64,000 bases of DNA from a virus (lineage: Duplodnaviria; Heunggongvirae; Uroviricota; Caudoviricetes): positions 62,067 to 126,066 of IMG/VR virus record IMGVR_UViG_3300006204_000004; one strand, given 5' to 3'. The position numbers and the translations under genes were made by a program. The notes beneath the pieces are model-generated. The model saw only the letters and a list, made by a program, of their open reading frames with translations. It did no database searches and was not told the DNA's origin. The first letter of the stretch is position 1; each line of letters starts with the position of its first letter. Shown here piece by piece: positions 1 through 64,000 of the stretch.

Positions 1-1864
1 AGAATTTGATACAGAGGCAAAAAAACAAAAGGCTATCAAACAAGAAATTGATGTTGCAAAAGAGATAGGAGCAAAAATATATGTTGTTTCTGATGGAGAT
101 ACCTTTATTTGGCTAAATCCAAAAACTGGAAGCTATATTGTTGATGAAACTGGAAATACGATAAAAAGAGAAATAAAACCAAAATCTGAAGCAAAGAAGT
201 TGGCAGATTTTATTGACCTCGTAGCCCTTTCGGTTTCAGATGTAAATAATACTATTCTTAAGACAAAAGATATTGACCCTACAGACCTTGCGAAGAAAAT
301 AGCAGGTATTTTAAAGAGAATGACTTTTGCTTCTTCCAAAATGTCTTTATATACATTTGTGGAAGTATTTCTTTTTAAATATCTTTCAGACATAGATGTT
401 TTAAAAGACGATAATTCTTTTGCTCATATCTATAGTTTATATGATGAAGACAAGAAAAAACGAAAAACTGACGCTGATATTTTAGGTGCATATATTGAAG
501 GACCAAGAGAACAAATGATAAAGCTTTTTCCTGAAGGTAAAGATGGAACAAGTATTATCAATGGTCAAATTTTCCATGTTAAAAAAGGAATTGATGGTCA
601 TTATATCGAAGAAGATGCTCACGCTTTATGCTTTAAAAATATAATGGAAGAATTTGCAAAATATGAAAAGAAAAACGGTAAATTTATTAATATAAGCAAG
701 GATTTTAAGTCAAAGTTATTTGAAACATTTATGAAGAATAGTGATGATAAATCAGATATGGGGCAATTTTTTACTCCATTAAAGATTGTTCGTGAAATGG
801 TTGATATGGTTACAATTTCTAATGGTATGAAGATTTGTGACCCTGCTTCTGGCGTAGGTAAATTTTTGCTAGAAGCAGCATCCAATATATCTTTTGAAAT
901 GAAATCGGGAAAATTAATTTCTGGAGTTGAATTAACAGGATTTGAAAAACAAATGTCTGGAAAAGATGATATAACAACTATCCTTGCAAAGGCAAATATG
1001 CTTATTTATTTTTCTAATCTGTTTAAAGATAACAATAATTTAACGGATATTCAGTATCTTTCCAATGAATTATTAAACAAAACATTTTATTCCAGCAAAA
1101 CTGCTCTTGGAACACTTGAAAATTTAGAAGAAAACAAATATGATTTAATACTTGCTAACCCTCCATATTATCAGGATAAAATCATATCGGACTTGGCATT
1201 AGCAACAGGATTCTATAAAGCTAAAGGAAATGGTGTAGAAACTTTATTTTTAGAGTGGATAATCCGTTCTTTAAAATATGGAGGAACAGCGAATATTGTT
1301 CTTCCTGATGGTATATTTACAAATCTAGGAAATACTAATTTAAAGCGACTTATACTTGATACTTGTTTTATTGAAAGCATAATTTCACTTCCTGTAGGAA
1401 GTTTCTTTAATACACCTAAGAAAACATATATTTTGACTTTAAAGAAAAAGACTGAAGAAGAAATAACTACTGGAATAAAACAATCCTATAAAATATTTGT
1501 ATATATCTGTAAAAGTATTGGAGAAGAATTGAATGTTACTAGGTTTGATACTCCTGACGATAATGATTTACATAGTGCAGTAAGCAAATATAATTCCTAT
1601 AAAAATTTGCCAAATAAAGATAATATACAAGAACCTTTCAAAAAGTGGTTTGAAGATGATGGAAAAATGAAACTATTATCTGTGGATAATTTCCCTTCAG
1701 ATTCAAATTGGAATATAGATAATTTCTGGACTGATGAAGAAAAGATAGAACTCGGTTTTAAAGAAGCAGATAATGTAATGACACTTAATGAATTTCAATT
1801 ATTCCTAGATGAACTTACAAATGACATTGCAAATTATAAGGAGGCTATGGAATGTCTGAAATGA
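1..1864 (+). CDS. hsdM: Type I restriction-modification N6-adenine DNA methyltransferase (M subunit), 5'-partial at window edge
   Basis: Reading frame is open from nt 2 to the ATG at 200 with no stop. SAM motif DPASGVGKFLLEA and catalytic NPPY (LILANPPYYQ). Overlaps the start of a downstream specificity subunit. Confidence 0.85.
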   Translation, partial: EFDTEAKKQKAIKQEIDVAKEIGAKIYVVSDGDTFIWLNPKTGSYIVDETGNTIKREIKPKSEAKKLADFIDLVALSVSDVNNTILKTKDIDPTDLAKKIAGILKRMTFASSKMSLYTFVEVFLFKYLSDIDVLKDDNSFAHIYSLYDEDKKKRKTDADILGAYIEGPREQMIKLFPEGKDGTSIINGQIFHVKKGIDGHYIEEDAHALCFKNIMEEFAKYEKKNGKFINISKDFKSKLFETFMKNSDDKSDMGQFFTPLKIVREMVDMVTISNGMKICDPASGVGKFLLEAASNISFEMKSGKLISGVELTGFEKQMSGKDDITTILAKANMLIYFSNLFKDNNNLTDIQYLSNELLNKTFYSSKTALGTLENLEENKYDLILANPPYYQDKIISDLALATGFYKAKGNGVETLFLEWIIRSLKYGGTANIVLPDGIFTNLGNTNLKRLILDTCFIESIISLPVGSFFNTPKKTYILTLKKKTEEEITTGIKQSYKIFVYICKSIGEELNVTRFDTPDDNDLHSAVSKYNSYKNLPNKDNIQEPFKKWFEDDGKMKLLSVDNFPSDSNWNIDNFWTDEEKIELGFKEADNVMTLNEFQLFLDELTNDIANYKEAMECLK

Positions 1865-2970
1865 ACTATAAAACTATTACAATTAGCGAAATATTTGATT
1901 TTACAATAAGTACAAATAGTGGATTGACAAAATCTTTTGTCAATTCACATAAAGGGAATATTCCTGTTTACGGTGCTTCTATTGAACCAGAAGTTCCATC
2001 TTACGGTTATATAGAAGATAATATTGATGGGATTAAGTACTTTGAAGATATTCTCACCTATAACAAAGATGGTGCAAGCGGAAGATTGTTTTACAGAGAG
2101 GGTAGGTTTACTATTTCTGAAAAGGTTGTACCTTTGGTTATATTTGATAAATATAAATGCTCATTAAGTTGTGACTATTTAAAATATGTAGTAGAATATG
2201 CAGCCTTAAAAAATAACACATATACATATGCCAATAAGGCAACAAAAGTAAAATTCAAAAACATCACTATTGAAATACCTATAGATGATAGAGGTTTTTT
2301 TGATTTAGAAAAGCAAAAAGAATTGGCTCTTAAATATCAGGAATTGGAAGAAAAAAAGAATGTATTATTAAATAAGATTGAATGTCTAAAAAGGGCTAAG
2401 ATAAAATTTGATTCTGATTATTCTGGATATGCTCAAATTGATTTCAACAAAATGGTAACACATCATAACGGTAAAGCGGCTTATACAAAGGAATATTGCC
2501 AAAAGCATAAAGGAGATATCCCTGTATATTCAGCAAATAACAATACACCTATAGCATTTATGGATAAGGCGGATTACTCTGGGGAATATCTTACCTATTC
2601 AAAAAATGGCTGTGCTGGCTATATTACCGTAAAAAATAGTGATTTTTCTGTGAATGGTGACAGATGTGTTATTACATTAAATAAAGGCTATGATAATATT
2701 GATTTACATTATTTAAAATATTTCTTAGAACCTGTTTTTAGGGCTAATATCAAGGGCAGAATTGGGATAAATGGCAAAAATGAATATACAAAAATTAATA
2801 GTACAATGATAAAAAAATTAAACTTAAAAATTCCTATTCCTGTCAAAAAAGATGGCTCTTTTGATTTGGAAAAGCAAAAAGAAATTGCTCAAAAGTACGC
2901 AATAATAGAATCCATAAAAAGAGATTTATATAATCGAGTATTAGAATTAACAAATATTGTCATTATATAA
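1852..2970 (+). CDS. hsdS: Type I R-M specificity subunit (two target-recognition domains)
   Basis: Overlaps the hsdM stop. Two half-repeats, each ending with the conserved helical repeat FDLEKQKE(L/I)A.KY. Size is typical of HsdS. Confidence 0.8.
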   Translation: MSEMNYKTITISEIFDFTISTNSGLTKSFVNSHKGNIPVYGASIEPEVPSYGYIEDNIDGIKYFEDILTYNKDGASGRLFYREGRFTISEKVVPLVIFDKYKCSLSCDYLKYVVEYAALKNNTYTYANKATKVKFKNITIEIPIDDRGFFDLEKQKELALKYQELEEKKNVLLNKIECLKRAKIKFDSDYSGYAQIDFNKMVTHHNGKAAYTKEYCQKHKGDIPVYSANNNTPIAFMDKADYSGEYLTYSKNGCAGYITVKNSDFSVNGDRCVITLNKGYDNIDLHYLKYFLEPVFRANIKGRIGINGKNEYTKINSTMIKKLNLKIPIPVKKDGSFDLEKQKEIAQKYAIIESIKRDLYNRVLELTNIVII

Positions 2971-2976
2971 TATACA

Positions 2977-3008
2977 CCCTCTGGTTTTAGCTACCAGAGG
3001 GTTATTTT
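2977..3008 (+). terminator. Rho-independent terminator after hsdS
   Basis: CCCTCTGGT-tttagct-ACCAGAGGG followed by TTATTTTG. Confidence 0.5.
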
Positions 3009-3061
3009 GAACTAATAAAATACTCATGTTTTCTCCTCCGAAAGGATGTGATACTTATGAA

Positions 3062-3601
3062 TTAAAAATCACTACCACATTGATTACAGTGCCATTGCTT
3101 AGCATTCCTACCAATACTAAAAATTCCAAAGAAAGCTGTATGCACTGCCTTTGAGGTTGTTGTAATCTTTTTTGTATTTGTTGAATTGCAATATGGGCAT
3201 TTAATAGATGGAGAAAATTCTGGTGCTTTTTCCATTAAATTATCATAATAATCATTTTCATCTTTTTCAGATTGTAGTCTACTATTAAATAAATTGTTAT
3301 CGTATTCTTTACTATTAACTACGTATTTCATACGCATTTGTTGTTCCCATTTTTCTAAGGAGCCTTCTAGCATTATCGTAGTCCAGTCATCTTCTGTACA
3401 ATGACAATTTATCATTTTTGTTCCGCAATCAGGACATTTTTCTTTACCTGCTATAATTTTACCACACTTGGGGCATATATTCATTCCTGTAGAAGATGGT
3501 TCGTTTTTTGCTATTTCATCTATTGGATAGCCGCACTTTGGACAATTTTTTGCTTTATCTGAAACTTCGCTCTGACATTCTGGACATTTTATTAAAGCCA
3601 T
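3062..3601 (-). CDS. Multi-CxxC zinc-ribbon protein (paralog 1 of 3)
   Basis: Several CxxC pairs. C-terminal module CPYCNSTNTKKITTTSKAVHTAFFGIFSIGRNAKQWHCNQCGSDF is shared with the ORFs at 6196 and 8266. Likely start is MALIKCPEC, with GGAGG 7 nt upstream. Confidence 0.55.
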   Translation of the reverse strand: MALIKCPECQSEVSDKAKNCPKCGYPIDEIAKNEPSSTGMNICPKCGKIIAGKEKCPDCGTKMINCHCTEDDWTTIMLEGSLEKWEQQMRMKYVVNSKEYDNNLFNSRLQSEKDENDYYDNLMEKAPEFSPSIKCPYCNSTNTKKITTTSKAVHTAFFGIFSIGRNAKQWHCNQCGSDF

Positions 3602-3898
3602 TTTATTCCTCCAACTATTGTAATAGGATAATATTAACATATTAAATCATATTATTATAGTTAGAACATGAGTTTTGTCATATTATTACAAAACAAATGA
3701 AATATATATCTTTTTATTTTAAAGATGTATACAAAAAGTCGATACTATTTTCACTGACTGTATGATAATGTATAATATCGACATTTTTTGGAGAATAGTA
3801 TTATTAGAATAATACGTAACAGTTAATATATTCTTGTTAATCAACAAACTTGAAACATGTGTTTTGTATTGTCAAATTTAGTCTAATATGATAAAATT

Positions 3899-5272
3899 AT
3901 GGAGGTCTTAACAAATATGGAGGATAAAAAAGTGAAATTAATAAGCATTACAATCAAAAAATTATATGGATACTATAACTATGATGTTGATTTTAATTCA
4001 GATGTTACATTTATTTACGGTTTAAATGGTTGTGGAAAAACAACAATACTTAATATTACCGAGGCTATAATAACTGGTCAGTTATTTAAGTTATTTAGCT
4101 ATAATTTTGATTTTATCAAATTAACTTATGCTAAATCAGGAAGAATAAATTATAAAAAGTCAATATTAATTCAAAATGATATAGCAAAACTCAAAATTCA
4201 CTTTAATAATAATGAATTCGTTATAAATTACGAAAACACTTTACACTCTTCTAAGAATATACATGAAATTCAAATGTATTATTATACGCATTATGATTTT
4301 TTAGTTGAAATCCAAAATACTTTTAATTATGTATACTTGCCTTTAAATCGTTCATATATGCCATATGATGAATTAAATAGTATTTTTCAATATCCTAAAT
4401 ATCGAAATAGTTTTACAAAGAAGAATGACATATATTTAAACAAAGAAGAACGAGATGGTGCAATGCAAAAGATAGAATCATTAATATATCAAAATCATTC
4501 AAGAGCTAGTTTAACAATAAACAGAATTAATGATCAATTTAGAAATAGTATTTTAAAGCCACAAATAGAAATAGGCACCACATATAAATTTTCAAATTAT
4601 TTGCGAGAAATTAAGAATTATAATATTCCCAAATTAGAAAAAACCAAAATGGAATATATAAGAATACTTAAAGATTTAAATATTATTAATTCTATTGAAG
4701 AAGAAAATTATAATAATTTTTTTAATAATTTTATTCTTGAATTTTCCAAATTCACGAACGACATTGAAGAGGTAAGTATATCACTTGAATTAATTTTTAA
4801 ATTTCAAGAAATTTCGCGAATTCAGAAAACAATAGATATAGCTGAAAAAATGGAACAACGAAAAGCAAAGGTTAGAAAACCGATGGAAACATTTTTAAGC
4901 ACAATGAATAATTTTATAGGTCATAGCGATGAAGAAAAGGAACTTTGTATTAATAATGAAGGAGAAATATATTTTAAAACAAAATATTCGAAAGAACAAA
5001 TATCTATACAGCATCTTTCATCTGGAGAAAAACAATTAATTACCTTCTTTGCAAATTTAATTTTTAATGTACAAGATAAATCGTATGGTATATTTGTTGT
5101 TGATGAACCTGAATTATCTTTACATTTATCTTGGCAAAAGATATTTATTGACAAAGTGTTAGAAATTAACAAAAATATACAACTAATATTTGCCACACAT
5201 GCACCTGAAATTATCGGAAGTAGAAGAAATAAAATGTATAAACTTGAGAAAAAATATATAAAGGCGGAATAG
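3899..5272 (+). CDS. ABC/AAA_15-type defense ATPase (AriA-like, PARIS-like)
   Basis: Walker A GLNGCGKTT, ABC signature LSSGEKQ, Walker B VVDEPELSLH, H-loop ATHAPE. Length 457 aa. Followed 5 nt later by a ~283 aa partner. Confidence 0.7.
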   Translation: MEVLTNMEDKKVKLISITIKKLYGYYNYDVDFNSDVTFIYGLNGCGKTTILNITEAIITGQLFKLFSYNFDFIKLTYAKSGRINYKKSILIQNDIAKLKIHFNNNEFVINYENTLHSSKNIHEIQMYYYTHYDFLVEIQNTFNYVYLPLNRSYMPYDELNSIFQYPKYRNSFTKKNDIYLNKEERDGAMQKIESLIYQNHSRASLTINRINDQFRNSILKPQIEIGTTYKFSNYLREIKNYNIPKLEKTKMEYIRILKDLNIINSIEEENYNNFFNNFILEFSKFTNDIEEVSISLELIFKFQEISRIQKTIDIAEKMEQRKAKVRKPMETFLSTMNNFIGHSDEEKELCINNEGEIYFKTKYSKEQISIQHLSSGEKQLITFFANLIFNVQDKSYGIFVVDEPELSLHLSWQKIFIDKVLEINKNIQLIFATHAPEIIGSRRNKMYKLEKKYIKAE

Positions 5273-5276
5273 TAAA

Positions 5277-6128
5277 ATGAATGAAGAATTGGATGATTTG
5301 TTATATTCAAATGAAGCTTTAGCCTCAAGATTTGTTCTTTTTCAAGGATTAAACGAAATAAATCTAATTGTTGAAGATACAGACAGAGAATATATTTATG
5401 AAACCATATTTAAACGTATGCTAGGGGATAATTATAATATTTCTGCTATATTTGCTGTCGGCGGTAAACAAGCTGTTATAGAAAGATATAAAGAGTTTCG
5501 TGATGAAACTGGTAGAATAAAAAATTTTTATATTGTAGATGGAGATTTCGATAGATATATTCATCAAGATGAAATGATATATGACACTTGTTTTATTTAT
5601 TTAGAAACATATAATATAGAAAATTACTTAATAGACGAAAAAGCTTGTTTGCAATTTTCAAAAGGTCATTTAAGATGCTTAGATAATGTTGTTAAAAATA
5701 AAGTTAATTTTAATGCGTGGAAAAACAGAATAATATCAGAATCTACTAAACTATTTTTATGTTATTGTTATGTGCAAAAATTTCACCCATATATAGAAAC
5801 TTTATCCCGCTCTTCTTTCTTGTTTCTTGATGATAAAACGGGTTTTGAAAGAGAAAATGCATACGAAAAATATTGGAATAATGAAATTTCTGTATTAGAC
5901 ACCAATCCACAAAATAAAATTGATGAAATTGATTCCATTTACAAATCAGTCAATGGCGATAATTACTTCAATCTTATTTGCGGGAAATTTTTATTAGACA
6001 GTTTATGTGCTTATTTAAGAAATTTGTTCGATGAGACTTTTAATAAAGAGGAATTTAAATGGCATTTAATCAATCATTTCGATATATCAAAATTAGACTA
6101 TATTAAGAATATAATTTTAACATCTTAG
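5277..6128 (+). CDS. DUF4435/TOPRIM-like partner of the ATPase (AriB-like)
   Basis: Tightly coupled to the upstream ATPase. Acidic motifs IVEDTDRE and YIVDGDFDR are compatible with a TOPRIM/OLD-type E...DxD arrangement. Size matches AriB. This is an inference, not a strong motif match. Confidence 0.45.
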   Translation: MNEELDDLLYSNEALASRFVLFQGLNEINLIVEDTDREYIYETIFKRMLGDNYNISAIFAVGGKQAVIERYKEFRDETGRIKNFYIVDGDFDRYIHQDEMIYDTCFIYLETYNIENYLIDEKACLQFSKGHLRCLDNVVKNKVNFNAWKNRIISESTKLFLCYCYVQKFHPYIETLSRSSFLFLDDKTGFERENAYEKYWNNEISVLDTNPQNKIDEIDSIYKSVNGDNYFNLICGKFLLDSLCAYLRNLFDETFNKEEFKWHLINHFDISKLDYIKNIILTS

Positions 6129-6195
6129 TACCCTAATTCATAGAAAGACGCCAATTATGGCGTCTCTCTATATTTATTATATTTTTATGTTTATT

Positions 6196-6378
6196 CTAAA
6201 ACCGACTACCACAGTTTCCACACTTCCAAGTCTTACCTGCATCATCTACTGCCCCTACCACACCAAACGTAGCTGTTTTAACGGCTCTGGTGGTAAGGGT
6301 TATTTTATTTATATTTTTTGAACCGCAGATAGGGCACTTTAGGATATTATTTATTTTGTCTAAGGATTTTTGTGTCAT
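6196..6378 (-). CDS. Small zinc-ribbon protein (paralog 2 of 3)
   Basis: CPICGSKNINKITLTTRAVKTATFGVVGAVDDAGKTWKCGNCGSRF matches the C-terminal module of the 3062 and 8266 proteins. Confidence 0.55.
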   Translation of the reverse strand: MTQKSLDKINNILKCPICGSKNINKITLTTRAVKTATFGVVGAVDDAGKTWKCGNCGSRF

Positions 6379-6511
6379 TTGTTTTAGTTTGGCTTCCTGC
6401 TCTATGTCAAAATGTAAAACATAATCATACTAGAATATACGTTCTGTATAGTATTTAGGCAAATAATGTAGTATACTGTAAATTATTGTATACTATATTT
6501 TATCATTTTGA

Positions 6512-7267
6512 TTGGAGAATTATATGATTAAAATAACAGATTATATTTTCTTTGGTGATTATAATTCACGGATACAGGAGTTGGCATGTTTATCTCCAGA
6601 AAAATGGACTTTTGATGGGTGTCCTGAAAACAGCATATTAAAGAATTATTTACAGTTTACACTTAATAAATTATTCGAAGAAAATAAGGTTATTGAAACA
6701 GATGTATATGCTGTATTTAATACTGGATTGTTTACTGAATTTTTTGAACCAATATATTTCTATTTGACACCTAATAATGCAGGCGGGACTCAAAAATGGT
6801 ATTTAAAACAAATTTGTACAGAATATGATCTTGGATTCTTTGGGATAACAAATATACCTGAAAGAGCTAATTATTTTCAAAATCCAGAACTGTTAATATT
6901 TGATGCAAAATGCAAAATAAATATACATTTTAGTCATATACTTAAGGATGACGAAAATGTAAAACGAATGCCTAAGGAAATAAAAGAAAGTGCTAATATG
7001 CAGTCTGCTTTGATAGGAGCTATAGATATAATGAAAAAAAGAGTGACTGCAAATTATAAAATTGCCGTACCACAATATTTTGATGGCAAAATACAATTGC
7101 TTTTACCATTATATTTATTAGAAAAACCACAGCCAGATTTAGCATTAGTTGTTACAAAAAATCCATCTGGCAACAGTTATCAAGGTCATACTTGTTTAAC
7201 AATGCAAATGGCTTATAATAATGCACGATTAATTGCTAAGCCAGATAGTAATTGGTTAATTCCATAA
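6512..7267 (+). CDS. Hypothetical protein
   Basis: Clean 251-aa ORF with an upstream extended -10 (TGTATAGTAT at ~6446). No motif I can name. Confidence 0.45.
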   Translation: MENYMIKITDYIFFGDYNSRIQELACLSPEKWTFDGCPENSILKNYLQFTLNKLFEENKVIETDVYAVFNTGLFTEFFEPIYFYLTPNNAGGTQKWYLKQICTEYDLGFFGITNIPERANYFQNPELLIFDAKCKINIHFSHILKDDENVKRMPKEIKESANMQSALIGAIDIMKKRVTANYKIAVPQYFDGKIQLLLPLYLLEKPQPDLALVVTKNPSGNSYQGHTCLTMQMAYNNARLIAKPDSNWLIP

Positions 7268-7401
7268 AATGTTGACTATATATCTCATTTGATATATAAT
7301 CACAATAGATGATGACATTTCATCTATATTCCCTCTTTGTATTTATACAAAGTTGATTTATTTAATTCCTTAAAAACTTTATATCATTTTTTAACATTCA
7401 A

Positions 7402-7436
7402 AAAAGCAATCTCGTTAAATTGAAATTGCTTTTATT
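7402..7436 (+). terminator. Putative rho-independent terminator
   Basis: AAGCAAT-ctcgttaaattga-AATTGCTT followed by TTATTT. Confidence 0.4.
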
Positions 7437-7462
7437 TACTTGAGAGTAAAAAGTTTATATGC

Positions 7463-8096
7463 TTAAGAAGCCAGTAAATCCTCACAGATTTCTGACTGAT
7501 CCTGCACTTCCTGAATTAATCGTGTTATGTGTAACTCGGGGTTCTGCCACATAAATCGAAAAATATGTTTTCGAAGATAATGCATCATGGCGCCTTCTGA
7601 CACTTTTCCTTTTGACGGTGTACGCTGGTAACGGATCTGTTCCGAATAGAGTTTTCCTTCCATTCGGAGTGACAGGCATTGAATGCTTCCCATCGCAATA
7701 CAGGACAGTGCCATGTGCATTTCAATCGCCTGCACTGCCTGCATGATTTTTCTGCGTGCATGGTCGCTTTCCACCTGCTCCAGGGCTGACGGTTCCGTTT
7801 TTTTCCGGTAATAATTCAGCCGGGGCATGTGCTGACCAGAAGTGATAACAGAAAGCTCCGGTCTGCTGCTTCAGCTCCCGGAAGGTGCATTCGATCTGGA
7901 ATCGGAAACTGTAAAGACGGATCATGGACAGATAACAGTCCGGTTTCAGGGCGAGGTCACGGATTACAGAAGTTACTCCGAGTTTATCGGAACGAAGCAT
8001 CAACCCCAGGGTAAGAACCACGAACCAGCGGAAAGCTGCTTTTCTGGAGAAGCAGGATACAAAAGAGGATAAAATTTTATCAATAAAATCGAACAT
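7463..8096 (-). pseudogene. IS4-family (IS10-like) transposase C-terminal remnant, frameshifted and N-terminally truncated
   Basis: Two overlapping minus-strand ORFs in different frames. YSFRFQIECTFRELKQ matches the IS4/IS10 Y-(2)-R-(3)-E-(6)-K C-terminal signature. The segment is ~50% GC in a ~28% GC background. Confidence 0.6.
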
Positions 8097-8265
8097 GGCA
8101 TATGGTCAACCACCGGAAAATATGGTAAACTCATACACAGAATAACTCTTTCAGGCGGTTTGTATCTTTCTTAAGTATTGGTAACTTAAAGATACCATAA
8201 AATGCCATAAAAGGGTTATTCTTTTTTATTAAAACTTTTTACTCTCCAGTTATTTACATTACTTT

Positions 8266-8622
8266 CTAAAAATCTGAACCGCACTGATTACAATGCCATT
8301 GTTTACCAATCTTCTTGCTGGCAAATCCAAAAATTCCAATTGACATCATTCTGCCAGTTGTTGTTATTTTCTTGGTATTAGAGCTATGGCAGTATGGACA
8401 CTCCACCACTGGTGCTGTCGCAACTGGTTTTCCAGGGTTGTTCTGTTTTCTTAATGATTCTTGATATGAATTTATTACTTTGCTTGTATTAGGATCGATT
8501 TCTTCTGTACTCAAATAAGTCATTTTCTGACCGCATTTAGGACATAAAAACTCACCATTTTTATCTGAATTAAAATCATAGGGTTCAAGACAATCATCAC
8601 AAAAATAAGTTACTATTTTCAT
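8266..8622 (-). CDS. Zinc-ribbon protein (paralog 3 of 3)
   Basis: C-terminal CPYCHSSNTKKITTTGRMMSIGIFGFASKKIGKQWHCNQCGSDF plus an N-terminal CDDC...CPKCG pair. Likely start is MKIVTYF. Confidence 0.55.
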   Translation of the reverse strand: MKIVTYFCDDCLEPYDFNSDKNGEFLCPKCGQKMTYLSTEEIDPNTSKVINSYQESLRKQNNPGKPVATAPVVECPYCHSSNTKKITTTGRMMSIGIFGFASKKIGKQWHCNQCGSDF

Positions 8623-8899
8623 AAGCTGATTACTCCCGTATTTTATTATAAGCATAATTATACTATCCACATAAGTATAATTCAAGTAGATTCTCCACAA
8701 ATCTGCAATGCATATGTGTTACTCCACATAACACAAAATAACAATAGTATGATATTCAAAACATTCAACAACGATTTAGATAAGATGTTTTGAATAAATA
8801 TCTTTAAGAAAGGAATTTATAAAAATGGATATTCAAAACATTACAAATAAAGAAACTGCTATGCATCTTCAGATAAATAGTAGCAGTCATCTATTTTCT

Positions 8900-9544
8900 T
8901 TATTTAGGTTCAAACTTTTTTACTATAGGAAGATGGCTTTCAGCTATATTTAAGAGATTATCCATTGTAATATTATTTGAATTACACTTCAATAGTGCAT
9001 CACTTAAAGTATTTATATCTTTACCAAAAACCTTTTCAAATTCATCCAAATTAATGATATTCTCAACGTTTTCTTCAAAAATATAAGATAAAAAAGTAAA
9101 TGATTTGCCTATGTAATAACAAAATAAATCCATTGCTTTGATAAAATCTTGAATCTTGGAAAGTTTTAAAGTTTTACTTTTTTTAAAAAAATCTGATTTT
9201 TGTTGTAATAAATCTTTTAGTAAAGTATCGTATTCTATTATATAAAAATTATCATCAAATGCTTCTGTAATATTAAATTCAGCCATCATTTCAATTTGAC
9301 TAGCATGATATTCTGAGTAAACATGTTTGATAAATGAATTCATTTCAAAATCTTTTAAATTAATATCATCATAAATATGAGTAAATTCATGGTATAATAT
9401 ATGCTTTGCAAAGGATGTTTTACACAAAAATCGATCAATACTAAAAATGTATTGACCATTGATATTCTTTATATTTGCAAAACTTCCTGCTGTTGCTTCA
9501 ATCAACTTTATTTTAAAAGAAGGCATTTTAAATGATATTTTCAT
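8900..9544 (-). CDS. HExxH zinc-metallopeptidase-like protein (ImmA/IrrE-like?)
   Basis: Motif YHEFTHIYDD (HExxH). No adjacent HTH partner seen. Confidence 0.45.
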   Translation of the reverse strand: MKISFKMPSFKIKLIEATAGSFANIKNINGQYIFSIDRFLCKTSFAKHILYHEFTHIYDDINLKDFEMNSFIKHVYSEYHASQIEMMAEFNITEAFDDNFYIIEYDTLLKDLLQQKSDFFKKSKTLKLSKIQDFIKAMDLFCYYIGKSFTFLSYIFEENVENIINLDEFEKVFGKDINTLSDALLKCNSNNITMDNLLNIAESHLPIVKKFEPK

Positions 9545-9653
9545 AAATTTTTGATATTCTTCATATAATTTGTTAACTGTAAACTCTGTTTGTTTTAATA
9601 ATATTATAACATTTTTATTAATTTTTAACCAACTCCTTATTTAAAAATTATAT

Positions 9654-9968
9654 TTAAAACCCTATCATAGCCAAACCACTAATTACACCTAATATGATAC
9701 TTAAAATCAACATAACAGTTATAAATTTCCTTATAAAATGTATGTCTTCCGCCATTTGATGAATATCTTTTTGTATGTTATATTGAGCATTAGTCCTAAC
9801 GTTCTGTGTTTTGCTATCATACTTTTTAGGATTATTAACATAATTTTGAACGTGATTAATACTCTTTCCAGTATTTGCTTTATTATCAGAATTTTGATTT
9901 GCTTTACAGTATGGACATATAACATCTGTATCTTCTATGTTTGAGTTACACCACTTGCATTTTTTCAT
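9654..9968 (-). CDS. Membrane-anchored zinc-ribbon protein
   Basis: N-terminal CKWC...CPYC, C-terminal hydrophobic helix VMLILSIILGVISGLAMIGF. Confidence 0.5.
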   Translation of the reverse strand: MKKCKWCNSNIEDTDVICPYCKANQNSDNKANTGKSINHVQNYVNNPKKYDSKTQNVRTNAQYNIQKDIHQMAEDIHFIRKFITVMLILSIILGVISGLAMIGF

Positions 9969-10090
9969 AGTTGTAGTCTCCTAATCATTTAATTGGACTA
10001 ATTATATCAGATTAAACCACATATTTCAACATTAAACTACTCTCCACAAGTAGTATAGCCAATCTCCACAATTGGCAAAACGTAAATAGT

Positions 10091-13000
10091 ATGATATTCA
10101 AAACAACAACGATTACATCGTGGTTATCTGGTACAAGTAATTCTATAAATGATGAGATTATACAACCTTTTCAAAATGCTGAACAAGTTATATGGAAATA
10201 TAATCAAGCAATACAACATAATTCGCTAACACAGCAAGGATGGGAAAGATTATTAGCACAATCAGATGATGGTCTGAAATCCTATTTAACAAGCATCAAA
10301 GGAACTTCGGCATCTATGATCGGATATACTACATCTTTACAAGGTAACATTGTAGGATTAAAAAAAGTATCATCTGCCATTACACAATATAATTCACTTA
10401 CTATAACTGGAACATCCGAACAAAATATGTTTGCTATGGCTGTTTCAACAACTAATGGTAAATTAGGAAGTTATTTAACAAGTCTAAATGGTGCAAAAGC
10501 AACTCTTGGTGGTTATACAGTTTCATTATTTAGTGCTACAGCAAAAACAATCGCATTAAAAGCAGCAACATTAGCATTAAATACAGCTATGACAATGGGA
10601 ATTTCTGTTGCTATTTCTGCCGTTATTGAAGGAATTCAATACTTATGTAATGCAAATGAAAGATATATAGAGTCTCAGAAACAAATCATTGATAAGACAA
10701 CTGAAAATATTCAAAAATATGAAGATGAAATCACTTCACTTAATGCTCTGCAATCCAAGTTGGAAGATGCAAAAGGCGATAAAACTGAGTTGGCAAAAAT
10801 CCAAAATGAATTGAATGCTGCTATTGGTAATACTCCAGAATTATTAAATACCGAATCTAATGCCTATGAAGTAGCAAATCAAAAAATCGAAGATAGAATT
10901 GAAAGGCTTAAAGAGCTAAGAGAGTTAGAACTTGAAAGAAAAATAACTGCTCAAAAAGAAATATTTAATAATTCCAAAGTTAGCAACGAATGGGGTTTTG
11001 ATCATAAATTTGATTATTTTTCAGACCATAAATTAAAATTAACATCAAGAAATAATAGCGATGAAGATTTTTTTAAGTATATTGATGATGACTTAAAAAA
11101 TAGATATGTATCTCTTCAAGAATTATTTAATAATCTGATTAAAAATAATTATGGAGATGGAAAAAAATCATACGCTGAAATATGGAAAGAGTTAATTGAT
11201 TCTTATGGCGGTGCTTTTTTTGATACGTCTGAAATACAAACTTTCTTTGATGAACAATCAAGTATAGCAAAAGAATTATTAAAAGAATATATAGATAATT
11301 CAGATAGTATTTTTAGTAAAGAAGAATTAAATTCAATAATTGAAAATCTTGTTGAAAGTGGTTACGCACAAGACCTAGAAGGTATACGGTCAGTAATAAC
11401 TTCTTTAGTCAAGAATGACGATTTGAAATCTACAATTGATGAATATTATAATTCTCTTTTTGATGAAAATATCGATAGCGATAAACTGTATCAAAAGATA
11501 AAATCACAATTTGATGAATTATCAAACAAATATCCTGAATTACAAAATATTCTAAATAACTTCTTTAATAATATTGGAACAGATATTAAAAATGGTGTTG
11601 AAAATACTATTGAGAATGTAGAAAAAATCACCACCATCTCAGGCATATTAGAAAAATTCGGACAGACAGAAGCCATTGACAAATACAAAGATAAAATATC
11701 TTCCTTACAGTCTTATCTTGAAAAATTAGAAGATGGCAACTTCTCTCCTGTTGATGCTGAGGCGTTAGCAAACGAATTTAATATAGTCGGTGTTACTGCT
11801 GAGGAATGTATCGATAAAATCAATGCTAAGATTCAGTCAGAAAAGAATAATATCATTGCTATAATTGATGATATTATTAAACAGGGACTTGCGGATGGAA
11901 GCATTGGTGATGCTGAATTAGAGAAACTTAGAAGTTATAGGGATATACTGGCTGAAATAGCGGATGTTAATCTGGATAATCAGTTATCACTCAAAACTGG
12001 CAATGCCCTTGCAGATGTACAATCCCTCTCCCAAGGTTTAGATCAGCTAGACAAAATCTACGCTGATATTCTTGACAAAGAAGCATTTGACTTCTCTTCC
12101 ATTTTGAATAATGATTCATTTAAAGAAGCATTCAGTGCTTATACAGATGAGTATGATAACTTCATCAATACTGTATCTAAATCACCAGATGATATCAATG
12201 CTTGCCAGGATGCGTTTAATAAGCTAACAGCAGCATATATCAAAGGTTCTGGCGTACTCAGCGAAGTAACAGAAGGTACAAAACAGCAGACAGTCAATAT
12301 GTTAAAACAGATGGGCGTTGCCAATGCTGCTGAAATTGTTGAACAGGCTCTTATTGAAAATGAAAAGATGCTTGCTGCACAGAAATATGCGACATCACAG
12401 GGATGTAAAGACCTTGAAAAAGCAACCTATGAAGAAATCAATGCCCTGATTGCAGAAGGCGAGACTACAGAGGAAGTCATGAAATACCTTGCCAAACTTG
12501 CAATTGAGAAATGGAAAGCAAATAAGGAAGAACTTAAAACTCAGGCAGACTGTGATAATCTTCTGAAACTTGCTGATTATGCGGGTGCTACTGCTGGACA
12601 GATCAGAGAATTGAAAAATGCAATGGCTGACCTGAATACATTTGATTTTACGAATCCTATGGGCAGTATGTTAGGTTCCGCAGTTGATAATTTCATTATA
12701 AATGCTGCGGAAAAAATGCCTGGTTTAAAAAAGAGTCCATTTTATAAGAATGTTGTCAAGAATAAAAAGAAACAGGACAAAGCAGATAAAACCATAAATG
12801 ATATTATGGAAGATGTAGAGAAACAACTTCTTGCAGATTTGAATGTCCCTGAATTCAAAGTTGATTATTCAGGTGGAATTACAACCAAAGATACACTTGA
12901 AAAACTCCAAAAAGAAGCAGAAAAGCAGGATAAAAAGAACGAAGAAACCGCTGAACAGTTTGACTGGATGGATATCAAATTAAACAATCTGATTGATACC

Positions 13001-16000
13001 GCATCCAAATTGAAGGACAAGATCAGTGACCTCCTCTCTTTCGGTTCCAAGAAGAAACAGACACAGAAAGCCATTGAAGCAACAACAAAAGCATTGGAAG
13101 CCGAATACAAGGCAATGAAGAAATATGCAGAAGTTGCCAAAACATTATCTGCTGATGCTGCAAAGGAAACAACCGAAACTGTTACTGAAAGCATCTCTGG
13201 TGCAGTGAGTGATGCTGTTAACGGTGCTGTATCTGATGTTTCCAGTTCAGTTGCGTCAGATGTAGTTGCCGAAGCAATGAAATATGTCGGCGTGCTTGAT
13301 TATGTCTGGGGAGGAACAAGCCTTACAAAAGGTGCGGACTGTTCTGGATTTGTACAGCAGGTTTATAGAAAGCTTGGTATGGAAATCCCAAGAAATACCA
13401 CTGGGCAGTATGGTGATTCAAACAGTATATCTGTCAGTAAAGCAGATTTACAGCCTGGAGATCTGGTATTTTTCCAGGGATCTCTTGGTTCACCTGGAAA
13501 TCCAAGGCACGTTGGAATTTATGCTGGAAATGGGCAGTTTATAGATTCACCAACAACAGGTAAAAAAGTTCAGATTACATCTTTATCCGGGCGTAGTGAT
13601 TATATCGGGGCAAAACGTTACGCTGGGGCATCTTCCGCGCCAGTTAATTCCTCTGTATCCTATGACACTCCATCTACGACAACAACGACATACACAAAAG
13701 TTGTCCCAGGCATTGACAGTAAAACACTGGCACATTACCAGAAACTTGTCCGCGAAGGTTCTTTTGACATTGAAACAATCACCAATGAAAAATTAAAGAA
13801 CGCAATCAAATCCTATCAGGAATGGTATGATAAGATGAAGTCATGCCGTGATAAGATTGAGGAATTAAATAATACCCTCAAAGAACTGTACCAGACAATG
13901 GCAGAAATCCCTATCGAGAAAAGGGATAAAAATGTCGATACGCTGGATACAAGGCTGGATATTATCAATTCCAAGCGTGACAACATCAATGCAGTGATTG
14001 TTGATCCTAAGAAGTATGCTTCTACAAAGAAAACACTTAAGCAATCCAAAAACAGTGTCAAAAAGGGAATAAAGACCAAAGCACAGAGAAATGCAACTGG
14101 TTTATCCAAGACTGAAATTGATACAATCAAATCCCAGATGAAAAAGGGTCAGACTATCCCCGCAAAGATTCTGGATAAGATTACAAATGGTGCTGTTTAT
14201 GAACAGTGTAAGCAATACAATGATGCTGTTTATGAACATAGCCAGTATGCGAAGTCTATTCGTACTGCCGGGGATTCCATTAAGAAGTATAATACGATTT
14301 CAGATCAGATTCTTGACGCAGAAAAAGCAAAGACAAAACAGTATAAGACTGCGTATAATACAACTTCAAAGAATTATGGGAAGTCTCTTGATAATGTAAA
14401 ATCCAAAGGTGCCCAGACAAAGAAAGCATTCGGTTCTAAGAAATTCGGTCTTACCAGTGCGGATATCAACAGAATAAATTCCTGTATCAAATCTGGTAAA
14501 CAGATTCCTACGGATTTAATGGTACAGCTTCAATCACAAAGCATTTTTGACTCCTGTGTTGAATACAACAAAGCTGTCATGGAGAATGAGCTTCTGAGGG
14601 AAAAGCTGGATGAAACAAGGTTTGACTTACAGAAACAGCAGCAAGCAGAGACAGCGGCACATTTACAGAATAAGACAGAAAAGCACCAGAATATTGCTGA
14701 CAAGGCATCTGCAAAGATGGAACGCAATGAGGCTCTTGCTGAAAATGCGGATACTCCAAAGAAAAAGAACAAATACCTCAGCAAGAACCTTGGGCTTTTA
14801 CAAACAGAATATAAGCACCTGATTAAAATTGCAGAGCTGGAGAATGACAGTGTAAAAGCTGCAAAACTCCGAGCAGAATTAGAGAAAGAAACAGCAGGTA
14901 TCATTGAACAGCAGTTCCAAAACATCAGCGGCTACTACTCTGCTAGGCGTGATAAGGTTTCAGATAAAGAATCGTTGCAGGATGTACGGTACGAGAATGC
15001 GCAGGTTGATGTTCAAAAAAAGAATGATATCCTGAACATTAAAACACGTTTTGCTGCTGAGCGAAATGCTGAATCTGAACAGGAATACACGGATACAGCA
15101 AAACTGTTCAATACAAACAGGACAAATGCGAAAAAGGCTGTAAACAAGGTTAAAAAGTTAAGCAGTTCGGATAAGGGCAAGATCCTGAAACTGATGGAAT
15201 CTAAGGAAGAAATTCCTGAGAATCTTATGGATAAGGTTGCGAAACTTGACCCAGATGCATACCAAAAACTGTTAAGCTATAACGATTCCCTTGACTGGCT
15301 GGAAAAAGCTGCATTAAATAAAAAGATTTCAAATGAAGAACTGATAAAGGCAAAGCGTGAGAATGAAATCCAGAAACACCAGAATGTAGCAGACCGTGCA
15401 CAGGATAAGATGGATAAGAATGACGCGCTTAGTGAGGTGTCTACTTCTGCTTCTGAACAGAATAAGTATGAAAAAGAGAATATCAAATATCTAAACACAC
15501 AGTACAAACACCTGCTTGAAATTGCAAAGCTGCACGAGGATGATGTGGAATACGCACGCCTGGAAGCAGAACAGCAGGCTAAGATTGCAGAAGCATACAA
15601 AGCAATGTTTGATAATGTGCAGACAGAGTTTGAAAATAAAATTTCTTTAATAAGCAATGACATTTTCGATCTTGATAATGAGATCAAGAAAGTCGAAGCA
15701 TCAGGAAGGCTTGTGGATGCATCATATTATAACCATAAGATTTCATTTGAAAATGAATCCCTTGCTAAATTAAAAGAGGAAGAGGCAAGCCTTGCGGAAC
15801 AGTTAAAGAATGTAAAGATGTTCTCCCCTGCGTGGTATGAATGCCAGGATGCAATCCAGGGTGTGCAAAATGCACAAGCGGATTCTTTATCAAAAGTGAA
15901 GGAATATAAGGACGCAATCAATGAAATTGCAGACACCATCCAGAATGATATCGTGGATGCATTTCATGATGTTACGGACGAAGCGGAATTGTTGGTTACC

Positions 16001-17758
16001 CTGCTGGGTGATGAACTGAGTGATGAAGATACAGGCGTATTAACGAAAGATGGACTTGCAGTATTATCCTTATATGTGTCACAGATGAATATCTGTAAGG
16101 ATGCAGCCGAATCCTTCCATAAAGAAATTAACTCCATGCAGGATGCGTTAGACAGCGGGACATTATCCTTTATTGATGCAAACGGTATCCAGCGGGAATA
16201 CGCTTCTGTATTTGAACTAAAGAAAGCAATCAAAGACTTTTACTCTTCTTACCGTGATGAAATCAAACATGTTTACGATTATGAGTCCAAAATTGTAGAC
16301 ATGATGATTAAGAAATACCAGTCTGAATTGGATTATTTGAAAGAGCTGATTGAAAAGAAAAAAGCGGAACTCGATGCCGAAAAAGACCTTCATGACTATG
16401 CTAAATCACTGAAAGAACAGACAGACAATATCAATTCCCTGCGGAAACAGATTGCTGCCTTAAAAGGTGACACATCTAAAGAAACAGAATCCCGTATCCA
16501 GAAATTGCAGTCACAGTTGAAAGAATCTGAATCATCGCTTGAAGAGCAGGAATATGAACGCTATATCTCTGACCAACAGGATATGCTTGACCATTTATAT
16601 GATGAATATGCCAAACTCGTAGACAATGTAATGAAAGACCATGACAAACTCTTAAAAGAAGGCTTGGACTTATTCGCGCAGACAGCTTCAGATGTACAGG
16701 ACGTAATTAAAGCAACAGCAGAAGAACATGGCTATGAAATTACTGCTGAAATGGAAAAGGTCATTGCATCCATTGAAGGCATGGGTCATTTAGACTCCTA
16801 TCTTGGTGTTGGAGGTACTATTACACAGTCCCTTGGCGATATCGTAAACGAGGTTCATAATGCTTATGTTGGCATATCTTCTGAATTCCAGGGGTTAAAA
16901 GATGCAATTGCTTCTATCGGTTACCAGGGGAAATATGATACTTCTGATCCTGATCATTCAGCTTCTTCTGGAAATACAACGGAAAGTACAGGGAATACTT
17001 CTATACCATCAGGAAATACAAGCACGCCAGCAGGTAATGTTACAAATACGGATTTGGACAAACTGCCAGACATGGATGCTGTAGGGGCAGCAACCAAAAT
17101 GGCTATAAATAAGCTGTTACGTAATGGGACAAATACTTATGACCCAAAGACAACATCAAGCTTGAACAAATACATCTATGGGAAATACGGGAGCGCGCTG
17201 ACCGTTGATGAGATGGCAAAGCTATCTGGATATCTTGGATTTAATTATACTTCCAAACAGTTAGCAGCAGAAAACCCTAACCATTCAGAACGTAAGATGA
17301 AAATGCTTAAAAAGCTACAAGCATATGGGTTTGCAAATGGGGGGATTGTTCCAGATGATGCTTTGAAATTAAAAGACCTTGGAATGGGACGTGCTTCAAA
17401 TGGGGATACGGTGATCGGCACATTAAAACCAAAAGAAAGCGTGTTCAATGAAAAACAGACAAAAATGATCCAGGAATATGTGAACAAGGCACCAGATTAT
17501 AAGACTGTGATGGATATTGGGAATTACATGGATAAGTTTGTGAAGATGCCAGCGGTTGAAAAGAAAGATAACCAGGTACAGAATATACTACAGGTTGGAG
17601 ATGTCAGTTTTAATCTGCCGAATGTATATGACTATGCTGATCTCATGAATGAGGCAAAGAACGATCCGAAATTTGAGGAAATGATTGCACGTATTATGAA
17701 ACATCAGCTTGGATTTGGAAGCTATTTGAAAAAGACAAATGTTACTTTCAGGCATTAG
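10091..17758 (+). CDS. Tail tape-measure protein (2555 aa) with embedded NlpC/P60 peptidoglycan hydrolase domain
   Basis: N-terminal hydrophobic segment and long coiled coils. NlpC/P60 at nt ~13290-13620 (WGG...DCSGFVQQVY...HVGIY). Internal ~230-aa duplication. Immediately upstream of the Dit/Tal genes. Confidence 0.6.
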   Translation: MIFKTTTITSWLSGTSNSINDEIIQPFQNAEQVIWKYNQAIQHNSLTQQGWERLLAQSDDGLKSYLTSIKGTSASMIGYTTSLQGNIVGLKKVSSAITQYNSLTITGTSEQNMFAMAVSTTNGKLGSYLTSLNGAKATLGGYTVSLFSATAKTIALKAATLALNTAMTMGISVAISAVIEGIQYLCNANERYIESQKQIIDKTTENIQKYEDEITSLNALQSKLEDAKGDKTELAKIQNELNAAIGNTPELLNTESNAYEVANQKIEDRIERLKELRELELERKITAQKEIFNNSKVSNEWGFDHKFDYFSDHKLKLTSRNNSDEDFFKYIDDDLKNRYVSLQELFNNLIKNNYGDGKKSYAEIWKELIDSYGGAFFDTSEIQTFFDEQSSIAKELLKEYIDNSDSIFSKEELNSIIENLVESGYAQDLEGIRSVITSLVKNDDLKSTIDEYYNSLFDENIDSDKLYQKIKSQFDELSNKYPELQNILNNFFNNIGTDIKNGVENTIENVEKITTISGILEKFGQTEAIDKYKDKISSLQSYLEKLEDGNFSPVDAEALANEFNIVGVTAEECIDKINAKIQSEKNNIIAIIDDIIKQGLADGSIGDAELEKLRSYRDILAEIADVNLDNQLSLKTGNALADVQSLSQGLDQLDKIYADILDKEAFDFSSILNNDSFKEAFSAYTDEYDNFINTVSKSPDDINACQDAFNKLTAAYIKGSGVLSEVTEGTKQQTVNMLKQMGVANAAEIVEQALIENEKMLAAQKYATSQGCKDLEKATYEEINALIAEGETTEEVMKYLAKLAIEKWKANKEELKTQADCDNLLKLADYAGATAGQIRELKNAMADLNTFDFTNPMGSMLGSAVDNFIINAAEKMPGLKKSPFYKNVVKNKKKQDKADKTINDIMEDVEKQLLADLNVPEFKVDYSGGITTKDTLEKLQKEAEKQDKKNEETAEQFDWMDIKLNNLIDTASKLKDKISDLLSFGSKKKQTQKAIEATTKALEAEYKAMKKYAEVAKTLSADAAKETTETVTESISGAVSDAVNGAVSDVSSSVASDVVAEAMKYVGVLDYVWGGTSLTKGADCSGFVQQVYRKLGMEIPRNTTGQYGDSNSISVSKADLQPGDLVFFQGSLGSPGNPRHVGIYAGNGQFIDSPTTGKKVQITSLSGRSDYIGAKRYAGASSAPVNSSVSYDTPSTTTTTYTKVVPGIDSKTLAHYQKLVREGSFDIETITNEKLKNAIKSYQEWYDKMKSCRDKIEELNNTLKELYQTMAEIPIEKRDKNVDTLDTRLDIINSKRDNINAVIVDPKKYASTKKTLKQSKNSVKKGIKTKAQRNATGLSKTEIDTIKSQMKKGQTIPAKILDKITNGAVYEQCKQYNDAVYEHSQYAKSIRTAGDSIKKYNTISDQILDAEKAKTKQYKTAYNTTSKNYGKSLDNVKSKGAQTKKAFGSKKFGLTSADINRINSCIKSGKQIPTDLMVQLQSQSIFDSCVEYNKAVMENELLREKLDETRFDLQKQQQAETAAHLQNKTEKHQNIADKASAKMERNEALAENADTPKKKNKYLSKNLGLLQTEYKHLIKIAELENDSVKAAKLRAELEKETAGIIEQQFQNISGYYSARRDKVSDKESLQDVRYENAQVDVQKKNDILNIKTRFAAERNAESEQEYTDTAKLFNTNRTNAKKAVNKVKKLSSSDKGKILKLMESKEEIPENLMDKVAKLDPDAYQKLLSYNDSLDWLEKAALNKKISNEELIKAKRENEIQKHQNVADRAQDKMDKNDALSEVSTSASEQNKYEKENIKYLNTQYKHLLEIAKLHEDDVEYARLEAEQQAKIAEAYKAMFDNVQTEFENKISLISNDIFDLDNEIKKVEASGRLVDASYYNHKISFENESLAKLKEEEASLAEQLKNVKMFSPAWYECQDAIQGVQNAQADSLSKVKEYKDAINEIADTIQNDIVDAFHDVTDEAELLVTLLGDELSDEDTGVLTKDGLAVLSLYVSQMNICKDAAESFHKEINSMQDALDSGTLSFIDANGIQREYASVFELKKAIKDFYSSYRDEIKHVYDYESKIVDMMIKKYQSELDYLKELIEKKKAELDAEKDLHDYAKSLKEQTDNINSLRKQIAALKGDTSKETESRIQKLQSQLKESESSLEEQEYERYISDQQDMLDHLYDEYAKLVDNVMKDHDKLLKEGLDLFAQTASDVQDVIKATAEEHGYEITAEMEKVIASIEGMGHLDSYLGVGGTITQSLGDIVNEVHNAYVGISSEFQGLKDAIASIGYQGKYDTSDPDHSASSGNTTESTGNTSIPSGNTSTPAGNVTNTDLDKLPDMDAVGAATKMAINKLLRNGTNTYDPKTTSSLNKYIYGKYGSALTVDEMAKLSGYLGFNYTSKQLAAENPNHSERKMKMLKKLQAYGFANGGIVPDDALKLKDLGMGRASNGDTVIGTLKPKESVFNEKQTKMIQEYVNKAPDYKTVMDIGNYMDKFVKMPAVEKKDNQVQNILQVGDVSFNLPNVYDYADLMNEAKNDPKFEEMIARIMKHQLGFGSYLKKTNVTFRH

Positions 17759-17922
17759 AAATAGATAAGTAGATAACTGGGAGGTGTAAAAGCCTCTCTG
17801 GGTATTGGATTAAATCGTAAACGTACTTATAACATAAACATATGTTCAGTATAGTATCCTGTCGATTATTGGTATATAATGTCATTTATAAATTATAATA
17901 CTAATGATTGGCGGGTAAATAA

Positions 17923-18657
17923 ATGGCAAATTATTTTCTGTTTTTAGACGAGTTAAAATCAAATGATAAATACAAACATTTTTGTATAGGCGGATGTTTT
18001 GTTGAAGAATTATATTATAGAGATAAAATTGTAAAACAGGTTAATGCCCTGAAAAATAATATTTTTGGCAATACTTCTATTATTTTACACGAGAATGAAA
18101 TCCGTTCATACAGAGATAAATATAAAATTTTAAAGAAAGACAGTGAAAAAGAGAAAAGATTTTGGGAAATGCTTGGTGAAATATATACAAAAAATGATAT
18201 CTATACATTATGCGCCGGAGTACATTCAGAAAATTTGAAAAAGTATTATCCGAGCAAAACGGAAAAAGATAGTGAATATTATATTGCTCTGCAAATTATT
18301 TTAGAAAATTTTGTACATTTTTTAATAGATGTAAAAGGAACTGGATGTGTATATTTTGAATCCAGGGATATGCAGTCAGATTTTGAGCTATGCAGACATT
18401 ATGATATGATTATTGAAAATGGAACCTTATTTCTTGAACCAGAGTTAATGAAAAAACATTTAAGGTGTATAAGTTTTCCATTAAAAATAGATAATAATAT
18501 TGGACTACAGCTTGCGGATTTTATACCGAATCCAGTTGTAAGGTATTTTCAAAATGATCAACAGAGGGAATTAAATATATTCACACAAATAAAAGAAAAG
18601 TCATATAATGGGAATATAGATAGAAATGATAGGTTTGGATTAAAAAAAGTTTTATAA
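17923..18657 (+). CDS. DUF3800-like protein (moron between TMP and Dit)
   Basis: C-terminal GLQLADFIPNPV is the LQxADf signature I associate with DUF3800. Own promoter-like extended -10 at ~17850. Confidence 0.5.
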   Translation: MANYFLFLDELKSNDKYKHFCIGGCFVEELYYRDKIVKQVNALKNNIFGNTSIILHENEIRSYRDKYKILKKDSEKEKRFWEMLGEIYTKNDIYTLCAGVHSENLKKYYPSKTEKDSEYYIALQIILENFVHFLIDVKGTGCVYFESRDMQSDFELCRHYDMIIENGTLFLEPELMKKHLRCISFPLKIDNNIGLQLADFIPNPVVRYFQNDQQRELNIFTQIKEKSYNGNIDRNDRFGLKKVL

Positions 18658-18862
18658 AAAATACTTGACACTATTATTTCAGTCTGTTAAAATAATCTGC
18701 AAGTGAAGAGTTCGGAATGACTTCGGGTCGCTTGGCTTTTCACAATATTGTTGCTTGAATGATTTCGGTCTCTTGGGCAGCCAATGTGATAAAGGCATAC
18801 TCTTTCCTGTACAGACTTTTGTTTGTGCTAACGAGGCACTTTTATCATCTCTTGTATATTAG

Positions 18863-18892
18863 AGCATCTGCTTAATTGCAGATGCTTTTATA
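18863..18892 (+). terminator. Rho-independent terminator
   Basis: AGCATCTGC-ttaatt-GCAGATGCT followed by TTTAT. Confidence 0.5.
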
Positions 18893-19310
18893 AATAGCGC
18901 AAAGTAGATTAATGCAACGGAATATTGTGCTAAAATACTATGCTCGTATGAGCCGGATATATTTATCCATTAAAAAATCAAAAAGGAAACTTTGATGAAA
19001 AATATAAATTATGAATTACATGGATGCTTAATTAAATCAAATATTTTAGAAGTTAGAATTCCTACAAAAGAAGAAATAATTAAGCAAAGAAAAAAATAAT
19101 ATATTTATAAATTACAGAAAAAGTTCTGATTGTAAAATGAATTCAACAGAAGAGCACAAGTAATTGGTAAGTCTAGCTGTTATATTTGTGACATTTGTAG
19201 AAGAGCATTTAAAGGAAGTAAGCCCAACTACACGATAAGTGAATTTTAGAAGCAGAAAAGATTGGAGTTGTCAGTCTTTTTTGTATTGTATATAAACTAT
19301 ATTTAATCAT

Positions 19311-19380
19311 TTTAAAGTTTTTGAAGTTTTACAGTTTTGTAGTTTTATGTTTTTGAGGTCTTATAGTTTTTAAGTCTTAG
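19311..19380 (+). repeat. Four tandem ~16-17 nt repeats (A.AGTTTTTG.AGTTTT-like), flanked by a promoter-like element and a T-run
   Basis: aaagtttttgaagtttt / acagttttgtagtttt / atgtttttgaggtctt / atagtttttaagtctta. Upstream TTGTCA-17-TATATA at ~19268; downstream weak hairpin plus T7 at ~19385-19412. Confidence 0.4.
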
Positions 19381-19516
19381 GAGAATGAGGATTGGCAGAA
19401 GATATCAGTCCTTTTTTTGTTATACGGTTTATTGATATAATAATTATAAATATAAAAGTAAATTCAACACACAAGGGCAGTCTCCGGGCTGCTCTTTTTC
19501 ATTGCAAAAAAAATAG

Positions 19517-19792
19517 ATGATGGAGGAACCGGTAATGTTTAGTAAGAGTAAAGCTGAGAGAGAACTGCTGTATGGTGAAATTAATAGGCTGAAAAAAATT
19601 AATAAGAAACTGGAAGATGAAAATAGACGATTGAGAAGTTCTATGGGGGATATTGAAAAATACAAGAAAAAATATAAAGAATTGATTAATTCTATTGAAA
19701 TTGTGAAGAAAAAGTATTGTGAAAAATTAGATACTTTTGATGGAATAAGTGTACTTTATAGAAAAGAGTTGGAAAAATTGGCAAGTAAATAA
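19517..19792 (+). CDS. Small coiled-coil protein
   Basis: 91 aa, heptad-rich (LKKINKKLEDENRRLR). Preceded by a terminator-like hairpin at ~19476-19500. Confidence 0.4.
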   Translation: MMEEPVMFSKSKAERELLYGEINRLKKINKKLEDENRRLRSSMGDIEKYKKKYKELINSIEIVKKKYCEKLDTFDGISVLYRKELEKLASK

Positions 19793-19852
19793 TATAAACA
19801 GAAATTTTAATCTAAGATAGTATTATCTTCAATTAGTCTTTGTGAGGCGCAA

Positions 19853-20325
19853 ATGACAAAGGGTAAATTCTATTTCTTATCAGACGAATATTGTGATAAA
19901 TTCTCAAAACACGACGTAATGGCAAATAAGGAAACTTCTTCTGATGGATTCCACAAAAGACCTTGCTTCTACTCTATTCAAGATGTTAAAAACAAGGATA
20001 TATATTGGATGATACCAATATCTTCTCAGATAGAAAAATACATAGAAATTCATAATCAAAAACTGAAACGTTATAAAATATATGACGGTTTAGAGTTTGG
20101 GTACGTTCAAGGCAGAGAAGCTGCATTTCTTTTACAAAATATTTGTCCTGTTACAGAAAATATATTGTTGAGAAATACATAGATGAACGTACTGGAAAGG
20201 ATGTGTCTATTCCTAAAGATTTAATGAGGAAAATAGATACAAAAGCAAAGAAAATAATGAATAAATACTATCAGGGAACAAAAATTGTCATAACTGATTT
20301 GGATTATATTTTTAAAAATTTATAA
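19853..20325 (+). CDS. ToxN/AbiQ-family (type III toxin-like) endoribonuclease, apparent -1 frameshift in an A4 run at 20157-20160
   Basis: N-terminus KGKFYFLSDEYCDKF...HKRP...YWMIPISS parallels the AbiQ/ToxN FY..S..Y...F / KRP / Y.APLSS pattern. Adding one A at 20157-20160 joins the two ORFs into ~158 aa. Confidence 0.5.
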
Positions 20326-20622
20326 ACAAGACGCAAATTTACCCGAGAGAAGTTCTTGAATTGGACAAACAACCTAAAGTTACTTTTATATAAAATTTAA
20401 AAAAGGATAAGGACTAAGGAGTGAATTAATTTTTAAATGAAGAAATAGAATTTTAGAAAACATATCAATAAGTTCATATCTCATAAATAATTTGTCTAGT
20501 AGCAAATATATAGATCATATTAAAGAAATTAATAAATGATAGACAAAATAAATCATTCTAATACCGAAACATATTAAAAAAACAAATATATTTATATTTT
20601 TAAACAGAAATGAGGTGAATAT

Positions 20623-21408
20623 GTGGATGCTACAAATTTTATATTTGATGGAAAAAGTTTAAGCGATTTTGGTTTTATTATATGTGAATTTAATGGGGAA
20701 ACAAATACTTCTACTCCATCAAATATTACATTCATCACCTTAAAAGTCCCTGACAATGATAGAAGAAGATTTTTATCATCTAATTATGAAGATGTAATTT
20801 CATTTGAATTTTCTATTGCTAAATATGAAAGCAAAAAAAATAATCTTTCAATAAATAGTTATGAAGACAGAGCAATAAGAAAGTGGTTATGCCGCGAAGA
20901 TGGTTTTCATGAACTTATAATCGAGCAGGATGATTTTTATAATATATACTATAATGCTCAGATTAATATAACTCCACAAATGGTTTGCGGACGAATACGT
21001 GGGTATAAGCTTACTATTACAACTGATAATGTATATGGTTATACTGAATTGTTAGAAACAGAATTTGATATAAACAGTTCTACTCAATATAATTTCTTAG
21101 CTTTATCTGACAAAGCGGACTACTTCTACCCTATCTGGGAAATTACTCCATTACAAAACGGTGATTTACATTTGAAAATTTTAGAAGATATAAATCAGAC
21201 ATATACTATTCTGAAATCTGTAAAGGCAAATTCTAAAATTACTATTGATTCTGAAAATGGAATTATTGAAGGAATAAGCCCCGATAATTTTAACTGGCAA
21301 CTACCACGGATTGTTCAAGGTTATGATGAAACACTCAATACAATCACTTCTACCCTTCCATGCCATATCAAATTAAAATACAAATTAGCGAGAAAGGTGG
21401 TGTGTTAG
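20623..21408 (+). CDS. Distal tail protein (Dit, siphovirus tail component)
   Basis: 261 aa, sits between the TMP and Tal. N-terminus is typical of Sipho_tail proteins. Confidence 0.6.
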   Translation: MDATNFIFDGKSLSDFGFIICEFNGETNTSTPSNITFITLKVPDNDRRRFLSSNYEDVISFEFSIAKYESKKNNLSINSYEDRAIRKWLCREDGFHELIIEQDDFYNIYYNAQINITPQMVCGRIRGYKLTITTDNVYGYTELLETEFDINSSTQYNFLALSDKADYFYPIWEITPLQNGDLHLKILEDINQTYTILKSVKANSKITIDSENGIIEGISPDNFNWQLPRIVQGYDETLNTITSTLPCHIKLKYKLARKVVC

Positions 21409-21471
21409 ATAAAGACTCCTAAAACAATTATAAAAACTAATCCAATTACTCACCGAATTGAGTCTCCTACT

Positions 21472-24400
21472 ATGTTATTAAAAAAAAGAAATGGCAATGT
21501 GATTGGAAGAATTAATTATAACAATCTTCAAATGTCCATATCTGGTTCAACATTTGATAACATAAAATTTAGCGTGTATAAAGAAATTGATGAGAAAACT
21601 TGTACATTCTGGAATGAAATTATAGACTTGAAAATTGTAGATGTTGTAGGATATGGGCAATTTGAAATATACATAGAAAAAGATACTGATCAAAATATTG
21701 TCAAGAAAATTGATGGGTACTCTCTTGAAACTGAACTTACTCAAATTCCTTTATATGATCTACATATAAATGACGATGATTATTTTAATTATGCATCACA
21801 GGAAGAAATAAACTTAGATTCTTATGGAAATATCAAGCCAATTAAATTCTATAATCCTTCTGATCCAAATCACAGTCTATTACATTTACTTCTAATGGAT
21901 AAAGCATGTCACTGGAGCCTTGGAGTAGTCCCTGAATATATCACCGTTACAAATAATGGAAAACAATCAAAAGAATTGTCCACATCATTTCAAAGAACAT
22001 TTACTATTGACGGGCAGAATATTTATGATTTCCTTGTAGGCGATCTAGCAAATGAAGCTAACTTAGTATACACATTTGATACCTATAATCGGAGAATAAA
22101 TATCTATGATAAATACAGTATTGGTGAAGATACCAATGTATTTATTAACACAAGAAATCTTGCTAGTGATATCAGCATTGATGATAATTCTGAATCCTTA
22201 AAAAATTGTTTTCGTGTAGCTGGCGGAGATGATGTTATAACGAATTACTTATCAGCTATCAACCTTACTGGTAATTATATTTGGGGATTCAGTGATTTAC
22301 AATATAAAGATATGCCAGAAGGATTAGTAAATGCTATCAAGTCATATCAAACATTAAAAAATACTTTGAGTGATGACTATTATGGTGGGTACGATGTATT
22401 CAATCAACTTCTCTTAGAAGGAAAATCTGTAAATACTATTTTGATATTCGATGGAAATGTAAATTCATATTCTAGCTTACCTTCTGCTTCTGGTAAAACG
22501 GGTCATTATTATTATGTAAGTAATGAAAATAAATACTATGTGAGTAATGGTACTTCATGGATAAGATGTGGTACATTTACAAGATTATGTTCTGCTTATG
22601 ACTATTTATCATATTTAGAAAGTTCTATGATGCCAAATGTTTCTCTTAGAACAACAAACGCACAGGAACAGGCTGGCAGAATTGAACGTGACCTTATAAA
22701 TACTCAAGTTGCTGTGCAAAATATGTCCATCTACTCTCCTACTTCATTTACAGGTGTAACAAATAACGTTGTAGCATATTGCAAGGTGATTATAGACAAT
22801 CGTTATACTGTTGAATCCATAGATGATATTACAAATAATTACCCAAGATACAATGGAAACACATGGACAGGAAAACTTCGTATTTATCGCACAACTGATA
22901 AAAACGATACAAGCATTATTACCGTATCTGTGAGAATTAACGACGATGAATTAAATTTTGCTAAGCAAAAAATATTAAAAGCTATAGCAAAAAATGAGAT
23001 GGCTGAAGTTGATCAGGATGTATTGGCTTATACTACTTCTGCTGATTATGGAAAATTAATTGCATATTTTCAAAAATATAGTTTGAATAGGTTGAAATCA
23101 TTTTATGATGGCTATGAAAACTGTCTTTCAATACTTATGTCATTTCAATCTTCTGCGAAAGATACATCTGCTTTTAATACTATCTATACAACTTACAGAC
23201 TACGAAGAGACGCAGTTTATGAAGTATACAAAATTCGAGAACAGGAAGTAAAAAAACAAAAACAATTAATCGAGCAAATTGAATCCGAAAAGAATGCAAT
23301 TCAATCACAGCTAGATTTTAAAACGTATCTTGACAATATAGATTCTTCATATTGGAAGTTATTTAATTCATATAGACGTGAAGACACCTATCAAAATAAT
23401 AATTATGTTTCTGATGGTCTAACTGATGGACAAATTCTGGCGAAATGCAAAGAATTACTTGATTATGCAAATTATCAATTAGGTATGGCATGTCAATTAC
23501 AAAGAACATGTTCCATCACTCTGAGTAATCTTCTCATTATGGATGAGTTTAAACCATTCTGGGATAAATTCCAAATTTACAATTATATTCGTGTATCAAA
23601 CGACGATGAGATTTTAAAGCTTCGTCTTATACAGATAGATATTGATTTTAATGCAATAGAACAATTGAATGTCACATTTGCAGAAAATATAAGTGGTAAT
23701 GGAAATATTGCAAGCGATATCGCTGATATTATTAAGCAGACTGGTTCAATGGCTTCATCATATAATTCTATCAAACAACAATCATTCCAGGGTAATAAAG
23801 CATTTAATGAAGTTGGAAAATGGTATGCTGATGGATTGATTGCAGCAAAAACTACAATTTCAAATTCAGATAATAATGAAGTCACATTTGGAAGTTATGG
23901 TATAAATTTAAAAGACATGACTGAAGAAGGTAATTATGGTGATTGGCAAACTAGACTTATAGGACAGGGGATATATTTCACAAATGATAACTGGAAAACT
24001 GTATATGCTGCATTAGGATCAATCTATATTGACGGAAATCGTACAACTGGACTTATTGCTGAAAATCTTATTGGCAAACTAATTGCTGGACAAACATTAT
24101 ATATTACAAATGAAAGTGGTTCATTTTTACTTTCGGGAAATACAGCAAAGTTTACTGATATAACTATTGATTATCAGGATAAAAATGGAAATCGTGTTAA
24201 AATTGGTGGGGCATCTGATAGAATCTTTTCCATATCCCATAATGGAAATGAAGTTCTATATTTTAATAATGTTTCTAATAAAATGGTTATGACTGGTACT
24301 CTTCAAGGATGTGATGGTGATTTTAGTGGGACATTGAATGCTTGTCATATGTCTGCAAGTACAATAACAGGTAGTACAATTTCTGCTAATGATTTGATTG

Positions 24401-25812
24401 GAAATAAAATCTCTGGTGGAAGTATCATTATTGGAAATAATTTTTCTGTTGATACAGGTGGAAATATGAAAGCCACTAATGCAAATTTCACTGGCACTAT
24501 TCATGCAGGGACTGCTATTTATAGCCCAAGCATAAATGGCGGATCAATTTCTGGTACTTCTATCAATATAAATAATCGTTTTATTGTAGATTCAAATGGA
24601 AATATGAGTGCTACACATGGTTCTTTCACTGGAACAATTAATGCTGGAACCTCTATTAATTCACCTAGCATAAATGGTGGAACCATTAATGGAACGTCTA
24701 TTAATATTGGTAACGGAAAATTTACGGTAGATACAAATGGCAACGTATACGCAGCTATGGGTACATTTTCAGGGACTATTTATGCAGATGCTGGATATTT
24801 TAAAGGAGATCTTACAGGTTGTCGTGGGATCTTTAGTGATAAAGTAATTGGTGCAGATGTACAAGCAAAAACATTTAGTCTTTGGAATTATGATACAAAT
24901 ACATATGAAACTGTCATTTCTTCAAAAAGAAAAACATCTTGGGTATACAGTAACAAAGGATATAACTTACCAAATGTAAGCGGTGTATGCGCGAATATCC
25001 TTGGTACAGAAATGTTTCGTGACGGTTCTGGAAAAGCATGTATTGATACAAATAATTTATACGTTGATAATATTTATGTCCCTTTTGAACTGGGAACATC
25101 GAATGGTACTAATAATTCCAGAGTTTACTATATGAATGGTAGCGTTGATAATTTTGGAATTCCTTCTGCTGGATGGGTAAAAAATTTTGTCAGAGTAAAA
25201 AATATCAGCATTGGAAATAACGATTATCGATATTCAAGTGGAAATTATACAAATGGTGATATAATTCTTCGGTTTGGAGCTAATGGTAAAGCCACAGATC
25301 ATTATGATGCTGTTGATGTACCTTCCATAGATTACGTACAAAATTATACACAAGGATATGTCGATGCCCATGCTGATACAAGTTCAGATATAAGATTAAA
25401 AAACAACATTAAAGACTTAGAAGATATTTCAAAACTTTATATGAAACTAAGACCTGTTAGCTATAAATACAAAAATGGTTTATATCCTCATAAGCCTGAT
25501 AATATAGAATTTGGTCTGGAGGCAGATAAAGTTGCAGATTTATTTCCATGTAGCAAATATAATATTGCTTGGAGGTCAAAAAAGCTTTCAGAAGAAGAAC
25601 GTTTTTATTGTCATGATTATGCATATCGTGTTGATTATAAGTCTATTGGAATTATGACAATACAAATGGTTCAGAATCAACAAAAAGAAATAGAGAAATT
25701 AAAAAATACACATTGTGATTTTAAAAATATAATTTCATCATTACAATGTGAAAATTCTATATTAAAGCAGCGCATAGAAAGATTGGAGGATTTAATAAAT
25801 GTTACAAATTAA
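21472..25812 (+). CDS. Tail-associated lysin/fibre protein (Tal) with C-terminal intramolecular chaperone (peptidase S74) domain
   Basis: N-terminal prophage-tail endopeptidase-like region. Gly/Ser/Thr-rich fibre repeats (GTINAGTSINSPSINGG...). C-terminal SSDIRLKNNIKDL...IEFGLEADKV autoproteolytic chaperone motif at nt ~25380-25800. Confidence 0.75.
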   Translation: MLLKKRNGNVIGRINYNNLQMSISGSTFDNIKFSVYKEIDEKTCTFWNEIIDLKIVDVVGYGQFEIYIEKDTDQNIVKKIDGYSLETELTQIPLYDLHINDDDYFNYASQEEINLDSYGNIKPIKFYNPSDPNHSLLHLLLMDKACHWSLGVVPEYITVTNNGKQSKELSTSFQRTFTIDGQNIYDFLVGDLANEANLVYTFDTYNRRINIYDKYSIGEDTNVFINTRNLASDISIDDNSESLKNCFRVAGGDDVITNYLSAINLTGNYIWGFSDLQYKDMPEGLVNAIKSYQTLKNTLSDDYYGGYDVFNQLLLEGKSVNTILIFDGNVNSYSSLPSASGKTGHYYYVSNENKYYVSNGTSWIRCGTFTRLCSAYDYLSYLESSMMPNVSLRTTNAQEQAGRIERDLINTQVAVQNMSIYSPTSFTGVTNNVVAYCKVIIDNRYTVESIDDITNNYPRYNGNTWTGKLRIYRTTDKNDTSIITVSVRINDDELNFAKQKILKAIAKNEMAEVDQDVLAYTTSADYGKLIAYFQKYSLNRLKSFYDGYENCLSILMSFQSSAKDTSAFNTIYTTYRLRRDAVYEVYKIREQEVKKQKQLIEQIESEKNAIQSQLDFKTYLDNIDSSYWKLFNSYRREDTYQNNNYVSDGLTDGQILAKCKELLDYANYQLGMACQLQRTCSITLSNLLIMDEFKPFWDKFQIYNYIRVSNDDEILKLRLIQIDIDFNAIEQLNVTFAENISGNGNIASDIADIIKQTGSMASSYNSIKQQSFQGNKAFNEVGKWYADGLIAAKTTISNSDNNEVTFGSYGINLKDMTEEGNYGDWQTRLIGQGIYFTNDNWKTVYAALGSIYIDGNRTTGLIAENLIGKLIAGQTLYITNESGSFLLSGNTAKFTDITIDYQDKNGNRVKIGGASDRIFSISHNGNEVLYFNNVSNKMVMTGTLQGCDGDFSGTLNACHMSASTITGSTISANDLIGNKISGGSIIIGNNFSVDTGGNMKATNANFTGTIHAGTAIYSPSINGGSISGTSININNRFIVDSNGNMSATHGSFTGTINAGTSINSPSINGGTINGTSINIGNGKFTVDTNGNVYAAMGTFSGTIYADAGYFKGDLTGCRGIFSDKVIGADVQAKTFSLWNYDTNTYETVISSKRKTSWVYSNKGYNLPNVSGVCANILGTEMFRDGSGKACIDTNNLYVDNIYVPFELGTSNGTNNSRVYYMNGSVDNFGIPSAGWVKNFVRVKNISIGNNDYRYSSGNYTNGDIILRFGANGKATDHYDAVDVPSIDYVQNYTQGYVDAHADTSSDIRLKNNIKDLEDISKLYMKLRPVSYKYKNGLYPHKPDNIEFGLEADKVADLFPCSKYNIAWRSKKLSEEERFYCHDYAYRVDYKSIGIMTIQMVQNQQKEIEKLKNTHCDFKNIISSLQCENSILKQRIERLEDLINVTN

Positions 25813-26047
25813 TAAAAGTATTTCGGTTACTGGTATCAGTTTAAAAGAACTGGAAGAAAATGGGACTAAAGTCACAAGGCATATTGCATATATGAATGCG
25901 AATATACCAGACAAGGGAGATTTTAGTATTAATAAATCTATTCAGGATAGAGAATTATTTGATAAATATAGCGTAGAAGTAATTAAGGATTTTAATGATT
26001 TTGAAAAACAAGTTTATGAATTATCGAAAGGAATGAATAATGAGTAA
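25799..26047 (+). CDS. Hypothetical phage protein
   Basis: Overlapping start-stop coupling with neighbouring genes. Confidence 0.4.
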   Translation: MLQINKSISVTGISLKELEENGTKVTRHIAYMNANIPDKGDFSINKSIQDRELFDKYSVEVIKDFNDFEKQVYELSKGMNNE

Positions 26048-26273
26048 AATGAATGAAAATACAGAAAAGAAAAATTTAATTACTACAAACATTGTGATAG
26101 AAGATGTAAGACAGCAACTTTTTAATATTATAAGCAATAGTGGACTTCCATCCTCTATTCAGGAATTAATTGCAAAGGATTTTTATTTACAAGTAAGAGA
26201 TGCCTCTATTCAAATTTATAATATGGAAAAAGCAAAATATGAAGAATCTTTGAAAGAATCTACTGCAAAATAA
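26040..26273 (+). CDS. Hypothetical phage protein
   Basis: Coupled to the upstream ORF. Confidence 0.4.
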   Translation: MSKMNENTEKKNLITTNIVIEDVRQQLFNIISNSGLPSSIQELIAKDFYLQVRDASIQIYNMEKAKYEESLKESTAK

Positions 26274-26310
26274 AAGTTAGATTCTTTTATTTTGCAGAAA
26301 GGAGGTTCTA

Positions 26311-27483
26311 TTGGGTCTTCAAGATAATGTTCAAAAAGTTACACTTGATTTTAATAATCCAAATATAAAGACTCTACGTTTTCATCAGTATGACAAAGAC
26401 GCACGAAAAATTGTAATTACATTCACTAATCTTGGACAAACTGTTCCTATTGACGCTTCAACTACAGAAGCTAGAATAAAATGGTTAAAGCCAGATGGAT
26501 ATCCCGTATTTAATGACGCTATTATCAATACTGATGGAACAGTTACTGTAATATGTACAGAACAGATGTTAATTGCGGATGGCATCGGTCATGCAGAAAT
26601 CATGCTTCTTGAAAAATCTTCTGAAAAAGTCCTGCATTCTATGCCTGTGAAAGCTGTTATTCAAAAATCTGTCTATTGTCATTGCAAATTGACTTCAACA
26701 GCAGAATTTGATGCATTAGTTCATATTCTTTTAAAAATACGAGAAGCTGAAAGAATTATTGAAAAATTCCCAGAATGGGAAGCTGCTGAAAATGCACGAA
26801 AACAAGCTGAACTTGCAAGAGAACAGGCTGAAAAAGAAAGAGAAAAAAATACTGCTATCGCAATTGCAAATGCTAACACTGCCGCTGACAATGCAAATAA
26901 TGCTGCTATAAAAGCAAACACTGCAACTATTAATGCCAATAATGCTGCTAACAAAGCTAATACCGCTGCTTCAAATGCAAATAATGCTGCCAATAATGCA
27001 AATAATGCTGCAATTAATGCGGATGATGCTGCCAATAATGCAATTCAAGCAACTCAAGATGCAAATAATGCAATAGACAAAATGAATCACAAACTTGCTG
27101 AAGCACAAGGCGTTATAAATGAAGCAAGACAAGCAATTATAGATATCAGCAATACAGAACAAGACATAAAAGATGCAGAAGCAGATCGTGTGAATGCTGA
27201 AAATAAAAGACAACAAGACTTTGATAAAAAAATGAATGACGCAGATCAAAAAATAAATGAAATGAATAAATTAATTGATGATTGTTCAGATGCTTTAGAA
27301 AATGCTACTGATGCTCTCGACAGAGCCGATAAAGCAAACGATACTGCGGATGAAACGATAGAAAAACTTAAAGTTGCTATTGAGTCTATCAAAGATTATA
27401 AAGGGAATCAGACAATCATATCTGTTACTCAGCCAGAGAGTCAAGATATTGATGATATATGGTTTATAGAAACCGAACGATAA
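26311..27483 (+). CDS. BppU-like baseplate/fibre protein with Ala/Asn-rich coiled-coil repeats
   Basis: N-terminus (KTLRFHQYDKDARKIVITF...) resembles the BppU N-terminal domain. TTG start with GGAGG 5 nt upstream. C-terminal motif TQPESQDIDDIWFIE. Confidence 0.55.
   Translation: MGLQDNVQKVTLDFNNPNIKTLRFHQYDKDARKIVITFTNLGQTVPIDASTTEARIKWLKPDGYPVFNDAIINTDGTVTVICTEQMLIADGIGHAEIMLLEKSSEKVLHSMPVKAVIQKSVYCHCKLTSTAEFDALVHILLKIREAERIIEKFPEWEAAENARKQAELAREQAEKEREKNTAIAIANANTAADNANNAAIKANTATINANNAANKANTAASNANNAANNANNAAINADDAANNAIQATQDANNAIDKMNHKLAEAQGVINEARQAIIDISNTEQDIKDAEADRVNAENKRQQDFDKKMNDADQKINEMNKLIDDCSDALENATDALDRADKANDTADETIEKLKVAIESIKDYKGNQTIISVTQPESQDIDDIWFIETER
26845..27060 (+). repeat. In-frame tandem coding repeats (NANNAA(I/N)KANTA... 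units)
   Basis: Repeated AATGC(A/T)AATAATGCTGC units. The antisense Ala-rich ORF 26721..27035 is their mirror image. Confidence 0.5.
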
Positions 27484-27507
27484 TTTTAGAAAGGAGAATT
27501 TATATTT

Positions 27508-28185
27508 ATGGGTTATAAATGGATAAAAGAAAATAAAATTTATTCATACACACCTAAAAAATTTCAATGTGACTTTTTAAGTGATATTGGAAAACTACCA
27601 ACTTCAAAAAGAATTGGTGAAAAGCAAGAAGAAGATACCATAAGTGATAACCCATGTGCCCCTGGATCAGAATGTTTTTGTTTTGAAGATGGCTCCATTT
27701 GGCTTCTTGGAATTGAAACAGACACATGGATAAAAGTTGGATTTAAATATGGAAGTTCCTCTGGAAATGGCGGATCAAGCAACCAGAATATTACAAGCTA
27801 CAATCAATTAAACGATATTCCATTAAAAAATCTAACGGGACATACGTCTACTCCACTTATCTTATCGAATTTGCAACCAGGAATTTATAAAATTACTGGA
27901 AACTATTCTGTAATTGCTAATTCTAAAAGCATGTCAGCGGATGCATGTGGAAATATCTTTATGATATCAAATGGAAAAATAATGGAACTTTCTTCTAAAG
28001 GTGTTACATTATTTGATCTTAAATCAGATGGAACATATACTACCGAATCCTATGCAACTGTTAGCAATATTTCTACAGAAATATTAAAACAACTAAATAG
28101 TGATAATTTCAACTTACAAATTGAAAATATAGTAAATCAAAATCTATCCTATGCAACAAATGTTGATATAGATAGTTTATTTTAA
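27508..28185 (+). CDS. Hypothetical phage structural protein
   Basis: Lies in the tail/fibre block. Confidence 0.4.
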   Translation: MGYKWIKENKIYSYTPKKFQCDFLSDIGKLPTSKRIGEKQEEDTISDNPCAPGSECFCFEDGSIWLLGIETDTWIKVGFKYGSSSGNGGSSNQNITSYNQLNDIPLKNLTGHTSTPLILSNLQPGIYKITGNYSVIANSKSMSADACGNIFMISNGKIMELSSKGVTLFDLKSDGTYTTESYATVSNISTEILKQLNSDNFNLQIENIVNQNLSYATNVDIDSLF

Positions 28186-28217
28186 TTAAAATTTATATTA
28201 AAAGGAGAAAAAATTTT

Positions 28218-29180
28218 ATGGCAAACACAACTAATTCTAAAACACTGGTAACATTTGACAACTTAACACGTTATGATGAGAAAATCAAAACCAAAATGGC
28301 TACAGATGATGCTACAACTCTGGCTTCTGCCAAAACATACGCTGATAGCCTTGCTGATAATTATGATGCATCTGGCACAGCCGAAGCAAAAGTTAAAGAG
28401 CTTGCGGATGGCGCAGTCAAAACAAACACTGACGCAATTGCAAAATTAAATGGCAATGATACTGTCGAAGGTTCCGTTGATAAGAAAATTAAGGATGCAG
28501 CAACTGCTCTTAAAGGAGAAATTTCTGCATCTGCATATGATGATACCGCACTTAAAGGAAGGGTTTCTGCAAATGAAACGGCTATCGCTGCGCTTGTAGG
28601 AAGTGGTGAAGGTTCCGTTGATAAGAAAGTTGCTGATGCTGTTGCAAAAATTGTAGCTGATGCACCTGAAGCATATGATACTTTAAAAGAAATTGCTGAT
28701 TGGATCGCATCTCATACAACAGACGCTACAGCAATGAATACTCAGATTAATACTAATAAGGACGATATCGCCACTCTGAAAGGTTTGGTTACTCAGCTTC
28801 CTGAAGGTAGTGAATCTGAAACTCTCATTGAATACATTGAAGAAAAACTTACTGATCTTAAAACAGAACTGACAACTGCAATTGCAACAGCAAAAACAGA
28901 AGCTATTACAACGGCTGGTACAAATGCAGATACTAAAATTGCTGACAAAGTTGGTGAAATTGGTACAGGTACTGTCAAGGATTATATTGATAATGCAAAA
29001 TCCGAAGCAATTACTTCTGCTACTGCTGACGCAACTAGTAAAGCAAACCAAGCTCTTGCAGACGCAAAAGAATATACAGACACATTAGCAGATCGTGTAA
29101 CGGATCTTGAAGAAAGACCTACATATGGCGAAGCTACCGATGAGGATATTGATTCTCTATTCCCAAATCTTGGGGTGTAA
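28218..29180 (+). CDS. Ala/Thr-rich coiled-coil fibre-like protein
   Basis: Internal repeat EGSVDKK(I/V)..A. Helical low-complexity sequence typical of fibre shafts. Confidence 0.45.
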   Translation: MANTTNSKTLVTFDNLTRYDEKIKTKMATDDATTLASAKTYADSLADNYDASGTAEAKVKELADGAVKTNTDAIAKLNGNDTVEGSVDKKIKDAATALKGEISASAYDDTALKGRVSANETAIAALVGSGEGSVDKKVADAVAKIVADAPEAYDTLKEIADWIASHTTDATAMNTQINTNKDDIATLKGLVTQLPEGSESETLIEYIEEKLTDLKTELTTAIATAKTEAITTAGTNADTKIADKVGEIGTGTVKDYIDNAKSEAITSATADATSKANQALADAKEYTDTLADRVTDLEERPTYGEATDEDIDSLFPNLGV

Positions 29181-29200
29181 TGTAGTTGTCAAATAAAAGA

Positions 29201-29240
29201 CACATTTTAAGGACGTGCTGCTCACTTCACACGTCCTTAT
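29201..29240 (+). terminator. Rho-independent terminator
   Basis: AAGGACGTG-ctgctcactt-CACACGTCCTT followed by ATTTT. Confidence 0.5.
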
Positions 29241-29272
29241 TTTAAGAAATTAAGGAGGGTATTTGAGATAGT

Positions 29273-29473
29273 ATGGCAACCACCATTAAGATTATAACAT
29301 TCAAAAATCTCGACAAAACTGTGAAAAATATGTATAGAGCGTTCGCTCCGATATCAATTGAAGAAAAAATAGTAAATACAGAAATTTCACCTACTCAACC
29401 AGAAGATCAAGATATTGGAGATATTTGGTTTATAGAAAATACTGAGAGGGTAATTCCTACGAATAAAATATAG
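29273..29473 (+). CDS. Small protein sharing C-terminal motif TQPEDQDIGDIWFIE with the BppU-like protein
   Basis: 66 aa. Near-identical 15-aa motif to the C-terminus of the 26311 protein. Confidence 0.4.
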   Translation: MATTIKIITFKNLDKTVKNMYRAFAPISIEEKIVNTEISPTQPEDQDIGDIWFIENTERVIPTNKI

Positions 29474-29522
29474 TAACCAACAATAAATATCTTAGATAAT
29501 ATACATAGAAAGGAAATATATA

Positions 29523-31187
29523 ATGTCTGCAAAAACAAAAAGACCAAATACGATAAAATATATGGGCAAGAAAATTGCAAACAATGGTGATGAAAATGAT
29601 TATTCAAAAACACCTATTGGTGCTGATTCTGATAATGTTGATCGACCAGATAATAGTACTGTTGAAGAATCTCTTGTCAAAATTGAAACGGAAAAAGTTG
29701 AAATTATTCCTGTAGAAGTTCTTCCAGAATCAAATATTAAAGTATATCCATACATCTATGCTTTAGTTAAGCCAAGTGAATCAAAAGGCATTCTTTATGA
29801 GTATAAAAATGATCGCTGGATTAATTATAGTAATGGTGCAAAAGGAATTTGGGTTGGAACAAAGGAAGAATGTGTTAAAGATTTTAATAATATAGAATCA
29901 GGAACAATTGTAATTATTATAAAAAAGAAATCAGATAGTGGTGAAACTCATACACATGACTATGTATGTCAGATTACTAAAGAGCCAACATATTCACAAT
30001 CAGGGATTAAAACTTATACTTGCTTTTTATGTGGGGATACCTACACAGAAGAAATTCCTGCGCTTATCGATAGTATTAATCCAGCAGGCGTAATTAGAAT
30101 TGGAGACAATGAATATGCAACATGGAAAGATACTATTTCATTTGATAGTTATTATAAAGATGATCAGACTGTTACGATTGAAGCCACTGATAATGAAACA
30201 GGTGTAAAAGAAATTTCTTATTACTTATCAAATACTGCCATAAATGATTCATCTATTGGCACAGTTACTTGGACATCATATACTGATCCATTTACAATCC
30301 AACCAAATGATAATTATATTGTGTATGCACGCATAACAGACAATGCAGATAATGTAACCTATATCTGTTCCGATGGTATTGTAATGGATAACATTCCACC
30401 TGTGTTTGAAGGACTAGAAGATGGCGGTATCTACCCTGCTGGCACTGTTCTAACTGTTGAGGAAGGCGCTACCCTATCTGTCAATGATGAGGTTGTAGAA
30501 CTTGTAAATAATTCCTATACGTTTACAGAACCGATGGATAATATTAGATTATCCATTACTGATAGAGCTGGAAATGCCAATTTTATAAGTATTGTAGTCG
30601 AAAATACTAATATCGGCACAGCACCTAAAGAAGAAATCCTAAATTGGGAATATTCACTCGACAAAAATTATAAAACCATTACATTGAAAAAATTTAAAAG
30701 GTATGATGTAACAGATGTAAGAATATACGGAAGTTATGATATAGATGGGGATATATATGCTACTAGATTAAATTCTGAAGTGGAATATACAAGTGATGGA
30801 CTATTTTCTTCAAAGATAGATTTGAAAACAGTTACTTTTAATGATGATGTTGATACACGTAACGTGACAAATATATCTGCAATGTTTTATAATTGTTTTT
30901 CATTAGAAAGTGTTAATTTTGGTAAGAACTTTACTACAGACAAAGTTGAGAGAATGGCATATATGTTTCATGGCTGTTCGTCTCTAAAATCATTGGATTT
31001 AACAAATTTTAATAACGCAATTGCAAAAAATACTTACAATGGACATTTATTAATGTTTGGTAAATGCAATAATTTATCAGCGATATATGTATCAAGAGAT
31101 AAATGGTCAGAAGATATAAGGCAAGATGCTGGGAAAAATAATATGTTCTCTGAATGTGGAGTATCTAATGTAACTTATGTCGATTAA
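29523..31187 (+). CDS. Receptor-binding/tail-fibre protein: Ig-like and Cys-rich repeat region plus C-terminal BspA-type leucine-rich-repeat cassette A (expressed copy)
   Basis: LRR_5/BspA-type repeats (NISAMFYNCFSLESVNFG..., AYMFHGCSSLKSLDL...). The constant region contains the inversion crossover sites at 30537-30594. Confidence 0.65.
   Translation: MSAKTKRPNTIKYMGKKIANNGDENDYSKTPIGADSDNVDRPDNSTVEESLVKIETEKVEIIPVEVLPESNIKVYPYIYALVKPSESKGILYEYKNDRWINYSNGAKGIWVGTKEECVKDFNNIESGTIVIIIKKKSDSGETHTHDYVCQITKEPTYSQSGIKTYTCFLCGDTYTEEIPALIDSINPAGVIRIGDNEYATWKDTISFDSYYKDDQTVTIEATDNETGVKEISYYLSNTAINDSSIGTVTWTSYTDPFTIQPNDNYIVYARITDNADNVTYICSDGIVMDNIPPVFEGLEDGGIYPAGTVLTVEEGATLSVNDEVVELVNNSYTFTEPMDNIRLSITDRAGNANFISIVVENTNIGTAPKEEILNWEYSLDKNYKTITLKKFKRYDVTDVRIYGSYDIDGDIYATRLNSEVEYTSDGLFSSKIDLKTVTFNDDVDTRNVTNISAMFYNCFSLESVNFGKNFTTDKVERMAYMFHGCSSLKSLDLTNFNNAIAKNTYNGHLLMFGKCNNLSAIYVSRDKWSEDIRQDAGKNNMFSECGVSNVTYVD
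30537..30594 (+). repeat. Inversion crossover sites R1 (30537-30575, 39 bp) and R2 (30572-30594, 23 bp) inside the fibre gene
   Basis: R1 matches the reverse complement at 33868-33906 (37/39). R2 matches the reverse complement at 32141-32163 (23/23). Homology to the inverted cassettes stops exactly at these sites. Confidence 0.7.
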
Positions 31188-31219
31188 CGAAATAAATTTC
31201 TCATTTACAGAAAATATAT

Positions 31220-31280
31220 CTTCCATCTTAGATGATTAATAGATTGAATTTTTATCTTGAATAATCATCTAAGATGGAAG
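31220..31280. terminator. Bidirectional hairpin between convergent cassettes A and B
   Basis: Perfect 19-bp inverted repeat CTTCCATCTTAGATGATTA ... TAATCATCTAAGATGGAAG with a 23-nt loop. Confidence 0.55.
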
Positions 31281-31298
31281 CATAGGAATATTTTTATT

Positions 31299-32129
31299 TT
31301 AATCTACATAAGTAACCTCTGATACACTACATTCATAAAACATCATCATTGTATCTGCTTGAGAAATTATCCATTTTGTCTTAGAAACAAAAATATTTAT
31401 AAGATTTGAGCAATATTGAAACATTCCAAGCATATTTTTAACCTTAGAAGTATTAAAACTTGCTAGGTCTAAAGATTTTAAATTTTTACATCCATTAAAC
31501 ATATTAGACATAGATTCTACTTTTTGTGTATCAAATGGAATAGTTAAATCACCTAGATTTTCACATTTACAAAACATGAAATCCATATCTGTTACATTAG
31601 ACGTAATTAATCCATCTATATTAAGATCTCTTAAATTTATACACTTATAAAACATATATTCCATATTTGTAACATTTGAAGTGTTAAAATTAGATAAATC
31701 TATAGATTCTATTTTTTCACATCCAGAAAACATATACTCTAAATTGACAACGTTAAACTTATTATTTCCCCAATTAATTGTTTTTAAATTTTTGCATCCA
31801 TCAAACATATGACTAAAATCTGTAAAATCAGAAATACCTATATCACTAAAATCTATTGATACTAAATCAACACAATGTTGAAATAATCGGCTCACTTCTC
31901 CAAATTTAACGCCATTTTTAAATGTTATTGATTTTATTCCATATGTCATAAAAAGTGCAAAATAATTACCACCATATCCATCATCCATACTAATAAATGT
32001 ATTATATTTTTTATTATTTACTGTATATGTATCATATATAGTTATATCCTTTGCTTCTCCTTTGTGTTTATACGAGTGTAATCGTATTTCATTATTTTCT
32101 TCATTTAAAATGTAACTCCAATCCAACAA
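31299..32129 (-). CDS. Promoterless alternative C-terminal BspA-LRR cassette B (inverted orientation)
   Basis: Homology to cassette A begins at NANFISI, encoded by R2' just upstream of the annotated TTG. The C-terminus ECSVSEVTYVD parallels ECGVSNVTYVD of cassette A. No upstream promoter or RBS context. Confidence 0.65.
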   Translation of the reverse strand: MLDWSYILNEENNEIRLHSYKHKGEAKDITIYDTYTVNNKKYNTFISMDDGYGGNYFALFMTYGIKSITFKNGVKFGEVSRLFQHCVDLVSIDFSDIGISDFTDFSHMFDGCKNLKTINWGNNKFNVVNLEYMFSGCEKIESIDLSNFNTSNVTNMEYMFYKCINLRDLNIDGLITSNVTDMDFMFCKCENLGDLTIPFDTQKVESMSNMFNGCKNLKSLDLASFNTSKVKNMLGMFQYCSNLINIFVSKTKWIISQADTMMMFYECSVSEVTYVD

Positions 32130-32140
32130 AGGATCTATAC

Positions 32141-32163
32141 CAATACTTATAAAATTGGCATTT
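32141..32163 (-). repeat. R2' inverted crossover site
   Basis: Exact reverse complement of 30572-30594 (AAATGCCAATTTTATAAGTATTG). Confidence 0.7.
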
Positions 32164-32299
32164 TAAGATCTATTCAGGCTTGTATTTGTATATAGATATG
32201 TGCCTGGCGTGGCTTAATTTGGGAAATAGAGTATATTTATTGTGTACTTTTGTAGAAAATTTTCGGAATGATTTTTTTGAGAACTATTTGAAGAAAACC

Positions 32300-32328
32300 T
32301 TGAAATCTATTGTCAGATATGCTATATT
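32300..32328 (+). promoter_or_regulatory. Sigma-A-like promoter for antitoxin-like sRNA A
   Basis: TTGAAA-17 nt-TATATT. Confidence 0.5.
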
Positions 32329-32334
32329 ATAAAT

Positions 32335-32430
32335 ATAAAAGGAGCAACCGCCCACAAAGTGGTTGACTTCCCAGGTTAATTATATAAACCTACCTGATCC
32401 GGCAAGATACAAGGTAGGTTTATTTATTTT
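32335..32430 (+). ncRNA. Candidate antitoxin sRNA A (par/RNAII-like), ends at bidirectional terminator
   Basis: ~95 nt from promoter to hairpin AAACCTACCT-16 nt-AGGTAGGTTT plus ATTTATTTT (32386-32430). Convergent with peptide gene A. Confidence 0.45.
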
Positions 32431-32519
32431 CGCTTGTTATTCCTATCTATGTAGGCAAGCAGCGCGATTAGAAAGTTACCGCCTAAAAGCAAAAGGCTTA
32501 AGACTTGGTAAGTATCCAT
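32424..32519 (-). CDS. Fst-like type I toxin peptide A (31 aa: MDTYQVLSLLLLGGNFLIALLAYIDRNNKRK)
   Basis: SD GGGAGGTGGTG 8 nt before the ATG. The SD can pair with upstream CCTCCCT (sequestering hairpin). Stop lies immediately at the shared terminator. Minus-strand promoter TTGAAG-17-TATGAT at ~32600-32628. Confidence 0.5.
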   Translation of the reverse strand: MDTYQVLSLLLLGGNFLIALLAYIDRNNKRK

Positions 32520-32694
32520 CTGCACCACCTCCCTTCTTTTCAAGTTAGGGAGGTTACCACCTTGTAACACGATTACTCCGTAAGATAATCATATCACAGA
32601 TGGTATCCTGCTTCAACAATTTTTTACATGATTCTCTATTGTTTTAAGGTGTGTTTGTACTTACGTCTTAAAAACTGCGATTATTTATTGATAG

Positions 32695-33906
32695 TTAGTT
32701 AATCGCAAGTGCTCCCCAAGGAGAGCCGGTGGCAGATCCGTGGTAAGTAATGTGAGGTACATTATAAAATGCGTCTGGGTCAATAGATTCAACAGATGAT
32801 GGAATTATTAAATTAGATATATTAGTACAATTATGAAATGCACTTCTTCCAATCTTTATTATACTATCAGGAATTATAAAATTCGTTAATAATTTTTGAC
32901 CATAGAATAATAGCGAAGGAATTTCTTCTATATTTTGAGATTGTATAGTAAAGCTTGTAAATTTTACAAATTGCCAAATATTACTTATTTTATTTACATT
33001 TTCTCCGATATATACATCACATCCGCTTTCGGAACATAAATATCGTAATTCAATACCAAATGTATCAGCATGATCTGAATTATAATAAAATTCTGTAACG
33101 CTTTTTGAATCTCCAAAACTTGAAGCATGATTACTTATTAGCTTATTATAACTATTTGGAATTGTAATTTTCTTTAAATTAGGACATTTATTAAAAATTC
33201 CTGCACCAATTTCTTCAACTCCTTCTGGAATATTTACACTTATCAAATTTGTTGCATTTTCAAATGCTAATTCATTAATAATTTTGACTGAATTTGGAAT
33301 TTCTATAGATGCTCCACTTCCAATTCCATCAATAGTTAATATAGAGCTACATTCTGAAAAACATCTTAAAGGTATTTCTTTAATGCCAGAAGAAAGAACT
33401 ATATGTTGTAAATTTGAACAACAAATACCATTTATTTTCGTTACGTTATTTGTCATATTAATTGTTTTCAATGACGAACTTCTTATATAATGTATATCAG
33501 AAACAGTATCAGGAAGTGATATACTTATTAAATCGTTAACTTCTTTAAGATTGATTTTGGTTGTTTTATATTTTTGACCATTAAATTCAAAGGTGTCAGG
33601 GACTATAACATCACCACTCAACGATGTTAATCCCGTTTTGGAATAATTGTTTTCTGTTAATTCAAAATCTTCATACTCGCTTTTCCCGCAAACAGTACAA
33701 ATTCCATCAACAAAGTCATGGTGTCCACTGGCAGGAATGGTTTCTGTATAAGTATCACCACATTCACAAGTATAAGTTATAATCCCATCTTCTGTACATG
33801 TAGCTTCTTTTGTAATTTCTTGGGTATAATTATGTACATGAATTATATCTATACTAATTGAAGAACTATTTCCAGCTCTATCAGTTAAGGATAATCTAAT
33901 ATTATC
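32695..33906 (-). CDS. Promoterless alternative C-terminal cassette C (Cys-rich repeat plus BspA-LRR), inverted orientation, no start codon
   Basis: Annotated ORF (TTG at 33621) continues in frame upstream to 33918 with no ATG. The 5' end DNIRLSLTDRAGN is encoded by R1' and parallels DNIRLSITDRAGN of the expressed gene. Confidence 0.6.
   Translation of the reverse strand, partial: DNIRLSLTDRAGNSSSISIDIIHVHNYTQEITKEATCTEDGIITYTCECGDTYTETIPASGHHDFVDGICTVCGKSEYEDFELTENNYSKTGLTSLSGDVIVPDTFEFNGQKYKTTKINLKEVNDLISISLPDTVSDIHYIRSSSLKTINMTNNVTKINGICCSNLQHIVLSSGIKEIPLRCFSECSSILTIDGIGSGASIEIPNSVKIINELAFENATNLISVNIPEGVEEIGAGIFNKCPNLKKITIPNSYNKLISNHASSFGDSKSVTEFYYNSDHADTFGIELRYLCSESGCDVYIGENVNKISNIWQFVKFTSFTIQSQNIEEIPSLLFYGQKLLTNFIIPDSIIKIGRSAFHNCTNISNLIIPSSVESIDPDAFYNVPHITYHGSATGSPWGALAIN
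33868..33906 (-). repeat. R1' inverted crossover site
   Basis: Reverse complement of 30537-30575 with 2 mismatches. Confidence 0.7.
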
Positions 33907-33966
33907 TGTTAAAATTAGCAGTTATTTATAAAAGATACCAGGAGATCACATCTTAAAAAATACATA

Positions 33967-33995
33967 TTGCATCTTTAAATTGTATATGCTATAAT
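33967..33995 (+). promoter_or_regulatory. Sigma-A-like promoter for sRNA B
   Basis: TTGCAT-17 nt-TATAAT. Confidence 0.5.
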
Positions 33996-34001
33996 TGTCA
34001 C

Positions 34002-34092
34002 AGGCAAAAGGATATAATAAGTCTATAAAGACAAAGAACGAAATCCCCGAACTGTGCTGGAACACTGTTCGGGGATTCTTCTTTACTTTTTA
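34002..34092 (+). ncRNA. Candidate antitoxin-like sRNA B ending at bidirectional terminator
   Basis: Hairpin AATCCCCGAAC-14 nt-GTTCGGGGATT at 34042-34077 followed by a T-rich tail. Convergent with peptide gene B. Confidence 0.4.
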
Positions 34093-34114
34093 TAGCGGTA
34101 AAGCATCCGCTAGG

Positions 34115-34261
34115 CTACTTGTTGTCCTCATTGTCGCTGTCCAACCATTTGCAGATATAGTAGGCAACTACACCAGCCATAACAGAAACTAAAAAGGATA
34201 TAATAATGTCTATAAAAACACCTCCTCCTGTTGCCAGGTATCGGTAAGACAACATAGTCAT
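34115..34261 (-). CDS. Small hydrophobic peptide B (48 aa: MTMLSYRYLATGGGVFIDIIISFLVSVMAGVVAYYICKWLDSDNEDNK), type I toxin-like
   Basis: TM core plus acidic tail. Directly downstream of the recombinase stop; its own stop abuts the shared terminator. SD is distant (AAAGGAG ~31 nt upstream), with possible coupling to a 5-codon leader. Confidence 0.4.
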   Translation of the reverse strand: MTMLSYRYLATGGGVFIDIIISFLVSVMAGVVAYYICKWLDSDNEDNK

Positions 34262-34304
34262 TATACCATATTCATCATTAATCGACAATATGCTCCTTTA
34301 TTAT

Positions 34305-35294
34305 TCAAATACAAAAATCTTTTCTTGGATGCTTCGTACACAGGATATCCTTTTGCTTTGAAACAGTAACATGCGTATATATTTCTGTAACATTGATAGA
34401 ACTATGCCCCAACATTTCCTGGATGTATCGAATATCTACATCTGCTTCTAATAAACTTGTTGCAAATGTATGCCGGAACATATGCGGTGTGATATGCAAG
34501 TTTATTTTAGCGACAGCAGCATACTTATTAATCATTCTGCGCACCGATTGATCGGATAAAGCTTCACCTATATTATTTATAAAAAAGTGATTTGTAGTTT
34601 CAATCTTTGTTCTGAATGTTTCTCTATATTCTTTTAGAATTTTTATTACTGGCTCATTTCCAATATGGATACGCCTTTCTTTGCTTCCTTTTCCGTAGAT
34701 CAATACTACTCCATTATCTAAATCAATATTGTTATCTTTTAGTTCACAAAGTTCTGATATCCTCATTCCTGTAGAAAATAAAAGCTCAATCACGGCTGCA
34801 TCCCTCAATGCATTTTTTCTTTGGTATTCTGTTTTAGAGTTATCTAATTGCTGATAAATAGATGCTAATAGTTTTTCTACTGTATTTAGTGGTATTGTTT
34901 TGGGTAATATGTTAGGTTCACGAAACTGTATTTGCAGTTTATTAAATGGATTTTTATAAATGATATCTTTGTATTCGAGATAATGAAAAAATGATTTTAT
35001 AGAAGCTATTTTTCTTTTGACAGTCTTTGGCTTATACTGTATATGTAGTTTAGATATATACTCTTCTATTGTGTTTGATGTGATATTTGTAATGGTAGGA
35101 TCTGAGATCCCTGCTGTAGATTGAACAAATTGTTTCAAATCAATACGGTATGCCTTTAATGTTTTTCGATCTAAACGCTTTTGTGACTCACAATATTTTA
35201 AATAATTTTCTATGTATGATTGTAAATTGCTTGTTAATGTGTTTGTAGACTTTTTCTTGGAGTAATTCTTTTCATTATTCATTGTTTTATTCAT
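34305..35294 (-). CDS. Tyrosine site-specific recombinase (XerC/D-Rci size), candidate shufflon invertase
   Basis: C-terminal catalytic region HTFATSLLEADVDIRYIQEMLGHSSINVTEIYTHV and an N-terminal core-binding domain. Lies ~400 bp from cassette C. Confidence 0.85.
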   Translation of the reverse strand: MNKTMNNEKNYSKKKSTNTLTSNLQSYIENYLKYCESQKRLDRKTLKAYRIDLKQFVQSTAGISDPTITNITSNTIEEYISKLHIQYKPKTVKRKIASIKSFFHYLEYKDIIYKNPFNKLQIQFREPNILPKTIPLNTVEKLLASIYQQLDNSKTEYQRKNALRDAAVIELLFSTGMRISELCELKDNNIDLDNGVVLIYGKGSKERRIHIGNEPVIKILKEYRETFRTKIETTNHFFINNIGEALSDQSVRRMINKYAAVAKINLHITPHMFRHTFATSLLEADVDIRYIQEMLGHSSINVTEIYTHVTVSKQKDILCTKHPRKDFCI

Positions 35295-35678
35295 GTTAGT
35301 TATATCTCCCTCTTTTGTATTTTTATTTTGTTTATATTCATTCTATCGAATACACATACAAAAGCCAATATATTTATCATTTATCTTAAATCTAAATAAC
35401 TAAATCTCAAAAAAGAAAGGAAATTAAATTTATGGAAATTTATATTAAAGAGGAAACTAAATTACAATTATTAGTTTCTACCCCCTCCCTTGAAGATTTT
35501 CAAGAAATTGTAGACAAAGTAACAGAATTAGAAAATAAAGTAAATCAAATACAAGTGCTTCTGGATCAGCAGAGTTAGTATAATACTTTACTGTATAGAA
35601 GTGTTTTTTTTAACATTTGATTTGCTTCTTATTAACGCTAATTATATAACTAAATATAATAAGAAAGGACGAAATTAT

Positions 35679-36972
35679 ATGTATAATTACGACATGTATG
35701 TAAAAAAAGAAAACGAATTGCATTTTTTAAAAAACTCTTCTAGTACAGTAGCTGCTGAAATTATGACAGGAGCAACTGACAGTTCGAATGGAAAAGAAGG
35801 ACTTGTACCAGCTCCTACTTCTATTGATAAAAATAAATATTTAAAAGGAAATGGTATTTGGAGCGATATAGAATATTCTAAAAAAGCTGAACAAGATGAA
35901 AATGGTAATAATATTTTTGATACATATGCAAAGAAAAGTTTATATGTTGATAATATTGTGAGTGTTGGAAGGAAAGATGGATCAAATATTGGAGAATATA
36001 GTATTGCTATTGGTGATAGGGTAACTGCTTCTGAAAGAAGTAGTTACGCAGAAGGAGCTTTAACAATTTCATCTGGTGAAAATGCACATGCAGAGGGACT
36101 ATTTACCACTGCGAGCGGTTATACTTCTCACTCAGAGGGGGGGAGAAACTGTCGCTTCTGGAACCATGTTTCATGCAGAAGGTGATAGAACGAAAGAGAT
36201 AGGAGACGCGTCTCATGCAGAAGGTTATTTTACAATTACTAGAAAATTTAATTCTCATGTTTGTGGACAATATAATGTAGATTCAACTTATATTTCGAGT
36301 CTTCCTATATTTGCTATAGGAAATGGGATGAATGAAGGTAGTCGATCTAACGCATTTTCTGTAATGGATAATGGAATAACTAAATCAGCATCAACGATTA
36401 CAGCAGAAACAACAGCAGATTATGCGGAATTTTTTGAATGGGAAGATGGAAATATTAATAATGAAGATAGAGTAGGAAAGTTTGTAACTTTTCATGGAGA
36501 TAAAATTGTTATTGCTAATTCTAAGAATGATTATATTCTTGGTATTATATCTGGAGCACCTTTTGTTTTAGGAAATGGAGACTGCGATGTATGGACAGGG
36601 ATGTGGTTAAGGGATGAATTTAATCGTATTATTTATGAACCAGCCCCGAAGACAGAAATTGATGAATCGACAGGTGATATAAAAGAAGTATTTGATGAAG
36701 ATGGGAATTTAATTTATGAAGGTAAGAGATGCAAACTTAATCCAAAATATGATTCATCGCAGAAATACATTTCAAGATTTGATAGAGTAGAATGGTCACC
36801 TGTAGGAATGCTGGGTGTTTTATCTGTTATTCAAGACGGTACCTGTGAAGTAGACGGCTATTGTTGTTGTTCTGACGATGGAATTGCTACTGCTTGTGAT
36901 AGAAATACAGAAGGTGCTTACAGGGTAATTAAGAAGATTTCTGATCGAGTTGTAAGGGTAGTGTTTAGATAA
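35679..36972 (+). CDS. Second tail-fibre protein with (x)ASGxxSHAEG repeats, interrupted by a +1 frameshift in a G7 tract
   Basis: N-terminal fibre motif EGLVPAPTSIDKNKYLKGNGIWSDI. Repeats YAEGALTISSGENAHAEGLFTTASGYTSHSEGG | ETVASGTMFHAEG continue in the next frame. RBS AAGAAAGGA 9 nt before the ATG at 35679. Confidence 0.55.
36137..36143 (+). repeat. G7 homopolymer at the frameshift site
   Basis: GAGGGGGGGAGAA. G6 would restore the reading frame. Confidence 0.9.
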
Positions 36973-37000
36973 AAGTTAAGAGAGAATCGCTGTATTATTT

Positions 37001-37043
37001 AATAGGGTATACTAGATTGATTCTAGTATACCCTATTTTTTAC
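37001..37043 (+). terminator. Strong rho-independent terminator after fibre gene
   Basis: AATAGGGTATACTAGA-ttga-TCTAGTATACCCTATT followed by TTTTAC. Confidence 0.55.
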
Positions 37044-37148
37044 GATTTTTACAATAAATAAAAAATATATAATCTACATAAATAATTTAATGTTTATTAA
37101 TGTTATATTTTTGTAATTTCGCATTATTGTTTTTTTACTTTATCATTT

Positions 37149-37768
37149 TCATTTTTGAAGAGAATTGATTGTAAAATTCAATTTTAATAGTATTTTATAA
37201 ATTTCGTCTCCATGTTCTTGCAAATTCATTATTGATACCATATCATATTCTGCTGAAGCATAATCTTTAACTATTAAATAACATAATGCTCTTCTTGAAT
37301 AATATAAAATGTTATTATTATCCATATCTATTGCATTTGTATATGCATTTATAGCATCATTATATTGTTCATCCTTATAATATGCATCTCCAAGATTGAA
37401 ATATGTATTAGAGTCTTCTATTATATTCAATGAATCTTGATAGGCTATGATTGCATTTTTATAATCAAGATTATTATAGTAAAAATTTCCTAATGCATTA
37501 TAATTATATGCATTATTATTATCATATTTTATGGCATTATTTATATCAATAACTCCTTGTTCAAAATTTCTATTATTAAAATTATAAGCCCATGCTCTAT
37601 AATAATAACATTCTGCATATTTTTCATCAATTTAATAGCTATATTATAATCCTGAATTGCCTGATCAAATTTATCATATGCATCCTGTATGTCTGAAGAT
37701 GAATCATAAAATTTTTTTCTCCCAATTTCATAATTAACACGTCCTCTATAAAAATAATATTTTAGCAC
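37149..37768 (-). CDS. TPR-repeat protein, apparent -1 frameshift at a T3/A3 run (~37630-37632)
   Basis: Two ORFs with TPR-like sequence (AYYKDEQYNDAINAYTNAI...). Adding one A restores ...AIKIDEKYAECYYYRAWAYN. Confidence 0.5.
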
Positions 37769-37807
37769 TTCGAGTAACGATTATTCAAAGTATTGTTTAT
37801 AAACTCT

Positions 37808-38782
37808 TTATTGCTTATTTTTATTATAAAAATCTATCGCTTTTATAATATATTCTTCGACCTCTTCATCTTTAATGCATTTGGGGATAATTTTTCTTAC
37901 CTTTCTAAAATCTAATCTATGACTTTGTGTAACCGTTACTCGAAGTTGGAGTAGCTGAGATTCTATAAAAGTTTTCTTTTCTTCATATGTTTTTAATTTT
38001 TTATCCAAAATATTGTTTCTTATTCCTTTGACCATTTTTTCATTTATCTTAAAATCATTCAAATAATTAAGTATTATTCGTTGTGCATCCGAATCTAAAA
38101 AAGCCAGTTCATAGGCTAATCTAATAGAGATTTTTTTTCGATCCACTAAAACTTTTGCATCGTCAATGAGTTCGTTTAGTTTTAAATATATATTAATCAT
38201 TTTCCTTGTCAGACCATGTTCTTCACCTATCTTATCACCAGACAACTTTGAGTAACCGTTACTCGAAGCAATGCCTTGATGTCTTTCTGCATCCATTTTC
38301 ACTTTAATAGAATAAGCAAGCTGCATGGGTTTATAATCATTTCTTTGTCTATGTATCAAATTATCATCAATACATATAAGCTCTATCTGGTCGTTAGATA
38401 AATCTTTTTTCAAAATATATGGTACTTCCAGATTTAACTCTTTAGCTATATCTACACGATTATGTCCACTCAATATCATGAATTTATCATCCTTTTTTAC
38501 ACAAATAACAGGTGTAAAAATACCATTTAATTGAATAGATTCTTTTAATCGTTCTCTATCTTCCCCATGATGTAAATCTAATCTAAGCTTTTCGTCCTCA
38601 TAAGGTATAAACATATTTGCAGGGGCAGTAAGTATTTCATTCTCTAAGTTTTGTTCCTTTTCTAATTCTCTAGCAATTGTTTTTGTAAGATTATCGTCAG
38701 AAGATTCTTCGTTTAGCATTCCAACATAATCCATTTCCTGATCCATAAATCTATTTTTTCTAGCCATCCAGATCCTCCTCAT
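37808..38782 (-). CDS. parB: ParB-family partition protein
   Basis: ParB N-terminal box (TPVICVKKDDKFMILSGHNRVDIAKELNL) plus HTH region. Overlaps the parA stop. Confidence 0.75.
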   Translation of the reverse strand: MRRIWMARKNRFMDQEMDYVGMLNEESSDDNLTKTIARELEKEQNLENEILTAPANMFIPYEDEKLRLDLHHGEDRERLKESIQLNGIFTPVICVKKDDKFMILSGHNRVDIAKELNLEVPYILKKDLSNDQIELICIDDNLIHRQRNDYKPMQLAYSIKVKMDAERHQGIASSNGYSKLSGDKIGEEHGLTRKMINIYLKLNELIDDAKVLVDRKKISIRLAYELAFLDSDAQRIILNYLNDFKINEKMVKGIRNNILDKKLKTYEEKKTFIESQLLQLRVTVTQSHRLDFRKVRKIIPKCIKDEEVEEYIIKAIDFYNKNKQ

Positions 38783-39599
38783 ATATATCTATAATTCTCT
38801 TAGCAATTTTTTTATAATCTAATGAAGCATTATTAAATTTTTCATAAGCTTGTAATGGCATACATAGGGTTTTTATTTCAGCCATTTTAATCGTCTTTCT
38901 CACCGTAGATACAAATACATCCCCTGGGAGAGCTTCTGTAATTTTTTGCAAATTTTCAAATGCTTTTTTGTGTGAATTGGTTGATTCATATATAGCTAAA
39001 ATAATTCCTATAATATATGCATGAGATTCTTTATTTCGAGAATCGCGTAATTTTTTTAGATCTTGTTCTACAGCAATGATACCGCGAATTGAATTATCAT
39101 CAGATAGAGTAGGGCAGATGATATAATCTGCTGCAATATATGTCATATTAAGTAAAACGTTTCTAGCTGGTGGATTATCAATAATAATAAAATCATATTT
39201 TTTTAAAAGTATTTCACATACATCTTTTAGTAAATAAATATCATCACGCTCCATATATGTCTTATCAGCTTTAGACAGTATTGGAGAAGCAGGAATTATA
39301 TCATACCATTCTACTGAATATATTGCATCAGCAATTTTACATTCTTGTTGAAAAATATCATGTATTGTATACTCTGGTGATTTTATTCCTGAATTTCTAC
39401 TTGAATCACATTGTTGATCTAAATCAATTAGTAAAACTTTATATCCTTCATTGGTTAAACATGCAGCTATTTCAATGGCTGAACTGGTTTTTGCCGTTCC
39501 ACCTTTTTGGCTGCACAAAGCAAATACTTTACCCATTTCATTTCCTTTCTTTTTGTTGATAATGTAATTATAGCAAGGGTAATTAAAAAAATCAATCAT
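38760..39599 (-). CDS. parA: ParA/Soj-family partition ATPase
   Basis: Deviant Walker A KGGTAKTSSAIE. Probable true start MGKVFAL at ~39536. Confidence 0.8.
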   Translation of the reverse strand: MIDFFNYPCYNYIINKKKGNEMGKVFALCSQKGGTAKTSSAIEIAACLTNEGYKVLLIDLDQQCDSSRNSGIKSPEYTIHDIFQQECKIADAIYSVEWYDIIPASPILSKADKTYMERDDIYLLKDVCEILLKKYDFIIIDNPPARNVLLNMTYIAADYIICPTLSDDNSIRGIIAVEQDLKKLRDSRNKESHAYIIGIILAIYESTNSHKKAFENLQKITEALPGDVFVSTVRKTIKMAEIKTLCMPLQAYEKFNNASLDYKKIAKRIIDIYEEDLDG

Positions 39600-39865
39600 T
39601 TAATAGGATATATTAAATTTAAAGTACAAATTGTATTTTAATACTTTGCAAATGTATAATAAATATTATGATACTATATTTATAGTTGAATTGTGAAAAA
39701 AATGAGAATGTAATTGATGTTGTTTTCATTGATACAACATTTTTATTTCTTATTTATGGATCATTGTTTAGTTGATTTTATCGTATCTTCAGTGTTATTT
39801 GACGTTAAAATATGTAGATTGTTTTGTATTCTGTTGTATATTTAAGCGAGATGAATTGTATTTTA

Positions 39866-40260
39866 TAACGGTGAACTTTGTAGAAAAAATCTATGTATTT
39901 TAACGGGATAATTTATAGATAGAAAGGATATAAAATGTATGTTATACAGTGAATTTTGTAGAAATATTTTCAAAACGCCTACATTAAATACCGTTAAATA
40001 GTCGTCCTATTAAAATTCTTAGATAAAATTCAAAGATTTAACGGTATTTTATGTAGGTGTTTACATATTTAACGTTTGAATATGTAGATATATTCTGCAA
40101 TGCTAAATATTTATAACGTAGTAATACGTAGATAAATCATATATTTAACGTTTAATTACGTAGAAAATAAGTATAAATTTATTCAGCAGCAAATTTTTAA
40201 TTGACTTTAACGGTGAAAATGTAGATAATAATATATTATAGCGGTGAATTTGTAGAATAC
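39866..40260 (+). repeat. Iteron array (at least 9 copies of ~20 bp TAACGGTGAA..TGTAGAA, one inverted) upstream of rep; candidate theta-replication origin
   Basis: Copies at 39866, 39901, 39945, 39975 (inverted), 40038, 40069, 40114, 40145, 40207, 40239. Confidence 0.7.
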
Positions 40261-40261
40261 G

Positions 40262-41485
40262 ATGGGGGAGAAATATATGTCTGATAAATATGAAGAAAAA
40301 AATGTGCCATACAAAGATAATAAGTATTCAAAATCAAATTATCTAATATCTGCAAAATATGCTTCAAGTCTACTAGAAAATAAAATAACTGCTATATCGT
40401 TGGCAAAAATACAAAAAAAAGAGTATACAGAAGATAAGAATGGCAGAATTGTATGTAGTATGACTGCTAATGAATTGAGAAAATTGTTAAATGCGAATGC
40501 AGGATCGTTTTATTCACAGTTAGAACCAGTGGCGATGAATATGACATCAAGGACTATTGGGTTTAGTGATCCTAGTAGAAATGGTGGAATGTTTGACTAT
40601 ATTTCTGTTATAGATAGAGCAAGGTATGAAAATGGGGTATTTAGTATATTCTACAATTCGGACGTTAAAGAATATTTATCCGATTTTAAAGCAAATTTTA
40701 CAGTTTTAGAATTGCCTACGATGTTAAAATTTAAAAACGTATATAGTTTTAGATTGTATGAATTATTATCTAGTAAGTCATATTATAGAAAAGGTATTCC
40801 TAAAGAGCTAAAAACACAGGTGTTTAGGATCGAATTTAATTTGTCAGAATTGAAGCTAAACATGGGAGTAGTAAATGCTGAATTGGATGCTGTACGAAAA
40901 GAATTAAATAATAAACAGGCACCAAATTATGATAAGGCAATAGAAAAATCCCCTGAAAAAAAATTTAATACATGGTATGAATTTAAAAGGGGAGTGTTGG
41001 ATACAGCCATAAAGGAAATAAACAATAAAACAGATATGAAAGTAAGTTTCAATCCTTTGAAGGGTGGTCGGGGAGCTAAGGTATATGGCGTAGAATTTAT
41101 TGTTGATTTGACGGGCAAAAATGTAGAAGCTATTGAAAATGTTTTAGAAACAGTAAAAGAAATGACTGATGATGAAAAAATTGATTTTGTCATAGATGCA
41201 AAGATGATTCTTAAAGAATTTTCTACTAAAGATGTAAGAGTAATTTGTGAAAAGTCGGGATATGATATTGAAAAAATAAAAGAAGCGTATCACATATATT
41301 CTAAACAAAAAAATATATCTAATCCTACAGGATGGATGATTTCTTGTATAGAGAATGAGTATCAAAATGATTGGGATACTGGAAATGAAAAGAATAGTAG
41401 TTTTAATAATTTTAGTCAAAGAAAGTATAACTATGAAGAATTGGAACGGGAGTTACTCAATATGGGAATGTTTCACGGAAAATGA
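40262..41485 (+). CDS. Plasmid replication initiator (Rep_3-like, iteron-binding)
   Basis: Immediately downstream of the iterons. N-terminal region LISAKYASSLLENKITAISLAKIQ is typical of Rep_3 initiators. Confidence 0.6.
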   Translation: MGEKYMSDKYEEKNVPYKDNKYSKSNYLISAKYASSLLENKITAISLAKIQKKEYTEDKNGRIVCSMTANELRKLLNANAGSFYSQLEPVAMNMTSRTIGFSDPSRNGGMFDYISVIDRARYENGVFSIFYNSDVKEYLSDFKANFTVLELPTMLKFKNVYSFRLYELLSSKSYYRKGIPKELKTQVFRIEFNLSELKLNMGVVNAELDAVRKELNNKQAPNYDKAIEKSPEKKFNTWYEFKRGVLDTAIKEINNKTDMKVSFNPLKGGRGAKVYGVEFIVDLTGKNVEAIENVLETVKEMTDDEKIDFVIDAKMILKEFSTKDVRVICEKSGYDIEKIKEAYHIYSKQKNISNPTGWMISCIENEYQNDWDTGNEKNSSFNNFSQRKYNYEELERELLNMGMFHGK

Positions 41486-41595
41486 GTTTGGTATTTTACA
41501 TAGATTTTTACCACATAATACGTGGTAATTTATATGTGATATATCTATAAAGAAAAAGACCTTAAAAGTTATATTTCATTTGATTTAAAAATCTT

Positions 41596-42267
41596 GTGAA
41601 AGGGAATGTTTCACGGAAAATGCCTAAAAATAAAATTGTCAAGACCTTACCAGATAGGATATTTTATAGATTGTGGAAAGCAGCAGATAGTGATATTAAG
41701 ATCTATGAGTATATAGATTCTTTTACAAGTCCATTGTCAAATACTTACATTGATTTTCGTAAGAAGTACAAGCTGGATGAATTACAAGTTATAAAGATGC
41801 TGGAAAATATATACAGAGCAGCACATTTGAATGTAAGAGAAATCATAGATGCATCCGGGAGGAAAAAGGCAGATATAGGTTACATATTTTGTATTCCCAT
41901 TCGGACACTTGAAGACTGGTGCTCTGGAAAGAATAAATGTCCATCTTACGCCAGGCTGATGATGATAAGAAAGTTTGAGCTGTTGAATCTGGGCAAATAC
42001 ATTTATCTTGAGTCTGATAATCATATTGTGTATAATGCATATAAGAGTAGAAGGGTAGAAGTAGAACGGAAGAATGCAGAAATTGTGATGACAGAAAATA
42101 ATATAGATATTGATAATAAAAACGATTATCGTATATCTAATAAGAATGGTTATATGATGTCTATGAAAGAATATGAGCAGTTACATGTTCACAATAGTAA
42201 TAAAGATATACAAGATATTATTGCAGCAACAGATTATCTGAGGGACTATATGAAAAAAGGTAATTAA
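41596..42267 (+). CDS. Hypothetical protein
   Basis: The 5' end repeats the last 21 nt of rep (GGGAATGTTTCACGGAAAATG). Confidence 0.4.
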   Translation: MKGNVSRKMPKNKIVKTLPDRIFYRLWKAADSDIKIYEYIDSFTSPLSNTYIDFRKKYKLDELQVIKMLENIYRAAHLNVREIIDASGRKKADIGYIFCIPIRTLEDWCSGKNKCPSYARLMMIRKFELLNLGKYIYLESDNHIVYNAYKSRRVEVERKNAEIVMTENNIDIDNKNDYRISNKNGYMMSMKEYEQLHVHNSNKDIQDIIAATDYLRDYMKKGN

Positions 42268-42283
42268 GAAAGAGGAGATATAT

Positions 42284-42850
42284 ATGGATGCTTTTAAATT
42301 AGATAATTATGAAAATGATAAATGTACAATCGAAGATATATATGCTTTACCAGATGGACAAAGGGCAGAGCTGATTGATAGCGAATTATATATGATGGCT
42401 ACTCCTAGTAGAATTCACCAAAGAATTGTTATGGAATTGTCATTTAGAATAAGAGATTATATAGGAAATAAGAATTGGGATTGTGAAGTGTATCCAGCAC
42501 CATTTGCAGTATTTTTAAATGCTAATAATGATATTTATGTAGAACCTGATATTTCTGTGATTTGTGATAAGAACAAGCTAACTGATGAAGGGTGCAATGG
42601 TGCACCGGATTGGATTATAGAGATTGTTTCTCCGTCAAGTCGTCCAATGGATTATAATAAAAAGCTATTCAAATATAGGACGGCAGGAGTGAGGGAGTAT
42701 TGGATTGTTGATTATGAACGTAATCTTATAACTGTTTATAACTTCGAGAATGATGAAATGAGAGATTATACATTTATAGATGAGGTAAAAGCTGGAATAT
42801 ACGATGATTTTGTAATTGACTTTTCAGTGATTAATATTGACGAACAATAG
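42284..42850 (+). CDS. Uma2/DUF820-family PD-(D/E)xK endonuclease
   Basis: Motifs EPDISV..D, DWIIEIVSPSS, REYWIVD. Confidence 0.8.
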   Translation: MDAFKLDNYENDKCTIEDIYALPDGQRAELIDSELYMMATPSRIHQRIVMELSFRIRDYIGNKNWDCEVYPAPFAVFLNANNDIYVEPDISVICDKNKLTDEGCNGAPDWIIEIVSPSSRPMDYNKKLFKYRTAGVREYWIVDYERNLITVYNFENDEMRDYTFIDEVKAGIYDDFVIDFSVINIDEQ

Positions 42851-42995
42851 AATACAAAATAGTTACACAATCCTCTCTATAAAGTTTTTAGATATTGAAA
42901 TATATAATTGCACATTGGAAATATGAAAAACGCATACAGAACGATTATTTCAAAAAATGGGGGACAAAAAACATCCCCATTTCCTAAATTAACAC

Positions 42996-43024
42996 TTGCA
43001 AATGAGCAAGGTATCATTTATAAT
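42996..43024 (+). promoter_or_regulatory. Sigma-A promoter for sRNA C
   Basis: TTGCAA-17 nt-TATAAT. Confidence 0.55.
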
Positions 43025-43030
43025 CAGATT

Positions 43031-43142
43031 AGAAACAGCCAAAGGGTATTTGCACGTCCGATGGTTGTCACCGGAAACTAATTGTGTTTCAAATTAATTT
43101 AGGCTATCCCCTATTGCGAGTAGGTGATAGCCCTTTTATTTG
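43031..43142 (+). ncRNA. Candidate antitoxin sRNA C (RNAII-like)
   Basis: ~110 nt ending at hairpin GGCTATC-17 nt-GATAGCC plus CTTTTATTTG (43102-43142). Convergent with peptide gene C. Confidence 0.45.
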
Positions 43143-43213
43143 CGGTGGTTGTCGAGATAAGATAAAGCTGCGAATACAACTAACAGCAACGTCAAAATTT
43201 CTAACGTATCCAT
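43136..43213 (-). CDS. Fst-like type I toxin peptide C (25 aa: MDTLEILTLLLVVFAALSYLDNHRK)
   Basis: SD AAAGGAGGT 4-5 nt before the ATG. 5' UTR hairpin CTTTCC-gggaac-GGAAAG overlaps the SD. GGTGGTTGT at the mRNA 5' end is complementary to ACAACCACC at its 3' end. Paralogous to peptide A. Confidence 0.5.
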   Translation of the reverse strand: MDTLEILTLLLVVFAALSYLDNHRK

Positions 43214-43615
43214 ATGTACCTCCTTTCCGTTCCCGGAAAGTACAACCACCAGACTATCCCTACGCTGTTCTAATCTGACTATGAAATATTATAGCATATT
43301 ATGTCTGTTATTGCTATACGAAAAAATAAATTATATATTGCATTTGATTGTAAGAAATGATAATATAAAAATGTAATTCAATAATTAATTGTTTTATCCA
43401 ATAAAACTCCTGAGATGCACCCCACAATTTGTATCTTAGGAGTTTTATTATTATAGAAGAATTCTATAATAATAGTTAGTCAAGTTTTATAATCTTTTAA
43501 CCTTATTTTAATGTTTTCTCAATATTTTGTTGTATTTTCATATATAGTTGTGTTATAGTTGTAATTAACTTATATACTTACAAGAGTAAATTCAACAAAT
43601 AAGGAGGAACCAGTT

Positions 43616-46600
43616 ATGAAGAAATGCTTTTTAAAGAAAGTGCTTGCAAGTATTTTATCTTCGGCTATGATTGTATCTGCAGTACCGCAGACAAATTTAG
43701 CAACTATATCTGCAGCAAAGAAAAATGTAGGACTTAATACTACTTTTAAAACCTTGAAGGTTGGCAAAAGTTACAAATTGAAATTGAAAAATAATTCTAT
43801 TAATTGGAAAATCCAAAAAGTATCAACTACGAATAAAAGAATTTGTACGGTTTACAAAAAGAAATCTACGTCCGTTTTATTAAAGGGTAAAAATGAAGGA
43901 CGAGCTACAATTAAGATCAAAGTTAAAACCAGCAAAAGAAGGACGTTTAATAAGAAAACATTAAAATGCAGGGTCAAGGTTGTACCAAGAAAGTTTACAC
44001 CTGCCCCAGAACCGCAACCTGATCCAGTTCCAGAACCGATAACTACATATAGTATAACATTCAATACAAATGGTGGAAGTTATATTTCTGGGCAATCAGT
44101 TGAAAGTGGAAAAATAATCATAAAACCGAATGATCCTGTAAGACAAGATTATGTATTTAAAGGATGGTATAGTGATATTAATCTTGAAAATGTATATGAT
44201 TTTTCAAGTGCTGTAACAGGAAATATAACATTATATGCAAAATGGAATAATACATATACAGTAAAATTTCAAACAAATGGTGGAAATACTATTGAAGACC
44301 AGATTATAGAAAATGGTGAAAAAGTCACAAAACCAAACGATCCTACGAGATCAAGATCGATATTTTTAGGGTGGTTTAGTGATGGTCAATTAAAAGAAAA
44401 ATATGATTTTTCAAGTACAGTTACAAAAGATATGACTATTTATGCCAGATGGCAAGTTGAAAATGATTATCAACCTAATTGGGGTTATACGGGTGGGAAT
44501 ACTACAGGAAATAATTCAGGAAATAATAATGCAATGCCAGTTAAATATACAGTGAAATTTGATTCAAATGGCGGAAGTAAAATCGAAGACCAGATTATTG
44601 TAGACGGTAACAATGCTATAAAACCAAAAGATCCAATAAAAGAAGGATATATTTTTGATGGTTGGTATATGGATAGTGAATTTAAAGAAACATTTGATTT
44701 TAAAATGGATATAACAAAAAATGTCACATTATATGCAAAGTGGACGAATAAAATTACATATACAGTGACGTTTGATTCTAACGGAGGCAATAAAATCCAA
44801 GAACAAATTATTGAAGATGGAAATTGTGCCATAATACCTGATAATCCGATAAGAAATGGTTATATTTTTGATGGATGGTATACAGGAAAGGAACAAAATG
44901 AAAAATTTAACTTTGAAAGTATTATATTAGAAAATATAACATTATATGCAAAATGGATAATTGATGACAATATGAAGTTTGATTTGGGAAAAATTGAGAA
45001 TTTAGTAAGTGATGGAACTATTACAATTTCTCAAAAAAATGATACATCTATTAAATTTATGGATGGAGTTTTTTTGAATAAAGAAGTTAATAATACTTCA
45101 GATGCTTTAGATATTTTAGATAAGGTGTCTCCAATCTTGACAGTAGACGATAATAATATTGTTGAAACTATAGGAGATATTGAAACATATTCAGAAAATT
45201 TTGGAAGTGATTTTGAAGAGAATTATTATTTATTTAAGCCTGAGATAGGTGGTATTCCTGTAGAAGGAAGTGATATTATTTTAATTACAGGTGACGACCA
45301 TATTCCTCAAGTATTAATAAATTCTTATAATAATGATATTGAAAAAGTTAATATAATTCCAGATGAAGATGTAACAAATAGTATAGAAGATATTATAAAA
45401 AATAATATTATGTCTAATGTAAAAGAGGGTGTGGAATCTGAGTTGATATCTGCGATATTAGAATCGTTGAGTTATGATAAAAAGTTAGTTATATATGCGA
45501 TAGGTGAGGATAAAAAACCACAACTTGCTTGGAAAGTAATAGTAACCAGCAAAACTAATATAGAAGAGGGCGGAAACGTTATCGATGATATTGATATAGA
45601 ATCTTTATCTGAGAGTATGGTGCCCAATATATGTTTGAGTTATTATATTTGTGCAAATGGTTCTGATGGAGGGTCAATTATTGTACAGTCACCAGTGGGT
45701 CAAGGTATTTGGACACCTACACAGGCAGAAGGAGAAGATATAAAAGGTAATTCTCAAACATTTAATTGTGAAGTTCAAGATAATGAATATCGAATGGTTG
45801 ATAATATTCGTAATATTTCAACATATCGAACATTATATAGATCATATGGGTTTTTAGGACTAGGAAAACAAGAAGCAGTTTTGCCTGGGGAGATTTCAAA
45901 AAAAGGATTATTTGGATGGAACAAAAAAACAGTATCTGCACATACAACAATGGCAAAAGCATATGATTATTATAAAAATAATTTAAACAGAAAATCTTAT
46001 GATGGTAGTGGGGACGATATAAAACTAAGTGTTGAATATGTTCCTGATAGTACAAATGCATTTGGTTGGTTATTTAATGTTTTTTTTAATAGCAATGCAT
46101 GTTGGCATCCATATTATAAACAATTTATGTTTAATAACGCAGGAGGATTTGAAGCTGCATTAGATGTATGTGGACACGAATTTACACATGCTGTTATAAA
46201 TACAATAGTAGGAGGAAAAAGTTTAGAAACAACTTTAACTTATATTGGCGAAACGGGTGCATTAAACGAGTCGTATGCAGATATATTAGGTTGCTTAATC
46301 GAAAGAAAAACAGGACATGATAAATGGCTTATTAGTGAAGACGCTACTGATGGTGCTATACGAGATATGTCAAATCCTTCAGTATATGATCAACCTGATC
46401 ATTATGATAATAAATATACGGGTGATAACAACAGTAAATATGTACATACAAATAGTGGTATTTTTAACTACGCAGCCTATAAAATGATGACAGATAATCG
46501 AACATCAAATATTTCTGATGATAAATGGGCCAAAGTATTTTATAAATCACTTTATCGCTTAACAACAGATGCTGATTTTTTAGAAGCAAGTTTAGCCGTA

Positions 46601-47179
46601 ATTAATTCCGCTAAAACTTTAGGTTTTACATATGATCAATTAGAAGCAATACGTGATGCATATAAAGCAGTAGGAATCATTGAAGATAATACTGTAAGAA
46701 TTGTGCTACGTTGGGGCGAAATACCACAAGATTTAGATGCACATCTTGTTGGGCCTGCAGTTAATGATGGAGAAAAGTTTCATGTGTATTTTTCTAATAA
46801 GCATTATTATAGTGAAAACGAAGATAATATTGCTGACTTAGATTATGATTATACTAATGGAAATGGTATAGAAATTATTTCAATACGTACTTTAACTCCA
46901 GGTGATTATTATTATTATGTACATGATTATAGTAATAAAGGTAGTACAGATTCTATGGAGATGTCAAAGTCTGATGCAATTGTTAAAGTGTATCAAGGTA
47001 CAACAAATGAAATATTAAAAACAACTGATGGAAAAGATGCATCATTTAATATTGATAAGACAAAGAATGCAACTTTATGGACGGTAATGCATATACATAT
47101 AAATGAGAATCACACAATAGATATTAAAAGTGAAAATAACTATGCATATCATTATAATGAAGATACAATTGGACAATAA
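43616..47179 (+). CDS. Secreted M4 (thermolysin-like) zinc metalloprotease with five Listeria-Bacteroides-type repeats
   Basis: Signal peptide. Five repeats of YTVKFDSNGG...GYIFDGWY...NVTLYAKW. HExxH (VCGHEFTHAV) plus GALNESYADI third ligand. Confidence 0.8.
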   Translation: MKKCFLKKVLASILSSAMIVSAVPQTNLATISAAKKNVGLNTTFKTLKVGKSYKLKLKNNSINWKIQKVSTTNKRICTVYKKKSTSVLLKGKNEGRATIKIKVKTSKRRTFNKKTLKCRVKVVPRKFTPAPEPQPDPVPEPITTYSITFNTNGGSYISGQSVESGKIIIKPNDPVRQDYVFKGWYSDINLENVYDFSSAVTGNITLYAKWNNTYTVKFQTNGGNTIEDQIIENGEKVTKPNDPTRSRSIFLGWFSDGQLKEKYDFSSTVTKDMTIYARWQVENDYQPNWGYTGGNTTGNNSGNNNAMPVKYTVKFDSNGGSKIEDQIIVDGNNAIKPKDPIKEGYIFDGWYMDSEFKETFDFKMDITKNVTLYAKWTNKITYTVTFDSNGGNKIQEQIIEDGNCAIIPDNPIRNGYIFDGWYTGKEQNEKFNFESIILENITLYAKWIIDDNMKFDLGKIENLVSDGTITISQKNDTSIKFMDGVFLNKEVNNTSDALDILDKVSPILTVDDNNIVETIGDIETYSENFGSDFEENYYLFKPEIGGIPVEGSDIILITGDDHIPQVLINSYNNDIEKVNIIPDEDVTNSIEDIIKNNIMSNVKEGVESELISAILESLSYDKKLVIYAIGEDKKPQLAWKVIVTSKTNIEEGGNVIDDIDIESLSESMVPNICLSYYICANGSDGGSIIVQSPVGQGIWTPTQAEGEDIKGNSQTFNCEVQDNEYRMVDNIRNISTYRTLYRSYGFLGLGKQEAVLPGEISKKGLFGWNKKTVSAHTTMAKAYDYYKNNLNRKSYDGSGDDIKLSVEYVPDSTNAFGWLFNVFFNSNACWHPYYKQFMFNNAGGFEAALDVCGHEFTHAVINTIVGGKSLETTLTYIGETGALNESYADILGCLIERKTGHDKWLISEDATDGAIRDMSNPSVYDQPDHYDNKYTGDNNSKYVHTNSGIFNYAAYKMMTDNRTSNISDDKWAKVFYKSLYRLTTDADFLEASLAVINSAKTLGFTYDQLEAIRDAYKAVGIIEDNTVRIVLRWGEIPQDLDAHLVGPAVNDGEKFHVYFSNKHYYSENEDNIADLDYDYTNGNGIEIISIRTLTPGDYYYYVHDYSNKGSTDSMEMSKSDAIVKVYQGTTNEILKTTDGKDASFNIDKTKNATLWTVMHIHINENHTIDIKSENNYAYHYNEDTIGQ

Positions 47180-47234
47180 TTATAATCTGATACTTTGCGT
47201 AGTTTTATACAATTTATAGTTTAAACATTAAAAA

Positions 47235-47291
47235 TTGTAAAATAGGGAAAATTTTATACTAATATCATATCCTATATTCCCTATTTTACAA
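47235..47291. terminator. Inverted repeat / bidirectional terminator between protease and dut
   Basis: TTGTAAAATAGGGAA-27 nt-TTCCCTATTTTACAA. Confidence 0.4.
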
Positions 47292-47627
47292 TTTTAGGAT
47301 GTATTTATTTATCTTCTATTCTAAAAAACTTTCTCTAATTTTTTTCACACATATAAGTATCTCCTGTATTTTTACACAGTCTCTGTTTAAATTGAAACTA
47401 AAAGTGCTGATTATGAAAAGGAGAAAGGTGAAGACAACACGTTTATGCTTTAAGTTGTTGTTGGTAGAGTTGATTAGATAGAATTTATGTATGTTATAAT
47501 TTAGTTAGTAGGTATGTTGGTGAAATAGTAAACAAAACTATTCGTAAAAGGATAGTTTTACGAATAGTTTTGACATAAATAAATAATTTATAATAAACTA
47601 TAATGTTAAATATTACTATTAATTAAT

Positions 47628-48071
47628 TTATTTTATTCCAGTGCTTCCATGTCCGCCTCGATTTGTATGATTTAGTTTAGAGACTTCATAAAATTCGAAT
47701 TCAGGTTGATGCTCTAAAATTCTAAATTGACATATTCTATCATTTATGTGTATTTCTGTATCTCGCATTGCAAGTGCGGGGAAAAACCATTGATCATTGT
47801 CTCCACAATAGGATTCATCAATAAGTCCCATGTGATTTGTTTGTATTATACCGAAATTTTTAAAGGTAGAACTTCTTGGTATTATATGTGCTTCATATCC
47901 TTTTGGTAATTGTACAGCTATCCCAAGAGGTATTAATTTAAATTCTCCTTTTTTTAGTTTTATATTTTCTGCTGATCTCAAATCAATCCAATCTGATTTT
48001 CCGTTAATATAACATAATTTCTCAATTTTATCTGAAAAATATTTAATGTATATTTTTATTTTTTCTTTCAT
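47628..48071 (-). CDS. dut: dUTP diphosphatase
   Basis: Motifs [24 protein letters not shown]. Confidence 0.85.
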
Positions 48072-48892
48072 TAATAATCCTTTCTTTATAATATATTTTA
48101 AGATTAAATCTTGATTTTTACTTTATAAAAATTATGTTAAACCAATATTACAGTTTATTATTTAGTACTTTTATGCTCACATGGAATACGTTGTCCATAA
48201 ATATATTTTTTATTTTTTAATTTGCAATGTATAATTATTTTTGCTTTATTAGTTTCATCTAAAATACTATAATTACAATTTTCACATTCATTTGTTGTTA
48301 TCATTTTTTCACTCATGAATTTTAATCCTCTTTTTCTTTATTTTACATTTTTTAATTTGTTTGTTGATATTTTTATATATCATTTTTAGTATATCTTCGA
48401 AATTACCATATTCATAATTATAAAATGGAATATAATAATTTCCTTTTAGGTCATATACATTTAGAAAAATAGATCCATCAGTTGTGTCAATTGTGATTTC
48501 TCCTTCTATAGAAGCAGATGAATTATATTTTACAACAGGAAAACGCATAGAATAATATTTTCTGTCGCAATCACTTATTATTTTATTATAAGAAAATCCT
48601 AAAGCATGTAAGTTTTTATGGGAGAAGTCTTTCATTATGTATTTATTTTTTAATATATTTTCCAAGTAAATTATCCTTTCATAATTTTATTTAGAACTTA
48701 TGATTAATTATTTTTATTAGTAAGTTTTAATATATCAGAAATAAATGATAGTGTGTGTAAAGGATCATTTAGAAAAATTATATTTATAAAGTCTTCTATA
48801 GAAAACTTATAATTATTTATAATATTAGAATCATTAATTGAATTATTTTTATGAGGAATATTTTTTGTCACTTTATCTAACTCCATAAATAT

Positions 48893-49402
48893 TTAGTTTG
48901 TTACTATATGTTTGTCGTCATTTGTAATGTAGTAATTTTGAATTACACCTTGACAAAATGGTTTGCCTTGATCTATATTAAATTCAAATTCGCTATTGTT
49001 TGTCATTTTAATAATAATATGATATTCTTCTGTTGGATCTGAATTATTTGCGTCGATAATACCAGTTATATTTACAAGATCAAAATTGGATATCGAATTA
49101 TTATTTTGAGTATGAAATAATAAAATTTTATTATCTGGGATTTTTGTACATTTAATTCCAGTTGGTATTACCATTTCTCCTTCCGAACAAAAAATTACAT
49201 CCATAGGAATAAAAAAATCATATCCTGCAGATTTGTTTGTTTTACGCGTTGGAAGTTTTATATTATTATACATAGCTTGAATGTATTCAGGGTTGTTTTC
49301 ATCTTCTGGGAAAAATTTTATCCAATCTCTTGTAAATATCTCTATAGATACTTTCTCAAATCGTGTTGTTGTTATATTTTCTGGTTTTAAATTTTTTCTC
49401 AT
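48893..49402 (-). CDS. dUTPase-like fold protein (divergent, lacks motif V)
   Basis: SAGYDF (motif I-like), IPTGI, GKPFCQGVI. Confidence 0.4.
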   Translation of the reverse strand: MRKNLKPENITTTRFEKVSIEIFTRDWIKFFPEDENNPEYIQAMYNNIKLPTRKTNKSAGYDFFIPMDVIFCSEGEMVIPTGIKCTKIPDNKILLFHTQNNNSISNFDLVNITGIIDANNSDPTEEYHIIIKMTNNSEFEFNIDQGKPFCQGVIQNYYITNDDKHIVTN

Positions 49403-49541
49403 ATAAATTCCTTTCCTTGTTATAATTTTGTTTTTACATATATGATTATGTTATAAATCTTTTACTTAACGGTTGCTATGTGCATAACCTATTAACTCCT
49501 TTACCTATTTGCCAATGCTCATTTTAAAATCATCTAATGTT

Positions 49542-50075
49542 TTACACTCTTTTGTTCCACATTTTTATAATATCTTCCAAATACGGAGAATATGTTCCGT
49601 TAATTGAAGCGGTGTTCATATAGCATTTTTGACACTGTATAACGAAACCTTCATCTCCACCAATTCTATGCTCTTGGACAACACTAATTCTTGCATCTCC
49701 TCCACAGAACGGACACGGTTTTAATCTGGAACTCTTTTTGTCAATCCTATCTTCTAGCGGCGTTTCCAGATATCTCAAGTCCCATTCGTTATTTTCAATT
49801 ACTTTCATTGGAATCCAGAACTGATGTCTTAATCCATAGTCAATTATGATTCCGTTTTCGTCATTCCATGCCCTGATTGAAAGTTTTTCTGCGCTCAAAT
49901 TGCAGTCCTCAATTTCTTTGAAGAAATCCTTCATGGAAATATCTTGACTTATCCCTTGCCACTCATACCAAGGGGAAACCTGCGCATCATTAATAACGTC
50001 TCTAAAGCATATAACATCTGGATTTTCGTATGCGTGATGACAGATGCCGTTAATTCCATCCGCTTTAAAACTCAT
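49542..50075 (-). CDS. Lar-family (restriction alleviation) zinc-ribbon domain protein with N-terminal extension
   Basis: C-terminal KPCPFCGGDARISVV...IQCQKCYMNTAS is the Lar-family pattern. Confidence 0.5.
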   Translation of the reverse strand: MSFKADGINGICHHAYENPDVICFRDVINDAQVSPWYEWQGISQDISMKDFFKEIEDCNLSAEKLSIRAWNDENGIIIDYGLRHQFWIPMKVIENNEWDLRYLETPLEDRIDKKSSRLKPCPFCGGDARISVVQEHRIGGDEGFVIQCQKCYMNTASINGTYSPYLEDIIKMWNKRV

Positions 50076-50496
50076 TTGTTTTCCCTCCTACAACAATCCC
50101 TCATTCAGATTTTCAAGACTGATTTTCATTCCGTCAACTTTTCCGTTTCTTATACTCTCCACATCTGCAATCGCAAGATAAGACTTATCAAAATCCTTCT
50201 TGTCAATTAAAAACGCAAAGCATAGCCCCACGTCTTTTAATGCCTTTTTCAAAAGATCTAAATGTAGTGAAATGTATTGTTTTTGTTCATCTGTCATCTT
50301 ACAAATTCCTTCCTCTCCAAATTTCCGCACCTATGCGTACCAATCAAATCAAAATCATCTTTACATCTGCATTTCTTCCTTTTGACATCTTCCTCTGACA
50401 GCCAAGCCTGATGCAATCTGCACCAATATGTAGGATTTTTACATATTTTATTGTCAAGCCCCATTAATGGATGTCTTTGGTCTGCTATTTGGTAGG

Positions 50497-50790
50497 TCAT
50501 GGGGTATCGCTCCAATCTATTCTCTGGAAACATTCATCGCAAAATCTATCGCTCTCCACCAAACAATGACTACACTTAGGACATATTCCGAATTTAAGCC
50601 GTCCCATTCTCCCAACTGCTTTAGGTTTCACTCTCTGCATTTTCTCTTTATCAGAAAAGGATTTCAAAAATTCCTCATGCTTTTCTTTTTTGTATGCTTC
50701 TATATCTTCTTTTGCTGGTGGATTTATATGTACTATTGGCATTATTATTACTCTCCCTCCCGTGAAATACCTTGACCGCATTTTGGACAA
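50497..50790 (-). CDS. Hypothetical zinc-ribbon protein
   Basis: CPKCSHC...CDEC. Confidence 0.35.
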   Translation of the reverse strand: MSKMRSRYFTGGRVIIMPIVHINPPAKEDIEAYKKEKHEEFLKSFSDKEKMQRVKPKAVGRMGRLKFGICPKCSHCLVESDRFCDECFQRIDWSDTP

Positions 50791-52783
50791 TATTTTGATG
50801 TCGGACTATAAAAGCAGCCACACACAGAACAGCATTTTCTTGGTCTTCCATTATCATTTCCAATGACAGGCTTCTTCCCCTTTGCCTTTCCCTTGCCTCC
50901 CGGCATTCCTCGACTGTGCCGATTGCTCGGTACTGCTGTAATTCTTCTAAATACCCCGCAACTTGTCTATGCTCCCAATATTCCTTTATAAAATTATTAG
51001 AAATATCAGCATTTTCAAGCTCTTTAACTCCATTTAGATGTTCGTATCTCGCGGTTTTTCTTTTACAATGCTCTATTATTTCATCAATTGTCAACTTGTT
51101 CATTCCGCTACCTCCTCGTATAATAAGTTTGTAAGCAAGAAATATTGCTTATGAACTTATTCTTTTTATGTGTATAGTGGTAAGGACATCTAAGAGGAAC
51201 TCCCCTCACCCTGATTCCCGTCTATACAGTTAATAGTTACATTTTCATTTTCCATAATGGTTAATCCTGTGTTATGATATCAGGTAGAGTCTGATGTCCG
51301 AAGGCACTGCTGTTCCTCCATTTCTGCCAGCTTATCCTCGGCTTCTTGGCGTGTGAGGAAAACGGTTTTGCCAAAATAGGTTTTATTAAAAGTCCTTTTG
51401 TTTGTTTCTATTTCTACAAAACCCTCTTTTATAATTATTTTCTTTACAATCTGCCTAGATATATCCTTTTTTACGATGATAAAAATTTTATCCCCAACCT
51501 TACAAGGAAACATTTCCTCATACCTCTTAACCACTTCATACGCCTTTTGCAGTAAGCCTTTGCAAATAAACTTTGTTTCGGGTTTATGGTACTGGCAATC
51601 TCCGCAAGCGTCATCTTCCAAACAACGACTTAATTCATCTGATAATTTCTTTTCTGCCATAACTTCTCCTTTCATTGTTCAATCAAATCAATAAAAGCAA
51701 TATCATTTGCAACCGGCATAACAACTCTTCCGTCAGGAAGTTCAACAATCGCAACAGAATAATTTCCGGGGCCACCGTCACAAAATTCCTCATAATTTAC
51801 ACCCCATTCATGGAAATATCCTAAATCAAATTCCATGCTGTTCCATTTTCCATTTTCATATATGTTGCATTTACCCTTACATCTTCTTAATTTCTCCATA
51901 TCTTTCCCTCTCTTTCTCAAAATGGATATTTTGCAATCCTGCCGATATGCGGGCGGTTAATCTCTGTATATTGGATTTCCACACATATCAATTCCAATCA
52001 GTACACCTTTCAAATCTTCAGCACCTACACCATTTTCATAAAACACACACTTTTCAAAGTCGCATTCTCTGTGTGCGTATTTGCAGTACAGCTTGTTATC
52101 TTCTTCTAACACAAAATCGCAATCCACATCATTCAAAACGGACACCTGCTTTCTTTTAATTCAGCCTTTAATCCCAACCATACTTTTCTCCGTCTGCAAT
52201 AAAGGCTTTTTCTCTTTCTATCGCTTGCGGATTATCTACTTCTCCCCACATTTTAAAAACTCCCATATGACATCATCAGCGTTTGAAAAATCATATTTTA
52301 TTGTTGGTTGCCGTCCGTATGTATAGTTTTTGATTTCTTTATGGTGTCCTCTTATCTGTATTCCTCCTGCGCTTACATCACAGAAATCTATGCCTTGAAA
52401 ATTCTCAAATCCTTTAAGATATTTTTTGATTGTGTTTTCAATTCTAAGCATTTCTTCTTTGTATTTTTCAAGCGTTTCCAATTTGACAAATGGAATCTGA
52501 TAAAATCCCTCACTGTATAATGTATTTCTTCTTTTGCATTCCTTTTCCGCTTCTTCCCAAATGCCAAATATGTTTTCCCAATCCAGATATTGAGCGTATC
52601 CTTCGAATCGCCATCTTAATTCATTCCAAGAATCAATTTCTGCTTTACATGGTTTTATTTTGTATTCTCCGTTCTTTCCGCCTTTTGAACCAACATAATA
52701 GAAAACTTTTCCTTTGTAATATTTCACTAAAAGCCTATCGCTTACATTTCCGTTAAATGGCTTATTCAAACTCTCACTTCCTT

Positions 52784-53502
52784 TCAAAATGGATACAAAC
52801 TTAATTCAACCGTTTCTCCTTCCGCCGCACAGACACATTTAACGCCCTCTCCAACGACATTTTGAACCTCTGGAAAACATTCATCTGGATTTGTACTATC
52901 ACCGCTTAAATGACACAATATGACGGTTCTAAGGTCGCTTGATTTATTCGCCTTTATAAAGTCCTTTACCGTTTCTAACTCCATGTGCCCCGTAGGACAT
53001 GGCTTCTCTTTGCACTATCGGAAATGTATTTCTTCTGATAGTTACAAGAAATCAAGATGTGGTTAATTCCGCTAAACCGCCATTTGACAAGTTCTGTGTC
53101 GGTTATGTAGAGAAGCTTCCCCATGTCCTCGTGCTCGCTTAAAAATCCGTAACAAGGACACTCTGAACCGTCGTTGTTTGTGTGCATGAATTTACCGTTA
53201 TTGTCGGTCAAATCAAATGCTTGTACCTTTACTTGCGAACTGTACTTAAAACTCATAGACTCCAAACTTCTGTATGGGGCAAATATCGGTATTCCCATAT
53301 TCTCAAAGTCCTTAACTGCCTTTGCGTGGTCGCCGTGTCCGTGGCTGACTACCGCACCGACAACATCAGATATATTAAAGTCAATTCCTTTAAGTATTTG
53401 TTTTCTTGCTAAACCCAAATCTAAGAGAAGTATATTGCCGTCATTGTTATATAAGGCGTAACAATTTCCGCTACTGCCAGTGCCGATACATCTAACGAAC
53501 AT
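52784..53502 (-). CDS. Metallo-beta-lactamase-fold hydrolase, apparent frameshift in a C4/G4 run at 52988-52991
   Basis: HxHxDH motif (VVSHGHGDHAKA). Second ORF continues as MELETVKDF...VILCHLS. One extra G on the minus strand fuses them (…LRGHMELET…). Confidence 0.6.
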
Positions 53503-53982
53503 CTAAACCACCTCGCTTTCTTCTGCATATTCCTTAATATTTTATGGTTTTCTTTTTCAAACACTTCTTACATACAAATGTACGTTCATATCTTACTGGG
53601 TGTTCATATCCTTTTGCAAAAACCCGTACCTGCCCTGATATATCTTCAAATTTATACTTACAAAGCGGTTTTTTCTTTAATCTTCAATTTTTCTATACAT
53701 ATAATCGCTTTCTTCACTGCAAGAAATAATTTCTCCGCTTTCAATCTGGACATTCACCCTGCCATCACGAAATCTATATCCATCAACTATTACACCTTGT
53801 TTCCATTCTCCGTTATAAAGAATTTCTGCTCTTTCTCCGACTATGTAAGGGAATTTAAGTTTGTTTTCCATTGAAAAATCCTCCAATCTCATATTATTTG
53901 CGGACTTCTTTCCGAAGAAGTCCGCGAGTGAGTAACGTTACTTTTAGTAGAAATATTTTTATTTTTATTAAATAAAAATAAT

Positions 53983-54549
53983 TTATATACAATATAAAAT
54001 AATTCTATTAGACAATAATGATTCTTTTACAGAAATGACTCGTTGATTTGATGAACCACGCCAATTTAATGATATGTCACGTTGTGAAACTAAGTATCTA
54101 TCATCTATTAACACATCACATTGAGATATAATTTTTTGCCTTTTTAATCTATCTATTGCTGATTTTTTATGAGCTTTAGGATGATATTGACATTTTTGTT
54201 CAAATATGTATTCCCATGTATATCCTGTATATAGCCAAATGGATTTGTATTGCGATGAAAAACGGATTCTATTGACTAAATCCAATACATCATCAATATT
54301 TTCTTCTGCCAGAGGCTCTCCACCAAGGATACTGACCCGTTTTATAAATGGTCTGTTTGCTAGTTCCAAGAATTTATTTTTTACTTCTTCTGTCCATTCT
54401 TTTCCACCATTAAAATCCCATGTTTCAGGATTAAAACAATTTTTACACCTTAGATGACATCCTTGAACAAATAATGCAATACCAATACCTTCTCCATTTG
54501 ATAAATCTAAACTACGAATTTGTGCATATCTCATATTTCTTTTCTCCAT
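53983..54549 (-). CDS. nrdG: Anaerobic ribonucleotide reductase activating protein (radical SAM)
   Basis: CxxxCxxC cluster GCHLRCKNCFN. Sits adjacent to nrdD. Confidence 0.8.
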   Translation of the reverse strand: MEKRNMRYAQIRSLDLSNGEGIGIALFVQGCHLRCKNCFNPETWDFNGGKEWTEEVKNKFLELANRPFIKRVSILGGEPLAEENIDDVLDLVNRIRFSSQYKSIWLYTGYTWEYIFEQKCQYHPKAHKKSAIDRLKRQKIISQCDVLIDDRYLVSQRDISLNWRGSSNQRVISVKESLLSNRIILYCI

Positions 54550-54559
54550 TTAGTTTATT

Positions 54560-55078
54560 TCATATATTTTTATTTTTTTCTATATATTTTCGCATCGAAA
54601 CAATATAATCTTTTGTAAGATCCTTTCTTCTTTTTCCAAGAATTATATATCTTAATCCATTAAAGTTTATATTGAAATCTCTTTTTATTTGTGATATAGA
54701 TTTATTTGTGAATAATACTTCATAAAATACCATATTAAAGTCGCATTCAACCTTATTATATTATTAATTTTTCTAATTGGGAATTTACCAGAATAAATAC
54801 TGTTGTAATAAGAGTTTTTACCATCATAGCAATATTTTCCTTGATTTATTTCATATACACAAGAGGTACTTACTGTATTTACATTTGCAATTTCACCAAC
54901 TTCTAAATCAGAATATAGTAAATCATATACTATTTTTTATAAACTAATTTTCAACACCCAATGTTTTAACATCATATTTTCTAATTGGATATGATATTGG
55001 CGGTTTAAACCATGCATTTCCATCATTAATTGCCCTAATTGTAGTGTTTGTTACATTAAATATTTTAGCGATTTTATA
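54560..55078 (-). pseudogene. Decayed homing endonuclease remnant (tandem NUMOD1/IENR-like HTH modules) between nrdG and nrdD
   Basis: No ORF of 60 aa or more. Fragments IAKIFNVTNTTIRAINDGNAW and SISQIKRDFNINFNGLRYIILGKRRKD in different frames. The first fragment is in frame directly after the nrdD stop. Confidence 0.45.
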
Positions 55079-57367
55079 TTAATCACCTTCCTTATACTCA
55101 TGATCATCTAAATGCACCCACCGATCCATAATTTCCTGAGTCCTGCCCTGGTTCCAATAGTGACTTCCAATATATCCACAGGTACGTCTTGCTATATTCA
55201 TTTTATCTTGGTCACGATTCTTACAATTTGGACATTCCCATACAAGTTCATTATTCTCTTTTACAATCTGAATTTCTCCACTATATCCACATAATTGGCA
55301 ATAATCTGATTTAGTATTTACTTCTGCATACATGATGTTTTCATATATGAATTTCATTACTTCCAGTAAAGCATGAATGTTATCATTCATATTGCTACTT
55401 TCAATATAAGAGATGGCTCCTCCAGGACTCAACTCTTGGAACTTACTTTCTATTTCAAGTTTTGCAAATGGATCAATTTCTTCCCTTACATTTACATGAT
55501 AAGAATTCGTAATGTAATTTTTATCAGTAATACCTTCAATAATACCAAACCTTTTTTGTAGACATTTTGCAAATTTATATGTAGTGGATTCAATTGGTGT
55601 GCCATATAAGCTGTAATCAATTTTTTCTTTCATCTTCCATTGATTGCACTTATCATTTAATGCTCTCATAACCTTTAATCCAAATTCAGTACCTTCAGCA
55701 TTATCAGTATGTGATTTACCAGTCATATATTTTACACATTCATATAAACCTGCATATCCAAGAGATATTGTGGAATATCCATTATGTAATAACTCATCTA
55801 TTGGCTGATGTTTATTTAACCTTGCTAATGCTCCATATTGCCACATAATAGGAGCTGCGTCAGATAAAGTTCCTTCCAATCGTTCATGACGGCACTTGAG
55901 AGCTTTATGACATAATTCTGTACGCTCTTCAAACAGTTCCCAGAATCTATCAAAATCTCCTTCAGACGAAAGTGCTAAGTCTACCAAATTGATTGTAACG
56001 ACACCCTGATTGAATCTTCCATAAAACTTAGGCTGACCATTCTTATCATGCCATACTGTCAAAGCGGATCTGCAGCCCATTACAGGATACATATTCCCAT
56101 TTTTCAATCTCTTCATTACCTTCTCTGACATAAAATCAGGAACTAACCTTTTTGCTGTACACATTGCTGCAAGTTCTGTAAGATACCAATATTTACTGTC
56201 CTCATGGATATTATCTTCTTCTAATACATATAACAACTTAGGAAATGCAGGTGTAATATAAACACCCACTTCATTTTTTAATCCTTCAATTCTTTGTACT
56301 AACATTTCATGTATAATCATTGCCAGTTCTTCTTTATACTCTTTTGTCTCTCCAATATACATGAATACCGACAAAAATGGAGACTGCCCGTTTGTATTTG
56401 TCATAGAATTTAACTGATATTGAAATGTTTGTACACCATCCTGAATTTCTTTCTGCAAATCTTTTTTTGCCCATTCAATAGATTCTTTACCTGCAAATCC
56501 CCATGATAAATATTTTTTTAGATATCTGTTATAGCTATCTCTAACAAATGGAGCTAGGTGTGTTAATGTGATTGTTGCTCCACCATACTGAGATGATGTG
56601 ACTGCTGTAATAATCTGCGTTGCAATTGTCATTGCTGTTAAGAATCTATGAGGTTTTTCAATCAAAGTACCATTTATGACTGTTCCGTTTTGTAGCATAT
56701 CATCAAGATTAATCAAACAACAATTATGCATATGTTGAGCAAAATAATCTGCATCGTGAAAGTGAATAATTCCCCCGTCATGTGCTTGTACTACATCTTC
56801 TGGAAGTAAAAATCTTCTTGTAATATCTGTACTTGTAATACCTGCCAAATAATCCCTCTGAGTCGTTACTACTGATGCACTTTTATTAGAATTTTCTGAG
56901 TTCCAATAATCATTTACTCCATCAATCAATTCAAGAATACTTTTATCTGTCGTATTACTTTCTCTAACAAGTTTTCTTCTATATCTATATTCTATATACT
57001 TTGTAGCAACATCTTTTCTTATGCTTGCCATAAGCTTATTTACTACCTGATCCTGAATTTCTTCCACAGTCATACTTTTATTCAGAGATTCTATGTAATT
57101 TGCAATATCTCTAGCCTTTTCTTTCGCATAAGCAGTTTCTTCGCCATCAACGTCAATAAACGCTTTTAACACTGCTATTTCTATTTTTTCTTTATCAAAT
57201 TTAACCTTACGTCCATCTCTTTTTTGTACTGTCAAATAACTATTTCCTCCACTGATTTTATTATTATATTTGTATAAATATCCCCAATGCCGTTTCCAAG
57301 CATTAGCATAATCATACAATAATTTTACTTTCATCATAAATTTCCATGTATGCAAATGCTCCGACAT
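55079..57367 (-). CDS. nrdD: Anaerobic ribonucleoside-triphosphate reductase (class III)
   Basis: ATP-cone N-terminus. C-terminal Zn ribbon CQLCGYSG...CPNCKN. Glycyl-radical motif RRTCGYIGS. Confidence 0.9.
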   Translation of the reverse strand: MSEHLHTWKFMMKVKLLYDYANAWKRHWGYLYKYNNKISGGNSYLTVQKRDGRKVKFDKEKIEIAVLKAFIDVDGEETAYAKEKARDIANYIESLNKSMTVEEIQDQVVNKLMASIRKDVATKYIEYRYRRKLVRESNTTDKSILELIDGVNDYWNSENSNKSASVVTTQRDYLAGITSTDITRRFLLPEDVVQAHDGGIIHFHDADYFAQHMHNCCLINLDDMLQNGTVINGTLIEKPHRFLTAMTIATQIITAVTSSQYGGATITLTHLAPFVRDSYNRYLKKYLSWGFAGKESIEWAKKDLQKEIQDGVQTFQYQLNSMTNTNGQSPFLSVFMYIGETKEYKEELAMIIHEMLVQRIEGLKNEVGVYITPAFPKLLYVLEEDNIHEDSKYWYLTELAAMCTAKRLVPDFMSEKVMKRLKNGNMYPVMGCRSALTVWHDKNGQPKFYGRFNQGVVTINLVDLALSSEGDFDRFWELFEERTELCHKALKCRHERLEGTLSDAAPIMWQYGALARLNKHQPIDELLHNGYSTISLGYAGLYECVKYMTGKSHTDNAEGTEFGLKVMRALNDKCNQWKMKEKIDYSLYGTPIESTTYKFAKCLQKRFGIIEGITDKNYITNSYHVNVREEIDPFAKLEIESKFQELSPGGAISYIESSNMNDNIHALLEVMKFIYENIMYAEVNTKSDYCQLCGYSGEIQIVKENNELVWECPNCKNRDQDKMNIARRTCGYIGSHYWNQGRTQEIMDRWVHLDDHEYKEGD

Positions 57368-57443
57368 CTATAATTACCATTCCAATAACATTAATCAAAA
57401 AATAGATTTTTATCACTTCTCTTCACACAATGAAACAGGCATT

Positions 57444-57683
57444 TTATGTAGTTTTTACAAATTTATATCCAGGCACCCTAAGTGCTCTTGACATACCAAT
57501 ACCACAATCTGTTTCTAACATACCGCATTCTAGCATTTTATTTATTTGATATTGAATGCTGGATGTGCTTTTGATTCCTGTAATATCGCATAATTCTCTA
57601 AAAGATGGCGAATAACCATGATCTTCTATATAAGAAATTATACTTTGTAAAATATTTTCTCTTGTTTTATCTCCTTTTTTCAT
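57444..57683 (-). CDS. LexA-like winged-helix DNA-binding domain protein (no peptidase domain)
   Basis: Sequence ...ENILQSIISYIEDHGYSPSFRELCDITGIKSTSSIQYQINKMLECGML resembles the LexA N-terminal domain. Only 79 aa. Confidence 0.45.
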   Translation of the reverse strand: MKKGDKTRENILQSIISYIEDHGYSPSFRELCDITGIKSTSSIQYQINKMLECGMLETDCGIGMSRALRVPGYKFVKTT

Positions 57684-57920
57684 AGTTATAATTCTCCGTG
57701 TGAAAAATAATAATGGCTATCTTTTGATATTTCCATTTCCACTATTACGTAAGTTTAATGTCCAGTGTGTAACAGAATCATCAATATTTGCATGTGTTTT
57801 TGCTCTTCGTATATTATTAATTACATATTCTTGTTCTCCTATTGTGGCTGTTACAAAACCATCTGGTTTATTAATAAGTTCTCTTGCTAATTCATGAGTT
57901 ATATTGATGAGGTTTTAAAT

Positions 57921-58396
57921 TCATAATCCCCCCTCCTCTCCATAATAGTTTTTGATATAATCACAAGCATTTGTTAAAGCATTATATCCAGTTTCAATTC
58001 TATCAATCTGAATATATTTCCAAGGGTGAATAAATGATTTTAGACCTTTCTCATTAGTACTAATATGTTCAAAGAATCCTATAATGGGTTTGTTGTGCAG
58101 ATATGCATAAAATATTTCATCATAAGTTTCTACTGAATGTTTTATATTATCGAGATTAACTAGAATAATATTTGATTCCATAATTTTTCTAAGTACAAAA
58201 TTAAATATTTCTTTTTCTTTTTTATCATAATTAGTTTTATTTGAATAATAATCTATGGGAGATATACAGATAAAATTATCAGAATATGTATTAAAATATT
58301 CTTTTACTCTATTACACCACTTTTTTGGATCAGAATAATATTTCATCCCATAAATTTCTAAAGCTCCTGACAAATAAATTTTTTTTCTTCAAATTT
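57921..58396 (-). CDS. Nucleoside 2-deoxyribosyltransferase-like protein
   Basis: Likely TTG start giving MKKKIYLSGA..., an N-terminus typical of the family. RBS GGAGGA upstream. Confidence 0.4.
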
Positions 58397-58961
58397 ATTC
58401 CTCCAGATTTTTTATGAATTTTTTAGCTTTGTCTTTTAGATCGTCTAAAGTTCCATTATTTTCTATAACATAATCGTAGTTGTAATTAAATACGTTTTTA
58501 TCAGACAGATTAGATGTAATTTTATGAATGGAACTTCTTGTGATCAATATTGTTTTCGCATTAAATCTTAATACGGCTCTAGTAATTTCTTTTGGCTCAC
58601 GGATATGTAAAAATAGTAGTATATTTTCATCACTTCTATTAAATTCAAGTACTTTATTTTTCAAACTTTTAAATGGCATATCACAATAATTATTTGTTAG
58701 AGCTTTTAAATCAGATAAAAACTTTCTATCTTTTTCTGTTTTTTCACCATTCCATCCAATTTCTCTAGCAATTTCTTTAACTTTATCTACAGATGAAAAA
58801 TTATCTACTGTATGAAATCTTTTCATAATATCGTTTAGTTCATCAGATACATATTTTACGAAACTATCTTTGCCTACCTCGCCTGAACCATTAATAATAA
58901 ATATTTGTTTGTTCAAATACTTACCTCCAGTGTTTATAACTTGAAATATTTTTAAAGTCAT
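58395..58961 (-). CDS. P-loop (d)NMP kinase-like protein
   Basis: P-loop INGSGEVGKDSF. Confidence 0.4.
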   Translation of the reverse strand: MTLKIFQVINTGGKYLNKQIFIINGSGEVGKDSFVKYVSDELNDIMKRFHTVDNFSSVDKVKEIAREIGWNGEKTEKDRKFLSDLKALTNNYCDMPFKSLKNKVLEFNRSDENILLFLHIREPKEITRAVLRFNAKTILITRSSIHKITSNLSDKNVFNYNYDYVIENNGTLDDLKDKAKKFIKNLEE

Positions 58962-59039
58962 GATGTGTTACCAGTTCATATTCAATTGTGGACTTCCCTG
59001 ATCCAGAAGCCCATAATAAAACAATAATTATATATGCAT

Positions 59040-59717
59040 TTACATTTCCTTCTTCTGTACTCTTCCACAAGACTTCTTCTCTGGACAATAACCAAGATAA
59101 TCACATTTAGGAACAAATAAATTATCTACAATCCATGCCCATTCTTTAGAAACTTTGTATAATGCAGTACAAATATCTCCAAATAATGTTCTGTATTCAT
59201 GGTATGCACGACTACACATACGATTATGTGACATATCTACGAGGTTACGTAAATTCCGTTTATCAACAATTTTGGTAGTCATTCCAAGCGGAAGTAATAA
59301 TGCTGAATCTTCTCTTGGTGTTCCTATATCTTCTAATTCAACAAGAGCTTTATTGATTTGATGAATTGCTTCTGTATAAATTTCATATCTTTTTTCATCA
59401 TTCCTAATACTTTCAGGAACAACATAATCAAATCCGTGCTCATAATCTATGTATCTTGTACTTGCTTGCAAACGTGTAGGCGATCCTCCCAAATGTGTAT
59501 ACCATTCACGGATGACTCTAGCAGAATATCCATCAATAATCATTTCAACATTCACATATTCAAGTGTTCTTCCATGATTAGATGTAATGCAATCAATTCC
59601 ACGTCTATAATTTTTTGAATCATCTGTAATATCCGCTCCCCAACACACTCCTGCTCTTTTACCAATCAAAGTGATTGGATTTTTAGTTGTTTCCTCTAAA
59701 ATAGTTATACTTCCCAT
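59040..59717 (-). CDS. ThyX-like flavin-dependent thymidylate synthase (divergent)
   Basis: Region HGRTLEYVNVEMIIDGYSARVIREWYTHLGGSPTRLQASTRY parallels the ThyX H..LEH...SR...RHR...S.RY pattern. Confidence 0.5.
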   Translation of the reverse strand: MGSITILEETTKNPITLIGKRAGVCWGADITDDSKNYRRGIDCITSNHGRTLEYVNVEMIIDGYSARVIREWYTHLGGSPTRLQASTRYIDYEHGFDYVVPESIRNDEKRYEIYTEAIHQINKALVELEDIGTPREDSALLLPLGMTTKIVDKRNLRNLVDMSHNRMCSRAYHEYRTLFGDICTALYKVSKEWAWIVDNLFVPKCDYLGYCPEKKSCGRVQKKEM

Positions 59718-59772
59718 ATTTACACCTCAAACTTTTTTATATCTTTGATAACCTTGAAATAACACTTTTATT

Positions 59773-60033
59773 TTATATTGTGTCTATTTTTTCAAAAAGT
59801 TCTATGATTGCCCTCTTATTATGAGTATGTGGAATAATATCGACATCTTTTCCAAGCATAGATAATATTCCAAGCATACTTGATGCATCTAAAATACATC
59901 TCCCTCTAACGATGTCAATATCAAATTCCTTTGTATATGGAGTACATATTTCACATAATTTATTTGCGAATTCTGGTGTGCTAATGTGTATTCGCATTTT
60001 AAGTTCTTTATTTATAGATGATTTATTACTCAT
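59773..60033 (-). CDS. HPr-like small protein
   Basis: Weak similarity to the PTS HPr fold (…DASSMLGILSMLGKDVDI…). Confidence 0.3.
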   Translation of the reverse strand: MSNKSSINKELKMRIHISTPEFANKLCEICTPYTKEFDIDIVRGRCILDASSMLGILSMLGKDVDIIPHTHNKRAIIELFEKIDTI

Positions 60034-60097
60034 TTAAACTCCTTTACTATTAATTTTAATGCTGCTACATTGTATTTTTTATGTAGCAGCATTAAAA

Positions 60098-60979
60098 TTA
60101 GTCTTTGGTTACAATAGTATCTGCGCCTTGAACAGTGATCCAGCCATGCTTATATCGTGCTTCTGCTTCTTTCATTTTAATAAGATTGTCTGTAATGCTT
60201 TCTGATAAAATTGTATTTGCTTCTGCCTTTGCATTTGCTTCTGTCACTTTAATGTCAGCTTCGTTTTTTGCTCGGATCATTTTTGTTTCAGCTTCTACTC
60301 TAACTGTCTCCTGTTCAGCTTCTGCCTGCTGTTTTTTCTGCAATGCCGTTACTCTATTATCAATTGCTTGTTTTAGCTTTTTATCTGGATGAACATCGAT
60401 AATAGATGCATCTAAAACTTCTATTCCATATTCACTACTAAATGCATTTCCAAGATAATCAGTCAGTTTATTGTTAATTTCACTTCTGTTACCAGAATAA
60501 ATATCCATCATGCTATAGTTTGTTGTAACTTCAGAAACTTTGGATTTTAATACTGGCTTCACTCGATTATCAACAATTTTTTCTCCATCCATACCTTTAA
60601 ATTTCTTATATGTATTTACTAGCGTATCCTGTTTAAATCGGTATGACATCTGAAAGCTAATAGAGATACTGGCATCATCTGCGGTTGATACTTTAAAAGA
60701 ATCATCTTCTTTGCTTCCTTCTCGCTCATCCTTTGTAAGTAATAACTGTTCATTTCCAATGGTAAATAGTCTTACTTTCTTGGTTGGTGGTACAATATGC
60801 CAACCTTCTCTGATTGTATTATCTTGAACACCACCATTCATTGAAAATACAACGCCTTCGTAACCTGTAGGAATTCTTTTTGAACAGAATGCACTAGCTA
60901 TCATAGAAAATACAATGAAAATTGCGAGGGCTATGCTTCCTACCAACCCTGATTTGTTGTTTGTTGATTTGTTACTCAT
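60098..60979 (-). CDS. SPFH/band-7 (prohibitin/flotillin-like) membrane protein
   Basis: N-terminal TM helix, SPFH core, C-terminal Ala/Glu-rich coiled coil. Confidence 0.7.
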   Translation of the reverse strand: MSNKSTNNKSGLVGSIALAIFIVFSMIASAFCSKRIPTGYEGVVFSMNGGVQDNTIREGWHIVPPTKKVRLFTIGNEQLLLTKDEREGSKEDDSFKVSTADDASISISFQMSYRFKQDTLVNTYKKFKGMDGEKIVDNRVKPVLKSKVSEVTTNYSMMDIYSGNRSEINNKLTDYLGNAFSSEYGIEVLDASIIDVHPDKKLKQAIDNRVTALQKKQQAEAEQETVRVEAETKMIRAKNEADIKVTEANAKAEANTILSESITDNLIKMKEAEARYKHGWITVQGADTIVTKD

Positions 60980-61149
60980 ACTTCTTTTTTCTCCTTTTCT
61001 TCTTTTTTTGTGTTGTCTTTATTTATAGAGTCATTTGCATCATCCCAAAGACGTATTAAAAGTTTTCCAAGTGGTTTAAATGCAAATGCTAATAAAAACC
61101 ATAGTAATATTCCAGCAACAATGATAAGAACTATAAATATAGGATTCAT
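60976..61149 (-). CDS. Small membrane protein (57 aa), translationally coupled partner of the SPFH gene
   Basis: MNPIFIVLIIVAGILLWFLLAFAFKPLGKLLIRLWDDANDSINKDNTKKEEKEKKEV. Its TGA overlaps the SPFH ATG (ATGA). Confidence 0.4.
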   Translation of the reverse strand: MNPIFIVLIIVAGILLWFLLAFAFKPLGKLLIRLWDDANDSINKDNTKKEEKEKKEV

Positions 61150-61249
61150 ATGTGCTTTCTCCTTTTTTATATTTTGTGGTGAGTATTATTCAAGATTATT
61201 GTGTGTATGTTATAATTTTCTATATCAAATACGCCAATATTTAATTTGT

Positions 61250-63253
61250 TTATGATATCAATTTAATAAAATCTTCTTCTGAAATAATAGGTACATTTAA
61301 TTGTTTTGCTTTTGTATTTTTCCCAGACGTGCTTGTAATATTATTGTTTATTAGGTATGAGGTCTTTGATGATACTGATCCTGATACTTTTCCACCAAAC
61401 TGTTCAATAACACTTACTAGATCATTGCGACTTTTATAGTGATTAAGTGATCCTGTAATAACAAATACTTTGTTCGATAGAATCAAATTGTCAGTTATAT
61501 TATATGGTTCTTTTATATCGGATTCTATATTAAACTCTTTTGAAAGTTTTATTATTTCTTTTTTCTTTTGTGTGATATAATCATTCAATGATTTACACAT
61601 TACTTCTCCAAACCCATCCAGATCATTAGCATTAAACTTCCCATAGTTATAAAATACATAAATGTCGTCTAATAAATCTCTAATAGCGATTTTCTTACAA
61701 AATGATGATACTGTTTTGCTTGCAGTTCGTCCAATCAAAGGAATACATAATCCATATATGAATCTATCCAATGTAGTATTTCTACTTTTTTCAATGCTCT
61801 CTAGCAGCTTATCTACAGATTTCTTACCAAAACCATCAAGTTTATACATTTCTTCCATATGTTCTGACAGGCAGTAAATATCTATAAATGAATTTAACCA
61901 TCCTAAATCAATAAATTTTTGTAGTGTCTGTTCAGATAATCCATCTATATTGATTGCATTTTTACTTACAAAATGTGAGAGTTTACCAAGTAACTTACCT
62001 TTACAATCTGGATTAGTACATATTAGAATTTCTGTATCGCTGTCTTTAACCCTTTGTGTATTCCACCCACAAACAGGGCAAACACTTGGAATGTAAATAG
62101 ATTCTTTTGCTGATATACAATCCATTTTTTCTGCATACTCTATCTGGGGGATAATCATATTTGCCTTATAAACACCAATTTCTTGATACTTTGACACAAT
62201 TCCAAGACTTTTCATAATTGAAATATTATGAAGTGAAGCTTTCTCAACTATTGTTCCATCAATCTCTACCGGCTCAAATACGGCTGTTGGCGTTAAAACT
62301 CCTGTCTTACCCATTGTAAATTCAACATCCAACAACTTTGTAGGATAAACATCATCATAGAACTTATATGCCAGAGAGTGTTTTGGATGGTGTCCTGTTA
62401 CTCCTAATGATTCTCCATAGAGAATATCATTATATACAATAACTAATCCATCTATTGGAAATCTTTTTTCTTTCGCAATATACTTTAGTGAATCAATATA
62501 CTCTTCATAATGATTTTTCCACCCCTTTATTAATACACATGGAACAATTTCAAATCCTAATTTTTCTATACGAGAAAGTCTATATGACATTGTTACCACA
62601 TCATAAACATCTTCAATTCCAGGAACTTTCCATGCAATGAATTTAATATATCTTTGTGATGCTACTCCACTATCTAATTGCCTAACTGATCCGCTTACAA
62701 GATTCCGTGGATTCTTATACTTTTCCTTCTCAGGAAGTTTGCTGTTAATCTTTTCAAAGTCATCATATGTAATGATAGCCTCGCCTTCAACTTCCAAATG
62801 TCCCGTGTAATCTATATGCAACGGAATATTTTCAAATACTCTTGCATTATGAGTTATGATTTCTCCCTCTTCACCATTTCCACGAGTCTCTGCCTGAATT
62901 AACTCGCCATTCTCATAAGTAAGCAGTACAGTTAAACCGTCCATCTTGCACATAAGTAAACAATCTCTATCACCAGCAAATTTCTTTAAATCGTCTACCG
63001 ACTTCGTTTTATCGAGTGATAACATAGGATGCGAATGTTTCACCTTTTCAAGATTTGACTTGACTTCATATCCAACTGTATGTGTTGGCGAATTGCTCAT
63101 TACAACTTTTGTTTCTTTCTCTAACTTTTTTAGTTCATCAAATAAGTTGTCATATTCTTGATCTAATATTTCTGATACAGAATTGTTGTAATATGAATCT
63201 CTATATTGATTAAGCTGCTGTGTCAATTTCTTTATTCTTTGTACTTTATCCAA
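61250..63253 (-). CDS. ligA: NAD-dependent DNA ligase
   Basis: KxDG adenylation motif (CKMDGLTV). Cys4 zinc finger CPVCG...CTNPDC. C-terminal BRCT. Confidence 0.9.
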   Translation of the reverse strand: MDKVQRIKKLTQQLNQYRDSYYNNSVSEILDQEYDNLFDELKKLEKETKVVMSNSPTHTVGYEVKSNLEKVKHSHPMLSLDKTKSVDDLKKFAGDRDCLLMCKMDGLTVLLTYENGELIQAETRGNGEEGEIITHNARVFENIPLHIDYTGHLEVEGEAIITYDDFEKINSKLPEKEKYKNPRNLVSGSVRQLDSGVASQRYIKFIAWKVPGIEDVYDVVTMSYRLSRIEKLGFEIVPCVLIKGWKNHYEEYIDSLKYIAKEKRFPIDGLVIVYNDILYGESLGVTGHHPKHSLAYKFYDDVYPTKLLDVEFTMGKTGVLTPTAVFEPVEIDGTIVEKASLHNISIMKSLGIVSKYQEIGVYKANMIIPQIEYAEKMDCISAKESIYIPSVCPVCGWNTQRVKDSDTEILICTNPDCKGKLLGKLSHFVSKNAINIDGLSEQTLQKFIDLGWLNSFIDIYCLSEHMEEMYKLDGFGKKSVDKLLESIEKSRNTTLDRFIYGLCIPLIGRTASKTVSSFCKKIAIRDLLDDIYVFYNYGKFNANDLDGFGEVMCKSLNDYITQKKKEIIKLSKEFNIESDIKEPYNITDNLILSNKVFVITGSLNHYKSRNDLVSVIEQFGGKVSGSVSSKTSYLINNNITSTSGKNTKAKQLNVPIISEEDFIKLIS

Positions 63254-63265
63254 CCATGTTCTCCT

Positions 63266-63622
63266 TTACTGACTTTCTTTTAGCAAAACATCTTTTAAAA
63301 TTTCAATTACATATTCTCTATCGTTAAAACCATCATCATAAGTTTTCCATTCTTTATTTTTATAATTTCCTGTGATTCTATCAGTAACCGTAATAATGCC
63401 ACGAATTCTATCTAAATTTAAATGATATGGTTTATCTTCTATAATAAAGCGGTTTTCAAAATATGGCTCAAACCAACTCGCAAAGCACCATTTCCATTGC
63501 TTTGTTGTTGAATCAAAATAGAGAAATTTAGGGTCATAATCATCATTAGAAACAGAATAAATTTCTCTAACATCGTTATCTCTCTTATCAATTGCTTTAA
63601 ACATTTTTACTTCTTTAAACAC
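63266..63622 (-). CDS. Hypothetical protein
   Basis: Clean 118-aa ORF. Confidence 0.3.
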   Translation of the reverse strand: MFKEVKMFKAIDKRDNDVREIYSVSNDDYDPKFLYFDSTTKQWKWCFASWFEPYFENRFIIEDKPYHLNLDRIRGIITVTDRITGNYKNKEWKTYDDGFNDREYVIEILKDVLLKESQ

Positions 63623-63636
63623 ACACTTTATTCATG

Positions 63637-63997
63637 CTACACATCATTATTTTCTCTATTATTAGCCTTTACAACATCGAACCCATCTGGATAACGTGCT
63701 TTCAATTTATCAATATTCATTTGCATAATTTCATCCAAATCCCATCTAAAAGCGTGACACATCATGGCAATATACCACATAATATCTCCCATTTCCTTTT
63801 TTTGCATGTTCCTCATCAAAATCTTTTTCATGAAAGATCCATTTCTTAATCATGTCATTAAATTCACCAACTTCTCCAGATAAGCCAAGACAAGCATTTA
63901 AAACTGTACCTGTATCTTCTCCAATTCCATCGTCTGTTGTATCTGATAAGGTTAAATTTAATAACCTCCTTGTTGCATTGTCATCATTTGTTCTCAT
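63637..63997 (-). CDS. MazG-like nucleotide pyrophosphohydrolase, apparent +1 frameshift in a T7/A7 run at 63796-63802
   Basis: EVGEF and EMGDIMWY motifs split across two overlapping ORFs. A6 instead of A7 joins them (…DEEHAKKEMGDIMWY…). Confidence 0.55.
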
Positions 63998-64000
63998 TGC

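Follow-up and report, generated by a model that had tools for sequence, protein, structure and literature searches.

The sequence analyzed here is a 64,000-nucleotide stretch of a Caudoviricetes virus record, which we call the window. Upstream of the locus under study are a Rep_3 gene (40262-41485), ParA and ParB-like genes (38760-39599 and 37808-38782), and a gene for a Uma2 nuclease (42284-42850), and an M4 peptidase gene with Listeria-Bacteroides repeats lies downstream, which agrees with the original prediction that the site is next to a plasmid replication region. The locus itself is a conserved cassette at 42952-43316, called module C here, which is the kind of element expected on such a replicon; a paralogous module, module A, is located elsewhere in the window. 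The features of both modules are listed below, in which all the transcript ends of the cassette, for both RNAs, are taken from consensus motifs.

42952-43316, minus strand: whole conserved cassette, from the toxin -35 box to the T-run of terminator T2.
43288-43316, minus strand: putative toxin promoter, with TAGCAA (43311-43316), a 17-nt spacer, and the extended -10 box TGcTATAAT (43288-43296), from reading of the sequence.
43229-43280, minus strand: toxin 5' UTR arm of a predicted long-range helix, containing element E1 (GGUGGUUGU, 43242-43250), from RNAalifold.
43218-43240, minus strand: Shine-Dalgarno (SD) sequence AAGGAGGU (43218-43225) and hairpin CUUUCCG-GGAA-CGGAAAG (43223-43240), from folds and covariation.
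43136-43213, minus strand: toxin ORF, 25 aa and a stop codon, MDTLEILTLLLVVFAALSYLDNHRK; its last codons carry element E2 (ACAACCACC, 43144-43152).
43102-43132, no strand assigned: hairpin T1, predicted terminator of the plus-strand RNA; its 12-nt arms show 92% complementarity, and TTTTATTT comes next on the plus strand.
43022-43078, minus strand: toxin 3' UTR arm of the helix, containing element E3 (ACAACCAUC; plus strand GATGGTTGT, 43060-43068), from the inverted repeat and RNAalifold.
42996-43024, plus strand: putative promoter of the antitoxin RNA, TTGCAA-17-TATAAT, from a promoter scan and conservation.
43031-43141, plus strand: predicted antitoxin RNA, approximately 110 nt, non-coding, with ends placed from the promoter and T1.
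42952-42978, minus strand: T2, predicted terminator for the toxin mRNA, GGGGAUG-UUUUUU-GUCCCC and then AUUUUUU, from terminator prediction.
43084-43278, plus strand: 64-aa ORF with a GTG start, the longest ORF in the spacer, judged not to be a gene.
32424-32519, minus strand: peptide of module A, 31 aa, Hol_Tox, from Pfam.
32616-32588, minus strand: putative toxin promoter of module A.
32300-32328, plus strand: putative convergent promoter of module A.

The edges of the cassette, 42952 and 43316, are the positions at which homology with relatives in unrelated gene contexts begins and ends, and an nhmmer profile built from 24 relatives matched positions 42954-43285 of the window. The locus alignment used below contains loci of the C type (defined in the next paragraph) with 99% down to approximately 50% identity to the window. 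We consider that 42952-43316 is probably a self-contained type I toxin-antitoxin cassette of approximately 365 bp, of the TxpA/BsrE/BsrG kind. As judged from its sequence and that of its relatives, the cassette is real and conserved and is like a type I toxin-antitoxin module, with a fairly ordinary small toxin gene under a predicted antisense RNA. When the whole window was compared with Rfam at the gathering threshold, there was no match, and at E ≤ 10, the cassette locus gave just chance-level matches to rli28 and snoR4a. Three 95%-identical relatives (L004, L005, and L007) carry a 46-nt insertion (locus positions 3618-3663) between the Uma2 stop codon and T2, at window position 42899/42900, and this insertion marks the outer boundary of the cassette.

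A DNA pattern composed of an SD sequence followed by codons for MDTxx[IVM]LxLLL matched two places in the window, the ORF at 43136-43213 and the ORF at 32424-32519, with 0 matches expected. The same pattern occurred at at least 120 metagenome loci, and many of these contigs were labeled human gut. Among the matches listed, 37 loci, mostly from the human gut, encode C-type peptides of 25–31 aa (MDT[LM]E[IV]LTLLLV[IV]FAAL[ST]Y[IL]D...), and the A-type peptides, of 28–33 aa, follow the pattern MDTY[EQ][VI]L[ST]LLFLGG.FL[IV]ALLAY[IL]D.... In eight distinct C-type coding sequences, the numbers of variable sites at codon positions 1, 2, and 3 were 9, 0, and 13, respectively, and 10 codon columns were purely synonymous and 5 were conservative. 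Furthermore, a 3-nt insertion in the 95%-identical relatives is in frame and gives the toxin the C-terminus ...LDNHHKK. These patterns indicate that the C-type peptide is under purifying selection, and that the minus-strand ORF of 25 aa, preceded by a strong SD as originally proposed, is a real gene and a member of a conserved short subfamily.

The family to which this peptide belongs is best seen from its paralogue. The peptide of module A matched the Pfam family Hol_Tox (PF16935), the family of TxpA, BsrE, and BsrH, with an E value of 2e-10 and a score of 40.8 bits against a cut-off of 23.3 bits. None of the 10 C-type peptides reached any Pfam or NCBIfam threshold, that of Hol_Tox included. 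When a C-type profile was aligned with an A-type profile (hhalign), the match was end-to-end, with a 4-residue gap in the helix, a probability of 97.8%, and an E value of 7e-13; the paralogy of peptides A and C, which had first been proposed from their residues, is thus confirmed. Based on this profile homology, and on the fact that no model is reached by the C-type peptides, we assign the C type as a short (25–31 aa) branch of the TxpA-like/Hol_Tox toxins that is missed by the current models. The long transcript of module A folds with a z score of -6.5 and contains a 5'-3' closing helix, with UTR sequences unrelated to those of module C, so module A shares the design of module C. A screen of the window for small ORFs with an SD, a hydrophobic stretch, and a basic C-terminus, together with an nhmmer profile of the C-type cassette, detected no third homologous copy. 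The locus listed as module B in the original prediction is not homologous to modules A and C. In other contigs, A-type toxin genes are duplicated in tandem, 461 nt apart on the same strand in L102 (1050-1094 and 1511-1555) and likewise in L173.

The surroundings of the C-type cassettes vary. In six relatives (L140, L082, L104, L097, L167, and L108), their neighbors are a gene for a MobA-type relaxase, Abi_2, and a MerR/ABC pair and, in the same set, also genes that look like housekeeping genes, for an RlmI-like methyltransferase, a DEAD helicase, and PrmA, suggesting that the cassette moves between mobile and chromosomal contexts. The many copies in chromosomal-looking contexts are also in line with a different reading of the locus, i.e., that the peptide is a conserved small membrane protein whose role is physiological rather than lethal, that the plus-strand RNA is an ordinary cis-antisense regulator, and that the whole is not an addiction or stability module. 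The hydrophobic stretch of the peptide at 43136-43213 is approximately 15–17 residues, unusually short for a membrane span, no Pfam toxin model was matched by the C type, and even within the known family BsrE is a weak toxin and YhzE-2 showed no toxicity (PMC6562991, PMC2887945). However, the peptide is homologous to Hol_Tox peptides, its mRNA is predicted to be repressed heavily and at several levels, as is usual for toxin mRNAs (through a buried SD, a 5'-3' lock, and a full antisense RNA, as described below), and the cassette occurs on plasmid, relaxase-bearing, and Abi-bearing DNA; we therefore consider a non-lethal role unlikely.

We next describe the putative toxin mRNA. The TGnTATAAT of the toxin promoter is nearly invariant across the alignment of relatives, and we infer a transcript start near 43280-43282. 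The SD (AAGGAGGT, 43218-43225) is 4 nt from the ATG, and its 5' half is buried in all folds by the hairpin at 43223-43240, the 5' UTR hairpin over the SD that had been noticed from the letters alone. This hairpin reads CUUUCUG/CAGAAAG in relatives, a compensatory change of C-G to U-A, and a U.G intermediate also occurs. Beyond the ORF, hairpin T1 is followed by a U-tract on the plus strand only, as expected of the end of the approximately 110-nt plus-strand RNA for which it had been proposed, and the toxin-strand tail is not U-rich in relatives; one pair of T1 is compensatory (C-G/U-G/U-A). The original prediction overlooked both terminator T2 (42952-42978), which is located just beyond the plus-strand promoter, and an inverted repeat of approximately 55 nt (43022-43078/43229-43280), and these two features changed the transcript model. 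T2 reads AGGGGUG/GCACCUCU in the group with approximately 63% identity, with two compensatory pairs, and it stays with the cassette beside unrelated neighbors, co-directional as well as convergent. Because T1 has no U-tract on the toxin strand, T2 is conserved and covaries, and the 5' UTR is complementary to the 3' region, the toxin mRNA most likely reads through T1 and ends at T2, with a length of approximately 330 nt.

The promoter of the plus-strand RNA was present as predicted, at 42996-43024. Here, the promoter scan alone was not above chance (6 sites against 5.5 expected in DNA of 31% G+C), so the weight rests on conservation: both hexamers are kept in relatives down to approximately 63% identity (groups 1–3), and the -10 box is also kept in group 4. 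The plus-strand RNA folds with -31.1 kcal/mol and a z score of -2.8, including terminator T1. If the toxin transcript extends to T2, the plus-strand RNA lies wholly inside it, and it is most likely fully antisense to the toxin 3' UTR and the stop codon. A pairing in trans between the plus-strand RNA element GAUGGUUGU and E2 was rejected by inspection, as it is not kept in group 3.

These transcripts bear directly on the claim that the locus is a par/Fst-like module, in which the two RNAs overlap only at a bidirectional terminator (43102-43132) and translation is blocked by an antitoxin paired to the 5' region of the toxin mRNA. In pAD1, RNA II pairs with the 5' region of RNA I. Like par (fst/RNA II) of pAD1, module C is plasmid-borne, with convergent promoters around a common hairpin and a translation-limiting 5' structure, and a short form of its toxin RNA, with the hairpin that sequesters the SD, shows 5'-3' complementarity (z -4.4). 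However, neither peptide of the window gave an Fst match in Pfam and NCBIfam scans at E ≤ 10, and the paralogue belongs to Hol_Tox, i.e., the peptide family differs. The 5' part of the plus-strand RNA is similar to the toxin 5' UTR in sense orientation, and its complementarity to the toxin 5' UTR and to the ORF/start region did not exceed that of shuffled sequences (RNAduplex z -0.27 and -0.38), so no pairing of the DRa/DRb type was found and a par-type mechanism is not supported. Moreover, relatives have no toxin-strand U-tract after the hairpin, so the toxin transcript probably does not end there as in the par model, which also leaves the conserved T2 and the 3' arm unexplained. A par/Fst-like module is thus highly unlikely. 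From the earlier claim of a type I module, the hydrophobic peptide gene, the sequestered SD, and the convergent small-RNA promoter stand, whereas the par/Fst-like label and the transcript ending at the central hairpin are not supported, and for this plasmid-borne type I module both the assignment to a family and the model of the transcripts are corrected accordingly. On the features compared here, the cassette is of the Bacillus TxpA/BsrE type with a 3' overlap, rather than of the enterococcal par/Fst type, and by analogy its arrangement is the 3'-overlap type seen in txpA/RatA, bsrE/SR5, and bsrG/SR4 (PMC6562991; PMC2887945).

The 3' arm of the imperfect inverted repeat lies between T1 and T2, so that the long toxin mRNA would contain both arms. 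The 331-nt RNA from 43282 to 42952 has a minimum free energy (MFE) of -121.4 kcal/mol and a z score of -9.06, with the closing helix present, and the RNAalifold consensus of 24 distinct loci contains 36 pairs that join 43229-43280 and 43022-43078. Across the alignment, 98% of the helix cells were paired, compared with 39–47% when the partners were slid; the alignment used for this test was also the source of the structure. The covariation of the helix comes from 3–4 independent lineages, with double changes in four pairs only; in helix 1, one position takes all four bases across relatives. Transitions between the arms left G.U on the toxin strand in 4–8 cases and A.C in 0–1 cases in every lineage (6:0 in the window), and this bias argues for pairing within one toxin-strand RNA and against a repeat that acts at the DNA level. 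Significant complementarity between the 5' UTR and the 3' region, with differing sequences, was detected in all the C-type lineages tested, including group 4 with approximately 50% identity, and also in module A of the window and in about ten A-type lineages; some A-type loci showed no significant 5'-3' complementarity.

A DNA-level role, with the repeat as duplicated promoter-leaders or as paired operators for a regulator of both promoters, would explain why both arms begin at -10 boxes and why the first 15 nt, the initial transcribed sequences of the two promoters, are nearly identical (TATAAT-n-CAGATTAGAA; 43019-43034 and 43268-43285). However, a bias toward G.U on the toxin strand would not arise from DNA constraint, and the complementarity is kept by unrelated arm sequences in group 4 and module A, and we give this explanation only a very slim chance.

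Within the putative 5'-3' helix, element E1 has a second potential partner. The original prediction pointed to a long-range complementarity between GGTGGTTGT and ACAACCACC (43144-43152 and 43242-43250), and this is indeed an exact 9-nt inverted repeat that forms, as E1:E2, a 10-bp duplex in all lineages with two compensatory changes. The pairing energy of E1 is -23 kcal/mol with E3 and -16 kcal/mol with E2. In the group with approximately 63% identity, E1 is UUGCGGUUGU, and both E3 (GCAACCGUU) and E2 (AUAACCGCAA) have changed to match, despite a differing peptide C-terminus, i.e., E1 covaries with both E2 and E3. When the RNA was folded without its 3' UTR, the ORF was closed through E1:E2 and the SD was still buried; the SD was sequestered in the window MFE structures of both the long and the truncated RNA, among which no translation-competent state was found. 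These folds raise the possibility that E1 is a toggle, such that E1 would be displaced from E3 and would switch to E2 once the antitoxin had bound the 3' UTR, a proposal that we make tentatively and regard as rather doubtful. The comparative data nevertheless give a testable RNA design, with a 5'-3' lock and one element that has two alternative partners. If the toggle is true, antisense binding at the 3' end would be coupled to the locking of translation at the 5' end, which would be a case from Gram-positive bacteria in which an antisense RNA bound at the 3' end controls the structure of the 5' end. It would also mean that a TxpA-family cassette of Gram-positive bacteria arrived independently at a logic like that of ucb, fbi, and dcb in hok, and that this logic is common to a previously unmodeled short-peptide subfamily that is frequent in gut Firmicutes.

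The proposed mechanism can be summarized as follows. The toxin mRNA would start near 43281, run through T1, and end at T2, and its 5' end would be locked by an interrupted helix of approximately 36 bp with its own 3' UTR; as this helix starts at the very 5' end, it might protect the mRNA from a 5' exonuclease. The plus-strand RNA would pair with the toxin 3' UTR in a duplex of approximately 110 bp, which would be cleaved by RNase III, and the toxin mRNA would be destabilized, as for RatA, SR5, and SR4. This pairing would free the 5' arm, and E1 would move to E2 at the end of the ORF, beside the SD hairpin, so that translation would stay blocked. If the cassette were lost, here with a Rep_3/ParAB replicon, the antitoxin would be the first to disappear, and membrane damage by the peptide would follow.

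Several parts of this scheme have precedents. In txpA/RatA, bsrE/SR5, bsrG/SR4, and yonT/SR6 of B. subtilis, each toxin mRNA is bound by its antitoxin at the 3' end, over 100–140 bp, with RNase III as the effector, and the ribosome-binding sites of the toxins are sequestered in 4–5 GC pairs (PMC6562991). EF3263, a TxpA-family locus of E. faecalis, has an RNA of approximately 110 nt antisense to its 3' UTR (PMC2887945). Module C shares with the txpA/RatA family (BsrE/SR5, BsrH/as-bsrH, and EF3263) a single-helix peptide with a polar N-terminus and a Lys/Arg-rich C-terminus, a convergent antitoxin RNA of approximately 110 nt antisense to the toxin 3' UTR (predicted from sequence in module C), an SD in a short GC-rich helix, and a location on mobile DNA of Firmicutes (PMC6562991, PMC2887945). 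It differs from the family in that its peptide, of the 25–31 aa type, is without 4–6 helix residues (the GGxF segment) and scores under the threshold of Pfam, and in that its toxin mRNA appears to span the whole antitoxin gene and its promoter, rather than just overlapping at the 3' end.

A parallel for the long helix is bsrG/SR4 of B. subtilis SPbeta, in which a long main helix is also formed from the 5' and 3' parts of the toxin mRNA. The BsrG peptide, of 38 aa, is longer than that of module C, and to our knowledge, no alternative pairing comparable to E1:E2 and E1:E3 has been described for bsrG. SR4 binds the 3' part of this main helix, P1, which can alter the SD structure, tightening its sequestration, and trigger RNase III (PMC6562991), whereas the corresponding switch in module C is a prediction.

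A fold-back of the full-length toxin mRNA between its 5' and 3' ends is also known from hok/Sok of plasmid R1. In hok, the upstream element ucb pairs alternatively with fbi or dcb, which resembles the pairing of E1 with E3 or E2. Sok is antisense to the 5' leader and mok, whereas the predicted antitoxin of module C is antisense to the 3' UTR; module C encodes an unrelated peptide, with no Hok match in the Pfam scan, has no leader ORF in the ORF list, and shows no sign of 3' processing.

We also analyzed the distribution of the cassette in public data. The exact Uma2 protein was found in 213 blocks of public assemblies, and one of the seven records listed was labeled mouse gut metagenome. The contigs that bear Uma2 carry the same spacer, with 95–100% identity, and on most of them the pipelines called no spacer gene. 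The short TxpA/Hol_Tox branch, missed by the Pfam and NCBIfam models and by gene callers, is common in mouse and human gut metagenomes, where it occurs on mobile as well as chromosomal DNA. There is a negligible chance that the 64-aa plus-strand ORF (43084-43278) is the real gene of the spacer, with the small RNAs and the peptide incidental, because, although it is the longest ORF there, it has no Pfam or NCBIfam match, no convincing SD before its GTG start, and no gene call by annotation pipelines on seven public contigs, and it is whole in just two sequences, the window and L001 (99% identical), being broken in the 95%-identical L002, L004, and L005, in which the minus-strand peptide frame is preserved; it is best regarded as an artefact, as originally suggested. 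Among the plasmids of PLSDB, there was no match to the locus (megablast and blastn) or to either peptide (tblastn). In a phage collection, an unannotated 'Bacteriophage sp.' sequence from human feces (MT836936.1, 3947-4200) matched 64% of the cassette with 67% identity.

A few copies are incomplete or altered. In L120 (2983-3393), unrelated DNA follows right after the stop codon, so this copy has no T1, no antitoxin promoter, and no T2, and in L064 (1003-1413), the toxin promoter is replaced, as are approximately 15 nt at the start of the 5' UTR; these two copies may be orphan or decaying, or may be assembly joins. Frameshifted C-termini were observed in L085, L073, L095, and L172 (C-type, ...NRSTRCLFL; A-type, ...ALRNQLRWFYLH), which suggests that some cassettes are undergoing inactivation.
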